From Malacoraja senta (taxonomy: Eukaryota): a stretch of 64,000 nt of DNA. Where the stretch lies: the NCBI GenBank assembly GCA_038087875.1, contig CM075990.1, positions 15,378,001-15,442,000 on the forward strand, given 5' to 3'. The notes beneath the pieces were generated by a model. It had not been told where the DNA came from and did no database searches. It worked only from the letters and a program-made list of their open reading frames with translations. The translations under genes were made by a program, and so were the position numbers. Below, one piece after another: positions 1 to 64,000 of this stretch; within the stretch, counting starts at the first letter, position 1; the number at the start of each line of letters is the position of its first letter.

Positions 1-465
1 ACTTGCCCGAACCGGCCAACATGTCCCAGCTACACTAGTCTCACTTGCCTGCGCTTGGTCCATATCCCTCCAAACATGTCCTATCCATGTACCTGTCTGT
101 TTCTTAAATGATGGGATAGTCCCAGCCTCAACTACCTCCTCTGGCAGCTTGTTCCATACACCCACCACCCTTTGGGTGGAAAAGTTACCCTTCGGATTCC
201 TATTAAATCTTTTCCCCTCTAATTTGAACCTATGTCCTCTTGTCCTCTATTCCACTACTCTGGGCAAGAGACCCTGTGCATCTACCCGATCTATTCCTCT
301 CATGATCTTATACACCTCTAAGATCTCCCCTCATCCTCCTGCGCTCCATGGAATAGAGACCCAGCCTACTCAACCTCTCTCTATAGCTCACACCCTCTAG
401 TCCTGGCAACATCCTCGTAAATCTTTTCTGAACCCTTTCAAGCTTGACAATATCTTTCCTATCAG
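1..465 (-). mobile_element. CR1-clade (HER1-like) LINE 3' fragment
   Basis: Reverse strand encodes a CR1 ORF2 C-terminus (KLERVQKRFTRMLPGL...RLGLYSMERRR) followed by the typical 3' UTR; closely similar to 49104-49560. Confidence 0.85.
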
Positions 466-1924
466 GTTATTGCCAATCTAAATGCAGTTTCAACTCTGCA
501 TCTGCATTGACCTTTAGTAACCTTTCACCCCCTTGTTTATCAAGTCACCGTCTAAATCTACTTAAAAAATATATAAAACATTTTCTTCCTTCTCCCTTTG
601 AGGACAAGTGTTCCAAACAACTCTCAATACTCGGAGGAAAACAAATCCTTGCCTCATCTCTGACTTAAATGGGTGAGTCCTTATTTTTAAAGGATGCCCC
701 TTAGTTCTAGAATCTCCCATGGGGAAATATCCTTTCAACATCTGTGTTGTCAATACCCTTCAGGATTGCAGATGTTTCAATCAAGTCCTCCCTCCTTCTA
801 AACTTCAATGCATGTAAGCAAGCCTCATCTGTCTAACTTTTTCTTTTGAGACCACCAAGTGTTAGTTCGGTGAGGACAGACACAAAATGCTGGAGTAACT
901 CAGCAGGTTAGGCAGCCTCACTGGAGAAAAGGAATAGGACATTTTGGGCCGAGACCATCTTCATACCCTGAACCTTCTTGAACCTAATTGAGGTTCAGTA
1001 AGCCTTCCCTGAATTGCTAATGCAGTAACATTATGAAGTGAGGGGGACAATTCTGTACTTCATACTCCAGACATGGTCTCAGCAATATAACTGAAGCACA
1101 CTCTCTCTATGCAAACAAATACCCTATCATAAATGAAAACATTATGTTACCTTTACTAATTACTTGTTCTGGTTACATACTAGCCTTTTTGGTAACTAGC
1201 CTTCATGTACCAGGACACAAATATCTCTCTGCATCTCAGAGATCTATAATCTCCCAACATTGTAAAGGGAAGGTTTAGAGGATATGGCCCAAATGGGCCT
1301 AACTTGGATGGAGCCACTTGTTCAGCATGGATGAGCTGGGCCGAAGGGCATGTTTCCATGCTGTGTGACTCTGACTCCATGTACTCTTCATTTTTATTTT
1401 CAAGATGGACATATGCTCTATTTCCTACATTATTTTCCATCTGTCAGCCTTTGCCTACCTTCTTAACCTTTCTAGTTCCCTTTGTATTCATTCCCCTTAT
1501 ATCACTTCACAACATAGGGTTTCTCCTTAGAGGGCAAAAGAGACTGCAGGTGCTGGAATGTGGAATTAAAAAAACAGAATGCTGGAAGAACTCAGCGGGT
1601 CAAGCAGCAACTGTGGAAGCAGAAGATGCAGCTCAAGACCTTGCATAAGGACTGAGAGAGAAGGGGAAAGATTGCCTGTGTACAGCGGCATGAGGGAGGG
1701 GATAAAGACAAAGGCTGGTTGGTGAGAAGTTGGTGAGGATCTGACTGGTAGTGGCATCATATTGGATTAGTTTCTTACATGCCTCTATCAACCTTGTCTA
1801 TCAATATGTGCCTCCATCTCCTTCAGTTACATAAGTTGTATAACGTTGTGGTCCTTGTAACAATCACTGAGGCACATTACCCATTACTTATTCCAAACAG
1901 CCCATTTATACTGAAAACAGCCCA

Positions 1925-2210
1925 TTTATACTAGAGACCACAGCTTTAAGGTGTAAGGGCAAAATTGAAAGGAAACTTCTGGGACATGTTTTTGGTTTAC
2001 ATACAGTGATGGGTGCCTGGAATGCACTGCCAGGGTGGTGGTGGAGGCAGATGCAACAATGGCATTTAAGAGGCTTTTGGATAGGCATTTGAATATGCAG
2101 GGAATGGAAGGATATGGATCACATACAGGGAGAAGTGATTAATTCCACGGAGTCATGTTCAGCATGGACATTGAGGGCTGAAGGGCCTGTTCTGCATTGT
2201 TCTACTTTGT
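1925..2210 (+). mobile_element. CR1 LINE 3' end, degenerate
   Basis: Decayed CR1 C-terminal motifs followed by 3' UTR '...gggctgaagggcctgttctg'. Confidence 0.7.
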
Positions 2211-2290
2211 GCGCCTTGTATGTTTCCTATTAATCAATCCGTTGTGCATGATAATATGCTACTTTCTACATTACCTGCTTTTATTTACAG

Positions 2291-2531
2291 GAATAAACTT
2301 GAACATGGCACCTTATCAGATGCTTTATGGAAATCCTCAAATGTTGTGCTTCGTTGGAACAATGAGGATGTTATGGCAGATGCTCTTGAACGTAGCCAAA
2401 GACTAAGTTGCTGCTTCCCTCAGTTCAAGAAGGGCTCTAGCTGGCCAAGTCTAAAACAATGGCCATTATCCCAGCACCTCTATCACAAACATCAGATGAA
2501 TGCAGTGTTAGGGTCAAGTGGATTGAACTAG
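2291..2531 (+). CDS. Candidate terminal coding exon of an unidentified plus-strand gene
   Basis: Acceptor ctgcttttatttacag at 2290, then an open frame NKLEHGTLSDALWKSSNVVLRWNNEDVMADALERSQRLSCCFPQF...SGLN* in non-repeat sequence. Protein not recognised. Confidence 0.35.
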
Positions 2532-3230
2532 AATTATACAACATAGATACAGATCCTTCAGACCAACTTATCCATGTCAACTGAGATGCCCATATAAGCT
2601 AGCCCCATTTGCCTGTGTTTTTAAATGTTATGATTGTACCCTCTTCCAACACTTCCTGCTTGTTCTATATGCTCGCCCCTCTCTGTGTGAAAAACTTGTC
2701 CCTCAGGTCTCCTTTCAATCTTTCCTCTCTCACCTTAAACCTCTGCCCATTAGCTTTCCTGATCCGAAGGGAAAAGGATTTTGACCATCATGCCACTTAT
2801 GATTTTACAAACCTCTAAATTCACACATTAGCCTACTTCACTCCAAGGAAAACTGCCCTGGCTTATCCAGTCTCTCCTTATAACTCAAGCCCTCCAGTCC
2901 CTGCAAAACCCTCTGATTATTTTCTGCACCATCTCTAGTTTAGTCATGTCCTTCCGATAGACTCCTGGTGCAGTCTTACCAACGTACGGTACAGCTGTAA
3001 CATCACGTCCCGACTCTTGTACTCAATACCCATCCGATGAGTGTAAGTGTGCCATATGCATTCTTCACCACCTTGTCTCCCCACTCTCAATGAACTATGT
3101 ACTACTACTACCACCCTGAGGTCTGTCTGTTCTACAACATTCTCTGAGGCACTAACATCCACTGTGTAGATTCTGCCCTGGTTTTACTTCCCAAGATGTA
3201 TCACTTTGCATTTGTCGGAGTAAAGTTCCT
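2530..3230 (-). mobile_element. CR1 LINE fragment, degenerate
   Basis: Reverse strand gives GIEYKSRDVMLQLYRTLVR (CR1 ORF2) plus 3' UTR. Confidence 0.75.
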
Positions 3231-3743
3231 GTATCTCCCCATATTCTCCACCCAAACCGTTGATTATCTGCCCACACTCAGCTGACTCCCATCACCGTCT
3301 GGTCCAGCATTCGGAGTTCTAAGAGATCTGCCCTAAGAGATCTGAAGAGATTCCGCATAAGATTTTAAGCGGAACCAAAAATAAGACAGAAAATTAGATT
3401 AAAAAAATGAAAGGAGAAGAAACATAAAGTCAATTGTGCAATGTCTTTTGAAAAAGGCACGGAAGAATAGATATCGGGCACAGCCATAAATTCCCTTTTG
3501 ATGTCACTGACAGCTGTGAAGAAGTGTTGGGGCATTGGATTGTCATCTCCCCAAGCTCATAATCACTCATGAAGATGCTAATTTGGCCAAATATTAGCAC
3601 TGCTACCGGGATCAAAATGACCTTCTCCAACTTTTATTTCATTATTTTTGATACGGCAAATATTCCAGTCAATTGGAAGGACAGGAGCATTAAGGAACTC
3701 ATGTGTATTTGCGTTGTGCTCATCGGTCTTTGGAAGCAGCACA

Positions 3744-3793
3744 TCACAAAGGTCGAAAATAGCCTGCCGCGAAATTTTCTGTCGCACTGCTGC
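3744..3793 (-). CDS. Candidate last coding exon of an unidentified minus-strand gene
   Basis: Acceptor ttttttctcatag ending at 3794. Entered in phase 1 (matching exon 5287-5362) it reads (G)SSATENFAAGYFRPL*; a phase-0 frame is also open to 3578. Confidence 0.45.
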
Positions 3794-5286
3794 CTATGAG
3801 AAAAAAGTGCACATTTTAGCTTGATAGTTTTTTTTTTTAAACGTGGTCATCACTGCATACATTTCCAAATGACCAAGTTTATTTGTCGGTGCTTTGAAAT
3901 GTTTGGAGGATACTGGGAATGACAGTCGGAAAAGGGATGCGACAGAACTTTCCCAGCTTCCCCCTCTATGAAATGTCATCGTTTCCCTGGCTGAAGCATC
4001 CTGATGAAAGGAGCAGACATTTAAAAGTTTCTGACAGATGTCAAGGATGTTGCCATTGAGCCAGTGCTCCTGATGTAGCTGGAGATGACAGCATCAGAGG
4101 CTTCAGAGCTGGCTGCAGGACATACTGAGTTTGGTGTATGTCGCATTCGATCCATGTTTACTGCATGTAAGAAGGAGGGAGGAAAGTGGTGGTGGTGGAG
4201 GCAGAGGGGGGGGGGCGGGGGCGGGGGAAGGTACTTTGCTTTTTATCTTTCTATCAGGCTGAGGATTGTGGACTTCAGCGCTGAGTGACAGAGATGAACC
4301 AGTCGAAAAATCCGTTGGAAGCAATAAGCGTAGCGTGGTCTGACACAGATTGATAGCACAAGGTGTTTGAGTATTTGGATCAAGTGAGATGTTCCCACTA
4401 ATCACCGTGTGTGCAGAGTTAGCTGATTTCTGTACCTGTAGATATCAGCTCAGACTGGCTCGGGATGAACTCACTCTAAGGGAAGAAAAAGCGCCTATTT
4501 CTGGAAAGGTTTCAGATGAGCAGCATTTGTCATTGAGGGGGAGATGAGTGTAATTAGCTTGTCAGTCTAGTTTGGGCTGAGTTGGCTTGCACTGGTAAGA
4601 AAGATGGACTGACTGCCAGAAGAGCTGACAACCAGTCGATAATGCAGCAATTAATGTCATAAATAATTCTGGAACCAATTATATCAAAATGGACTCCATG
4701 CTTTGAAAAGGAACACTATTCCCTTATCATTTCTCCTAACAGCAGGAACAGCTTTCATTTTTCTCTGTAATTACTTCTTATTCTACACTGCAATACAATA
4801 GTTCTGTTCCTGCTACATTTGGATTTTTTTTTCCTCCTTACAAATACATTTTTTTTTAAAATGATAAACCGCATACAGCACAATCCAGTGTAATAAAAGC
4901 AGTTAATTCACTGTTACATCCAACTGGGACACAATTGAAGGGGAAATAAAAAACTTTTATAAAATACTATTTGGCTTAAGCTTAGATAGGGACAAAAAAA
5001 AAAAAAAACACTTAACAGTGACATTTGGGAATGAAGACATTTATGAAAGAAATGGATCTGTCTTGATATTTTAGAGGTTGCTGCAACATCACTAACATCA
5101 CGGATATTGATTTTTTTTTCCTCCCTTCTCATTGTAGGAATCTGAACACTGGATAAGACAATTCCCCATGCACCAGGGCACAGTAACAAGAGGTGACTGA
5201 AGGAGTTGCCCCTTCTCCCTTAAAGGCTACCTATGATTATTCTAGTCCTTTAGTATTGACAGCTCGCAACGCTGAAGGTCACTCAC

Positions 5287-5362
5287 CATTGGAGGAGACT
5301 CTGAATATCTGCATCACATGGTTTTTCTTCTTGTCGTTGTCACTTGGCATTAATCTTACCGA
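5287..5362 (-). CDS. Candidate internal coding exon (76 nt, phase 0 to 1)
   Basis: Branch-like tactgac, acceptor acgcag, strong donor G|gtgagt. Only one frame is open: SVRLMPSDNDKKKNHVMQIFRVSSN. Confidence 0.5.
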
Positions 5363-6049
5363 CTGCGTGTTGCGGTGTCAGTAATATAGAAGAAAATATT
5401 GGTTAAATACAGCTAGTGTATTTATAAGCTGCTGAAGGTCAAAGCTGATATAATATACTGCGCGGGTAGTCATGGCTCAAGGTCACAACAGCTTCCTGTT
5501 GATAATGTATGAATATTGAAAGTCTCACAGACTCCAATCAACCGACCTAAACCTTGGAACAAAAATTTTACTAAGTAAATCAGTACATGTTCTGGCACTT
5601 CTATTAACCTCTAATACACTGCTGACAGTAAATGAGTAATGATAAATAATATGACGTGGTTGCAAATCACTTTTAGTACCATGGGTGTACGAAACAGTGC
5701 TGGCATGCAGGCATCTGTTAGTACTTAAGCTTTGTTTTTTTACTGGTAAAATTAAACTATATTTTGAGTAAGAAACGGCTAATAAGAAATGAAAAGAAAG
5801 CTTAATAAATTAGCTTTTCCCTCTGGAGGGCTACAGTTATGAATTTTTTTTACATTATTTAGAATTAAGCTCTGTATAAGGGAGCAGGGTTTTATGTGGA
5901 CATTATTTCAACATTTATCATTGGAACACAGAAATAAGTTCATGTCTTGCCATGAAGACAGAACACAACAGGAACATACCATTGAAAGATTGGGGGGGGG
6001 TGGGGTGGGGGGGGGGGGGGGTGGAGAGACATATTTGTACAGCGTGGCC

Positions 6050-6350
6050 TGAGGATATGTTAAAGTACTTTGCAACCAGTGAAATACTTTTGAAATACAA
6101 TTAGATTTGTAGTGTCGGAAACTTCGAGGCTATGCAACCAATTTGTGCACAGCAAGGTTACACAATGTGACAATGGCCCTTAAACATGAGGATGAATTGC
6201 AGGGAGACTTTGGCAAGTTCCAGTCAAAATCTGATTTGCATCGCTTACGATGATTATTTTACACCAATTTTCACTTTCTCCTTCTCATCCCGGCTGAAAA
6301 TCGGGATGGCATCCTCCTGTACTAACAGGGTACTAACCATGTACTGGATC
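6050..6350 (-). mobile_element. Ancient DeuSINE (SacSINE/AmnSINE-like) remnant
   Basis: Blocks resembling the reverse complement of the Deu domain: caaccagtgaaatacttttgaa, caatttgtgcacagcaag, tctcatcc...ggcatcctcc...gtact. Confidence 0.5.
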
Positions 6351-6589
6351 ATGTCCTTCATGAAAGATGCAGGAGCAAAGATTTAATTGGAATCTGAGGG
6401 GTAACATTTTCAGGTGGGTGTATGGAACGAGCTGCCAGAGGAGGTAGTTGAGGCACATACTATCCCAGCGTTTAAGAGACAGTTAAACAGGTACATGGAT
6501 TGGACATGTTTGGAGGAATATGGGCCAAATGTAGGCAGGTGGGGCTAGTATAGCTGGGACATGTTGGCCAGTGTGGGCAAGTTGGGCTA

Positions 6590-7430
6590 TTTCTCCTCAT
6601 TGGCTCCAAATCAGCACTCACTAAAATTAACAACCCCACTCTCACTATCGACGGCACCACTGTCTCCCCATCTCGTCAGGCACGCAACCTTGGCGTGATC
6701 CTTGACTCAACCCTCTCCCTTGAGCCTCACATCCGCCATGTTGTCAAAACATCATTTTTTCACCTCCGCAACATTGCCAAAATCAGATCCTCTCTCACAC
6801 CCCCCGCTGCTGAAAGACTCATCCATGCCTTCATCTCCTCCCGACTGGACTACTGTAACTCTCTTCTTTTCGGAATCAATTCCAGCAGCATCAACCGACT
6901 CCAACTGGTCCAAAATGCAGCCGCTCGACTCATTACCCACACCAAATCCTGGCACCACATCACCCCAGTTCTCAAAGAACTTCACTGGCTTCCCATTTCC
7001 CACCGGATCACCTACAAAATCCTGGTCCTCACCTACAAAGCCCTCAACAACCTGGCCCCCCCCCCCCCTTATCTCATTGACCTCCTCTCCCCCTACAAAC
7101 CCTCACGGTCCCTCAGATCCACATCAGCTGGTCTCCTCTCCACTCCGAAATCAAACCTCTGCACTTTTGGAGGCAGAGCCTTCTCTAGGGCAGCTCCCAG
7201 GCTCTGGAATTTCCTCCCACAACCGGTCCGAATTTCTGAGTCCCTCACCATCTTCCAGTCCCGCCTCAAGACCCATCTCTTCACCTCTGCGTACTCTTAG
7301 TCCCATGTTCCACTCCCTTCTCTCTTACTGCTCTATTTTGTTTTGTTTATTCCTGACTCTCAATTGTAAAGCGACTTTGAGTCCTGAAAAGCGCTATATA
7401 AATAAAATCTATTATTATTATTATTATTAA
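6590..7430 (+). mobile_element. L2-clade LINE 3' fragment with open ORF2 C-terminus, nested in a CR1 3' UTR
   Basis: ORF NLGVILDSTLS...FFHLRNIAKIR...LIHAFISSRLDYCNSLL...APRLWN...LKTHLF; L2 tail tgtaaagcgactttgag...aagcgctatataaataaa + (TTA)n. The host CR1 UTR at 6380-6589 resumes at 7430. Confidence 0.92.
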
Positions 7431-7579
7431 AGGGCCTGTTTCCATGCTATATGACTATGACTCCATGATTATGTTCCAACTAATAAGGTGCAGGCTTGTT
7501 CAACTCACCCATTGGGTCTACCCTAACCATTCAGTGAGATTATAGCTGATATAATTGTGATAACTTCCACATTCCAGCC

Positions 7580-7712
7580 TACAGTCTGAAGAAGGGTCCC
7601 AACCCAAAACGTCATCTGTCCATTCCCTCCAGAGATGCTGCCTGACTCACTGAGTTACTCCAGCACTTTGTGTCTTGCTCAAGATTGCGCATGGTCTGCA
7701 GTTCCTTGTGTC
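7580..7712 (+). mobile_element. Short non-autonomous Penelope pLTR-derived unit
   Basis: ctgaagaagggtcccaacccaaaacgtc...gatgctgcctgac...ctgagttactccagcactttg, homologous to the Penelope 3' repeat at 17255-17357. Confidence 0.8.
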
Positions 7713-7924
7713 TCCACGGTAACCCATCACTCCTTTGCTTCTCAAGAATCTGTCCGCCTCTGCCTTATAAATACTCCGAGACTCTGCTTCCTCTGTCCTA
7801 CGAGAGAGGGTTAGATTCACAAGCCTCTGTGACATCTTCTATGGCCAGAGATCTTGCCAGGACAAATCGAACCAGGAAAAGTGGTGACATTGCATTTGCA
7901 AATTGTGTCTCGCAATCTTGCCTG

Positions 7925-8660
7925 TATTCCCATTTCCAAAAGATTTGGTCTCCATTTATCGACTTATTACAAATATAGGGTGCAACAAAATGTTGATAAT
8001 AAATGGTTTCAGGACCTGGCGAGGGGTGAGTAAAGATATGAAGTAGGTACATCCCTTTTATCTTGTCTTATCTTATCTTACTTTTTTTTTCTCTTTTTCC
8101 TTCTTTTGGTTTTTCTCTTTTGTTTAACTCTTTCTGTGGTTTAGGTCCAGGAGGAGGACTGGACATTTTGGTGCCTTCCCTCACAGTGGAGAGTGTAGAT
8201 TCTACTGTGGGGGGGGGGGGGGGGGGGGGATGTTCGTGTTGAATTTCTTATAGTGTGTTGTGTCATTTTTTTCTATCTCTTTTTATTATTTGTATGGATA
8301 GTCTTCCCTACAACATTTCATATGTAATTTTTGCGCCTCATGTGAGCTGTTATGTTATGTTCTGTTATGTTGTCTGTTTATAATGTCTTGTTTATTCTTC
8401 TGTACAGCACTTTGGCCAACATTGGTTGTTTTAAAGTGCTTAACAAATAAAGGTGGATTGGATTGGACATGGGTGTTCCTGGACCACTCTTTCACTCACT
8501 CACTTACTATCTCTGCCAACTCTCTCTATCCTTTTTTCTTATTAAAGTTTAAAATAAGAAGTGGTACAAGAAATGTATGATTTTATGTTTGTTTGAGATC
8601 ACTGTACTGTACAATACTTCTAATAAAAAAAATATTAAAAAAAAAAAAAAAAAAAAAAAA
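7925..8660 (+). mobile_element. L1/Tx1-like LINE 3' end with poly(A), containing a nested non-coding retroposon (about 8140-8470)
   Basis: FQKIWSPFIDLLQI* resembles a fish L1 ORF2 C-terminus; T-rich UTR; AATAAA and A-tail at 8622-8660. The nested piece ends in an L2-type tail with (GGATT)n. Confidence 0.6.
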
Positions 8661-9157
8661 GAATAATAATAATAATATAATAATACACTTTATTGTCATT
8701 GTAAACACATACAACAAAATTTCAGGCACTCTGCCCGAGCAGAGCTACAACATATCAGATAAATAATAACAAATAACGAATAACAAAAACGGCGAGACGA
8801 AAGGAATCACTGATACCCGGGCAAATAATGCACCTTATTATCTCATTATATCTTGAGCATATCATGACTGAAGAAGTATATAAAAATTATGAAAGGCATA
8901 GATTGAGTAGACAGTCAACACCTTTTTCCCAGGGCAGGTGTGTCAAAGGTTAGTGGGCGTAGCTTTAAGGTGAAAATGGCAAAGTTTAAAGGAGATGTAC
9001 AGGGCATTATTTTTGCACAGAATCTGGTGGGTGGCTGGGGAATGTGCTGCCAGGTGTGGTGACAGAGGCAGATACAAGAAGCTTTAAGACGTGCAGATGG
9101 ATCTGCAAGAAATTGAATAATATGGATCATGTGGAGGCAGAGGAGATTAGTTTAACA

Positions 9158-10378
9158 CTGGACCAAGTGCGGACCCGTTGGGCCCGCCCCCCAACGCAAT
9201 GTTCCACCACTGACCCATAGCCCCCAACTGCGCGGGCGCGGCTGACGGGTTCCCGTTGTGACACCAGAAACCCCTGTTATGACACAAGTCATGGCAACCC
9301 TACCCCAACGGCACAGGCGCGGCGGCAAGTGGGAGCGTGACTGCGACGTTTTTAAAGTTCAAAATGGCAATAACTTGTAAAATATAAGATCAATGTGAAC
9401 GCATCTCACTCTCCCTCTTCAGTCCCTTATTCCCCTCCTCCATTATCCTCCTCCTCACCCTCCACCAACCCTCCTCTGCTTCCTCCCCTCACCCCCTCCC
9501 TTCCCTCCTTTCCCTTCCCCCTTTCCCTCCTCCATTACATCACCATTCCTCTTCCTACCCCTATCCTCCTCCATTCCCCCTCATCCCCTAGCATTGCCTC
9601 CCCCTCCTCTTCACCCTCCCTCTTCTTTCCCCTCTCCTCCTCTCCTCCCCCACTACCTCCATCACCTCTCCCTCCCTCTCCTTTCCCATACCCTCAGTCA
9701 CTTCCTCCCTCCATAACCCCTCTCCCCTCCTTACCCCCCTCCTCTCCCTCTATCTCCCTGCTCTCCCACTCCTCACCTCCCCCCTATACCACCCCCACAA
9801 TGAAAATCGCGTTTTTTTAAACTGAGTTTTTTTTTAATGAAACCTCTCCCCTATCCCACCCCCACACTGAAATTGGTGATTAAAAAAAAAGAAAACTCTC
9901 CCCATCCTACCCCCCCCCCCACAATGAAAATTGCGATGTTTTGTTTTAAATGAAACCTCTCCCCTATCCCACCCTCTCACAATGAAAATGGTGCTTTAAA
10001 AAAAATGAAACCTCCCCCCTATCTCCCCCCCCCCAATGAAAATCACGATTTAAAAAAAACAAGGGTTTCTTAATGTAAATGAAATTGGGGATCCCATTGT
10101 GACGTAATTGTTGGTTGGAACGCTGCTGACGGGCACGGCAAGTGGAAAACTGTTTTCTAAAGTGGTTTTTGTAAAGTTTAAAATCTGAATAATCTGAATA
10201 ATCTGAAATATACCATCAATCTGAAGGAAATTTATTTCATTGATATCACAGGACAATGGTGAGTAAGGCGGGGCAAAAATTGTAGTGCTATCGTGTACCA
10301 TTTTGCGCAAATATAGGAACAAATATAAACAAAAATAAAAACAAACAAACAAGATGAGAATTTTAGTAATATATATAT
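9158..10378 (-). mobile_element. Non-autonomous Helitron-like element, copy 1
   Basis: Minus-strand 3' end has hairpin GCGGGCCC-AAC-GGGTCCGC about 11 nt before CCAG|T. Internal CT-rich tract and about 60-bp minisatellite; homologous to copy 2. Confidence 0.65.
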
Positions 10379-10379
10379 A

Positions 10380-10950
<571 letters not shown>

Positions 10951-11659
10951 CATCATGTTCGACATGGACATTGTGGGCTCTTCTGTTCCATATATACTGA
11001 ATTATCTTGTTCTTGTATATTTTGGGTTTTACAAAGTATTATATTTACGTATCTGTGGCTTCAAGTAAGAATGTCATTGTTCGGTTTTGGGACTTAGGAC
11101 AATAAAACAATGATCTAAATGTTTAGCCAAAGGTTGCTTGGGGTGCCATAATAACTAATTTTGTACAACTTAGTTTTGGAAACTAGGCCTGCTGTTGTAT
11201 TTATCATACTTTTTTGTCATACTTTCACAGGTAGATAATCAGACAAGCTATATTGAGACAGCAAAGAGTAGTTAACAAAGACCAAAAGGTAAGATGTAAG
11301 CACGGGATTCTTACATACGGGAATATGTATAGCTACCAGGGCAAACATCTTCAAGTGGACATTTATATAACATGCCTCATTCTACCATGACTTAAGAAAC
11401 TATTCTCAATAATACTCACAGATGCTTGTAAGAATTGCAGCCTTCAGTTTGTTTGTAGCTGCCCCAGAGGCTTGTGAACCTGTGCATTAGGGTTGAGGTA
11501 CATCCAGGTGGCTGGTGGCCAGAGATTTGCAATGGAGCCGCTGAGTGTTCTGCATTTCTCAGCTTTTACACACGAGGATGCTTCTGAGCTCATTTGGACC
11601 TTCTCACTCAGCACAGTATCACCGTGAGGGGCTGGGGCAAACAGCGCAACGGCAAGAGT

Positions 11660-12380
11660 GTTCCAGCAAGCAGGCCTGGCTCACTGCCGCGGACTCCCCT
11701 TCGCTCTCAGCTGCCCCCGCCAGATACCCCCTTCATTTTAGATGGACCCCCCCCCCACGGGATACCCCCACCCACCCCATTGTTCTCAATGGTCCACCTC
11801 GCGCTCGGGTCCCTCCTCGCTGTCGGCAGCAGAGGAGCCTCACGCCGCTGACCGTGGACTTGCTCTCGGTCAGAGGACCGAGGATCGCCCGCCACAAACC
11901 CACGACGGAGGACACGTCGGGAGACCCCGGCTTGCCCACTTGACCCGGACTCCGAATTTGGCCCCGCTATCGACAATTGTCACATGTACCTAGATACAGT
12001 GAAAGGCTTTGTTTTGCATACAACCCGACAAAATCATACAGCAGACCTGACCTGGGCAATGCACAAGCACCAACATGGCAGCACCCCATGCCCCCGAAAG
12101 GGAGGAGAGACCCGAGAGAGAGGTGGACCGTCGAGAACAATGGGGGGGACCCGGCAGTGGCAGTCGAGAGTGAAGGGGAGTCTCGGCAGGGAGAGTGGGG
12201 GGGGGGGGGTGCCATGTGCTGCAGCAGGCAGTGGATAGCAGCGTTCGGTGAACTTTCGTAGCCATGTTGGTGCTTGTGTATTGGCCAGGTCAGGTCTGCT
12301 GTATGATTTTTTTCGTGTTGTATGCAAAACAAAGCCTTTCACTGTATCTAGGTACATGTGACAATAAAGTATTTATTATT
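11660..12380. mobile_element. Cluster of GC-rich non-coding retroposon pieces with Rex1/Babar-like tails in both orientations
   Basis: 11976-12079 is an inverted copy of 12262-12365; 11690-11820 is inverted relative to about 12100-12185; tail tttcactgt...catgtgacaataaa. Confidence 0.65.
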
Positions 12381-12439
12381 GAATGGTGAGGGGTCGGGGC
12401 ATTTGATGAGGAGCTAGGGCATATAGTGTGGGCCTGGGA

Positions 12440-12900
12440 TTATATGGACGGAGATGAGGAGAAATGTCTTTAGTCGTTTAGTTGTGAATCTGTGGAATTC
12501 TTTGTCACAGAAGGCTGTGGAGGCCAAGTCAATCGTTATTTTTAAGGCAGAGATAGATAGATTCTTGATTAGTACGGGTGTCGGGTTATGGGGAGAGGCA
12601 GGAGAATGGGGTAAGGAGGGAGAGATGGATCAGCCATGATTGAATGGCGGAGTAGACATGATGGGCTGAATGGCCTAATTCTTCTCCAATCACTTAAGAC
12701 CTAATAGTGAAGGGTCAGAGCATATAGTGAGTGGCTGGGTAAAGAGGAAGTTAGATGTGGCCCTTGTGGCTAAGGGGATCAGGGGGTATGGAGAGATACT
12801 GAGTTGGATGATCAGCCATGATCATATTGAATGGCGGTGCAGGCTCGAAGGGCCGAATGGCCTAATCCTGCACCTATTTTCTATGTTTCTATGTTTCTAT
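12440..12900 (+). mobile_element. Two CR1 LINE 3' ends
   Basis: VVNLWNSLSQKAVEAKS...FKAEIDRFL; UTR gatcagccatgat...gaatggc; (TTTCTATG)n tail. Confidence 0.85.
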
Positions 12901-12904
12901 GTTA

Positions 12905-13520
12905 CACATCGGACCCACTGTGGGGACTGCCGTATAAATGGCAGACACATTCTTTCAAAAGCCGCCGTCGATGCCTTGCCCGGGTCCCCACGCTGGAGCT
13001 CTGGTGAGCTGAGGATCGCTGGGGAAAACATCGCGGAGCTGCGGGACTGTGGAGCGACCAGCTGCGGGCGGCGGCGCTGAACTTTTACACCGGGAGCCTG
13101 GGATCTCTAGATGAGATCGCCAGTTGCGGAGCTCCAACCGGCGCGGCCTTGTTGGCTTCGGAAGCCGCGGCCCCCAGTGCGGAAGCGGCCGTTCCAGGGT
13201 TCCCAGGCCACTGGGAGGACTCTCCCGACGCCGGAGCAACATCACCCGGCGAGAACGGCCTGGAACATTGGTCCTCCGTAGAGGCAACTGTGGAGGCCTC
13301 AATGGGCCCGACTATGGGTGAACTGGGGTTGGGGACTGGACTTTGTGCCTTCCCTCATGGTGGGAGCCATTGTGGGGGGATGTTCAGTGTTAAGACTACC
13401 TTGGTGTTATGTCTGTATTCTCTTTTTTGTATGCTGCATAATGGCAAAAAGCATTTCACTTCACTACACCTGGGTGTATGTGACTGTGACTAATAAAAAT
13501 ACCTTGATACCTACCTTGAC
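12905..13520 (+). mobile_element. GC-rich non-coding retroposon with Rex1-like tail
   Basis: CpG-rich body, hairpin at 13351-13380, tail catttcact...gtgactaataaa + short tandem repeat. Confidence 0.55.
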
Positions 13521-13778
13521 TCTGTGGAAATATTTTGGCTATGTATTGGAATTCCTCCTCCTTTTTCCACCAATTGTTTTTAACTATTTATAAGCATTTT
13601 AAGATGTTAATTAATTGAAAAAGCATTTGTATGGTTCTTTTCTATTTTATTTTATTAATAATTTAAATGTACTTGTAAGTGCCTCTGACTGTCACTAAAG
13701 CCCTTTCAAAAGACGTTGGTTCATTGGCTGAGGCCTTGTTGCAGCGCTGCCTCCTAGGGCTGGATTTCAGCTCCTCAC

Positions 13779-13834
13779 CTGTAAGGGCCCAGCCAGCAGG
13801 CAGTCAGGGCCACAGTCCGACCCATCAGAGTTTG
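13779..13834 (-). CDS. Candidate internal coding exon (56 nt, phase 1 to 0)
   Basis: Acceptor cctgtccttcag, donor CAG|gtgagg. Reads xNSDGSDCGPDCLLAGPLQ, phase-compatible with exon 5287-5362. Confidence 0.45.
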
Positions 13835-13902
13835 CTGAAGGACAGGCACAATGATGTTTTTCAAAGTAGGGTGTTCGCGTGTGCAACTTACAACCCAGGG
13901 GT

Positions 13903-14063
13903 GTTCAAGAAGGAACTGCATATGCTGGAGAAGGAAATAGGCAACGTTTCGGGCCGAAACCCTTCTTCAGACTGAACAAAGGTTTCGGCCCGAAACGTTG
14001 CCTATTTCCTTCGCTCCATAGATGCTGCCACACCCGCTGAGTTTCTCCAGCAATTTTGTCTAC
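13903..14063. mobile_element. Palindromic (head-to-head) Penelope pLTR unit with TSD
   Basis: Two inverted hammerhead-bearing arms centred on ttcag-a-ctgaa; flanking direct repeat cttacaacccaggggt at 13887-13902 and 14064-14079. Confidence 0.85.
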
Positions 14064-14066
14064 CTT

Positions 14067-14466
14067 ACAACCCAGGGGTATGAATATTGATATCCCTAGC
14101 TTCAAGTGACCCTTGCTTTCCCTTTCAATCCATCTCTTCCCCCATCCTGGTTCTCTGACCAGTCTGACTGTCCTCCTGATTAAATATTATCTTTGTATGC
14201 TTCGGTGTCACCTTCCCCTAGCTGACAATGATCTATTCTACTCTTTCCTTGAACTGCCTCCCCTTTGATATCCCTTTATCACGCCTTACCCTTCCATGTC
14301 TCTGTGTCTCCCTCTCTCCTGACTCTCGGTCTGAAGAAGGGACTCCGTGTCTCCCTCTCCCCTGACTCTCGGTCTGAAAAAACCCCCCAAAATAAATAAA
14401 GGGTCTTGACCCGAAACGTCACCCATTCCTTCTATCCAGAGTTACTCCAGAATTTTGTGTCCATCT
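14067..14466 (+). mobile_element. Penelope-like 3' remnant
   Basis: End of the endonuclease frame (LQPRGMNID), pyrimidine-rich UTR and pLTR gggtcttgacccgaaacgtcaccc. Confidence 0.7.
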
Positions 14467-14889
14467 AGGGTGTTGGAATACTTGAGCAGCAGGAGGTAGC
14501 CAGGACTGATATTAGAGTAGCTCTGAATATGCAAGGGACCTTTTGCTCAGCAGTGGAGTGCAGGTTTAGATGTGGATGCTTCAGATTCTATGGTCAGTCT
14601 TTAAATTCCCAAGCGGGGGTTATACTATCCCCAGCTGAGCCATACCAATACTGCGATTATTGGTGTCTACAGAACCAGAAATGCAGATTGAAAACCTGAC
14701 CTCGGATGTGTGTCTGTGTGGAGCTGGCACCTCTTTGCTGTGACCGTATGGGTTTCTTTCAGGGACTCCAGTTTCCTCCCACATCTCAAAGGTCCATCCT
14801 CTGTAAATGGCCTCTCCACTTTCCTCCAAGTGTGTAAATAAATCTGGTGGAAGTTGACGAGAATGTGGAGAGAATACAAAATTAGGATA

Positions 14890-15256
14890 ATAATAATAAT
14901 AATGGATGGGATTTATATAGCGCCTTTCTAATACTCAAGGCGCTTTACATCGCATTATTCATTCACTCCTCAGTCACACTCGGTGGTGGTGAGCTACTTC
15001 TGTAGCCACAGCTGCCCTGGGGCAGGCTGACGGAAGCGTGGCTGCTAATCTGCGCCTACGGCCCCTCCGACCACCACCAATCACTCACACACATTCACAC
15101 ACATTCACACCCAGGCAAAGGTGGGTGAAGTGTCTTGCCCAAGGACACAACGACAGTATGCACTCCAAGCGGGATTCGAACCGGCTACCTTCCGGTTGCC
15201 AGCCGAACACTTAGCCCATTGCGCCATCTGTCGTCCTTGGCGCCATCTGTCGTCCT
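14890..15256 (-). mobile_element. tRNA-derived SINE with L2-type tail (resembles teleost AFC/CORE-like SINEs)
   Basis: A box TGGCGCAATGG, B box GGTTCGAATCC, gtgtccttgggcaagacactt core, tail tgtaaagcgccttgag...aaggcgctatataaat + (TTA)n; 19-bp duplication at the head. Confidence 0.8.
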
Positions 15257-15279
15257 TGGATAGGAGTAGATGAGTTTGG

Positions 15280-15571
15280 GGCGGCACGGTGGTGCAGCAT
15301 AGAGCTGCTGTCTTACAGCGCCAGAGACCCAGGTCTGATCCTGACCCCAGGTGCCGTCTGTATGTACTACCTGTGACCGCATGGGGTTTACCCTTGTGAT
15401 TCAGTTCCCCCACACACTCCAAAGACGTATACGTTTATAGGTTAATTGGCTTCAGTAAAGATTGTAAATTTTCACTAGTACAGAGGATAGTGCCAATGTA
15501 CAGCGATCACTGGTCTGCATGGACTCGGTGGGCAGAAGGGCCTATTTCCGCTCTGTATCACCAAACTGAAC
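15280..15571 (+). mobile_element. HE1-type V-SINE
   Basis: tRNA-like head ggcacggtggtgcagc...gatcctgac, V domain cccacacactccaaagac, CR1-like tail gggcagaagggcct. Confidence 0.85.
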
Positions 15572-15580
15572 TAAACTCAA

Positions 15581-17146
15581 CTTCTCCCCAAAATCCACAA
15601 ACCTGACTGTCCCGGTAGACCCATTGTCTCTGCCTGTTCGTGCCCCACCGAACTCATCTCCACCTACCTCGACTCCATACTATCCCCCTTGGTTAAATCC
15701 CTCCCCACCTATGTTCAAGACACCTCAGACACTCTCCGTCATCTCCGCGCATTCCACTCTCTAGGCCCTCACCCCCTCATCTTCACCATGGACGTCCAGT
15801 CACTGTACACCTCCATTCCCCACCAGGATGGTCTCAAAGCCCTCCGTTTTTTCCTCGACCGGAGAAGCAATCTATACCCGGCCACTGACACCCTCCTCCG
15901 CCTAGCGGAGCTGGTACTTACACTTAATAACTTTTCATTCGACTCCTCCCATTTCCTCCAAATACAAGGCGTAGCTATGGGCACACGCATGGGCCCCAGC
16001 TACGCCTGCCTCTTTGTCGGGTACGTAGAACAATCCCTGTTCAATGCGTACCAGGGCCCCATCCCCGACCTCTACCTCCGCTACATCGATGATTGTTTTG
16101 GTGCCACATCCTGCACCCACACACAACTGACTGACTTCATCCGCTTCACCACCAACTTCCATCCGGCACTTAAATACACCTGGACCATTTCCGACACTTC
16201 CCTACCATTCCTTGACCTCACTATCTCCATCGCAGGTGATAGACTCCTTACCGACATCCACTACAAACCTACCGACTCCCATGGCTATCTGGACTACACT
16301 TCTTCCCACCCTGCTTCCTGTAAGGACTCCATCCCCCACTCCCAATTCCTCCGTCTACGCCGCATCTGCTCCCAGGATGAGGCGTTCCACACCAGGGCAT
16401 CTGAAATGTCCTCATTCTTCAGGGAACGGGGGTTCCCCTCCTCCACCATAGATGAGGCTCGCACCAGGGTCTCTGCCATACCCCGCAACACTGCTCTCTC
16501 TCCCCATCCCCCCACTCACAACAAAGGCAGAGTCCCCCTAGTCCTCACCTTTCACCCCACCAGCCGTCACATACAACAAGTGATCCTCCGTCAGTTTCGC
16601 CACCTCCAACGTGACCCCACCACTCGCCACATCTTCCCATCTCCCCCTATGTCTGCCTTCCGCAAAGACCGCTCCCTCCGTAACTCCCTTGTCAATTCTT
16701 CCCTTCCCTCCCATACCACCCCCTCCCCTGGTACTTTCCCTTGCAACCGCAAGAGATGCAACACTTGTCCCTTCACTTCCCCCCTCCACTCCATTCCAGG
16801 ACCCAAGCAGTCGTTCCAGGTGCGACAGAGGTTCACCTGCATCTCCTCCAACCTCATCTACTGCATTCGCTGCTCTAGATGCCAGCTGATCTACATCGGT
16901 GAGACCAAGCGGAGGCTTGGCGATCGTTTCGCCGAACACCTCCGGTCGGTCCGCAATAACCAACCTGAACTCCCGGTGGCTCAGCACTTCAACTCCCCCT
17001 CCCATTCCGTATCTGACCTCTCTGTCCTGGGTCTCCTCCATGGCCACAGCGAGCAACACCGTAAATTGGAGGAAATGCACCTCATATTCCGCTTGGGCAG
17101 TCTACACCCTGGTGGCCTGAACGTTGAATTCTCCCAATTCTGCTAG
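15581..17146 (+). CDS. Penelope RT / GIY-YIG endonuclease ORF (N-terminally truncated)
   Basis: Frame open from LLPKIHKPDCPGRPIVS; MDVQSLYT, GVAMGTRMGPSYA, YLRYIDD, FLDL; Cys linker CNRKRCNTC; LIYCIRCSRCQLIYIGET...RFAEH...HF...GLN. Confidence 0.93.
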   Translation, partial: LLPKIHKPDCPGRPIVSACSCPTELISTYLDSILSPLVKSLPTYVQDTSDTLRHLRAFHSLGPHPLIFTMDVQSLYTSIPHQDGLKALRFFLDRRSNLYPATDTLLRLAELVLTLNNFSFDSSHFLQIQGVAMGTRMGPSYACLFVGYVEQSLFNAYQGPIPDLYLRYIDDCFGATSCTHTQLTDFIRFTTNFHPALKYTWTISDTSLPFLDLTISIAGDRLLTDIHYKPTDSHGYLDYTSSHPASCKDSIPHSQFLRLRRICSQDEAFHTRASEMSSFFRERGFPSSTIDEARTRVSAIPRNTALSPHPPTHNKGRVPLVLTFHPTSRHIQQVILRQFRHLQRDPTTRHIFPSPPMSAFRKDRSLRNSLVNSSLPSHTTPSPGTFPCNRKRCNTCPFTSPLHSIPGPKQSFQVRQRFTCISSNLIYCIRCSRCQLIYIGETKRRLGDRFAEHLRSVRNNQPELPVAQHFNSPSHSVSDLSVLGLLHGHSEQHRKLEEMHLIFRLGSLHPGGLNVEFSQFC

Positions 17147-17262
17147 CCCTGGCTGTCCCCTCCCCTTCATCAGCCATCTGGTTGTCTCCTCCCCTCCCCC
17201 AACCCTCGGGCTCCTCCTCCTCCTTTTCCTTTTTTCCTTTCTTCTCCCCACCCCCTATCAGT

Positions 17263-17291
17263 CTGAAGAAGGGTTTCGGCCCGAAACGTTA
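17263..17291 (+). ncRNA. Minimal type I hammerhead ribozyme motif in the Penelope pLTR
   Basis: CTGAAGA-A-[GGGT TTCG GCCC]-GAAA-CGTT: conserved core, stem II with UUCG loop, palindromic stem III; stem I is very short. Confidence 0.7.
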
Positions 17292-18671
17292 CCTATTTCC
17301 TTCGCTCCATAGATGCTGCTGCACCCGCTGAGTTTCTCCAGCATTTTTGTGTACCTTAAACTCAACTACAAATGGGCAGTCAATAGTTGGTGCCCAACAA
17401 GGGCCTTTTTCCACACTATAACCCTCCATGACTCTTTATAACACTAGAATATGACAGTGATCCCTCATTGAACAATATTGGAGTTACTGATGAGCTTATT
17501 TGCTTTGTCACTGATTGTAAAATATTGGCCATTGTATATTGGTCACAGTTTTATCAAATAAGTGCACCCATTTCTAACACCACACGTTTGCAGTTCTGGG
17601 CTTGCTTATTATGGACCTGTACAGTAACTATAGAAGCACACGACTTCAATACAGAATACCTGACTCTTTGAAAGGAAATCAAAAATCAAAAAATACAGCT
17701 GCCACTCAGTAGGAGGCCATTTGGCCCATTATATCTGTGCTAGTCTCTACCAGAACAGGTCTCTATATATATTCAACCCTGTGAATTCTGTAGGAAGGAA
17801 GCTGGTTCACGCAGAAGACAGACACAACATGCTGGAGTAACTCAGTGGGACAGGCAGCATCTCTGGATGGAAGGAATGGGTGACGTTTTGGGTCTTGCAT
17901 GCTTTCCTCCACCATATATTTATCCACATTCCTTTTGAAGGCTGGAATGCAATCCGTCTCCACCACACGGTGAACAGAACAATTGTTTATCCATCATTTA
18001 TTTTTACAATTAAGTAACTAAGCCGACTTGATTGTCTTTTATGTTAAAATAACAGTTAATGTTATATGCTTTTCAGAAAAATAGCACTGAAGAAGTGAAT
18101 GGCTCTGTAGTATTTTCTGAGATTGCCATGTTATATCAGTTGGCAGTTTCTGCTGGTCCAACTGTTGTAAACTGGGACTATAATTTCTCACCTCTTTATC
18201 CCCCCGTGGGGTAGAGAGGCCTCTTAAATCTATCACTGCATTTGGATGCTCACACTTATGAACAGCTCAGCTATAATTCTGCACAAGCTGTCTCAGACAG
18301 CTGTTATTTTCATCAAAAAGCAACAAAAAAAAACATTTTTGCATGGGCTCCAGCACCAGCGGAATGAAATAAAGAATGGCACTGTGACAAACAATATATA
18401 GACATTTATGTCATTGCTTTCTTTAGGTATAAACAGACCTGTAAAATTGCACTGCAATAGTGCAGGTGCTGGCTGTCCCATCTGGTAAAGTAAAATCTTG
18501 AAAATGATAGCCGGGATGACCAGTCTTCTCAAAGCCTAATAAATACTTGTCATCCTGATGCACAGCGTAGAGTTAGAGGTCACGAGTATTTATTTGTCAC
18601 GTGTACTGGATATGAACCCGAACAAAGAAATCCATACATGCTGCAGCTTTGCAGCCCATGAGGCGCAACGA

Positions 18672-18980
18672 TGGCACAGTGGTGCAGCTGGTAGAGCGGC
18701 AGCCTCGCAGCGCTAGAGACTCGGGTTCGATCCTGACCTCAGGCGCTGTCAGTGTGGAGTTTGCATGTTCTCTCGGAGACCAAATGGGCTTCCTCTGAGT
18801 GCTCCAGTTTCCTCCCACATCCCAAAGAGGTGAAGGTTTGCAGGTTAATTAGCCTCTGTAATAATAAATGTCCCTTATGTATAGGGTATGGATGTGAAAG
18901 TGGGCTAACATAGATCTAGTGTGAATGGGTGATTGATGAACGGTGTGGCCTGTTTCCATGCTGTATCTCTAAACAAAACT
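18672..18980 (+). mobile_element. HE1-type V-SINE
   Basis: B box GGTTCGATCC; V domain ggagtttgcatgttctc...tttcctcccacatcccaaag. Confidence 0.85.
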
Positions 18981-19179
18981 AATGAACCTAAAACATCACC
19001 TATCCATTTTCTCCAGCAATGCTGCCTGACACGTTGAGTTACTCCAGCATTTTGTGTCTATCTTTGGTGTAAACCAGCATCTGTAGTTCTGTCTTACAAA
19101 ATTCATTTTTATTACAGTTAATCTAATCATTCAGTATTTTCTTAACCAATGGTGTTATTATAATTCATTTCATTTTAGC

Positions 19180-19345
19180 TTCGTTCAGAGAACAGGCCCT
19201 TCGTCCCACCGAGTCTGTGCCGACCAGCAATCCCGTTACCCGATCACTATCCTACACATGCTAGGGACAATTTCCAACCTTTACCGAAGCCAATTAACCT
19301 ACAAACCTGTATGCTTTTGGAGTTTGGGAGGAAACCAGAGCATCC
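19180..19345 (-). mobile_element. V-SINE 3' half
   Basis: aacaggcccttcg...gccaattaacctacaaacct...gggaggaaacc. Confidence 0.75.
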
Positions 19346-19717
19346 GAATCCAAGCAACATTCTGATAAAGATAGACACAAAAAGCTGGTGTAACTCTGCG
19401 GGACAGGCAGCATCTCCCCATTCCTTCTCTCCAGAGATGCTGCCTGGGCCACCGTACGCACAGTTGCACATTCAGTTCACCTTCCCCTCGTGGCTAATTG
19501 TCCTTCTGTGAAATCCTGACTGGTCAAGTTTCAGGCCCCTTGATCAACTCTGAGTTTCCTTGTTACTCTGTGGTGGCAGCCCCTTCAGCTAACGTGGGGG
19601 AGGATCATGACTGGTCTCTGGAATTCCATCCCTAAACTACATTCTTTCCTCTTATAAGATTGTCCTTTAAATGTACCTATTAGACCAAGCAGTTAGCCAT
19701 CAGGTGTGACCAGTTTA

Positions 19718-20032
19718 AAGCCCTGTCCCACGGTATGCGTTCATTCCAAGAGCTCTCCCAAGTTTTAAAAAAAATCAAACTCGTGGTAAGCACGGAGAAG
19801 GAACGTAGCGGGTACGTCGGAGCTCGGGGACGTCTCTTAGCGGCTCGTAAAGCTAACGGCAGGTACTCGGGAAGACGCGCTAACGGCAGGTAAGCACGGG
19901 AAGACTCGTGAAGATATTTCAACATGTTTTCCCCGAGTACCGACGAGTGGCCATTACCGTAAATCTCCGAGTCTGAATCAGGGCAAACTCGGGAGAACTC
20001 TTGGAATGAACTCGTACCGTGGGATAGGGCTT
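19718..20032. mobile_element. PIF/Harbinger-type MITE
   Basis: TIR aagccctgtcccacggta / taccgtgggatagggctt with TTA/TAA flanks; body similar to 55696-55971 and 63429-63747. Confidence 0.85.
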
Positions 20033-20449
20033 TAAGTAGTATGATATGTCTCAGTTGGAAATCGATACATTTCCAAATGCAAAAGTCATCCGGAGATATA
20101 GGAATGAGCAGGAATATGCCATTATCAACCATATTGAAGGGTGGAGCAGGATGAAAGGGCTGAATGGCCTATTCCTTCTCATTTTCTATGTTTCTAATAT
20201 TAGCTTATATGGCTAGTTCAAACTTCTAAGTTCTGTTTGATAATGCTGTTTGATAATACTACTTGGAAGTTTGCAACTTTCAAGGGATGATCTAAACTCA
20301 GGTTATTTTTGTTATGGCAAATGCGCAGTCCATTTTCCATGAATTCTATGGATTCTCAGCTCATCATCAGTATCTGTGGGTGGTGCATGGACAAACACAG
20401 TGGGCACAGTGTTCAGGGGGAGGGGGGAGTTTCCGTGAACAGGAAATAA

Positions 20450-20795
20450 GTTCATAAGTGGTATGATCAGAAATTGGCCATTAGGACCATCAAGACTACT
20501 CCACCATACAATCATGGCTGATCTATCTTTCCCCCACTCCCTATAACCCCTGACCACATATTAATCAAGAATCTATCTATCTCTGCCTTAAAAAATATCC
20601 ATTGACTTGGCCTCCACAGCCTTCTGTGGCAATGAATTCCACAGATTCACCACCCTCTGACTAAAGAAATTCCACCTCCTCTCCTTCCTAAAGGAACGTC
20701 CTTTAATTCTGAGACTATGACCTCTGGTCCAAGACTCCCCCACTAGTGGAAACATCCTCTCCACTCTGCTCCATCCAGGCCTTTCACTATTCGGA
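20450..20795 (-). mobile_element. CR1 LINE 3' fragment
   Basis: [20 protein letters not shown]...FFSQRVVNLWNSLPQKAVEA. Confidence 0.9.
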
Positions 20796-21894
20796 TATGT
20801 TCTTTGCTGAAGGATAATGAAGTCACTCCACAACTTTCTATGTGCCGTTTGCTTTCTAAGAAGCACGTGGTTTCGAATGTTAGGTGATGCAAGGGAAACT
20901 TAACTGGTAGCACCTTTCTACATGGCTCTGCCTTAGGCATTAATAGCAGATCGCAGACTGCCAGAAATGGGCTGAGTGACTTTTTTCTCCTGAAATTTTC
21001 ATTCTGAATGCAATAAAATGGCATGCCTTTGTCCCGAGTAGAATGGTAAATCTGAGCAATCTGTTGGTTGCAAAAGTGTGCAATTTCGTACGAAGGCAGA
21101 GTTAAAGGTATTTGTCTCCAGAGAAGCAACACCAGCCTCAAATTATGGAACTAGCGTGAAGTTAATAAGGCCGGCGTCTCTGCATACAGCCGAAGGATCT
21201 TCAATTTGGAGAGCTCATGAAGTGAACAAACACCTATGTTTATCGCCCGTTGTGGAAAATTACTAGCAGTTAGGGGTTTTCATAGGCAGAGTGCTGAACG
21301 CACCCTGAGGCAGCGCTGCCTCACTGATGGAGTTGCATCCAATGTTGCACAGTGCATGTTGCACCATGTTTAACATTAAACTGGCCTGAAGCTCTGTTTC
21401 GCTTTGTCTTGAGTTTAAATGCAAACGCTGAAAAGCTTGCTGGAAACAATGACATTTATTCACATTATCAGTTGCCAAAGGGTCTTGGAAGGGGAAGGGG
21501 GAAGGTGATTTCTGCTGAGGATAGGGGAACCAAGTGGCCCCTAGAGGTGAAGGTTGCTACTAATGAAGCACATGTGATGGTGGCTTCACTGCGACAGGTG
21601 ACCAGTCACAGATTATCTGAGGCTGGCTTTGTTGCAGGTTCAGCACAGTTCAAACTAGGCTCCGCGCGCTGGCAGTCCCACAAGGATTCAACGTTCCCAG
21701 TTAGCAGTAAAATAAAACTTGTGCGGTCTGTGTGGCTGTTTTGCCTCAACAATTATCTTTTGTAAAACGAGATTGTTACATTAATAACTATACATAATTT
21801 AGACATCAGGAGCAAGAGAAAAATATGATGCAACCAGAATGGTGGGTCTGGATTTGGATGTAATCCAGACTGGTTCAGGACAGCTTGAAGGATG

Positions 21895-22090
21895 TGTCGG
21901 AAGGAACTGCAGACGCTGGTTTAAACCAAAGATACACAAAAAGCTGGAGTAACTCAGCAGGAAAGGCAGCATCTCTGGTCGAGACCCTTCTTTGGACTGT
22001 CTGTAGAAGGGTCTCGACACCGAAAATGTCACCCATTCCTTCACTCCAGAGATGCTGCCTGTCCCGCGAAGTTACTCCAGCTTGTTGTGT
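21895..22090. mobile_element. Head-to-head pair of Penelope pLTR-derived units
   Basis: Minus arm (aaggaactgcag...gagacccttc) joined to a plus arm (gaagggtctcgacaccgaaaatgtcaccc...gttactccagc). Confidence 0.75.
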
Positions 22091-22244
22091 AAACAAAATG
22101 ATGTTGCTATGTAGTGATGGTTTTGCATTTTAAATGGTATGGTCACCGAGTAGACAGGCAACGCATAAAACTGAACTAATAATCCAGATACTCGAGTTCA
22201 AATCCCAGCAAGGGAACTGGATTTCAATTCATTTAATAGGTACA

Positions 22245-22530
22245 TAAATTCTAGGAACAGAATTAGGCCATTCGGCCCATCGAGTCTACTCTGCCATTCA
22301 ATCATGGTTGATCTATATTTCCCTCCGAACCCCATTCTCCTGCCTTCTCCCCATAACCCCTGACACCCGCACTAATCATGAGTCTGTCAATCTCCGCCTT
22401 AATAATACCTATTAACCTGACCTCCATCCACCTGTGCGGCAATGAATTCCACAGATTCACCACCCTCTGACAAAATTAATTCCTCCTCATCTCCTTTTTA
22501 AAGGTATGTCGCTTTATTCTGATATTATTC
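22245..22530 (-). mobile_element. CR1 LINE 3' end
   Basis: ggccattcggccc...caatcatgg...gaattccacagattcaccaccc. Confidence 0.85.
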
Positions 22531-22559
22531 CAATAATCCAGCATTAAAAAATAGCCGGT

Positions 22560-22654
22560 AGACAAAAATGCTGGAGAAACTCAGCGGGTGAGGCAGCATC
22601 TATGGAAATAGGCAACGTTTTGGGTCGAAACCCTTCTTCAGACTGATGGATAGC
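22560..22654 (-). mobile_element. Solo Penelope pLTR unit with TSD
   Basis: Flanked by ttaaaaaatagc(c/t)ggt at 22544-22559 and 22655-22670. Confidence 0.8.
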
Positions 22655-22940
22655 TTAAAAAATAGCTGGTCAAGGTGACCACAAAGTTACTATATCACTG
22701 TAAAAACCTATTAGATTCATTAATATCCATCTGGGGAGGAAGCTGTCCTGACCCAGTCTGGATTATGTCCAACTCCATTTGATGTTATTTGGTTTCTATT
22801 CCCACTGATGTTGCCTGACCTACTGAGAACACCTTCTGTTTTTGTTTCTGCTACAATTAAATGTTCCTCTTGTATCATGGCCTTTGTTGTATTGCTTGTA
22901 TTATGACCAATGCAGCACTGCAGACTATGCTTTCCTTAAA

Positions 22941-25140
22941 ATAGAAACAAAAAGCTGGAGTAACTCAGCGGGACAGGCAGCATCTCTGGAGAGAAGGAAT
23001 GGGTGACGTGTCGGGTCGAGACCCTTCTTCAGACTGAAAGTCCCGGGAAAGGGAAACGGGAGATATGGACGGTGAAGTAGAGAGATATAGAACAAATTAA
23101 TGAAAGTTATGCCAAAAAGTAACGCTGATAAAGGAAACAGGCCCTTGTTAGCAGTTTGTCAGGTGGAAATGAGAAACTGGTACGACTTGGGTGGGGGAGG
23201 GATAGAGAGAGAGGGAATGCTGGGATTACTTGAAGTTAGAGCAATCAATATTCATACCACTGGGCTGTCAGCTGCCCAAGCGAAATATCAGATGCTGTTC
23301 CTCCAATTTGCATTTAACCTCACTCTGATAATGGAGGAGACCTAGGACAGAAAGGTCTGTGGGAATGGGAAGGAGAATTAAAGTGTTTAGCAACCGGGAG
23401 ATCAGGTAGGTCCAGGCGGACTGTTCAGCGAAACGATCGCCCAGTCTACGTTTGGTCTCGCTGATGTATAACAGTCTGCATCTTGAACAACAAGTACAGT
23501 AGATGAGTTTGGAGGAGGTGCCAGAGAACCTCTGCCTAACCTGAAAGGACTGTCGGGGTCCCTGGACAGAGTCGAGGGAGGAGGTATAGGGACAGGTGTT
23601 GCATCTCCTGCGGCTGCAGGGGAAGGTACCTGGAGAGGGGGTGGTTTGGGTGGGAAGGGATGAGTTAACCAAGGAGTTGCGGAACATTCTCTGTGGAAAG
23701 CAGAAAGGGGTGAGAGATGGGAAGATGTGGCTAGTTGTGGGATCCCATTGGAGGTGGCAAAAATGGGATCTGGGGGTCCTTGTACATCAGTCTATGAAAG
23801 TAAGCATGCAGGTACAGCAGGCAGTGAAGAAAGCGAATGGCATGTTGGCCTTTATAACAAGAGGAATCGAATATAGGAGCAAAGAGATCCTTCTGCAGTT
23901 GTACAGAGCCCTAGAGAGACCACACCTGGAGTTTTGGTCCCCTAATTTGAGGAAGGACATTCTTGCTATTGAGGGAGTGCAGCATAGGTTTACAAGATTA
24001 ATTCCCAGGATGGCTGGACTGTCATATGCTGAGAGAATGGAGCAGCTGGACTTGTACACTCTGGAGTTTAGAAGGATGAAAGGAGATCTCATTGAAACAT
24101 ATAAGATTGTTAAGGGCTTGGACACGCTAGAGGCAGGAAACATGTTCCCGATGTTGGGGGAGACCAGAACCAGGGGCCACAGTTTAAGGATAAGGAGTAA
24201 GCCATTTAGAACGGAGACGAGGAAACGCTTTTTCTCACAGAGAGTGGTGTGTCTGTGGAATTCTCTGCCTCAGAGGGCGGTGGAGGCTGGTTCTCTGGAT
24301 GCTTTCAAGAGAGAGCTAGATAGGGCTCTAAAAAATAGCGGAGTCAGGGGATATGGGAGGAAGGCAGGAACGGGGTACTGATTGGGGATGATCAGCAATG
24401 ATCACATTGAATGGCGGCTCGAAGGGCCAAATGGCCTACTCCTGCACATATTGTCTGTTGTCTAATTGGGAGTAGGGGATTTTCCCCAATGGGCTTTTCC
24501 CATTGAGATTAGGGAAGATTCAAACAAGGGGACATGACTTGAGAATTAAGGGACAGAAGTTTAGGGGTAACATTAGGGGGAACTTCTTTACTCAGAGAGT
24601 GGTAGCTGTGTGGAAGGAGCTTCCAGTGGATGTGATAGAGGAGGTTCGATTTTATCCTTTAAAAATAGATTGGATGGGTATATGGACGGGAAAGGAATGG
24701 AGGGTTATGGTCTGAGTGCAGGTAGATGGGACTAGAGGGAAGAAAGTAGGAAGAAAAAAAAAAGTGTTCGGCACGGACTTGAAGGGCCGAGATGGCCTGT
24801 TTCCGTGCTGTAAATGGTTATATGGTTATATGGTTATATGGGATAAAGTATTTGCAAGAAGCAGGGTGGGAAGAGGTGTAGTCGAGATAGTTGTGGGAGT
24901 CAGTGGGTTCGTAATAGATGTTAGTTGTTAGTCTATCTCCTGTGATGGAGATTGTGAGATCAAGAAAGGGGAGTGAGGTGTCGGAGATGGTCCAAGTGAA
25001 TTTGAGTGCAGGATGAAAATTGGTGATGAAATTAATGAAGTCCATGAGTTCTGCATGGGTGCAGGATGTAGCACAGATGTAGTCGTCAATGTAATGGAGA
25101 TAGAGTTCGGGGATAGGGCCAGTGTATGCCTGGAACATGG
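22941..25140 (-). mobile_element. Decayed Penelope-like element interrupted by two CR1 fragments
   Basis: RT piece (YLHYIDD, FLDL) at 24840-25138 and GIY-YIG piece at 23268-23760; TSD tgctttccttaaa at 22928-22940 and 25141-25153. Confidence 0.9.
23765..24840 (+). mobile_element. Two nested CR1 LINE 3' fragments
   Basis: DLGVLVHQSMKVSMQVQQAVKKANGML...WNSLPQRAVEA; second fragment RGHDLRIKG with (TATATGGT)n tail. Confidence 0.92.
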
Positions 25141-25948
25141 TGCTTTCCTTAAACCCACAGCAGTTTTAAATATCCAGGAAGTTAATAGACATTTTATGGA
25201 CTATTCACCTACCACTTTCTTCTGCATTGGATGCAAATTTAAATAGTCCACTGTGTGTTTTCTGAAAGTAAATCTTTATTGAGAGCCTCACACATCTGTT
25301 CAGCTCAAAAGAATCAAAAGTGAGCTTTATTTCTTCATTTCAGATAGAACACCATTGCAAATATTTATACTTGTTTCATTTTAAAGGGAAAAAACGTCAT
25401 AGTTTTCGTGCCTAAGGTTTACAATACAATTAACAGCTTGGCTATAAATTCAGTAATGCTTTTAAACCATTCCTTCTGCCAAACACCTCTTAAATAGCTA
25501 ATAAAAGTGAGACACTAACAGGACTTGTTCTCCAACTACACCATCCACTTGAAGTCAATAAATGTCCAATTTTTTCCTCCACTTTAATCCCCACCACTGT
25601 CCATAGATCCATCCTCGAATTTCAAAGGTTATGAATAAATGCAACTCTTCATTAAATGTTTCATAGTCATACAGCACAGAACAAGGTGCTTCAGCCAAAC
25701 TCATCCATGTTGAATGTAAAACCCCAATGCCCATGTTTGGCCTACATCCCTCATCTAGTTTTTATTTTTTATTTTATCGATAAAAACAATTACATAGAAC
25801 TTAATTTTCAGCACTACACATAGTGATGGTGTAACATTATTATAAATTAATCTAATGTTTGGTTATTACAGGTTAATCTTATATAGGAAGCAAGTTTATC
25901 TAAATCTATAAAATGGAACGTAATGACAACAAACTGCAAATGCTAGTT

Positions 25949-26138
25949 AGACCAAAGTGCTGGAGAAACTCAGCGGGTGCGGCAGCATCTTTGGAGTGAA
26001 GGTAATAGGCAACGTTTCGGGCCGAAACCCTTCTTCAGGCCCGCAAAAGTTGCCTATTTCCTTCGCTCCAATAGATGCTGCCGCACCCGCTGAGATTCTC
26101 CAGCACTTTGATTTTCCAGCATCTGCAGTTCCTTCTTG
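25949..26138. mobile_element. Palindromic Penelope pLTR unit with TSD
   Basis: About 65-bp inverted arms with an intact minus-strand hammerhead core (26011-26038); flanking repeat aactgcaaatgctagtt at 25932-25948 and 26139-26155. Confidence 0.85.
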
Positions 26139-26361
26139 AACTGCAAATGCTAGTTTTTAGTTTAAAGACACAAAGTGCTGGAGTAACCCAGCGGGTCAGG
26201 CAGCATCTGTCGAGAGCATGGATAGGTAATGTTTCGGGTTGGGACCCTTCATATAAAGGAATAGGCTTCCAACTTTTGAGGCATTGCAGCATTTTTTTTA
26301 AATTAGCGTGGATTACTATCTGTGGGGGCATTGTATGAGGAGCACTGGGTAAACACCGATG

Positions 26362-26490
26362 TCTTCTTCTTGCGTATGGCATGCACAGCATAAAGTTGTA
26401 GGTCAACATTGTTCTATTTGATCTATTTGTTTGTGCACGTCGGGTTGAAACAGGGTGGACCATGTGAAGGTTGCAATCTCCCACCCCAAA
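26362..26490 (-). mobile_element. Short retroposon 3' tail ending in (GAA)n; related copies at about 33306-33350 and 43250-43390
   Basis: Shared cttcttctt...tatggc.tgc.cagc.taaagttgtag block in three places. Confidence 0.6.
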
Positions 26491-27035
26491 AACTGATACG
26501 ACAGACAAAGCATCAGAGTTCCACCTTATTAAACACACTGAAGCAGATGTGTTAGGAGCAGGATGACGTTTTGGGTCGAGACCCTTCTTCTCGACCGAAA
26601 CATCACCCATTCCTTCTCTCCAGGGATTCTGCCTGACCTGCTGGGTTACTCCAGCATTTTGTGTCTACCTTCGATTTAAAACCAGCATCTGCAGTTCTTT
26701 CCTACGCATGTTAGGAGCAGGAGTTGTCCTTATGGCCTTTCGAGCTGCTCTGCCGTTTAGAACAACCATAGCTGATCCCTTGTTTCAACACAAAATTCTT
26801 GTTCTCACCTTGCACCCCCATGAAGCCTTCAGTAAGAAGAAATCTGCCCATCTCTTTCTCATTTGTTCGCAGTGACATGGCCTCCACCCTGCTCTGTGGT
26901 TGAGAATTCCACAGGCTTACCTCCAAAGCATAAATAAATCACTCTCCTCATCTCCAGTTCAAGTGTCCTGTCCTTTATCCTGAGACAATGACCTGTGGTT
27001 TTAGATCCCCTCACATGGGAAGGTGTTCACCCTAC

Positions 27036-27355
27036 ATCATCATGGCTATCCCTCGAGGTCAAGGATGATGGTCTACGTTCTGTTGTTTTTATGGACTCTC
27101 AGGTGGCTTATGTGTCCAATCCTGGCTTTGAAAGTTCTTCGACATTCAGGACAGGTAATTCCAGATGGCAGATCGGGCTTTGGTTGTTGCTGCTTCTCTT
27201 TCCGTTTTCTTCTCTTTTCTTCTAATTCTGCGCATCTCTTGGCTTCGAAGGTCGCTGCTCCTTCTTGGATGATGGATCGCCACAGTTTCCTGTCCTTGGC
27301 ATTGGTTTCCCCAATTGTTGATGTCGATTTCACATTTCTTCACGCTGGCTTAACC
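27036..27355 (-). mobile_element. RTE-clade LINE 3' fragment nested in a CR1 remnant
   Basis: WETNAKDRKLWR...RRKRK...CPECRRTFKARIGHISHLRVH (C-terminal C2H2), short UTR, (TGA)n tail. Confidence 0.85.
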
Positions 27356-27779
27356 ACCTCGTTCGTCAAACCGATTTAGAATTTTGTTTGTATCAATTGG
27401 ATCTCCACTCATTCTTCAGAGCACGAGTGAATGCATGTCTTGCCAAACCGATTTCTTCTCATATCACACTGTCCCACGGTCCCTGTGTTTTTGCCTGGTG
27501 AACCTTCACTGCACTTCCTTTAAGGTAAATATATCCTTTCTTAGGTAAGGAACCAAAATAGCATGCAGTACTCCACCAAACCCACTTCAAAGCCCTATGT
27601 AATTGCTATGACTGAAACTGTTTAATAAGGTAATGAAAAAGGAGTCCAAAGTTTCAGTGCAATATAAATACTGAGCATCATTGAGCACTTAACTGAAGGA
27701 GATGTGGTGAGCATTTGATTGGGTACGCTCCTAAATTTAGAAGCAAACAAATTCAAAACAGGTCAAAAATGGGTTTTAA

Positions 27780-28175
27780 TAGATTTAATATTGCAATGTG
27801 TACTGAGATACAGTGAAAAGTTCTGTTTTGCCTATTATCAAAGCATACATGAGTATAACAGGTAGCGCCAAAAGAGACAATAAATAACCAGAGTGCAGAA
27901 TATAGATTTATATCTACAGAGAAAGTGCAAATAAAATAAAATACGAGCCGCAATGAGGTAGATTGGGAGATTGAGAATACATCCATAGTTTATGAGAAAC
28001 TTCTTCATGATTCTGATAACAGCATGGAAGATTCTATTCTTGAATCTGGTGTCACGTGCTTTCAAGCCTGTGTATCTTCTGCCTCTTGAGAGAGGGCGGA
28101 AGAGGGGATGGTTGCAGTGTGAGTGGTCCATGTTGGTTGCTTTCCCAAGGTGGTGTGAACTGTAGGTGCCAGTGG
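27780..28175 (-). mobile_element. Rex1/Babar LINE 3' fragment, degenerate
   Basis: DHSHCNHPLFRPLSRGRRY...TRFKN; tail tttcactgtatc. Confidence 0.7.
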
Positions 28176-28519
28176 TGTTCTGCATGAGTCCGTGATGGGT
28201 CCACTACTTTTCACGTTATATGTTAATGATCTCGAAGATGGAATCGATGGCCAAGTTTGTGGATGATGCAAAGATAGGTGGAGGGGCAGGTAGTGTTGAG
28301 GAAGCGGGAGGTGTGCAGAAGGACATGAACAGGTTGGGAAAGTGGGCATAGAAGTGGCAAATTCAATACAACATTGCAAAGTGTACTGCCACACAATTTG
28401 GTGGAAGGAATAAAGGCATGGACTATTTTCTAAATGGGGAGGGGATTCAGAAATTGGAGGTACAAAGGGACTTAGGGGTGTAGGATTCTCAAACGGTTAA
28501 TTTGCAGGTTGAGGCAAAC

Positions 28520-28670
28520 ATTTTATCGTTAATGTTTTATTATTATTAATGTTTAGTGTTTTCTGAGTCATTCGTAACTGTCACTGTATGTCATGTTGTT
28601 ACTTGTGGGCGGAGCACCAAGGCAAATTCCTTGTATGTGAATACTTGGCCAATAAACTTACTTACTTACG
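28520..28670 (+). mobile_element. Young Rex1-like 3' UTR fragment with (ACTT)n tail
   Basis: Near-identical inverted copy at 51529-51678. Confidence 0.7.
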
Positions 28671-29012
28671 CAATATTAGCCTTTGTTTCAAAAGGACGAG
28701 AATGTAAAATCAAGGATGTCATGCTGAGGCTTTATACAATGCTGGTCAGGCCACATTTGGACTATCATGTGCAATTTTGGACCCCATATCAGAGGAAGGA
28801 TATCCTCATCCTTCTGTACTGCCGTTGGAGAAGGTCCAGAGAAGGTTCACAAGAACGACTGAGTTAACGTATGATGAGCATTTAATGGTTCTGGGCCTGT
28901 ACTCGTTTTAAGCCTAGAAGAAGTTGAAACCTTCAAGGCCTTTGAAGGCTCATTGAAGGCCTGGATAGTGGATGTGGAGCGAATGTTTACCTAGTGGGAG
29001 AGTCTAGGTCCA

Positions 29013-29851
29013 CCGTGGGTGGCGCGACTTGGTTGCAGCGGCCTCTGCAGTCCGTCTGTCTTTTTTATTTTTTTTGTTTCGTTTGAGTTTTGTTTTTAGT
29101 GTTTTTTTTAACTGGGTATGTGTGGGGGGCGGGGGGTAGGGAGGGGGAAACTTTTAAAATCTTTTCCCTGCACGGGAGAACCAACCTTTCTCTGTCGGGT
29201 CTCCGTTGTCGTTGGGGCCTAGCACCGTGGAGCGGCCTCCAACCGGAACGACCTGGGGCTCCAGTCGCGGAGCCTGCGGACTATTCACCATCGTGGAGCT
29301 GGCCGACTTCGGAGCGGGAGGAGCTGTGGTGGCGCGCGGCTGCGACCTGACCCCGGAGATTCGGAGGCTTCAGCCGCGGGACTGGTGGACGGTAACATCG
29401 GGAGCCCGCGGGTCCATGGTGGGAGACCGCTTTTCGGAGCTCCCGCAACGGCAGCTAGTCCCGCCCGAGTTGCGGGGTTGAAGATGACCTGGAGCGGGGT
29501 CTGGCATCGCCCGGTGCGGCATTGGTGGCCGTGAGACTTGCTGGCGCTACCGGGGGCTACAACATCAAGACCCGGAGCGGGGTCTGGCATCGCCCGGCGC
29601 GGCTTTGGTGGCCGCGGGATATGTTTACAGTCGCCCGCCGGGGGCTTTGACTCTGACATCGGGAGGAGAATGGAGTGCAGGGGAGAGATAAGACTTTGCC
29701 TTCCATCACAGTGAGGAGGAGACTCACTGTGATGGATGTTTGTGTAAATTGTGTTGTGTCTTTTTTACTTGTTTGTATGACTGCAGAAACAGAATTTAGT
29801 TTGAACTTAGGTTCAAACGACAACAAATAAATATCTAAATCTAAATCTAAA
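29013..29851 (+). mobile_element. About 840-bp CpG-rich non-coding retroposon
   Basis: TSD tctaggtcca at 29003-29012 and 29852-29861; AATAAA + (ATCTAA)n tail; internal direct duplication; perfect 14-bp hairpin. Confidence 0.75.
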
Positions 29852-31266
29852 TCTAGGTCCAGAGGACACGGCCTCAGGATAAAAGGGTGTACTTTTAGAA
29901 TGGAGATTAGATTATTTATCCAGAAGGTGGTGAATCTGTGGAATTCATTGCCACAGATAGCTGTGGAGGCCAAGTCATTGAATATTTCTGAAGTGGAGAT
30001 TGATAGGTTCTTAATTAGTAAGGGTGATTAAGATTATGGGGAGAAATCAGGCGAATGGCTTTGAGATGGACAAATAGATCAGTCATGATCAAATGGCACA
30101 GCGAGACTCAATGGTACAAATGGCCTAATTCTGCTCCTTTCTTATGGTCTTACATAGATACATAGATACATAGAAAGTAGGTGCAGGAGTAGGCCATTCG
30201 GCCCTTCGAGCCCGCACCGCCATTCAATATGATCATGGCTGATCATCCAACTCAGTATCCCATACCTGCCTTCTCTCCATACCCCCTGATCCCTTTAGCC
30301 ACAAGGGCCACATTTCTATATTTGGTGGTCTATAATATCGATGCCCAAGAAGAGTAAGATACATTGACCAGTGGCATTAACCTCCGTGGTGACGAAATGC
30401 TGAGTGCGTTGAGAGGTTGGTAATGCCACATGTCAACTCCTACCTCGGCAAGAACCCAGCGCACTACAATTTACTGCCTGCCATGTTAAATCAACAGGGC
30501 ATCATCTGACAATAAGAACATGTATGTTGCTGATGCTGCCTGTCCCACTGAGTTACTCCAGCTTTTTGTGTCTATCTTCGGTTTAAACCAGCTTCTGCAG
30601 TTCCTTCCTACACAATAAGAACATGTACATCAGGTTGTTGTCATCAACATATGCTTGGCATTCAACACCATCATCCCCTCGCAACTTGTTATCCAGCTCA
30701 GGGAACTGAGTCTCTGCACATCCCTGTGCAACTGGATCCTCAACTTCCTCATCAACAGTCGACGATCAGCACAAATTGGCAGCAACACTTCCTGCTCAGC
30801 AGCCATCAGTACAGGAGTTTCTCAGGACCATGTGCTCAGTCCCCTCATTGGTCAGTTTTGGGACACATATGACAATAAGACACTCTTAAATCTCTTGACT
30901 CTAAGTGAATGGATGGCGGAAGTAGACAAGCGGTCAATGGTCCAAGCCAGGGAGAGCTGGCCACATATAATCAACTCGGACAACATCCCATTGAATCTTC
31001 TCTGCACTCTCTCCAGCAAAGAGTGAACATTGTCTCGTCGAGTCAGGATGTTTAATTGTCAAATAGATTGACAATGGAACAATACTGTTCTTACTTGCTG
31101 CAGCTTAACAGGATTATTAATGCAATAACACACACGTAACTATGCAATAATCAATAATACAATAGCTGCAATACTAAGTAACCATAATACTGCTAAATCA
31201 AAGTCCGTAATGCAACTAAAGGCACAATCCATAGAAGATCATTGTTACTAAGGTTCATGTTACTAA

Positions 31267-31511
31267 AGGGCCTGTCCCACTTGGGCGTCATTTCCCCGTC
31301 ATTTACGTGACATTATTTACGCGTCACGACGCACGACTTGCACATCGTGACGCGCGCATGGCGTGCATTACGCGCGCATGCCGCATGGTGAGTCGTGGTT
31401 ACGTAGGCAGTGACGCGCGGTCGCGTGTGGCGCCCCAGGATTTGGGGATTCACAAAATCTTCGCGCGCCACCTGCGTGACGCTCAAATGACGCGCAAGTG
31501 GGACAGAGCCT
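31267..31511. mobile_element. PIF/Harbinger-type MITE (CpG-rich subfamily)
   Basis: TIR agggcctgtcccacttg / caagtgggacagagcct; flanks TAA/TAT. Confidence 0.8.
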
Positions 31512-31589
31512 TATGGTTCCTGGGGTGAGGCCTTGACAAGATTTGAAAACAAGGTTGAGAATCTGCTTAGCCAGGTTAACCAACCTGAG

Positions 31590-31722
31590 ATGACACAAAA
31601 TGCTGGAGTAACTCAGCGGGTCAGGCAGCATCTCTGGAGAAAAGGAATGGGTGATGTTTCAGATTGAGACCCTTCTTCAGATTGAGAGTCAGGGGGAGAG
31701 AGAAACTAGAGATATGAACTGG
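31590..31722 (-). mobile_element. Solo Penelope pLTR unit with TSD
   Basis: Direct repeat aaccaacctgag on both sides. Confidence 0.75.
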
Positions 31723-32919
31723 AAACCAACCTGAGGTTAGGTTAGGTAGAAACATGGGTGAATGGGATTTTGGCACAGCCAGCAAAGTTTTGAATGGATC
31801 AGCTGAGGGTAACTATCTTTCACAAACAGTGTCTGCATACTCGAATTACCCGATACCTTGCAATCAAGTTTGGTGAAGCTATTAGGTAGATTTCACATTA
31901 CATATCGGAGGCAGTAAAGTTTGATATTTAGACACCCAAGCAAGTGTTCTGACTCGGGTTATCAGCTTGCAGATAATTATATGAAAAGAATCGAATCACC
32001 CACTGTTGTCTGTGCAGATGTCTCTAACGCACTATAAGAGTTGCTGATCTTTTTTGTGTATTTTTGGTACTGATTATGTCTCAGTAGGAGTGGGAGAAAT
32101 CCGCTCCACAAACTGTTGTGACAGCCTTGAGAAATGAAGTGGTTGTTGGAGACAGGACCAAATATGAGAGAATTCATTGGAACTGCATTGCGGTCTTCTC
32201 TGATTATGATCAGTCCTGCTGCAAGTTAAAAACATTCTCCAAATATAGCCCCCAAGCTGATGCAATAACAGCATTATATATTTTTTTCACCTCTGAACAC
32301 ATGGGCCTTCAAAGGCACCACAGCTAACACCTTTGAAAATTGCATAGCCGCTTGGCAACAATTCATATTAAAAAAGTCGACTTGCTTTCATATTTTTAAG
32401 GCTGGAACATGTCAAGAATAACCTAAAAGTGTCATATTTAAAACTCTGAGCCAAAACTTTCTTTGTGGTAAACTAAAGTAATGGGCAATGGTTTTTTGAT
32501 TGATCACCTGTTTACCTGGAAGCGTCAGTATCTCACCACCCTCAGCGCTCTGATGTGGTCTATGGTTTGTAACACCTGAGTTGCAAAGCTCAGTTTCAAC
32601 ACTTTTTTTTTGCCTGTTTCTGAGTTTTGGCAAGTCCCGACTCCGAGGCAGGTCTCATCACATCACTGAAGCTCACACCACTGAACATGAGAGAACTCTG
32701 CCAGGAATATATATATGCTCTGATGTAGCACTTTAATTGCTTCTGTCCCTTAACTCTCAGCAAATGCAAGAGGCTCTGAATTTGACAGACACGCTGAATG
32801 TAATACTGCCACCCATTCTGCCTTATTATCTGATACTATAATTGCTTCAAAGAACATACCCTATAATTTCATAATTTTGTTCTTCTGATCTGTGACAAAG
32901 GAATGTAAGTGGCCAGGAT

Positions 32920-33205
32920 TAGTTTAGTTTAGAGATACAGCGTGGAAACAGGCCCTTCATCCCACCAAGTCTACGCCGACCATTGATCACCTGCACACTA
33001 GATCCATGTTATCCCACTTTGGCATTCTACACACTAGGGGCAATTTACAGAGGCCAATTAACTTACAAGCCTGCATGTCTTTGGAATTTAGGAGGGAATC
33101 TGAGAAAACCCACGTGGTCACAATCACCACAGAGACAGCACCGGTAGTTAGGATCGAAACTGGGTCTCTGATGCTGTGGGGCAGCAACTCAACAGCTGTG
33201 CCACC
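32920..33205 (-). mobile_element. HE1-type V-SINE
   Basis: (TTTAG)n tail, aggatcgaa B-box complement, V domain. Confidence 0.85.
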
Positions 33206-33784
33206 TTAAGCAGGATACTTGCCTTTTTGTTTTGCACTCTGACCGTGTTGTGAGTACTTTATGATGGAGAAGGATTTGCAATGAAGGTGCAGCAATTTGA
33301 AATATTCTTCTTCTTCTTGTGTATGGCGTGCGCAGCCTAAAGTTGTAGATCAAGGGTAGACATCCAGGCCAGGACAGCATCAGTTACTGGGTGGATGGCT
33401 TTGATGCCACCAGGGAAAAGCCTCAGTGGGCAGTCATTCACGATGTGTGGGATGGCCTGGTCTGGTCTGGATGTCCGCAGTCGCAAGCAGGGCTGTCTGT
33501 CATCCCATCTGTAATATGCTAAGGCATCACAACTTTAGAAGTGGAACCACTAGTCAAACTGTATCCCCCTTCCATTCTTCATTGAGCCATCCGCGAGATC
33601 TCTCTGGACTGCCATCTTCAATGGTTGGACTTCTTTGTCGAGTTAATAATTGCGACTTGAAGCAAAATCTAGAAGAGCATGTCTACACTTAACTGTAAAT
33701 TTGGCCATTACGTTTATCAGAACTATCAATGAATTAGTCCAGGCCTTGGCTTCTGAGGATTTGACCTGAAGTCATTAGAGTCAA

Positions 33785-34620
33785 ACATAGAAACATAGAA
33801 ACATAGAAAGTAGGTGCGAGAGTAGACCACCAGGCCCATCGAGCCCGCACCGCCATTCGCTCATGGCTGAACACTAAACAGACACCCTTACCCACAAACA
33901 GTAGACACAAGACACAGAACACAAGACACTACCCTCCCCTTTATATCGCTATCACCCCTCTCCACCCCAAGAACCGCGTGATCTCCTGGGGGAGGCAAAA
34001 AAACGGATAAAAACCCAGGTCCAATTCGGGAAAAAAATCCGGGAAATTCCTCTCCGACCCCAATCCAGGCGATCGACACTTGTCCAGGAGATCACTCAGG
34101 TCTTACTATACTAACCATACCTAGGTCCATATCCCTGCCCTCTCCCCGTAGCCCCTTATCCCCTTGGCAGCTAAAAACCATCTATTTTAGACTTAAATAT
34201 ATTTAATGTTTCTGCTTCCACAAAGACTTGTACAACACAGAAATTGGTCCTTTGGCCCACAATGTCCATGTTGACCTTTTTGACCATCTACACAAATCTA
34301 CCCTGAAATAGGGCCACATTTTTGTATGCCTTTTCTATTTAATTCTCTATCTAAATGCCTTTTAAATGTAGCAATTGTTGCACTTCCATTGGTGTTCGCA
34401 TTGCTAATATCAAACCGCTCTCTGGAGAAGAAAAAACTCAAACATCCCTTTAAATCTCATCTCACATCTTAAACATTTGCCCTTTTGTGTTTTGATACCT
34501 CTGTCATGGAAAAATGTTTTTGACTATGTAGCCTAACCATGCTTCTCATGATCTTACATTCTAACGGGTTGTTCCTCAGCCTTCTATTAATCTCTCTCCA
34601 CAAATACATAAACTCCTCAA
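33785..34620 (-). mobile_element. CR1 LINE 3' ends (two subfamilies)
   Basis: (CATAGAAA)n tail, gcaccgccattc UTR, then an older CR1 remnant. Confidence 0.7.
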
Positions 34621-35841
34621 ATCCAGACCTGAGAGTGAAGAAGGGTCTCGACCCAAAACACCACCTATCTCCAGCATTTTGTGTCTTATCTATGGGGTAA
34701 ACCAGCATCTGCAGTTCTTTTCTACACGTGATATGGACGGTGGTGACTTTACGACTGCTGTCTTTTCACTGGTGTTCAGTGCTTGCTCCATGTTAACACA
34801 GGGTTTGTGATGTACATCTCCCCGCTCTGTACTTGCTTCCAGAATATACAAGAATAAATCTGAATGATCCATCTGCTTTTGTTAGTTTAGCAGACCTTGG
34901 AGCTCCTTCAAATCTTTTACTTAATGCTTTTAAAATTAAATAAAGGATTTATTTATTTTCGCCGAGGATTTATTGTGCTGATCTCTGAAATGAAATAAAA
35001 GACAAGACCTTGTTAGTCTTTGCAGACAGCCCTCACTTTGTCTGTCAAGTTCCTTTGGAGCTCTGTAGAATTCACAATAATTGCACCAGGTGGCATTTTT
35101 CCAGACATCGGGGGAAGGTTTTAAATCCTTGAGGCTGGAGTGTGTTAGATTTGACAGGATGTCCTTTTGTCTTCCAAAGACTGTAATGGCTCTGCATTAA
35201 TCTAAGCCATTTATTATTTTAAGTTCCAAATTGTAATCCCTCATGCCCTTCATTAAGATGCAAAGAAAGCAATTTTCAGTCCATGGCCTGATTTCCCCAG
35301 GAGAGCGAAAGCTGGAAAACATCACAGACAAGCTCTGATGTGCAACTTATTCAGACTCATCATGTATATCTCCCTATGTGTGGAAAGGCAATACAACCAT
35401 ATTTGCCATGCCATGAATGGAGCTATTTTGTATTTAAAATTACCATTAATCAAGGGATAATTTGCAGCAAAGACATTGGTTTAACCATTGGGGACTTCAA
35501 TTTACAGGCAGACTTGAGTGAAGAAAATCAGCCAAAGTTGCTTGGAGAAAGTTCACACAAGTGGTTTGGGATGGTGATACATCATGGAGCCATCTAGGGA
35601 TCGGTCTATTTTAGAACTTGTCTTGTGAAATGAGGCAGGATTAATCAGAAGCCACGTTGTGTAGGGACCTTCTGTGGAAATGTGCTCATCCCATGACATA
35701 ATTTGCAGAGAGTTTGGGAGTGACACATTTAAGTCGAAAATGAGAGCTTTGAATCAAAAGCAAATGCAAGGAATGAGCCAGCTTGAGCTGGAAAATGAGA
35801 TTAAAAGAGGATTTTAGATTGATTTTAAATGGGAAAATATC

Positions 35842-36630
35842 GGGACGGCACGGTGGCGCAGCGGTAGAGTTGCCACTTTACAGCGCCAGACACCCGGGTT
35901 TGATCCTCACTACGGGTGCTGTCTGTTCGGAGTTTGTACGTTCTCCCCGTGACCTGCGTGGGTTTTCTCCGGGATCTCTGGTTTCTTCCCATATTCCAAA
36001 GATGTGCAAGTTTGTAGGTTAATTGGCTTGGTATAAATGCTGACCGGTTGCATCGTGGCTTGGTTCGGCAACTTGAGAGCCCAGGAGAGGAAAAGACTAC
36101 AAAAAGTAGTAAACACTGCCCAGTCCATCATCGGCTCTGACCTCCCTTCCATCGAGGGGATCTACCACAGTCGCTGCCTCAAAAAGGCTGGCAGCATCAT
36201 CAAGGACCCACACCATCCTGGCCACACACTCATCTCCCTACTACCTTCAGGTAGAAGGTACAGGAGCCTGAAGACTGCAACGACCAGGTTCAAGAACAGC
36301 TACTTCCCCACAGCCATCAGGCTATTAAACCTGGCTCGGACATAACACTGAACTTTACTAGCCATACTGTTATTTGCACTTTATCAGTATATTGACCATT
36401 GTGTATATATTTATAGAATGCCTTGTTGTAAATGCCTACTATGTTCTGTTGTGCTCAAGCAAAGCAAGAATTTCATTGTCCTACCACGGACACATGACAA
36501 TAAACTCACTTGACTTGACTAATTGTAAATTGTCCCTAGTGTGTGTAGGATAGTGTTAGTGTGCGGGGATCGCTGGTTGGCATTGATTCGGTGGGCCGAA
36601 GGGCCTGTTTCCACGCTGTATCTCCAATCT
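35842..36630 (+). mobile_element. V-SINE split by a Rex1/Babar fragment
   Basis: SINE head and V domain at 35842-36036; SINE tail resumes at about 36520. Confidence 0.85.
36037..36520 (+). mobile_element. Rex1/Babar LINE 3' fragment
   Basis: LTGCIVAWFGN...LQKVV..AQSIIG...IIKDPHHPGH...LPSGRRYRS...RFKNSYFPTAIRLLN; (CTTGA)n tail. Confidence 0.92.
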
Positions 36631-36758
36631 AATCTAATAATCTAATTTTTTTTAAAGAAATACTACATAATATATATAATATATTCCTGAAGAAGGGTCT
36701 CGAACCGAAACGTCACCCAATCTTTCTCTTCAAAGATGCTGCCCGTGCTGCAGAGTTA

Positions 36759-36987
36759 AGGACTTGTCCCACTTAGGTGATTTTTTTAGGTGACTGCCAG
36801 CGACTAGGACAATGGAATTCACCAAAGTCAGCATCAGCAACATCCTACGTCACCTGGCGACAACCTGCATTAACCTGGCGACAACCTACGACAGCCCAAA
36901 TTGTTGCCGAAAATTTTTCAACATGTTGAAATTTTTTTGGTAGTCGCCTGTAGTCGCCTAAAAAATTGTGTAAGTGGGACAGGCCCA
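36759..36987. mobile_element. PIF/Harbinger-type MITE inserted in a Penelope pLTR unit
   Basis: TIR aggacttgtcccactta / taagtgggacaggccca; the host gagTTActccagc is split. Confidence 0.8.
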
Positions 36988-38651
36988 ATACTCCAGCATT
37001 TTGTGTCTACCTTTACTTTACTATAATTATTCCATTGCAAAATATACATTATCAGGGAACGGCTGATCCATCGTATCTACTTACAGGTGATAAGATGAAA
37101 CAAAGAAAAATATAATAAATATATATATACATAGAAACACCAAACCTGCACATTGTTGGAAAACAGCGAAGGATAATTTTAAAAAAGGGGAACTGATAGA
37201 ATGGAACGTTAGCAAGAGGTGTGACTGGTTGGACATTATGTCTTTTCAAGGCAAAATATAATTGGCTTTAGGACACGAAGGAATCAGGACAAATAGGGAT
37301 TGGATGGAAAGGTGTATTAGAGAGATGGTGTGAACATAATAGCGCACTGAACAGTACAACATAGGAATAGGCCCTTCAGCCCACAATGTCAGGGCCAACA
37401 ATGATTGCAAGATCAACGTAACTCAGCTGCCTGCGTGCGATCCACATCCCTCCATTCCCTGCATATCCATGTGCCTATCTAAAAGACTCTTCACAGCCAC
37501 TATTGTGCCTGCCTCCACCACCATCCTTGGCAGCACATTGTACCACTCTCTATGTCAAAAACAACTTGCCTCGCCCATCCATCCTCTCACCTTTACGACT
37601 GCATCTTGCCCTTACAATTTTCCTTGTTTTATTCTGTGAGCAAGAACTATATTCCATTTTGTTTTATTACCCTTCTAGCCCATGCGAAAAGTCGTTTTAA
37701 TTGATCGCTTCTCTGGGAAAACATCTTTTTTTCTACCAAGAATGTCGGCAAGTATAACACGCTCGTGTTTAAGTGGATGAACAAACCATTACGCACCGCA
37801 AATAGAATGGCCATGGCAACTCGAAAGGGCAAATAGAGGCTGCCATGTGTTCAATCCTAAGCAAACAGAATCTCTTTCAATGGCTTATTAAAGAACGTGA
37901 CAAGATCAAACCCTATATGCTCATATGTAAACCTGGTCCCAGTAAAATTAAGTTTATAGTGGTACCTTATTTAATTAGATTTCATAATTCATACGGTAAG
38001 AATAAACAACGTAATTCCTTGTGTTATATTTCAATATCCAAAGGCAGGGAAGGTCAATATACTAATTATATTATTTTTGTCTGCAATTATTGAGAAAATA
38101 ATTATGCAAACCTGCTCATTTGTCCCCACGTAATGATGACTGAAGAGATGCCGACTCCAGGAGTAGACGCACTTTACTACCCAGAGATGGTAGATGAGAT
38201 TTTACAGCTCCAGCAATTGTAAAGAGACAGAAGTACTCCTGATATACACATGCTTCCAATTTGTATTAAGTGTGAACATTGGAGCCTGGTTTTCTCTGTA
38301 GCATTCAGTTTGGGGAGAATGAATAATAGGATTAATGTAGGATTAGTATCAATTGATGGTTGGAATGGAGCCGGTGAGTCAGTGGACCTGGTTCTGTGCC
38401 CTATCACTCCATGACTTTATGACATCCAACACCATCTTCCAGCCTTACAAACCTATGTCTACATTTCTGTTCTCCTTGGCAGACCCCAGTTCCTCCTGAC
38501 TCTCAGTCTGATGAAGGGTCTCGACCCAACCCATCACCTATTCCTGTTCTCCAGAGATGCTGCCTTTCCTACTGAGTTACTCTAGCATTTTGCATCTATC
38601 CTCTGTGGATACCTTTGTCTTCAGCTGGCCAGATCCCATCCTGTGAAATTG

Positions 38652-38930
38652 TGAATGAATGAATGAATGAATGAATGAATGAATGAATACTTTATTGTTA
38701 CACGTGACGTCACAGTGAAATTCTTTGTTTTCCGTACCCAAGGTATGCAAAGAGTCACCACATAAAGAGCGCTGCCGCCATTACAAAGTGTCCCGTGCCA
38801 TGTCCTCCTTTGTTCTTCCCCCCTCCCCTTCCCCCTCCCTCCTAGTGGTTCCTCTACATTGGGTCCTCCTTTGTTCTCTCCCCCCCCCCCACCCCCACCC
38901 CTCACGGCGGTCCCCCTACGCCGGCTCCAA
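38652..38930 (-). mobile_element. Non-coding retroposon with Rex1-like tail and (ATTC)n
   Basis: Minus strand gaatttcactgtgacgtcacgtgtaacaataaagt(attc)n. Confidence 0.6.
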
Positions 38931-39706
38931 TACTTCCCTTTCCTATTCCTTTCTTAATTAAAGCATACTTATTTTGACCAAACCTTTGATCACCCATCCA
39001 TCTGTGGCTCAGCGTCAAATTTTGTCTGAAAACATTCTCTCGCAACACACCTTGGCACATTTTCTCTGCACGAAAGCCGCAAGTGGTGGTGGAAGTGTTC
39101 TGTGGCCAGCTTCGAGGCACCTAATTCCCGATCACCTGCCCAATGCTTCTGCTGCCTCCCCATCCAACACGCGTTTTGATGGCCAGCAGAACAATTCCAT
39201 TCTCGTTCCCCTGATGTGTGAGTTGTTTAAGTATCTTTGCAAACAGTGACACGATGTGGTATCACACAACTACTCTCAATACGCCAGTCTTAACAGATAT
39301 TTTGCAGTTTTGGCACCAATTCCTCAATCTCTCCTCTGCCATCAATCTCTTGCAAGGTATTTTTGCCAAATACCTGTTGCAAGTTGTTACGTATTTATTG
39401 GATCGCTCCCATCATAAAGTTTAGACGCATTTCCAAAAAAGATAGTCAATTTGTACATTTAATCCTTTCTTATATATACTGGCTTTCATTTATAGGATTT
39501 ATTTTCTCGAGGCATTTCTTACAATATTATGTAATGGTGTTGAATATTATTTTTCTACAATTGTTGGCATGTTAAATCATTTCCAAGATTGCTTGGAAAT
39601 TTGCTGATTTTGGAGGGACTAATGCAGCATCTGCATGCATGCATTGGGGCAATGCATAACCAGTGCTGTTATGTTAAGGAATGATTACTAATTTGAATCA
39701 CCATAG

Positions 39707-40015
39707 GGGCAGCACAGTGGTGCAGCTGTTAGAGTTGCTACCTCACAGCACCAGAGACCCGGGTTCGATCCTGACCTCGGGTGCTTTCTGAGTGGAGTTT
39801 GCATGCCCTCCCTGTGAACTCGTGAATGTGTTGCTCCGGATTTTTCCCACATCCCAAAGACGAGTGGGTTTGCAGGCTAATTGGCCTCTATAAATTGCCC
39901 CTAGTGTGCAAGGAGTAGACGAGAAAATGAGGTAACATAGCAATTTGTGTAAACGGGTCGGTATGGACTTGGCGGGGCTGAAGAGCCTGTTTCAATGTTG
40001 TATCTCTAAACTGAA
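39707..40015 (+). mobile_element. HE1-type V-SINE
   Basis: A box-like head, GGTTCGATCC, V domain, CR1-like tail. Confidence 0.88.
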
Positions 40016-40714
40016 CACATTGCTGAATCTTTAACAAACCTCATTGGACTGCCTCCGAAGCCTGAGAAGAGAGCGCAAATGGCGTCTCTGAATGAGCAAG
40101 AGATCAATAATAAAAACAGTAAAGAAGTTTAGTGGGACCATTCTTCAGTCCACGAACAAAATGAATGGGGCATCAGGGATTGTGTAGTGAAGACAATTAT
40201 TAAAGAAGGAGACGGCACGGAGGGAGAACATTCTGTACAACAGTTACTTTGCTATTGATTTTTCTTCTGTGAATTTCCCTTCATGAAAACTGTCCCTTAC
40301 CCTGACTCATGCTAGGCTCTCAAACCAAAACATTTCTTCATACTCTTTGCCAAATCTGTCAAAATTATTATTTCTATACATAATTCCCAGTTTTCTCTCC
40401 TAAATGATATTCTGGTCATCTTCAGTCAACATTCTAATTTCAAATGTTTCGTGTAGTTGTACATCATGCTTTTATTTACCTCCACACTTTGGAATAGGAT
40501 TGCCTGATCTCGTTCCCCAGTGCCTCAAATGATTCTTCTGGAAAATGTATTTAGCTGCGTTTTAAACCAGCTCACCAATTGATCTAACTCTTCTGCTGTT
40601 GCAATCACTTGCTCATATGTCATGGAGGATTCAGCAGTTGTATTAATTGGAGATGTTCTCCGGTGTTTGGTTTGGAATAATTTTCATATGATGTCTTTGT
40701 GTAGATTAAATTGA

Positions 40715-41000
40715 AAGATGCAGCATGGAATCGGATTCTTTCGGCCCACTGAGTCCACATCCACCATCGATTATCCATTCACACTGGTTCCGTGTTATCC
40801 CACTTTCACCTCCACTCTCTGCACACCAGGGGCAATTTATAGAGGCCAATTAACCTACAAACCCACACATCTTTGGGATGCGGGAAGAAACCGGAGCACG
40901 GAGAGGAAACCCATACCGTCTCAGAGAGAATGTGCAAACTTCACCCCAGGTCAGGATCGAACCCAGATCTCTGGTGCTGTGAGGCAGCAGCAATAACAGT
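40715..41000 (-). mobile_element. HE1-type V-SINE
   Basis: aggatcgaaccc and V-domain complement. Confidence 0.85.
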
Positions 41001-42397
41001 TGCATCATTGTGCTCCAGTCATGTTCTGTATAGGCCAATGATGGGGACTTCAGTGGAGGCTGGTAAGGATACTTCAACACTCGATCCTGTGGTCACTATG
41101 CTATTGCAGCAAACTCCGTGGACATGTTAGGTGTTGCAGATTGATTTGGCCTGCTGTCTGGAAAAACTGTCAAACACTACCTATCTTGAAAAGACATGGC
41201 CCCTCTTGGCACCAGCTGCAAACAGCAAATACTTCTATATGGGATCAACCTGCAACTTATTATGGAACACAAGCTGTTTCTCCTTAGATGCTCTTAGATT
41301 CTGCCATTTCCTACTTCCTACTTCATTGTGATATTGAAATCTGATCTTTTCAATATGTACGACATTCCAATTTTAAATATTCAGATCTAACATAACAAAG
41401 GGCTTGGCTCCACTAATAAAGGAGTTATATCAAAATCCTTCCATCATCTATAGGCAAAGCACTGGTATTCTCAACGCATCTCACCTCTTCCCTATTAAAG
41501 CAGACGTTAGATATTTCTTTGACCAGGCGTTGGTTCCATATTATAATCTCTCTAGCTCTGTAGCATATTTTGTTTGTGATTCTCCCTTGAGGTATCTTGG
41601 AAGCTTACACTAAAAGCATTATATTCATCCATTTTAGTTGCTCTGATCTGCTCAGTGGCCTTTGGTCTACATCAGTTGATGTTGCTTGTGGTTACAATTG
41701 CTGCACTACTTTTGGCAATGGTACGCATTAACCAATTCTGGTTTGGATTTTGCTTAGTCCAGAACATTTGTACATGCTTGCGTTCTAGTCTAAAATATTT
41801 TGCTGTTAAGAATTGCATTTACTGTCAGATGTTGTCTTAGCAATGCTTCTTCATCATCTCTCTATCACTTACATTAAATGTTTTTGTTTGTGTGTAGGAA
41901 GGATCTGCAGATGCTGGTTACACACCGAAGATAGACACAAAATGCTGGAGTAACTCAGCGGGACGGGCAGCATCTCTGGATGATGTTTCTGGTCTGCAGA
42001 AGGGTCTCGACCCCAAACATCACCCATTCCTTTTCTCCAAAGATGCCACCTGACCCGCTGAGTTACTCCAAATGTTTTTTTTGTCAATTGTTAAGTTCCT
42101 AATTTTGCCTAATGCTACTAATTTTCCTTTCTGAGAAGGATCCCAGTCTTGAAACTTTAATCGTTTTCTCTCTCTGCCTGGCCTGCTGTATTTTTTTTAA
42201 AGCGATTTCTGTTTCTCCTTCAGATTTTTCCTGTGCATTAAGCCAAACAATAATTTTCCACATTTACAGATGTGAAATCCAGATCTCCTGTTAAATCTTA
42301 CGCCTCATTGATTTCAGAATCTTGCTTTGTGAGTCCATTCATGCCCATGGTTTATCTACCTCTGTGGCAGATGTGACTATTGATTCAGATGGGCAAA

Positions 42398-43080
42398 ACA
42401 GGTACAGCAGGCAGTGAAGAAAGCGAATGGCATGTTGGCCTTTATAACAAGAGGAGTCGAGTATAGGAGCAAAGAGGTCCTTCTGCAGTTGTACAGGGCC
42501 CTAGTGAGATCACACCTGGAGTATTGTGTGCAGTTTTGGTCCCCTAATTTGAGGAAGGACATTCTTGCTATTGAGGGAGCGCAGCGTAGGTTTACAAGGT
42601 TAATTCCCGGGATGGCGGGACTGTCATATGCTGAGAGAATGGAGCGGCTGGGCTTGTACACTCTGGAGTTTAGAAGGATAAGAGGGGATCTTATTGAAAC
42701 ATATAAGATTGTTAAGGGTTTGGACACGCTAGAGGCAGGAAACATGTTCCCGATGTTGGGGGAGTACAGAACCAGGTGCCACAGTTTAAGAATAAGGGGT
42801 AAGCCATTTAGAACGGAGACGAGGAAACACTTTTTCTCACAGAGGGTTGTGAGTCTGTGGAATTCTCTGCCTCAGAGGGCGGTGGAGGCTGGTTCTCTGG
42901 ATACTTTCAAGAGGGAGCTAGATAGGGCTCTTAAAGATAGCGGAGTCAGGGGATATGGGGAGAAGGCAGGATCGGGGTACTGATTGTGGATGATCAGCCA
43001 TGATCACATTGAATGGCGGTGCTGGCTCAAAGGGCCCAATGGCCTACTCCTGCACCTATTGTCTATTGTCTATTGTCTAT
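42398..43080 (+). mobile_element. CR1 LINE 3' fragment with open ORF2 C-terminus
   Basis: 189-aa frame KKANGMLAFITRG...[11 protein letters not shown]...WNSLPQ; (TATTGTC)n tail; very similar to 23810-24460. Confidence 0.95.
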
Positions 43081-44144
43081 ACACCCATTAGATACAAAAC
43101 ATGACTTGTTTCTGCTAACTATCAATTTGCTAGGGATTGTTGAACTCATTGAATTGGTATCAAAGTTGTGATTTGTTGGACATTGGTGTATGGGCAAACA
43201 GAAAAATGCAGATGCTGGTTAATACAGAGAAAGACACAAAGTGCATGAGTCTTCTTCTTACATATGGCGTGCACAGCCTAAAGTTGTAGGACAACTTGTT
43301 CCATTTGATCTGATTTGATTGTGCACGCCACGTTGATTGCATTCGTTGAAACAGGGTGGACCACGTGAAGGTTGCAATCTCCCACCCCCAAGTGCAGGAG
43401 TAACTCAGGCAGCATCTCTGGAGAATGTGGTATTACAGTATTGAACGGTTTAAACTGCAGCTACGATTCCACATCTGCTGCAATAGCCTAGTTGATCAGA
43501 ATTAAAATTTGAGAAGTCTCGTGTAATGTAATGTGTCTTAAAGCTTACGGGAGGCAAGCCTTGCGCCGACCTCCTTTGAATTCCAGCACCATGCATGTCC
43601 ATCCATCACAGGTCAGTGTAAGTGCCTCTCAGTAATTTGACGCTGTCCAACTCATGTTCTGGTTTAGTCCAAATTGCAGCTTAAACATTTGAGAGATCAA
43701 GTTTAATTCTGATCCTTTCATCTGATCTGATCTGACCTGAATCCCCAGTGTAAATGGATAATGAGCTACCTTACTGTCCGAGGCCCGGCTTCTCTACTTG
43801 TCCGATTCGTTCACTTTAGTAACCCAGCTCTACACCTCAGCCCAACCCCTCCCCTCTTTCTGTATCTTCCCCTACAGCTCTGGCGTAAACGCATTGAGAT
43901 TTCTTGGCCAGAGCAACCACATCATTGAAGGGAAGCTCGAATTCTTTCAAGTTAAAAACTTGTTAATTAGAATCACGTTGTTGTCATTTCCACTCAGAAA
44001 TATACTTGTTTGGAAAAAGTATTACAGGGCCTTTTTTAAACGTCCTTTCTGGAATTCTAAGACCAATGGTTTGTCCAGATAACACTGTTCTCTAAAGTTT
44101 TGTGATTGCCCATGTCTACACTATCAACTTAGTTAGGAAATTAG

Positions 44145-44730
44145 GTGGTACAGGGCTCTGGTGAGACCACATCTGGAGTATTGTGTACAGTTTTGGTCTC
44201 CTAATTTGAGGAAGGACATCCTTGTGAATGAGGCAGTGGAGCGTAGGTTCACGAGATTGATCCCTGGGATGGCGGGACTGTCATATGAGGAAAGATTGAA
44301 AAGATTAGGCTTGTATTCACTGGAGTTTAGAAGGATGAGGGGGGATCTTCTAGAAACATATAGAATTATAAAAGGACTGGACAAGCTAGATGCAGGAAAA
44401 TGTTCCCAATGTTGGGCGAGTCCAGAACCAGGGGCCACAGTCTTAGAATAAAGGGGAGGCCATTTAAGACTGAGGTGAGTAAAAAACTTTTTCATCCAGA
44501 GAGTTGTGAATTAGTGGAATTCCCTGCCACAGAGGGCAGTGGAGGCCAAATCACTGGATGGATTTAAGAGAGAATTAGATAGAGCTCTAGGGGCTGGTGG
44601 AAGGAAGGGATATGGGGAGAAGGCAGGCACGGGTTATTGATTGGGGACGATCAGCCATGATCACAATGAATGGCGATGCTGCCTCGAAGGGCCGAATGGC
44701 CTCCTCCTGCACCTATTTTCTATGTTCCTA
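44145..44730 (+). mobile_element. CR1 LINE 3' fragment
   Basis: [18 protein letters not shown]...[11 protein letters not shown]. Confidence 0.92.
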
Positions 44731-44801
44731 TGAAAATAAAATATAACCATGCTAATTTACAACCTCTAAGAACAAGTGCTGCACATTTGCCGTGCACTCA
44801 C

Positions 44802-44873
44802 CTATTTTTCCCCCTCGCTCATTCTCGTCTAAAGTCTTCAGGGGTCCGATAGCCTCATCACATGGACAAGTAA
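44802..44873 (-). CDS. Possible internal exon (72 nt, phase 1 to 1)
   Basis: Acceptor cttattacag, perfect donor AG|gtgagt; single open frame xTCPCDEAIGPLKTLDENERGGKI. Confidence 0.3.
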
Positions 44874-45092
44874 CTGTAATAAGTGGGTGGGATCTACCAG
44901 TGGTTGAGAGACCATAGAGCTGATTTTAAATGGAGCTCTCAATCCTTTGACTAAGATTATCAGTGCTACAGATGGATGGATAACGTACATGACTTGGTCA
45001 CCATACATTTGGAGACTTTGTTTGACTAATTAACCTCCAAATTACTTTAGATACCCCCCCCCCACCTGAACACACAATCGCACAGAGAGAGA

Positions 45093-45714
<622 letters not shown>

Positions 45715-45795
45715 AACAGACTCAGATAGAAAATTCCAAGGTGCAAAGTCTTCGGGAAAAGTCTCAACACAAAAAGTTGGCAGATGCAAGTTCAC

Positions 45796-46002
45796 CTTCA
45801 TCCTTGTTTCATGTTTGGACCTCAACACCACACGATAGTAGAGCTGAATGGTCCGAGCAGAATCCAAACTAAGTACCAGTACGCAGGTGAATATGTTGTC
45901 TTTGAGCACAATGTTGACCACCATTTTGTTGATGATTGAGAGCAGGCTGTTGGCACAGTAGCTCGTTGGATCAGACTTCCCTTGGATAGGATATGCGTGA
46001 GC
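45796..46002 (-). CDS. Candidate internal coding exon (207 nt, phase 0 to 0)
   Basis: Acceptor ctttctggtttgtgtctgaccag, donor AAG|gtgaac; the other two frames are closed; coding-like codon usage. AHAYPIQGKSDPTSYCANSLLSIINKMVVNIVLKDNIFTCVLVLSLDSARTIQLYYRVVLRSKHETRMK. Confidence 0.55.
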
Positions 46003-46349
46003 CTGGTCAGACACAAACCAGAAAGTCCAGATCCCAAAAAGTCATCTGTCAGTCTGAAGAAGGGTCCCGACCCAAATGCATGGTCTGTACATTCCCTCCA
46101 CAAATGCTGCCTGACCCACTAAGTTCCTCCAGAACTTTGTTTTTTGTACAACCCTTTGTTATATTAGAGCAATTTGGTTAGAAACATGGCTTTATTCAGG
46201 AGCACGTCTTTGAACTCAGGGCATTGTTGCAGCTCACATAGCCTTTGCGCTCAGTTCTCCTGTTTCTACTGGGAACAGGAACTTAAAATTGGACCTTGGG
46301 AGATCATAAGGGCATGAAAGTCCAATACTGACCTAAATTAACCAAATGG

Positions 46350-46840
46350 TTTTAGTTTTAGTTTTAGTTTAGTTTAGAGATACAGCACGGAAACAGGCCC
46401 TTCAGCCCACCAATCTGTGCTGACCAGCGATCCTTGTACATCAACACTATCCTACACACACTAGAGACAATTTACATTTATACCAAGCCAATTAACCTAC
46501 AAACCTAAGTGTGGGAGGAAACCGAAGATCTCAGAGAAAACCCACGGGGAGAACGTACAGACTCCACACAAGCAGCACCCGGTGGTCAGGATCGAACCCA
46601 GATCTCTGGTGCTGTAAGGCAGCAACTCTACTGCTGCGCCACCGTGCCACCCTACATGATTCATTGACAATTTACAATTTTACCAAAGCCAATTAATCAA
46701 CCAACAAACCCGTACGTCTATGGAGAGCAGGAAGAAACCGGAGCACCCGGAGAAAACCCACGCTGTCGCAGGGAGAACTTACAAACTCTGTACAGACAGC
46801 ACCCGTAGTCAGGATCGAACCCGTATATCTGGCGCTGTGA
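46350..46840 (-). mobile_element. Two tandem V-SINEs; the second continues at 48285-48315
   Basis: Two aggatcgaaccc boxes; SINE head sequence ggcgctg...ggcagcaac is split by the Harbinger element. Confidence 0.85.
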
Positions 46841-47576
46841 AGCCCCTGTCCCACTTTCACGACCTAATTCACGACCTCTGCCGAGTTTGCCCTTGACTCA
46901 TACTCGCAGCATGGTCGTCACGAGGTCATAGGAGGCCGTAGGTAGGTCGAAGCAGGCCGTGATGCTAGTCGTAGGTAGTCGTGGCATCAAGTAGGTCGTG
47001 GCATTTTTTCCAACCTGATAAAAAATGTCCACGAGTAAAAAAAAGGTCGGCTTGGAAAAAAATCGATACTTTTCACTCTTAGGTAGGTCGTAGGGTGGTC
47101 ATAGTAGGTCGTGATGCTAGTCGTACGTAGTCGTAGGTGATCGGAGGCATTCGAAGGTAATAGCTCTGGGGTGAAAAAAGGTCAGTAGAAAAAAAAGGTT
47201 ATTTAAACAGCAGAACGTCACCTGTGTCACTCCAAGGCACGTTCATTCATAGCTGGAGAGTTTTTTGGAGAGGAGACTTGTGTTTTAGAGTTGGCACCAA
47301 AAAGGCAGCAGCGCAGGGGGAGGGCACAACCCTAAAAAAAGCCGGCCATGCAGGTGTTGCCCACCCAAGAGGAGGAGTGGCAGGAGGTGATGGTGCAGGA
47401 GGAGGTAGCCCTGCATGAGAGACCCCTGGAGGAGGAGACCAGGGTGGTAGTATATGTCCACACCACCTTCACTGCCTCATTTGAAGGCAGCAAAGCAGCC
47501 TTCACAGTCTCCTGTGTCTGACACAGCATCAGAGGCAGATGCCCCATTGGTGGTGAGGGAGGGCTGGAGGAAGGTT

Positions 47577-47673
47577 ATGCCCTACACCTTCACCAGGCAG
47601 CAGGAGGGGGACCTTGAGGAATGGTGCCATCCTGTACGAAAAGGAAAATGAGGGGTACAGGGACAGGGACAAG
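47577..47673 (+). pseudogene. Harbinger Myb/MADF-like DNA-binding gene remnant
   Basis: MPYTFTRQQEGDLEEW / frameshift / AILYEKENEGYRDRDK resembles a MADF N-terminus. Confidence 0.6.
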
Positions 47674-47910
47674 TATGGCATGCTTGCCATCCACTGCCCC
47701 ACATGTGTGCTTAAAGTTCCATCTTTTGTCAAAGCCCAGCGCCACTCTCTTCCAGTCATCTGGCGTACTGGGACAGTCCATCACATCCTCTCCATTCACC
47801 CATTGAGACATCTTCTTGTGCTTCCTCTTCACCCTTGCTCTTCCCCTTCCGCCTTTCTTAAAAGGCTGCTGAAGCAAAAGGGCTACTGCAAACAGCAGTA
47901 AAACGTACAT
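47674..47910 (-). pseudogene. Harbinger DDE transposase remnant
   Basis: CPSTPDDWKRVALGFDKRWNFKHTCGAVDGKH matches the Harbinger W-N-F...G-A-x-D-G-K-H first catalytic Asp block. Confidence 0.85.
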
Positions 47911-47919
47911 GGTCGAAGC

Positions 47920-48183
47920 CAGTCTTCAACATAGTTGAAGGAGGTCTACTTCATTATCGTGGGAGGTCTTCAACATAGTCGTGGGAGGTCTTCAACATGG
48001 TCGTGGGAGGTCTTCAACATGGTCGTGGGAGGTCTTCAACATGGTCATGGGAGGTCTTCAACATAGTCGTGGGAGGTCTTCAACATAGTCGTGGGAGGTC
48101 TTCAACATGGTCGTGGGAGGTCTTCAACATAGTCGTGGGAGGTCTTCAACATAGTCGTAGGAGGCTGTAGACATAGTCGTGGA
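47920..48183. repeat. 22-bp subterminal tandem repeat
   Basis: Nine near-perfect aggtcttcaacat(a/g)gtcgtggg units at 47964-48161 plus degenerate flanking units. Confidence 0.95.
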
Positions 48184-49103
48184 AGATCGTAGGAGGTCGT
48201 CGGTTACCTCGACCTTGATTTTTCTTTAGGTCGTTTAAGGTCGTCAGAGGTGGTGAGTTAGGTCGTGAAAGTGGGACAGGCCCTTAAGGCAGCAACCCTA
48301 CCGCTGTGTCACCATGCGTCTGTTTTGTTGCAAGCAATACACTTCCGTCATCAGTAATTAAATGATCACAGAAATTTTTAATGGGAATCAGAAAAGCATT
48401 TGTTTTTTTTGCTTGAGTGAAGTGATTTTTAAAAAGCTATTGTCTTTGAAATAAAAAAGCATGATCATAGCCAGGGCAGTATCCCCTTCAATTTTCTTTT
48501 CCTAAACTAGAAAAGATTGGTTTCTTAATTTGTTTCCCACATTCCTTCTCTTTGGCCACCTTCGCATCCGTTCGATTTATGGTTGAATGCCAGACTCACA
48601 CTAACTGCTCAATTTCTAAGGATTAAAGTAATCTGTTTTTACTTACAATAATGTTTTCAAGATGACCCCGGTACTTAATTGCTGACAACAGGATTGGCTA
48701 CCTTGCCTGTTTGCTGTGAAATTTAAAGTCATTGGAACTGTCAGCTCCACTGTGTGACTTAGACCCTGCATTTCCAGTGTAAATACTTCGCTAGGCGTTT
48801 CACAAAAGCTTGATTTTACATGGCAGCTTTCTACTAAGTAGGTACTTCCAAAACTAGTGTTGATCTACTGGATAGGTTACAGGTGGACGGGGACCTGGCA
48901 GATTAAATAAAGGAAGTCTTGCAATTGTGCAAACTCCAATCATTCAGAGGGAGTTAGGGCTTTCATTCGAATATGAAAGGGTCTGAAGTCGTGGAAATTG
49001 GATCGCACTGCGCCACTTCACAAGTTTAGAGTTTAGAGGAACAACATGGAAACAGGCCCTTCGGCCCATCGCGTCCATGCCGACCATTGACCATCCGTTC
49101 CCT

Positions 49104-49560
49104 TCAACTTGAACCTATGTCCTCTGGTCCTTGATTCCCCTTCTCTGGGCAAAAGACATCGACCCGATCCATTCCTCTCATGATTTTGTACACCTCTATA
49201 AGATCACCCCTCATCCTCCTGCGCTCCATGGAATAGAGACCCAGCCTACTCAACCTCTCCCTATAGCTCACACACTCTAGTCCTGGCAACATCCTCATAA
49301 ATCTTTTCTGAACCCTTTCAAGCTTGACAATATCTTTCCTATAGCATGATACCCGAAACTGAACACAATATTCTAAATGCGGTCTCACCAATGTCTTGTA
49401 CAACTGCAACATGACCTCCCAACTTCTATACTCAATACTCTGACTGATGAAGGCAAAAGTGCCAAAAGCCTTTTAGACCAACTTATCTATCTGCGACTCA
49501 ACCTTCAAGGAACCATGCACCTGTACTCCTAGAACCCTCTGCTCTACAACACTACCCAGT
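49104..49560 (-). mobile_element. CR1 LINE fragment
   Basis: [19 protein letters not shown]...LERVQKRF. Confidence 0.92.
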
Positions 49561-49961
49561 TGAAGACAAAGGGTCAGATTGCCTGGGTAGCAGAGTGCAG
49601 AGAGGGTTGGATAACACAAAATATCCAGTCATAAAGGCGTCAACATTATGGAGTCATAAAGCTTATAAATGGGCCCTTCAGCCCATCATGTCCATGCAAG
49701 CACATGTCTGGCACCAACCGCTAATACGCCAGAAAATCTGGAAGAGTTACAAAGATGTGGGAGGAAAGTTAATAGCGAAATTAGGAAAGCCCAAAGAAAG
49801 AAATGAAAGCAAATATTGCCAAGTTAAATTAAAGAAGACCCAGAGATGTTTTCTCAGTACATAAAGATAAGAGGTTAATGAAGGAATGTGGGGGCTATTG
49901 TTGAATAAAAAGATCACCTCCTCTGACAGCTCATTCCAAATACCTCCCACCCTCTGAGCGC

Positions 49962-51063
49962 ACATTTCCTTACCATTTCTTGACCTCACTATCTCCATCG
50001 CAGGTGATAGGACTACTGACCAACATCCAATATAAACCCACTGACTCCCATGGCTATCTGGACTACACTTCTTCCCACCCTGCTTCCTGTAAGGACTCTA
50101 TCCCCTACTCCCAATTCCTCATCCTATGCCGCATCTGCACCCAGGATGAGGTATTCCACACCAGGGCATCGGAGATGTCCTCATTCTTCAGGGGGGGGGT
50201 TCCCCTCTTCGACTATAGATAAGGCTCTCACCACGGTCTTTTCTATACCCCGTGACTCTGCTCTCACTCCCCATCCCCCCCACTCGTAACAAGGGCAGAG
50301 TCCCCCTTGTCCTCGCCTTCCACCCTACCAGCCGTCACATACAACAAATAACCCTCCGACATTTTCGCACACCTCCAACGTGATCCCACCACTTGCCACA
50401 TCTTCCCATCTCCTCCCCTGTCTGCTTTCCGCAGAGACCGCTCCCTCCGTAACTCCCTGGTCAATTCGTCCCTTCCCACCTGTACCACCCCCTCTCCGGG
50501 CACTTTCCCTTGCAACCGCAAGAAATGCTACACTTGTCGCTTTACCTCCCCCCTTGACTCCATTCAAGGACCCAAGCAGTCTTTCCAGGTGCGGCAGAGG
50601 TTCACCTGCACCTCCTCCAACCGCATCTATTGCATCCGCTGCTCTAGATGTCAGCTGATCTACATCGGTGAGACCAAGCGTAGGCTTGGCGATCGCTTGT
50701 GGCTCAGCACTTCAACTCCCCCTCCCATTCCGAATCCGACCTTTCTGTCCTGGACCTCCTCCATGGCCAGAGTGAGGACCACTGTAAATTGGAGGAGCAG
50801 CACCTCATATTTTGCTTGTGCAGTTTGCACCCCAGTGGTATGAACATTGACTTCTCTAATTTTAGGTAGTCCCTACTTTCCCCTCCCCTTCTCAGCTCTC
50901 CCTCAGCCCACACATCCACCTCTTCCTTTGTTCTTCTGGGCCCCCCCACCCCCCCACCCTCACATCAATCTGAAGAAGGGTTTCGACCCGAAACTTTGCC
51001 TATTTCCTTCGCTCCATAGATGCTGCCTCACCCGCTGAGTTTCTCCAGCATTTTTGTCTACCT
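49962..51063 (+). mobile_element. Decayed Penelope-like element with pLTR
   Basis: Frameshifted homolog of 16195-17357; YIGETKRRLGDR; ctgaagaagggtttcgacccgaaac. Confidence 0.92.
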
Positions 51064-51800
51064 CTGAGCGAAAGAGTTGCCCCTCAGGTTTGTATTAAAC
51101 CTTACCCCTCTCACATTAAACCTATGTCCTCTGGTTCTTGATTCCCCTACGCTGGGTAAAATACTCTGTGCATCCACCTTATCCATTCCCCTCGTGATCT
51201 TGTACACCTCTACAAAATCACCCCTCAGCCTTCTGCACTCCACGGAATAAAGTACTAGCCTGCCTAATCGTTCCCTATAGCCCAGGCCCTCTAGTCCTGG
51301 CACGGTGGCACAGCGGTACAGTTGCCGTCTTACAGCGATTGCAGCGCCGGAGACCCGAGTTCGATCCCGCCGACGGGTGCTGTCCGTACGGAGTTTGACC
51401 ATTCTCCCCGTGACCGCGTGGGTTTTCTCTGAGATCTTTGGTTTCCTCCCACACTCCAAAGACGTACAGGCGTGTAGGTTAATTGGCTTGGTGTAAATGT
51501 CAAAATTGTCCCTAGTATGTGTAGGACAGTAAGTAAGTAAGTTTATTGGCCAAGTATTCACATACAAGGAATTTGCCTTGCTGCTCCGCCCACAAGTAAC
51601 AACATGACATACAGTGACAGTTACAAATGACTCAGAAAACACTAAACATTAATAATAATAAGACATTAATGATAAAACAGATAGTGTGCGGGGATCGCTG
51701 GTGGGCGTGGACTCGGTGGGCCGAAGGGCCTGTTTCCGCGCTGTATCTCTAAACTAAACCCAACTAAACTAAGCATCCTCATACATCTTCTCTGCCCTCT
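51064..51800. mobile_element. Nested CR1 (-), containing a V-SINE (+, 51299-51772), containing a Rex1-like tail (-, 51529-51678)
   Basis: Each host sequence resumes after its insert. Confidence 0.85.
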
Positions 51801-52704
51801 TTACGGCATTAAAAAAAATCCACCAAAAAATGATGGGTACTACTTCCCAATTGAAGTCATTTATTTACCTCAAAGTAAATGTCAATGATATTTCCAAAGA
51901 AGAAACAAAAAATAAATCACGTTCAGCGTGATTCTATCAACGGTTAATCAACAAGCCTTAGCGTTAATGTGGCACTTAGTAAATACTTAACAACATTTCA
52001 GCTTCTTCTTGTAAAGACAGTCAGTAATGTTTCTGGCAGGAATACACTTGGATCATCTCCAGCTATGATTATCGCTACTGGTTATTAATTAAAATCCAGT
52101 CAGCGAGATGCAATTAAAATAGATTTAAAATCCACAATGGCAAGGGAATTTCATTTTGCTAAATTAATGATTAGGTCTCCTGTAGTGTAGCATAAGCAAA
52201 ATATTTGCCCTGCATAATAAAGAGTGATTTTACTAGGATGGTAATGAAAAATTAGACCAGATGAAAGTGTGTAAAATACACGTCAAAACAAAGTTGACGT
52301 ATCAAACTGACAGTGATAAGTTCTGTTGATGTTTTTATTATAATCTTCATTTAAAGATAGGTGATCAAAGTAAGCCCGTTGTTACATGTCTGCCGTGCTA
52401 ATTAAAACATTCCACTGGTAAGTGACAGATTATAAATTGCCATCTTTTTCATCTTGAGTGTGTGCTTTTTTTTCTCCAAGCTAATACTGACACCAACAAT
52501 TGACAGGGATCTTGTAGAATACCTGCTATCAGTTAACCTGGAGGCCAGCTGGCAGGCAGATGTCCCAGGTCCTCTGAGGGCAGCGAAGAGGGATGTGGGG
52601 TTTGGTTCGCCTGGCTTTGTTTCTCAATATGCTGCTGGCACTTTATCATCTCAGAATAGAAGCTTGTTGGCTTTTTCTTACTGCAAATTGTTTAGAAGTA
52701 GTCT

Positions 52705-53186
52705 CCTCTCTCCATCCCTCCACTACCTCCCTCCCTTCCTGCTCTTCCGTTACTCCCCTTCCTCCATCACTTTCCCTCTCATCCTTTCCTCCCCTCTCCC
52801 CTCCCCTTCCTACACCCCTCTCCCCTGCCTTTCTCTCCTTCCCTCCCTCCCTCCCCCTTCCCACTCTAATCTTCCTTCCCCCTTCCCATACCCCATTCTC
52901 TCCTTTCCTTCCCTCCCCTCCCCCAACCATCCCCCTTTCTTCCCCTCCCCTTTCCCTCCCTCCCTCCCCTTTACGTTTGTCCTCTTCTCCTTTTCTTGCC
53001 CTTCCCTTCCTCCCCTTCTCCCTTCCCTTTCTCCCTTTTCTTCTGCTTGCCTTCCACCTCCCCACTTCTCTCATCCCTCCCTTCTTATCTTCCTTTCTTC
53101 TTCCCTCCTTCTTCCACTCCCAACTCCCTCCTCCCACCTCCCTCCCCCCCTTCCTCCCTCCTTCTGTTCACCCCCCCCCCCCCCCA
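52705..53186. repeat. Polypyrimidine (CT-rich) low-complexity tract
   Basis: Almost exclusively C/T on the plus strand. Confidence 0.95.
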
Positions 53187-53439
53187 AATGTAATTGCAGT
53201 AATACACATTCAATTGCATAACCATTTTTTTGTGGACAGCATGTAATGGAACATTTGTCTTGGGAATTGAGACTTAACTAGGGCTTAAAATAGTAATGCA
53301 CTTTTATTGAAATTGCATTCCACAATAAGCAAAGGAATCTGATGGCCGGCATTGCATTTTATTTCCAGATCCTTAAAATTCCTACCCCTTTATCTTTCAA
53401 TCTTTCCTCTCTGCAAATCCCGACCTGGTGTCACCTCCA

Positions 53440-53695
53440 TGCGATGTCTTCATTCTTTAGTCAGGGGGTGGGTGAGTCTGTGGAATTCTTTGCCACAGAA
53501 GGCTGTGGAGGCCAAATCAATGGATATTTTTAAGACAGAGATAGGCTGATTCTTGATTAGTACGGGTGTTAGAAGTTATGGGGAGAAAGCAGGAGAATGG
53601 GGTTGAGAGGGAAAAATAGATCTGCCATGATTGAATGGCAGAGCAGACTTGATGAGCCGAATGGCATAATTCTGCTACTATCACTTATGAACATG
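53440..53695 (+). mobile_element. CR1 LINE 3' end
   Basis: LWNSLPQKAVEAKSMDIFK + UTR. Confidence 0.85.
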
Positions 53696-54904
53696 AATTT
53701 CTCTTGGGTTCATGGTTGCTCTTTCCAATGGTGTTTGCCGGTTTGGCAACCTATCTGATCTCAGGTTGAGCTTGCAAACATTTATCTTCACCAAAACAAA
53801 GATTGCCTCCTTTATCTCCACAACATCTCCCACCTGTACTCCCACCTCATCACCTTCTCCATTCAAGCCTACATCAATGGTTCAGTCACATCAAGGCCAG
53901 TCACGTTTTGTGTTGCCTCGAATAGACTGAAACCTTCTATTCTTTTGCTCATTCTATTGTATTTGTTCCTGCCACACCAGAATGACCATTGCACGTTCTT
54001 GCTAACCAATGTTGACCATATATACAGGGAAAATGAGTCGGGGAATAAGGTGGCTTAGACTCTGGGCCAAAATGGCCTCCTTCGGTGCCATAGGGAACCC
54101 GGTGACAGGTCATATTTCAAGAGCTTATAAGGCAAAGAGGTTCTGACTGTCTCTCTTACGACAGTTTCCTCCATTTACACCTTCAGAGAACCTGATTGTC
54201 CAAAATTCATTTAAGGGACTTTTACATAGGATCATGGAAATGCAGGGAATAGAGGGAAATGGATTATATGCAGGTAGATAAGAGTTAGTCTTGGCATCAT
54301 GTTCGGCACAGCTATTGTGGGCAGAAGGGCCTGTTCCTTTGCTGTAATATTCTGCGTTCTATGTTAATGAAAAGCCGAGATTTTACCTTCACAAGCCCCT
54401 GCTTGTAGATGAGCCAATGTAAATAGTGATTACTGTGGTCCGATTAAGAATTAATGAACACGACAAAATCGTAAAATGCAGGTTATTCGAAAAGTCCAAT
54501 TTTAAAGTAAATTAATACATCTACCTGCAATGTAGCATTTGGGGAGCAGAATATTTCAGCTTTAAAAATCTCCTGTTCACTTACCATTTCGAAACAGCAG
54601 CTATTTAGTGATGGAGAAAAGATTCCTCTACTGGGAAATGGGATTAGCACATTGAGTAATTCTCCTTTTAAGTTAATCCTGCAGTTCAACACTACGTTTT
54701 ATGATATGGGATGGAGCAATTGCTGCCAATTTGACCACATTACACTCTCGTTTTTCCTTTTCGCTTATTAGTCTTTGTTACTGGATTTATAAAGAGTATT
54801 TCAATGAAGGTTGTTAAAGCAGCATTATCCTGAGAATTACTGACATAGAGCTTCTGTCTATGGTGCAAGGATTCAGGAGATTGAGTGTGTGTGGTGATAA
54901 AAAT

Positions 54905-55104
54905 NNNNNNNNNNNNNNNNNNNNNNNNNNNNNNNNNNNNNNNNNNNNNNNNNNNNNNNNNNNNNNNNNNNNNNNNNNNNNNNNNNNNNNNNNNNNNNNN
55001 NNNNNNNNNNNNNNNNNNNNNNNNNNNNNNNNNNNNNNNNNNNNNNNNNNNNNNNNNNNNNNNNNNNNNNNNNNNNNNNNNNNNNNNNNNNNNNNNNNNN
55101 NNNN
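54905..55104. other. Assembly gap
   Basis: 200 consecutive N. Confidence 1.
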
Positions 55105-55695
55105 ATCACAATCAGAAGCCTTGAAGTTTCCAGCTGATAATGTAGGTGTTAGACAGTGAATATTGCTGGCATGTTGACAGGTCTCACCAGCAGCTAGGTG
55201 TGCAAAATCACTAATAGGCTGCATGATGCGCTACTTCTTTCCAAGGTGAGACAACGCAGGCAAAGACAACACCCGGTGCTGAGCAACAATAATTTACAAG
55301 ACAAAGGAAGCAAGGAGAGGCTCGCGCTCAGAACTTTGCTGAGCTCGGGAATCCACGTAGAACTCTGTCAAACATGATTTTGCAGCTTCTGTTGTCGGAA
55401 ATTAAACAATATGGCTTGCATTGGCCTGCAAAGGAGAGAGTGAAGTTTTCCCGAAGAAATTAAAATAAAATCGTGGGAACTTTATTTTGCAACCTCCATC
55501 TCCTGCCTTAAAATGTAACCTCGCTTCTCAGAGGTGAGCAGTTGAGGAGCAGGCAGTGGGTTAATTACCTCATGGACTGGACTAGGGTGACCGCATTGCA
55601 AACCATTGCTCCACTCAGCCAAAGAGTGAGCGGGAGAAATAAAATCACCTTCTCACAACTGTAGCCATTGATCACACAGCTGGGCTCCACTGTTA

Positions 55696-55971
55696 AGGGG
55701 CTGTCCCACTGTACGAGCTAATTCAAGAGTTCTCCCGCGTTTCCCCTGATTCGAACGCGGAGATTTACGGTAATGGCCGCTCGTAGGTACTCGGGGCTCT
55801 CGTGGACATTTTTCAACATGTTGAACGATCTTCATGAGCGTTACGAGCCGCTAAGAGACGTCCCGAGATCTGACGTACCCGCGACGTACATTCTACGTGC
55901 TTACCACGAGTTTGATTTTTTTTAAAACTCGGGAGAGCTCTTGAATTACCTCGCACAGTGGGACAGCCCCT
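55696..55971. mobile_element. PIF/Harbinger-type MITE
   Basis: TIR aggggctgtcccactgt / acagtgggacagcccct with perfect TTA TSD. Confidence 0.9.
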
Positions 55972-56865
55972 TTAGCCCGCCACAGCGTCGCACTGTTGGA
56001 GGTGTAATGTCAGTCCGAAAATTCAGGGGTGTGAAGAATAAAAACTTCATTTTGCAGTGGGATGAAAATAAATGAGCTGTCGTTTTTATTCCATTATTGG
56101 CGCTTGATTCATTACCAGCAAGTATCTCATAAACGTTGGCTTCCGTGGCAGCTGATCTCATTTGACAACTTTTATTGTTCAAAAGTTTCCTTATCCCGTG
56201 AAGCAGTGAAAGGTTTATGTAGACTGGAAAGATGATGTTTCAGCAAGAGACAAAAGTGTGAATCTTTGGCATCCCAGCAATGCATCTGTCATTTTAAATT
56301 GAAATTCCTAAATTTAAACTCAGACGTCAAGGCTCCTTAAGGGCTTGGGTTAATTTGGGTAAGAAATGATTGTCAGATTCAGTTCAAGTCAATGGATGTT
56401 TGCCTCAACTGCCAATCATGGGCTTGAGTACAATGGTTGCCCCAGGTATTGAATCTATCCATCCTACTGTCGATTTGCGAGCTGCCTCCGAGATGGAGCA
56501 TCACGAGAGGGAGAGCATTACCGTCCTTCAGCGGTGAGTTTAGTAATCATGTCGCCCTCCACAGCTACAACATATTCAGAACCCAGTCGTAGTCCTCCCC
56601 AGCACAGCACAATGCATTCCCGTGGAAACACATCTCATCAGGTTCAGGAATAGCTCCTTCCCCCCTGCTGTCAGACAATTGAATGGCCCTCCCATAAGAT
56701 GGATGTGGTCCCGATCCAACTTACCTCAATGTACACCTTGAAGTTCTTCTCTGTAACATTATAACGCTGTAACATTGCAATTAGCACTCTGGGCTTTAGT
56801 CTTTACTTTAGAGATCCAGCGCTGAAACAGGCCCCTCGGCTCACCGAGTCCGCGCTGACCAGTGC

Positions 56866-57719
56866 AAGTTCAAGAGTTCAAGAGATTTTATTGTCATGTG
56901 TCCCAGATAGGACAATGAAATTCTTGCTTTACTTCAGCACAACAGAATTTTGTAGGCATAAATAAATACAGATCAGTGTGTCCATATGCCATTGAATATA
57001 TATATATATATACACACTCATAAATAAGCTTATAAAGTGCAATGGGCTATTAAAGTTCAGATTTTAGTTTGAGTTTAGTAGTCTGATGGCTGTGGGGAAG
57101 TAGCTGTTCCTGAACCTGGAAGTTGCAGATTTCAGGCTCCTGTACCTTCTACCTGAAGGTAGCGGGGAGATGAGTGTGTGGCCAGGATGGTGTGTGTCCT
57201 TGATGATGCTGCCAGCCTTTTTGAGGCAGCGACTGCGATAGATCCCCTCGATGGTGGGGAGGTCAGAGCCGATGATGGACTGGGCAGTGTTTACAACTTT
57301 TTTGCAGTCTTTTCCCCTCCAGGGCGCTCAAGTTGCCGAACCAAGCCACGATGCAACCGGTCAGCATGCTCTCTACTGTGCACCTGTAGAAGTTCGAGAG
57401 AGTCCTCCTTGGCAAACCGACTCTCTGTAATCTTCTCAGGAAGTAGAGGCGCTGATGTGCTTTCTTTATGATTGCATCAGTGTTCTGGGACCAGGAGAGA
57501 TCTTCCGAAATATGCACGCCCAGGAATTTGAAGCTCTTGATCCTTTCCACCATCGACCCGTTGATATAAACGGGACTGTGAGTCCCCATCCTACCCCTTC
57601 CGAAGTCCACAATCAGTTCCTTGGTTTTCCTGGTGTTGAGGGCCAGGTTATTGTGCTGGCACCATATGGTCAACCGGTCGATCTCACTTCTACACTCTGA
57701 CTCGTCCCATCAGTGATAC
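56866..57719 (-). mobile_element. Rex1/Babar LINE 3' fragment nested in a V-SINE (56800-57945)
   Basis: WCQHNNLALNTRKTKELIVDF...FKFLGVHISEDLSW...KAHQRLYFLRRL...FYRCTVESMLT; gaccag(t/c)g duplicated at the ends. Confidence 0.93.
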
Positions 57720-58822
57720 GACCAGCGATCCCCGTACGCCCACACTACATACGAGGGACAATTTAGAATTTTACCAAAGCCACTTAAGCTCCAAGCCTGC
57801 ACGTCTTTGCGGAGTGGGAGGAAAGGGAAGCGCCTGGAGAAAACCCACAAGGTCGCAGGGAGAATGTACAAACTCTGTACCGATGGTAGGGTGAACCTGG
57901 GTCTCTGACGCTGTGAGGCAGCAACTCTATCATTGCACCACTATGCTGCTTCCATGTTTGTAATTGTGTATATTGTAAGGACATACAGTACAAAAACAGG
58001 CACTTCCATGCCAACCATGCCAACCATGATGTGGCCTTGGCTGTGGTGAAGCCTCGCGGGTCAAAAGAGGGAGCCGGCGTGCTTTGTACCATTGTCAGTG
58101 CCACACGTGGCTGCTATTTGTATACATTGTGTATGCAAGCAAATAATCTCACTGTGCCTAGTCACATGGGACAATAAAGTATTCCTAGTCCAATGATCCA
58201 TGATCACATTGAATGGCTTGAAGGGCCGAATGGCCTACTCCTGCACCTATTGTCTATTGTCTAAATAGGTCTCACGGCACCGATGCATGCCATCATTGCT
58301 GCCTGCCCTTTCACTCTTTATGCTCCAATTCTTTCCAATTCTTTTATTTATTTATTTGCCTTCTCAACGTCCCATTTCAAATGCTTTCTGTTTGACTCTT
58401 TGTGCAATTGGCAACTTATTCCCGGTCCATTTTGGATGGGATTAGTGTCTACACACCTTGCCATGGGTGAGGCCCATTTCGGAGAGCGGGTGGTGAGATT
58501 AGGATGTTTGCACACCTTCTGTTTGACATGACCTCCACTAGCTACCATTGTCGAGGCTTGCAAAGCTTCACCCTCATCCAGATGCTGCTCCTCCATTTCA
58601 AAGGGTCAGGGGATAAGGGATTCCCATAAACTAATGAAGAAGCCACTGTTTTCCAACAATCATCCTTTAAGTGGTTTCACAGTTCTCGTGAAAATCTCCT
58701 AATATGACTGAAACTTGTGAACTTAATGAAGTGACTGTCTAGGAGCTGAACTGTGTGCATGTGAACGATGTCCCCCCTCCTCTCCCAACCCAACCTGAGT
58801 GCTGCTTGACCAGAGCTTTCAT

Positions 58823-59100
58823 GTTTAGTTTAGAGATACGGTATGGAAACAGGCCCTTCGGCCCACTGAGTCTACGACGACCATCAATCACCCATTCACA
58901 TTAGTTGCATGTTATCCCACTTTTGTGTCCACTCCCTGCACATTAACAGCAATTTTTTTACAGAGGCCAATTAACCCACAAATGCGCAATCTTTGGGATG
59001 TGGGAGGAAACCTATTCGGTCACAGGGAAAACTTGCAAACTCCACACAGACAGCACCCGCGGTCAGGATCGAACCCGGGCCTCTGTCACCGTGAGGCAAG
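58823..59100 (-). mobile_element. HE1-type V-SINE
   Basis: Tail (TTTAG)n, aggatcgaacccgg. Confidence 0.85.
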
Positions 59101-59435
59101 TGCTCCCATTTCCTCCCAAATCCTAAAGATGTTTGGGTTACTTAATTGATTGGCCACTGGAAATTTCTCCTCAAATGTAGGTGGATGGTGAGTGGGTTGG
59201 AATTGACATGCTTGTGAGAAAGAATAGGCTACGGAAAAAGAACTGGAGGAATGGGATTACTTTGAGAGTTGATATGAGAGAAACTCAATGGATTGAATGA
59301 TGAAGGACTTTGGTCTTCCAGATGTTCAATGTAAAGACCATGTGAAATCATGTTTCAGGATCTACAGACCCTACAACTCCACACACATGTGCTTTGCGGC
59401 TTTCTTTGAGTTGAAAGGAATATGGTGTGATCTTT

Positions 59436-59670
59436 GTAAGAAGGAACTGCAGATGCTAGTTTACACCGAAGATAGACACAAAATGCTGAAGATAGACACA
59501 AAAGGCCGCATCTCTGGAGAAAAGGAATGGGTAACATTTTGAGTCGAGACCCTTCTTCAGACTGAGAGTCAGGGGAAAAGGAAACAAGAGATATAGATGG
59601 TGGTGTAGAGAGATACGGAACAAATGAAGGAAAGATATGCAAAAAAAGTAACGCTGATAAAGGACACAAG
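59436..59670 (-). mobile_element. Penelope 3' UTR/pLTR fragment
   Basis: aaggaactgcagatgct...gagacccttcttcagactg; matches 22945-23140. Confidence 0.8.
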
Positions 59671-59727
59671 CCATGAGTTTGGTCCAATCATCTTCATGAT
59701 ATCAGATCACAAATGTGTGCATGTTAT

Positions 59728-60330
59728 GGCAGCACAGCCAGTCGAGCGCTGCCTCACGTCACCAGAGACCCGTGTTCTCCTTTTCGCCAGAGATGCTGCC
59801 TGACCCGCTGAGTTACTCCAGCACTTTGTGTCTATCTGCTCGGGCTCAATCCTGTCCTTGGGTGCTGTTTGTGAGGAGTTTACACGTCCTCACTGTGAAT
59901 GCATGGGTTTTCTCCGGGTGGTACAGTTCCTTCTCGCATCCCCAATCCGTACGGGTTAATTGGCCGGCCTCTGTAAATTCCCCTGTGTAGTAGATGCAAA
60001 AATGGGAAAAACAGACAACCGGTGTGATCGATGGTCGGCATGGACTCGGTGGGCAGAAGGGCCTGTTTCTGTGCTGTATCTTTCGATAAATCAAAACCAT
60101 GAGATGGTTGCCACAAAAGGTAGTTGAGGCCAGTTCATTGGCTATATTTAAGAGGGAGTTAGATGTGGCCCTTGTGGCTAAAGGGATCAGGGGGTATGGA
60201 GAGAAGGCAGGGATGGGATACTGAGTTGGATGATCAGCCATGATCATATTGAATGGCGGTGCAGGCTCGAAGGGCCGAATGGCCTACTCCTGCACCTATG
60301 TTCTATGTTTCTATGTCTATGTTTCTATGC
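59728..60330 (+). mobile_element. V-SINE (with nested pLTR piece) followed by a CR1 3' end
   Basis: SINE head and V domain interrupted at about 59775-59838; CR1 tail at 60105-60330 ends in (TTTCTATG)n. Confidence 0.8.
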
Positions 60331-61708
60331 CCATTGTGCTGTTTGACAGATTAGGATGAAGCAAGAATCGATGTTCAGTTCCATCACAGCATCAATGATG
60401 CCACGTAAATAGAGCAAAAACCGGGCTTAGCTCATCCCTGCACCTGACCTGGTACACACATTGGTAAAAGAGTTAAGAATATCCCACTTCTGTAACATTG
60501 TGAGCAAGAATGTTGGGCTGTGTACAGGAACTGTTTATTCATAAGCAGCCTGACTTGACAGAAGCTCAGGTGTGCAAAGGCTGGCAGTTCACATTAAAGC
60601 CTTCTTCCCCAGTGTCACTGCAGTGAATAATTGTCCCCTTCATGATCATGCAGCCGCACTGATAATGGGTGAAGCCTTCACTACAAAGCCACTGAATAAA
60701 TAGCGTCTGTCACCATAGCTCTCAGGCATCAGTAGAGTCAAACACCTGAGCAAAGCTGAAAGCTCTTTAAAGCTCATTGCATATCATATTTACCCCGAGG
60801 ACAGTAGTGGAACGAATCCGCACTTTAAAGCAAATAGGAATATTTCTGACAACATTGAGTCTCTGATAATTACTGAGCCTTCCTATTATTGATGTCTATC
60901 ATCAATAGCTGTTGCACCAAGCTCGAGCTTATATTAAATGTCGTCTACACAGAGCATTTACAAAAACCAGGACATGTTGATTATTCAATAATCAAAAGCT
61001 AAATTCAGCAATTGCTGAAAATCTGAAATGAAGTCTAAAATCCAAGTAACATTCGGGTCAGGTAACATTTGCCTTTGCAGCATGCCATTTTGATTAAGCA
61101 TCTGTTGAACTGGTGCAGTTAATGGAAAGGCAGCGATTCTGGTTTGCAAACAAACTGAGTAGAGGTGGCATTTTTAACCTGTGCGGTTCTCCTTCATAAC
61201 TCAGTGTTTTAACATATTTTTGTTCCTAGTTAGTGCACAGTGGGGATGGTGGGTGTAAAGGCTGCAGGAAGGAACTGCTGATGTTGGTTTAAACCGAAGA
61301 TAGACACAAAAAGCTGGAGTAACCTGCTAAGTTACTTTTCGCGCCTATCGTGGGTGAGAAGGCTGTTGTGTGCATGGCTTGGTGTTGAGACACAGAAGGA
61401 TTGAATCACACAGAACAGAAACAGGCCCTTCGGCCCATCAGGCCCATGCTCACCTTCAAGCATACATTCATAAGAGTGATAGGAGCAGAATTAGGCCACT
61501 CGGCCCATCACGTCTACTCTGCCATTCAATCATGGCTGATCTATCTTTCCCATTCTCCTGCCTTCTCCCCATAACCCCTGACACCCATACTAATCAGGAA
61601 GTTGGGAAAAGGGGAAGTACAACGGGATCTGGGGGGTCCTTCTTCATCAGCCAATGAAAGTAAGCATGCAGGTACAGTAGGCACTGAAGAACGCGAATGG
61701 CATGTTGG

Positions 61709-61839
61709 CTTTCATAGCAAGTTGTCTATTGTGTATTGAATACCAGGCCCCTTTCATAGCAAGTTGTCTATTGTGTATTGAATACCAGGCCCCTTTCATA
61801 GCAAGTTGTCTATTGTGTATTGAATACCAGGCCCCTTTC
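61709..61839. repeat. Perfect 42-bp tandem triplication
   Basis: ctttcatagcaagttgtctattgtgtattgaataccaggccc x3. Confidence 0.95.
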
Positions 61840-63428
61840 CTATCACATGGCCTTTAGCCTTCTGCGCCTTGCTGATCAAAGTCGTAAAAGTCGCTGCCTC
61901 CAACTCCCATTTAGGGTGTGTATTCCACTGCCACCCACCCTTTGGGTGAAAAGAATTCTTCCTTATGTGTGTAACTTATCCATTCTGTAAGTGAAATGTA
62001 TGTGAAAGCGTGCCTTTGTGTGTTACTTGGGGAAAGTCTCGCTGACTTGATATTAAACAAATTTTATTGTCATGTTGGCAATAATATTGCAGTGTTTTTC
62101 TTGCCCTGGAGGCCCATAATAATTGATACAATGGGACCGCATACACTCTTTGCCGGGGCTGGCAATGCTTATAGGAGGGCATGTATTCCAGAGAGTGCTA
62201 AATCATTTAAAGTGTGGCAAGGTTGTCATAGTTCCACCCCTTCACCCATGCTTTATTTTGGCGGCACTGGGACAAACTGAGGCTGACCTGATGAGGTTCT
62301 GCATGAGGACAAAGGTCCTCATTTCTGTTCTAAACTGTGTGCAAGCATTTTAATTTTCATCCGCAATCTATCTGCTGAAGGAAGTCAGGGGGTTAGGCAG
62401 TATCTGTGGAGAGAGAGGGATGGGTGACATTTTGGGATGAGTCGCTTTGGCTGGGCTGAAAGAGGAGAGGGCAGATGGCCAGTGTAAAGGGGAGAGGGGA
62501 GGGGTGGGACAAGAACTGGTACATGATGGGTCGATCCAGGGGAGGAGCGGTTGTGTGACAGATGGAGACCGGAGGAGAAGGGACGGGTGGGGATAGCGAC
62601 TGAGGCCGAGAGGGGAGAGGTGGAGGCAACAAAGGGTGGCAGATGATGGAAAATAACAGCAAAGGAATGTGAGGGGTGGAAGAAAATAAGGAAGGTGGGG
62701 GGGGGGCAAATGGGAAGAGAGGGAGACAGTGGTGGGGGTGGGAATATTGACACAAGGGAGGGGACAGTGTGGCATCAGAAGCTCTGTGATAGGGACAGTG
62801 TGTCATTGCGGAGAGGGGAAATGGGCCAAGGTTTTGGGGTTGCATGGAGTCAGGATGCCACTATGTGGGAAAGGGGTGGGAGGGTGGGTTTGGAGTATGA
62901 ATAGCAAAGGAGAGGACAGGGCTCCACCATGGATGGGAATTAGCAGGGAGTAGGGAAAGGGGCAGGCAATGTTCATGGAAGGTGGGGGTGAGATGGAAAA
63001 GGATTATATTTTTGAATGGGGACATGGATGTGCAGGGAATGGCGGATGTGGATTATGTGCAGTCAGACCAAGAGTTGATCTTGGCATCATGTTCGACACA
63101 GTCATTATGGCCCATGTCCACAATGGAGTAGAGGTGAATTACTCAGTACCCTAGATTATGGAAGGAGCCTGATTACAGAAGGCAAAAAGCTGAGCCTGAG
63201 TCTGGTGGTGCATAATCTCCAGCTTCTTTACATTCTGCTGGGGAGAAGGGCGGACTGGGGGTGGGACAAGTCTTTCATTATGTTTGCTGCTTTTCTGAGG
63301 CAGCGTCAAGTGTAGATGGAGTCAATGGTGGGAAGTCTGTGTAACGGACCGGGTTACATCTACAATGCTCTGTAATTTCTTATTGTCTTAGGCAGAGCTG
63401 TAATGCAACCTAACGGCATGCTTTCTAA

Positions 63429-63747
63429 TGGGCCTGTCCCACTGTACGAGGTAATTCAAGAGCTCTCCCGAGTTAAAAAAAAAAATCAAACTGGTGGTAA
63501 GTACGTAGAATGTACGTTGCGGGTATGTCGGAGCTCGGGGACGTCTCTTAGCGGCTCGTAACGCTAACGGCAGGTACTCGGGAAACGCGGTAAGCTCGGG
63601 AAGACTGGTGAAGATTTTTCAACATGTTGAAAAATGTCCACGAGAGCCCTGAGTACCTACGAGCGGCCATTATCGGAATTCTCCGAGTTCGAATCAGGGC
63701 AAACTCGGGAGAACTCTTGAATGAACTCGTACCGTGGGACAGGGCCA
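63429..63747. mobile_element. PIF/Harbinger-type MITE
   Basis: TIR tgggcctgtcccac / gtgggacagggcca with perfect TAA TSD. Confidence 0.9.
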
Positions 63748-64000
63748 TAAGATGCATCTGTAGCAGTCTAAGCAGTCATTGGAGAAATGCCAAATGTCAT
63801 CAGTCCCCTCAGGAGGTAAAGGTACTGGTGTGGACCAAGTTGCCCATCTAAGTGAGTCCTAGTAATCCTCATTTGCCCCATATCCCTCTACAACATTCCT
63901 ATTCATGTACCTGTCCGAACATCTTTTAAAAATTGTTATTGTACAGGGCTCAGACACCTCCTCTGGAAGCTTGGTCCACATGGACTGGGGAGATTTGGCA

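Follow-up and report, generated by a model that had tools for sequence, protein, structure and literature searches.

The window analysed here, a stretch of 64,000 nucleotides of skate (Malacoraja senta) DNA, contains a 5'-truncated, TSD-flanked Penelope-like element (PLE) at 15583-17357 on the forward strand, with a hammerhead motif in its 3' repeat. An 11-bp target-site duplication (TSD) encloses the element, the left copy (15572..15582) matching the right copy (17357..17367) exactly, and 15583-17357 is therefore regarded as a single 5'-truncated insertion. The motif is preceded by an open frame of 523 codons with similarity to reverse transcriptase (RT) and GIY-YIG endonuclease. Its ORF part (15583..17146, +) corresponds to the last 520 aa of the 1212-1238 aa ORF of full-length copies and comprises RT, a CX4C-CXXC linker and a GIY-YIG endonuclease. 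The Pfam matches to RVT_1 (E 1.7e-6) and GIY-YIG (E 5.7e-4) each fall slightly below the curated cut-off, and a PDB sequence search with the full ORF as query returned nothing at E 1. The linker reads CNRKRCNTC in the translation, in accordance with the CX2-5CxxC definition in PMC8557442. Judged by the sequence of this linker, the element, an EN+ PLE, would be of the Neptune/Nematis type.

Downstream of the ORF lie, all on the forward strand, a pyrimidine-rich 3' UTR (17147..17257), in which copies rarely begin (6/100 in -140..-17), an initiator-like TCAGTCT (17258..17264) that coincides with the 5'-end hot spot of short copies and with the putative RNA start at 17259/17260 (-4/-3), the predicted minimal type I hammerhead motif (17261..17292), and the remaining pLTR (17293..17357) up to the first 3'-end class (+94/+95), the putative RT start site 1. 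Throughout, +1 denotes the C of CTGAAGA at window position 17263 and -1 denotes 17262, so that the predicted cut falls between +28 and +29. The pLTR of this copy, which ends at 17357, is devoid of the 35-nt tail. The whole element sits in the tail of another LINE, whose tails and RT fragments are found at 15505-15582, 23590-24381 and 42384-42983 (the last without a Pfam match), and which we take to be CR1/L2-like. The window also includes a long CA/TG microsatellite (45047-45872) and 200 N.

To describe complete copies, 20 loci picked for long open frames were fetched. Eleven of them were partial tandems, in which a hammerhead-bearing pLTR is joined upstream to the ORF start. In full-length partial tandems the order is core, 95 nt, 35-nt tail, 33 nt, ATG and an ORF of 1212-1238 aa, whose N-terminal region contains a proline-rich repeat of variable number (L054:2330-6043, L051:2461-6096; 1238 or 1212 aa). 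The start codon is embedded in AAG|GTATGC (L055:2330-2338), which resembles a splice donor; PLEs often carry an intron in the 5' UTR. The family has a single ORF with RT and C-terminal GIY-YIG (Pfam just under the curated cut-offs), pLTR partial tandems, inverted 5' copies, a 35-nt tail and TSDs. The EN+ elements Neptune and Nematis (PMC8557442, PMC3846280, PMC2377424) are described with the same features, namely RT, a CX2-5CxxC linker and C-terminal GIY-YIG, partial tandems, an inverted 5' copy, a 30-40 bp tail on one end, TSDs and an initiator-like motif in the pLTR. Unlike these, the skate insertions are mostly stubs of 100-135 bp whose 5' boundary is sharp, and a tail on one side only is almost obligatory (33/35).

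A hammerhead in a Penelope pLTR is a known, published arrangement. As the initial annotation had it, the motif follows the RT/GIY-YIG ORF; it lies 116 nt past the stop of the frame, with CTGAAGA at 17263-17269, an extra A at 17270, stem II at 17271-17282 and GAAA at 17283-17286. It is made up of a 2-bp stem I, the core, the extra A, a 4-bp stem II with UUCG loop, GAAA, and a palindromic stem III without loop (ACGT, 17286-17289), followed by the predicted cut after GUU, between 17290 and 17291. The CUGANGA and GAAA core, the UH triplet, the extra nucleotide and the palindromic stem III are all present, and the annotation as a minimal type I hammerhead with an extra nucleotide after the core agrees with the description in PMC4209133. 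Among the metazoan PLE hammerheads of that paper, those of Schistosoma have a stem II of 7-8 bp compared to 4 bp in the skate; the youngest skate subfamily differs further in having U17. For minimal hammerheads of PLEs, PMC4209133 reports no activity as monomers and low activity as dimers. An Rfam scan gave no hammerhead match even at E 10, only chance miRNA-type hairpin matches on inverted pairs, and no other hammerhead family was found among 123 descriptor matches in 1.13 Mb.

Recurrence of the motif across the window, put at about 20 copies by the initial annotation, is real, and all 17 other positions it gave fall on a copy. A profile built from 7 window copies detected 33 copies in the window and none in five shuffled sequences and the reversed window. 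The fully intact motif occurs in only 3 of these 33 (17263 on the + strand, 13970 and 26038 on the - strand), compared to 0.02 per window expected from shuffles. In the 1.94-Gb genome an exact 33-nt hammerhead word matched 9,789 times, an exact 31-nt word from the 3' part of the young subfamily 22,839 times and a word of the older subfamily 9,193 times; controls gave 0 for each word. With more than 20,000 copies by exact-word count, the repeat is among the commonest short repeats of the genome. Of 25,245 candidates for protein matches 150 were scored, and since all 150 were listed at 100% identity over 239 aa, the family is considered young.

Window copies are of several kinds. A second ORF-linked copy (49961..51063, +) is 82% identical and has a TSD of ~10 bp; another (22947..23783, -), 70% identical, belongs to the older GUC subfamily and has an RT piece at 24840-25140. 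A typical short copy starting at the hot spot, with a direct repeat on both sides, lies at 22557..22647 (-). Five insertions are head-to-head inverted pairs with one tailed arm. In the pair at 13903..14067 only the left arm is tailed (TSD at least 12 bp), and in that at 25948..26138 only the right arm (16-bp TSD). The other three, with approximate ends, belong to the older subfamily: 26560..26705 (right arm tailed, TSD ~14 bp), 21895..22091 and 41890..42081 (both with the left arm tailed). Judged by eye, the pair at 13903-14067 seems to have inserted near the end of the ORF in an older copy of Penelope (~13880-14460), whose 3' UTR and pLTR follow at 14080-14460.

The ends of short copies were determined in the first 100 listed of the 22,839 matches to the 3'-part word, of which 2 are cut by an edge and 2 look duplicated; flanks come mostly from the first listed places, on contigs C1-C2. 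Because the copies were picked by a word in their 3' part, their 5' ends are unselected in this sample. Twenty copies extend beyond -141, 6 begin in -140..-17, 6 in -16..-6, 31 in -5..+1, 25 in +2..+16, 1 in +17..+27, 6 in +28..+33 and 5 in +34..+62. The stop rate per nucleotide is 0.082 at -5..+1 compared to 0.003 in -140..-6 and +17..+62 (~30-fold). A filter for truncated copies gave 3,760 matches, and about 58 of the first 100 begin at -3/-2 by hand count. A pile-up of 5' ends at the cut site is not evident in the same sample, five of the 6 starts at +28..+33 stemming from three inverted events. The 3' ends of the 100 copies fall near +94 (63 copies) or near +130 (35 copies). Loose ends at the same place were also found in contigs of three other organisms (X4, X6, X21), although such contigs do not reveal starts, strand, expression or circles, and drops in depth along them were left out of the evidence.

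Of 141 non-inverted copies, 72 are bordered by a direct repeat of 7-21 bp, although the shortest of these repeats may be due to chance. TSDs adjoin the starts or are set off from them by a few additional bases, in many cases pieces of the motif copied a second time. Each of the five most frequent haplotypes is present in ORF-linked as well as in short copies, and haplotypes confined to short copies are rare (at most 4 copies each). Given their own TSDs, the haplotypes common to ORF-linked copies and the starts upstream of the cut, we take each short copy to be an insertion of its own, made from uncut RNA of autonomous subfamilies. A splice acceptor at -2 (pyrimidine tract and CAG) was considered as the origin of the boundary and rejected, because TSDs abut the starts and no common upstream exon was found in 94 junctions.

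Where the template RNA begins was inferred from chimeric copies. A word joining tail and 5' UTR matched 389 times; 59 loci were fetched from the first 100 matches and 60 first units scored. In 29 junctions sequence from the ORF start leads back into the element; 9 of these junctions land at -4/-3 and one at -1, in most cases behind poly(A) or an A-rich stretch. Filtering the whole genome for poly(A) returned 14 matches, of which 8 carry a G; true junctions of element RNA make up 7 of the 14. Wherever a 3' end of element RNA is joined to -4/-3, a G stands directly before the joined sequence in 12/16 cases (p 4e-5), and in 7/7 of the junctions with distinct end points. An untemplated G is a signature of reverse transcription across a cap. 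Initiators follow the consensus YYANWYY, by which we take TCAGTCT at 17258..17264 to be initiator-like. In D. virilis Penelope the promoter lies inside the pLTR (PMC2377424). Together with this promoter and with TCAGTCT, the G-bearing junctions point to a capped RNA starting at -4/-3, just before the core. Ordinary short copies gave no clear sign of a cap G; the excess of G that they show at -3 stems mostly from re-priming on a GT microhomology. At one locus (L382) priming took place in the 5' repeat, and the copy then runs on into polyadenylated RNA from the middle of the ORF, all within one 13-bp TSD. Poly(A) also recurs at ~+284, about 120 nt into the ORF (L303, L309, L322, L336, L386, L390-L392); AATAAA is absent from the vicinity and first appears at +584. 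A short leader transcript polyadenylated at ~+284 seems to be a common template, even if several of these chimeras may share one ancestor. Near-full-length copies usually pass -3 on the second pass, stopping there in 2/14 and 0/11 cases. This is left unexplained by plain linear run-off, and because the second pass mostly runs beyond -3, long copies would need repeated jumps, circles or multi-unit RNA.

Head-to-head inverted pairs were found 36 times, or 35 after removal of a duplicate (L094). Exactly one arm is tailed in 33/35, so that one end lies near +94 and the other near +130, and two tailed arms were never seen in one pair (p 2e-8). Direct repeats of 9-17 bp lie on either side of 30/36 pairs. 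The two arms agree in their alleles in 24/26, 34/35 and 27/29 cases compared to 15, 23 and 17 expected, and differ by 3.1% compared to 5.3% with shuffled partners (minimum 4.0% in 2,000). The 5' ends of the two arms correlate as well (rho 0.69, 24 pairs). These data are most simply read together if each strand is primed once, the two at different sites of a single RNA. A one-sided tail has been described qualitatively and explained by self-priming or endonuclease trimming (PMC3846280, PMC8557442), and in the Anolis Poseidon element PAc two internal RT starts bound the tail, both strands being extended and uncut RNA being used in vitro (PMC11167929). The skate element would share these properties with PAc but has a different geometry, since the PAc ORF begins within the hammerhead and the skate ORF 162 nt after the core start. 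For PAc, no difference in start site between strands is reported in bulk, and coupling per event is not among the results given in PMC11167929. Twin priming in Penelope was not found by title or abstract in the literature searched, most subscription journals lying outside it.

Inverted copies could alternatively arise by fold-back or self-priming, for which an antisense template could serve (PMC3846280), and endonuclease trimming would then leave the tail on one side only (PMC8557442). Fold-back synthesis likewise yields identical arms, and it agrees with arms of the same alleles and similar lengths and with junctions that often lie in near-palindromes. However, +93..+99, where the shorter arm ends, is also the most frequent 3' end among ordinary copies, and the longer arm extends to ~+130; both ends fit the two-start geometry of another PLE in vitro (PMC11167929), and neither arm is consistently the longer on the 5' side (12, 14, 7 ties). 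Hence we consider fold-back unlikely and favour priming of each strand on one RNA. The 5' hot spot itself might be a structural stop similar to the template boundary of telomerase, caused on long or circular templates by a protein-bound fold which pairing of the tail with the core would close. In the predicted minimum-energy fold -2..+10 pairs with +118..+128, which would bring both hot spots to one helix; copies often re-prime some bases back, and the second pass seldom halts at -3. On the other side, this fold is ordinary (z -1.17, 3% of the ensemble), and a structural stop explains neither the junctions of poly(A), G and start nor the correlation between the 5' ends of paired arms that start elsewhere. 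It appears quite improbable to us compared with a capped RNA start at -4/-3.

The initial annotation had considered the short copies a non-autonomous, retrozyme-like family. On this reading, units would be cut out by the hammerhead, circularised and re-inserted, and retrozymes derived from PLEs have been proposed (bioRxiv 10.64898/2026.07.22.740005). True tandem arrays with intact motifs do occur: perfect arrays of 384 bp x13 (12/12 units intact), 275 bp x10 (7/9) and 254 bp x3 fit the working definition of that preprint, and a further array is 219 bp x2. A complete hammerhead in each tandem unit is found only in the rare arrays L344, L310 and L307. Two more perfect arrays, 138 bp x11 (L343, G000:C1:27817317-27818729, ending at the +130 site) and 165 bp x4 (L324), are joined at +29 or +28/29, where the cut is predicted; a joint of +89 to +29 is present in contigs of two other runs, and 2/4 direct junctions landing downstream of +1 are at the cut site. 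These cut-site arrays hint at cleaved, circular or repeatedly jumped templates (a circle model is summarised in PMC6765202). However, the units of both are devoid of the catalytic core, and at L343 the junction is bordered by a 4-nt repeat. The word marking array junctions matches 389 times against 22,839 copies, making arrays a small minority, and the bulk of short copies has neither tandem units with a complete hammerhead nor a lineage independent of the autonomous element, as their top five haplotypes also occur in ORF-linked copies. The dispersed copies are single or inverted insertions with their own TSDs that span the cut site, and their 5' ends are concentrated 3-4 nt before the core, at -3 and not at +29. 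Starts over +25..+37 (1,353 matches) are spread roughly evenly, and the count at +29 versus +33 (401 versus 219, ~1.2 expected by estimate) is inflated by internal deletions (7/30 inspected) and shrinks without them. With the non-LTR retrozymes (PMC7229834; bioRxiv 10.64898/2026.07.22.740005) the skate family shares a few arrays of 219-384 bp pLTR-derived units with intact motifs, but its motif is minimal rather than canonical. A retrozyme origin of the short copies is thus very unlikely, and we retain independent insertion from uncut RNA.

Separate from these are arrays of 66-bp units, which span +21..+86 of an older subfamily and lack CTGAAGA and stem II. They were seen at L033:546-815, L110, L139, L281-L290 and L345-L350 (G000 C1, ~2.7-3.4 Mb) with 1-27 junctions, often behind a first unit starting near the -3 boundary. 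The 66-bp junction has 14,839 exact matches, the first 100 all inside 0.7 Mb of C1. This array family may be a real non-autonomous derivative that lacks the full ribozyme.

Whether the hammerhead is still maintained as a ribozyme was addressed by comparing 574 copies in four clusters, some of them 10-20% diverged, over 92 columns, of which 19 change. Between subfamilies the core changed in 0/11 columns compared to 19/81 of the others (p 0.066). For core and paired positions together the numbers are 0/21 and 19/71 (p 0.004 with four clusters), a difference that is lost in a six-cluster run owing to a deletion cluster; the motif also overlaps the putative promoter. Within dead copies, core (5.6%) and flank (5.8%) decay alike, as expected. 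Stem II keeps its pairing across subfamilies, in agreement with the initial annotation, but through a one-sided change (U-A to U.G) and without compensatory change; no two-sided covariation between subfamilies was found. Loop variants such as CTTG, which the initial annotation listed across subfamilies, or CTCA are products of CpG decay. In the youngest subfamily (2% diverged versus 10% for the older class) four hammerhead positions differ from the older ones and all are predicted to weaken the fold, through GUC to GUU, two wobble pairs and a rival 6-bp hairpin that buries GAAA. The predicted probability of stem II is 0.04 in the isolated motif and ~0.01 in context. These predictions, together with a core that by itself shows no significant extra conservation, would agree with a vestige that is kept through its overlap with the promoter and a protein-binding leader. 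Against this, core and paired positions are unchanged across the four clusters, GUU is listed as a cleavable triplet (PMC3138052), stem II is predicted to be unformed in context in all subfamilies, so that the older ones misfold likewise, the Anolis ribozyme cuts only with protein (PMC11167929), and the arrays starting at +29 come from the young subfamily. We therefore regard a mere vestige as rather doubtful, and prefer a hammerhead that would cut rarely.

In summary, the motif is a hammerhead-shaped leader in the terminal repeat of a young PLE of very high copy number, and the short copies are likely run-off cDNAs of this leader and no family of their own. According to this model, a capped RNA would begin at -4/-3, and RT would prime internally at +94 or +130 from nicked target DNA. 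After 100-135 nt RT would usually reach the 5' end and run off, and the resulting stub would be integrated; alternatively RT may jump to the RNA 3' end and continue, giving rise to chimeras and probably to ORF-bearing copies and partial tandems. Use of both nicks, with +94 as the priming site for one strand, +130 for the other and a single RNA as their common template, would result in head-to-head pairs of which one end alone is tailed. Cleavage by the hammerhead would be infrequent and depend on dimers or on assistance from protein, leaving most templates uncut. In vitro, internal priming at two sites and the use of both strands and of uncut RNA are described for the Anolis element (PMC11167929).

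Regeneration of the pLTR, the one-sided tail and the role of the ribozyme are stated to be open in PMC2377424, PMC3846280 and PMC11167929. More than 20,000 near-identical insertions and intact full-length copies constitute a dense insertion record that makes the Penelope copying cycle testable, with the sharp predictions of an RNA start at -4/-3, priming at +94/+130 on opposite strands and jumps from the cap to the 3' end. Calling such motifs "retrozymes" by count would lead to a large overcount. It is conceivable, though we put it forward only tentatively, that the genome has kept the whole copying cycle: reverse transcription would begin in every case in the capped 5' leader, at two sites, each serving one target strand on a common RNA; the strong-stop cDNA would be integrated or transferred to the RNA 3' end in a retrovirus-like manner, regenerating the pLTR and partial tandems; and occasional hammerhead cuts would lead to circles, perfect rolling-circle arrays and the birth of retrozymes.
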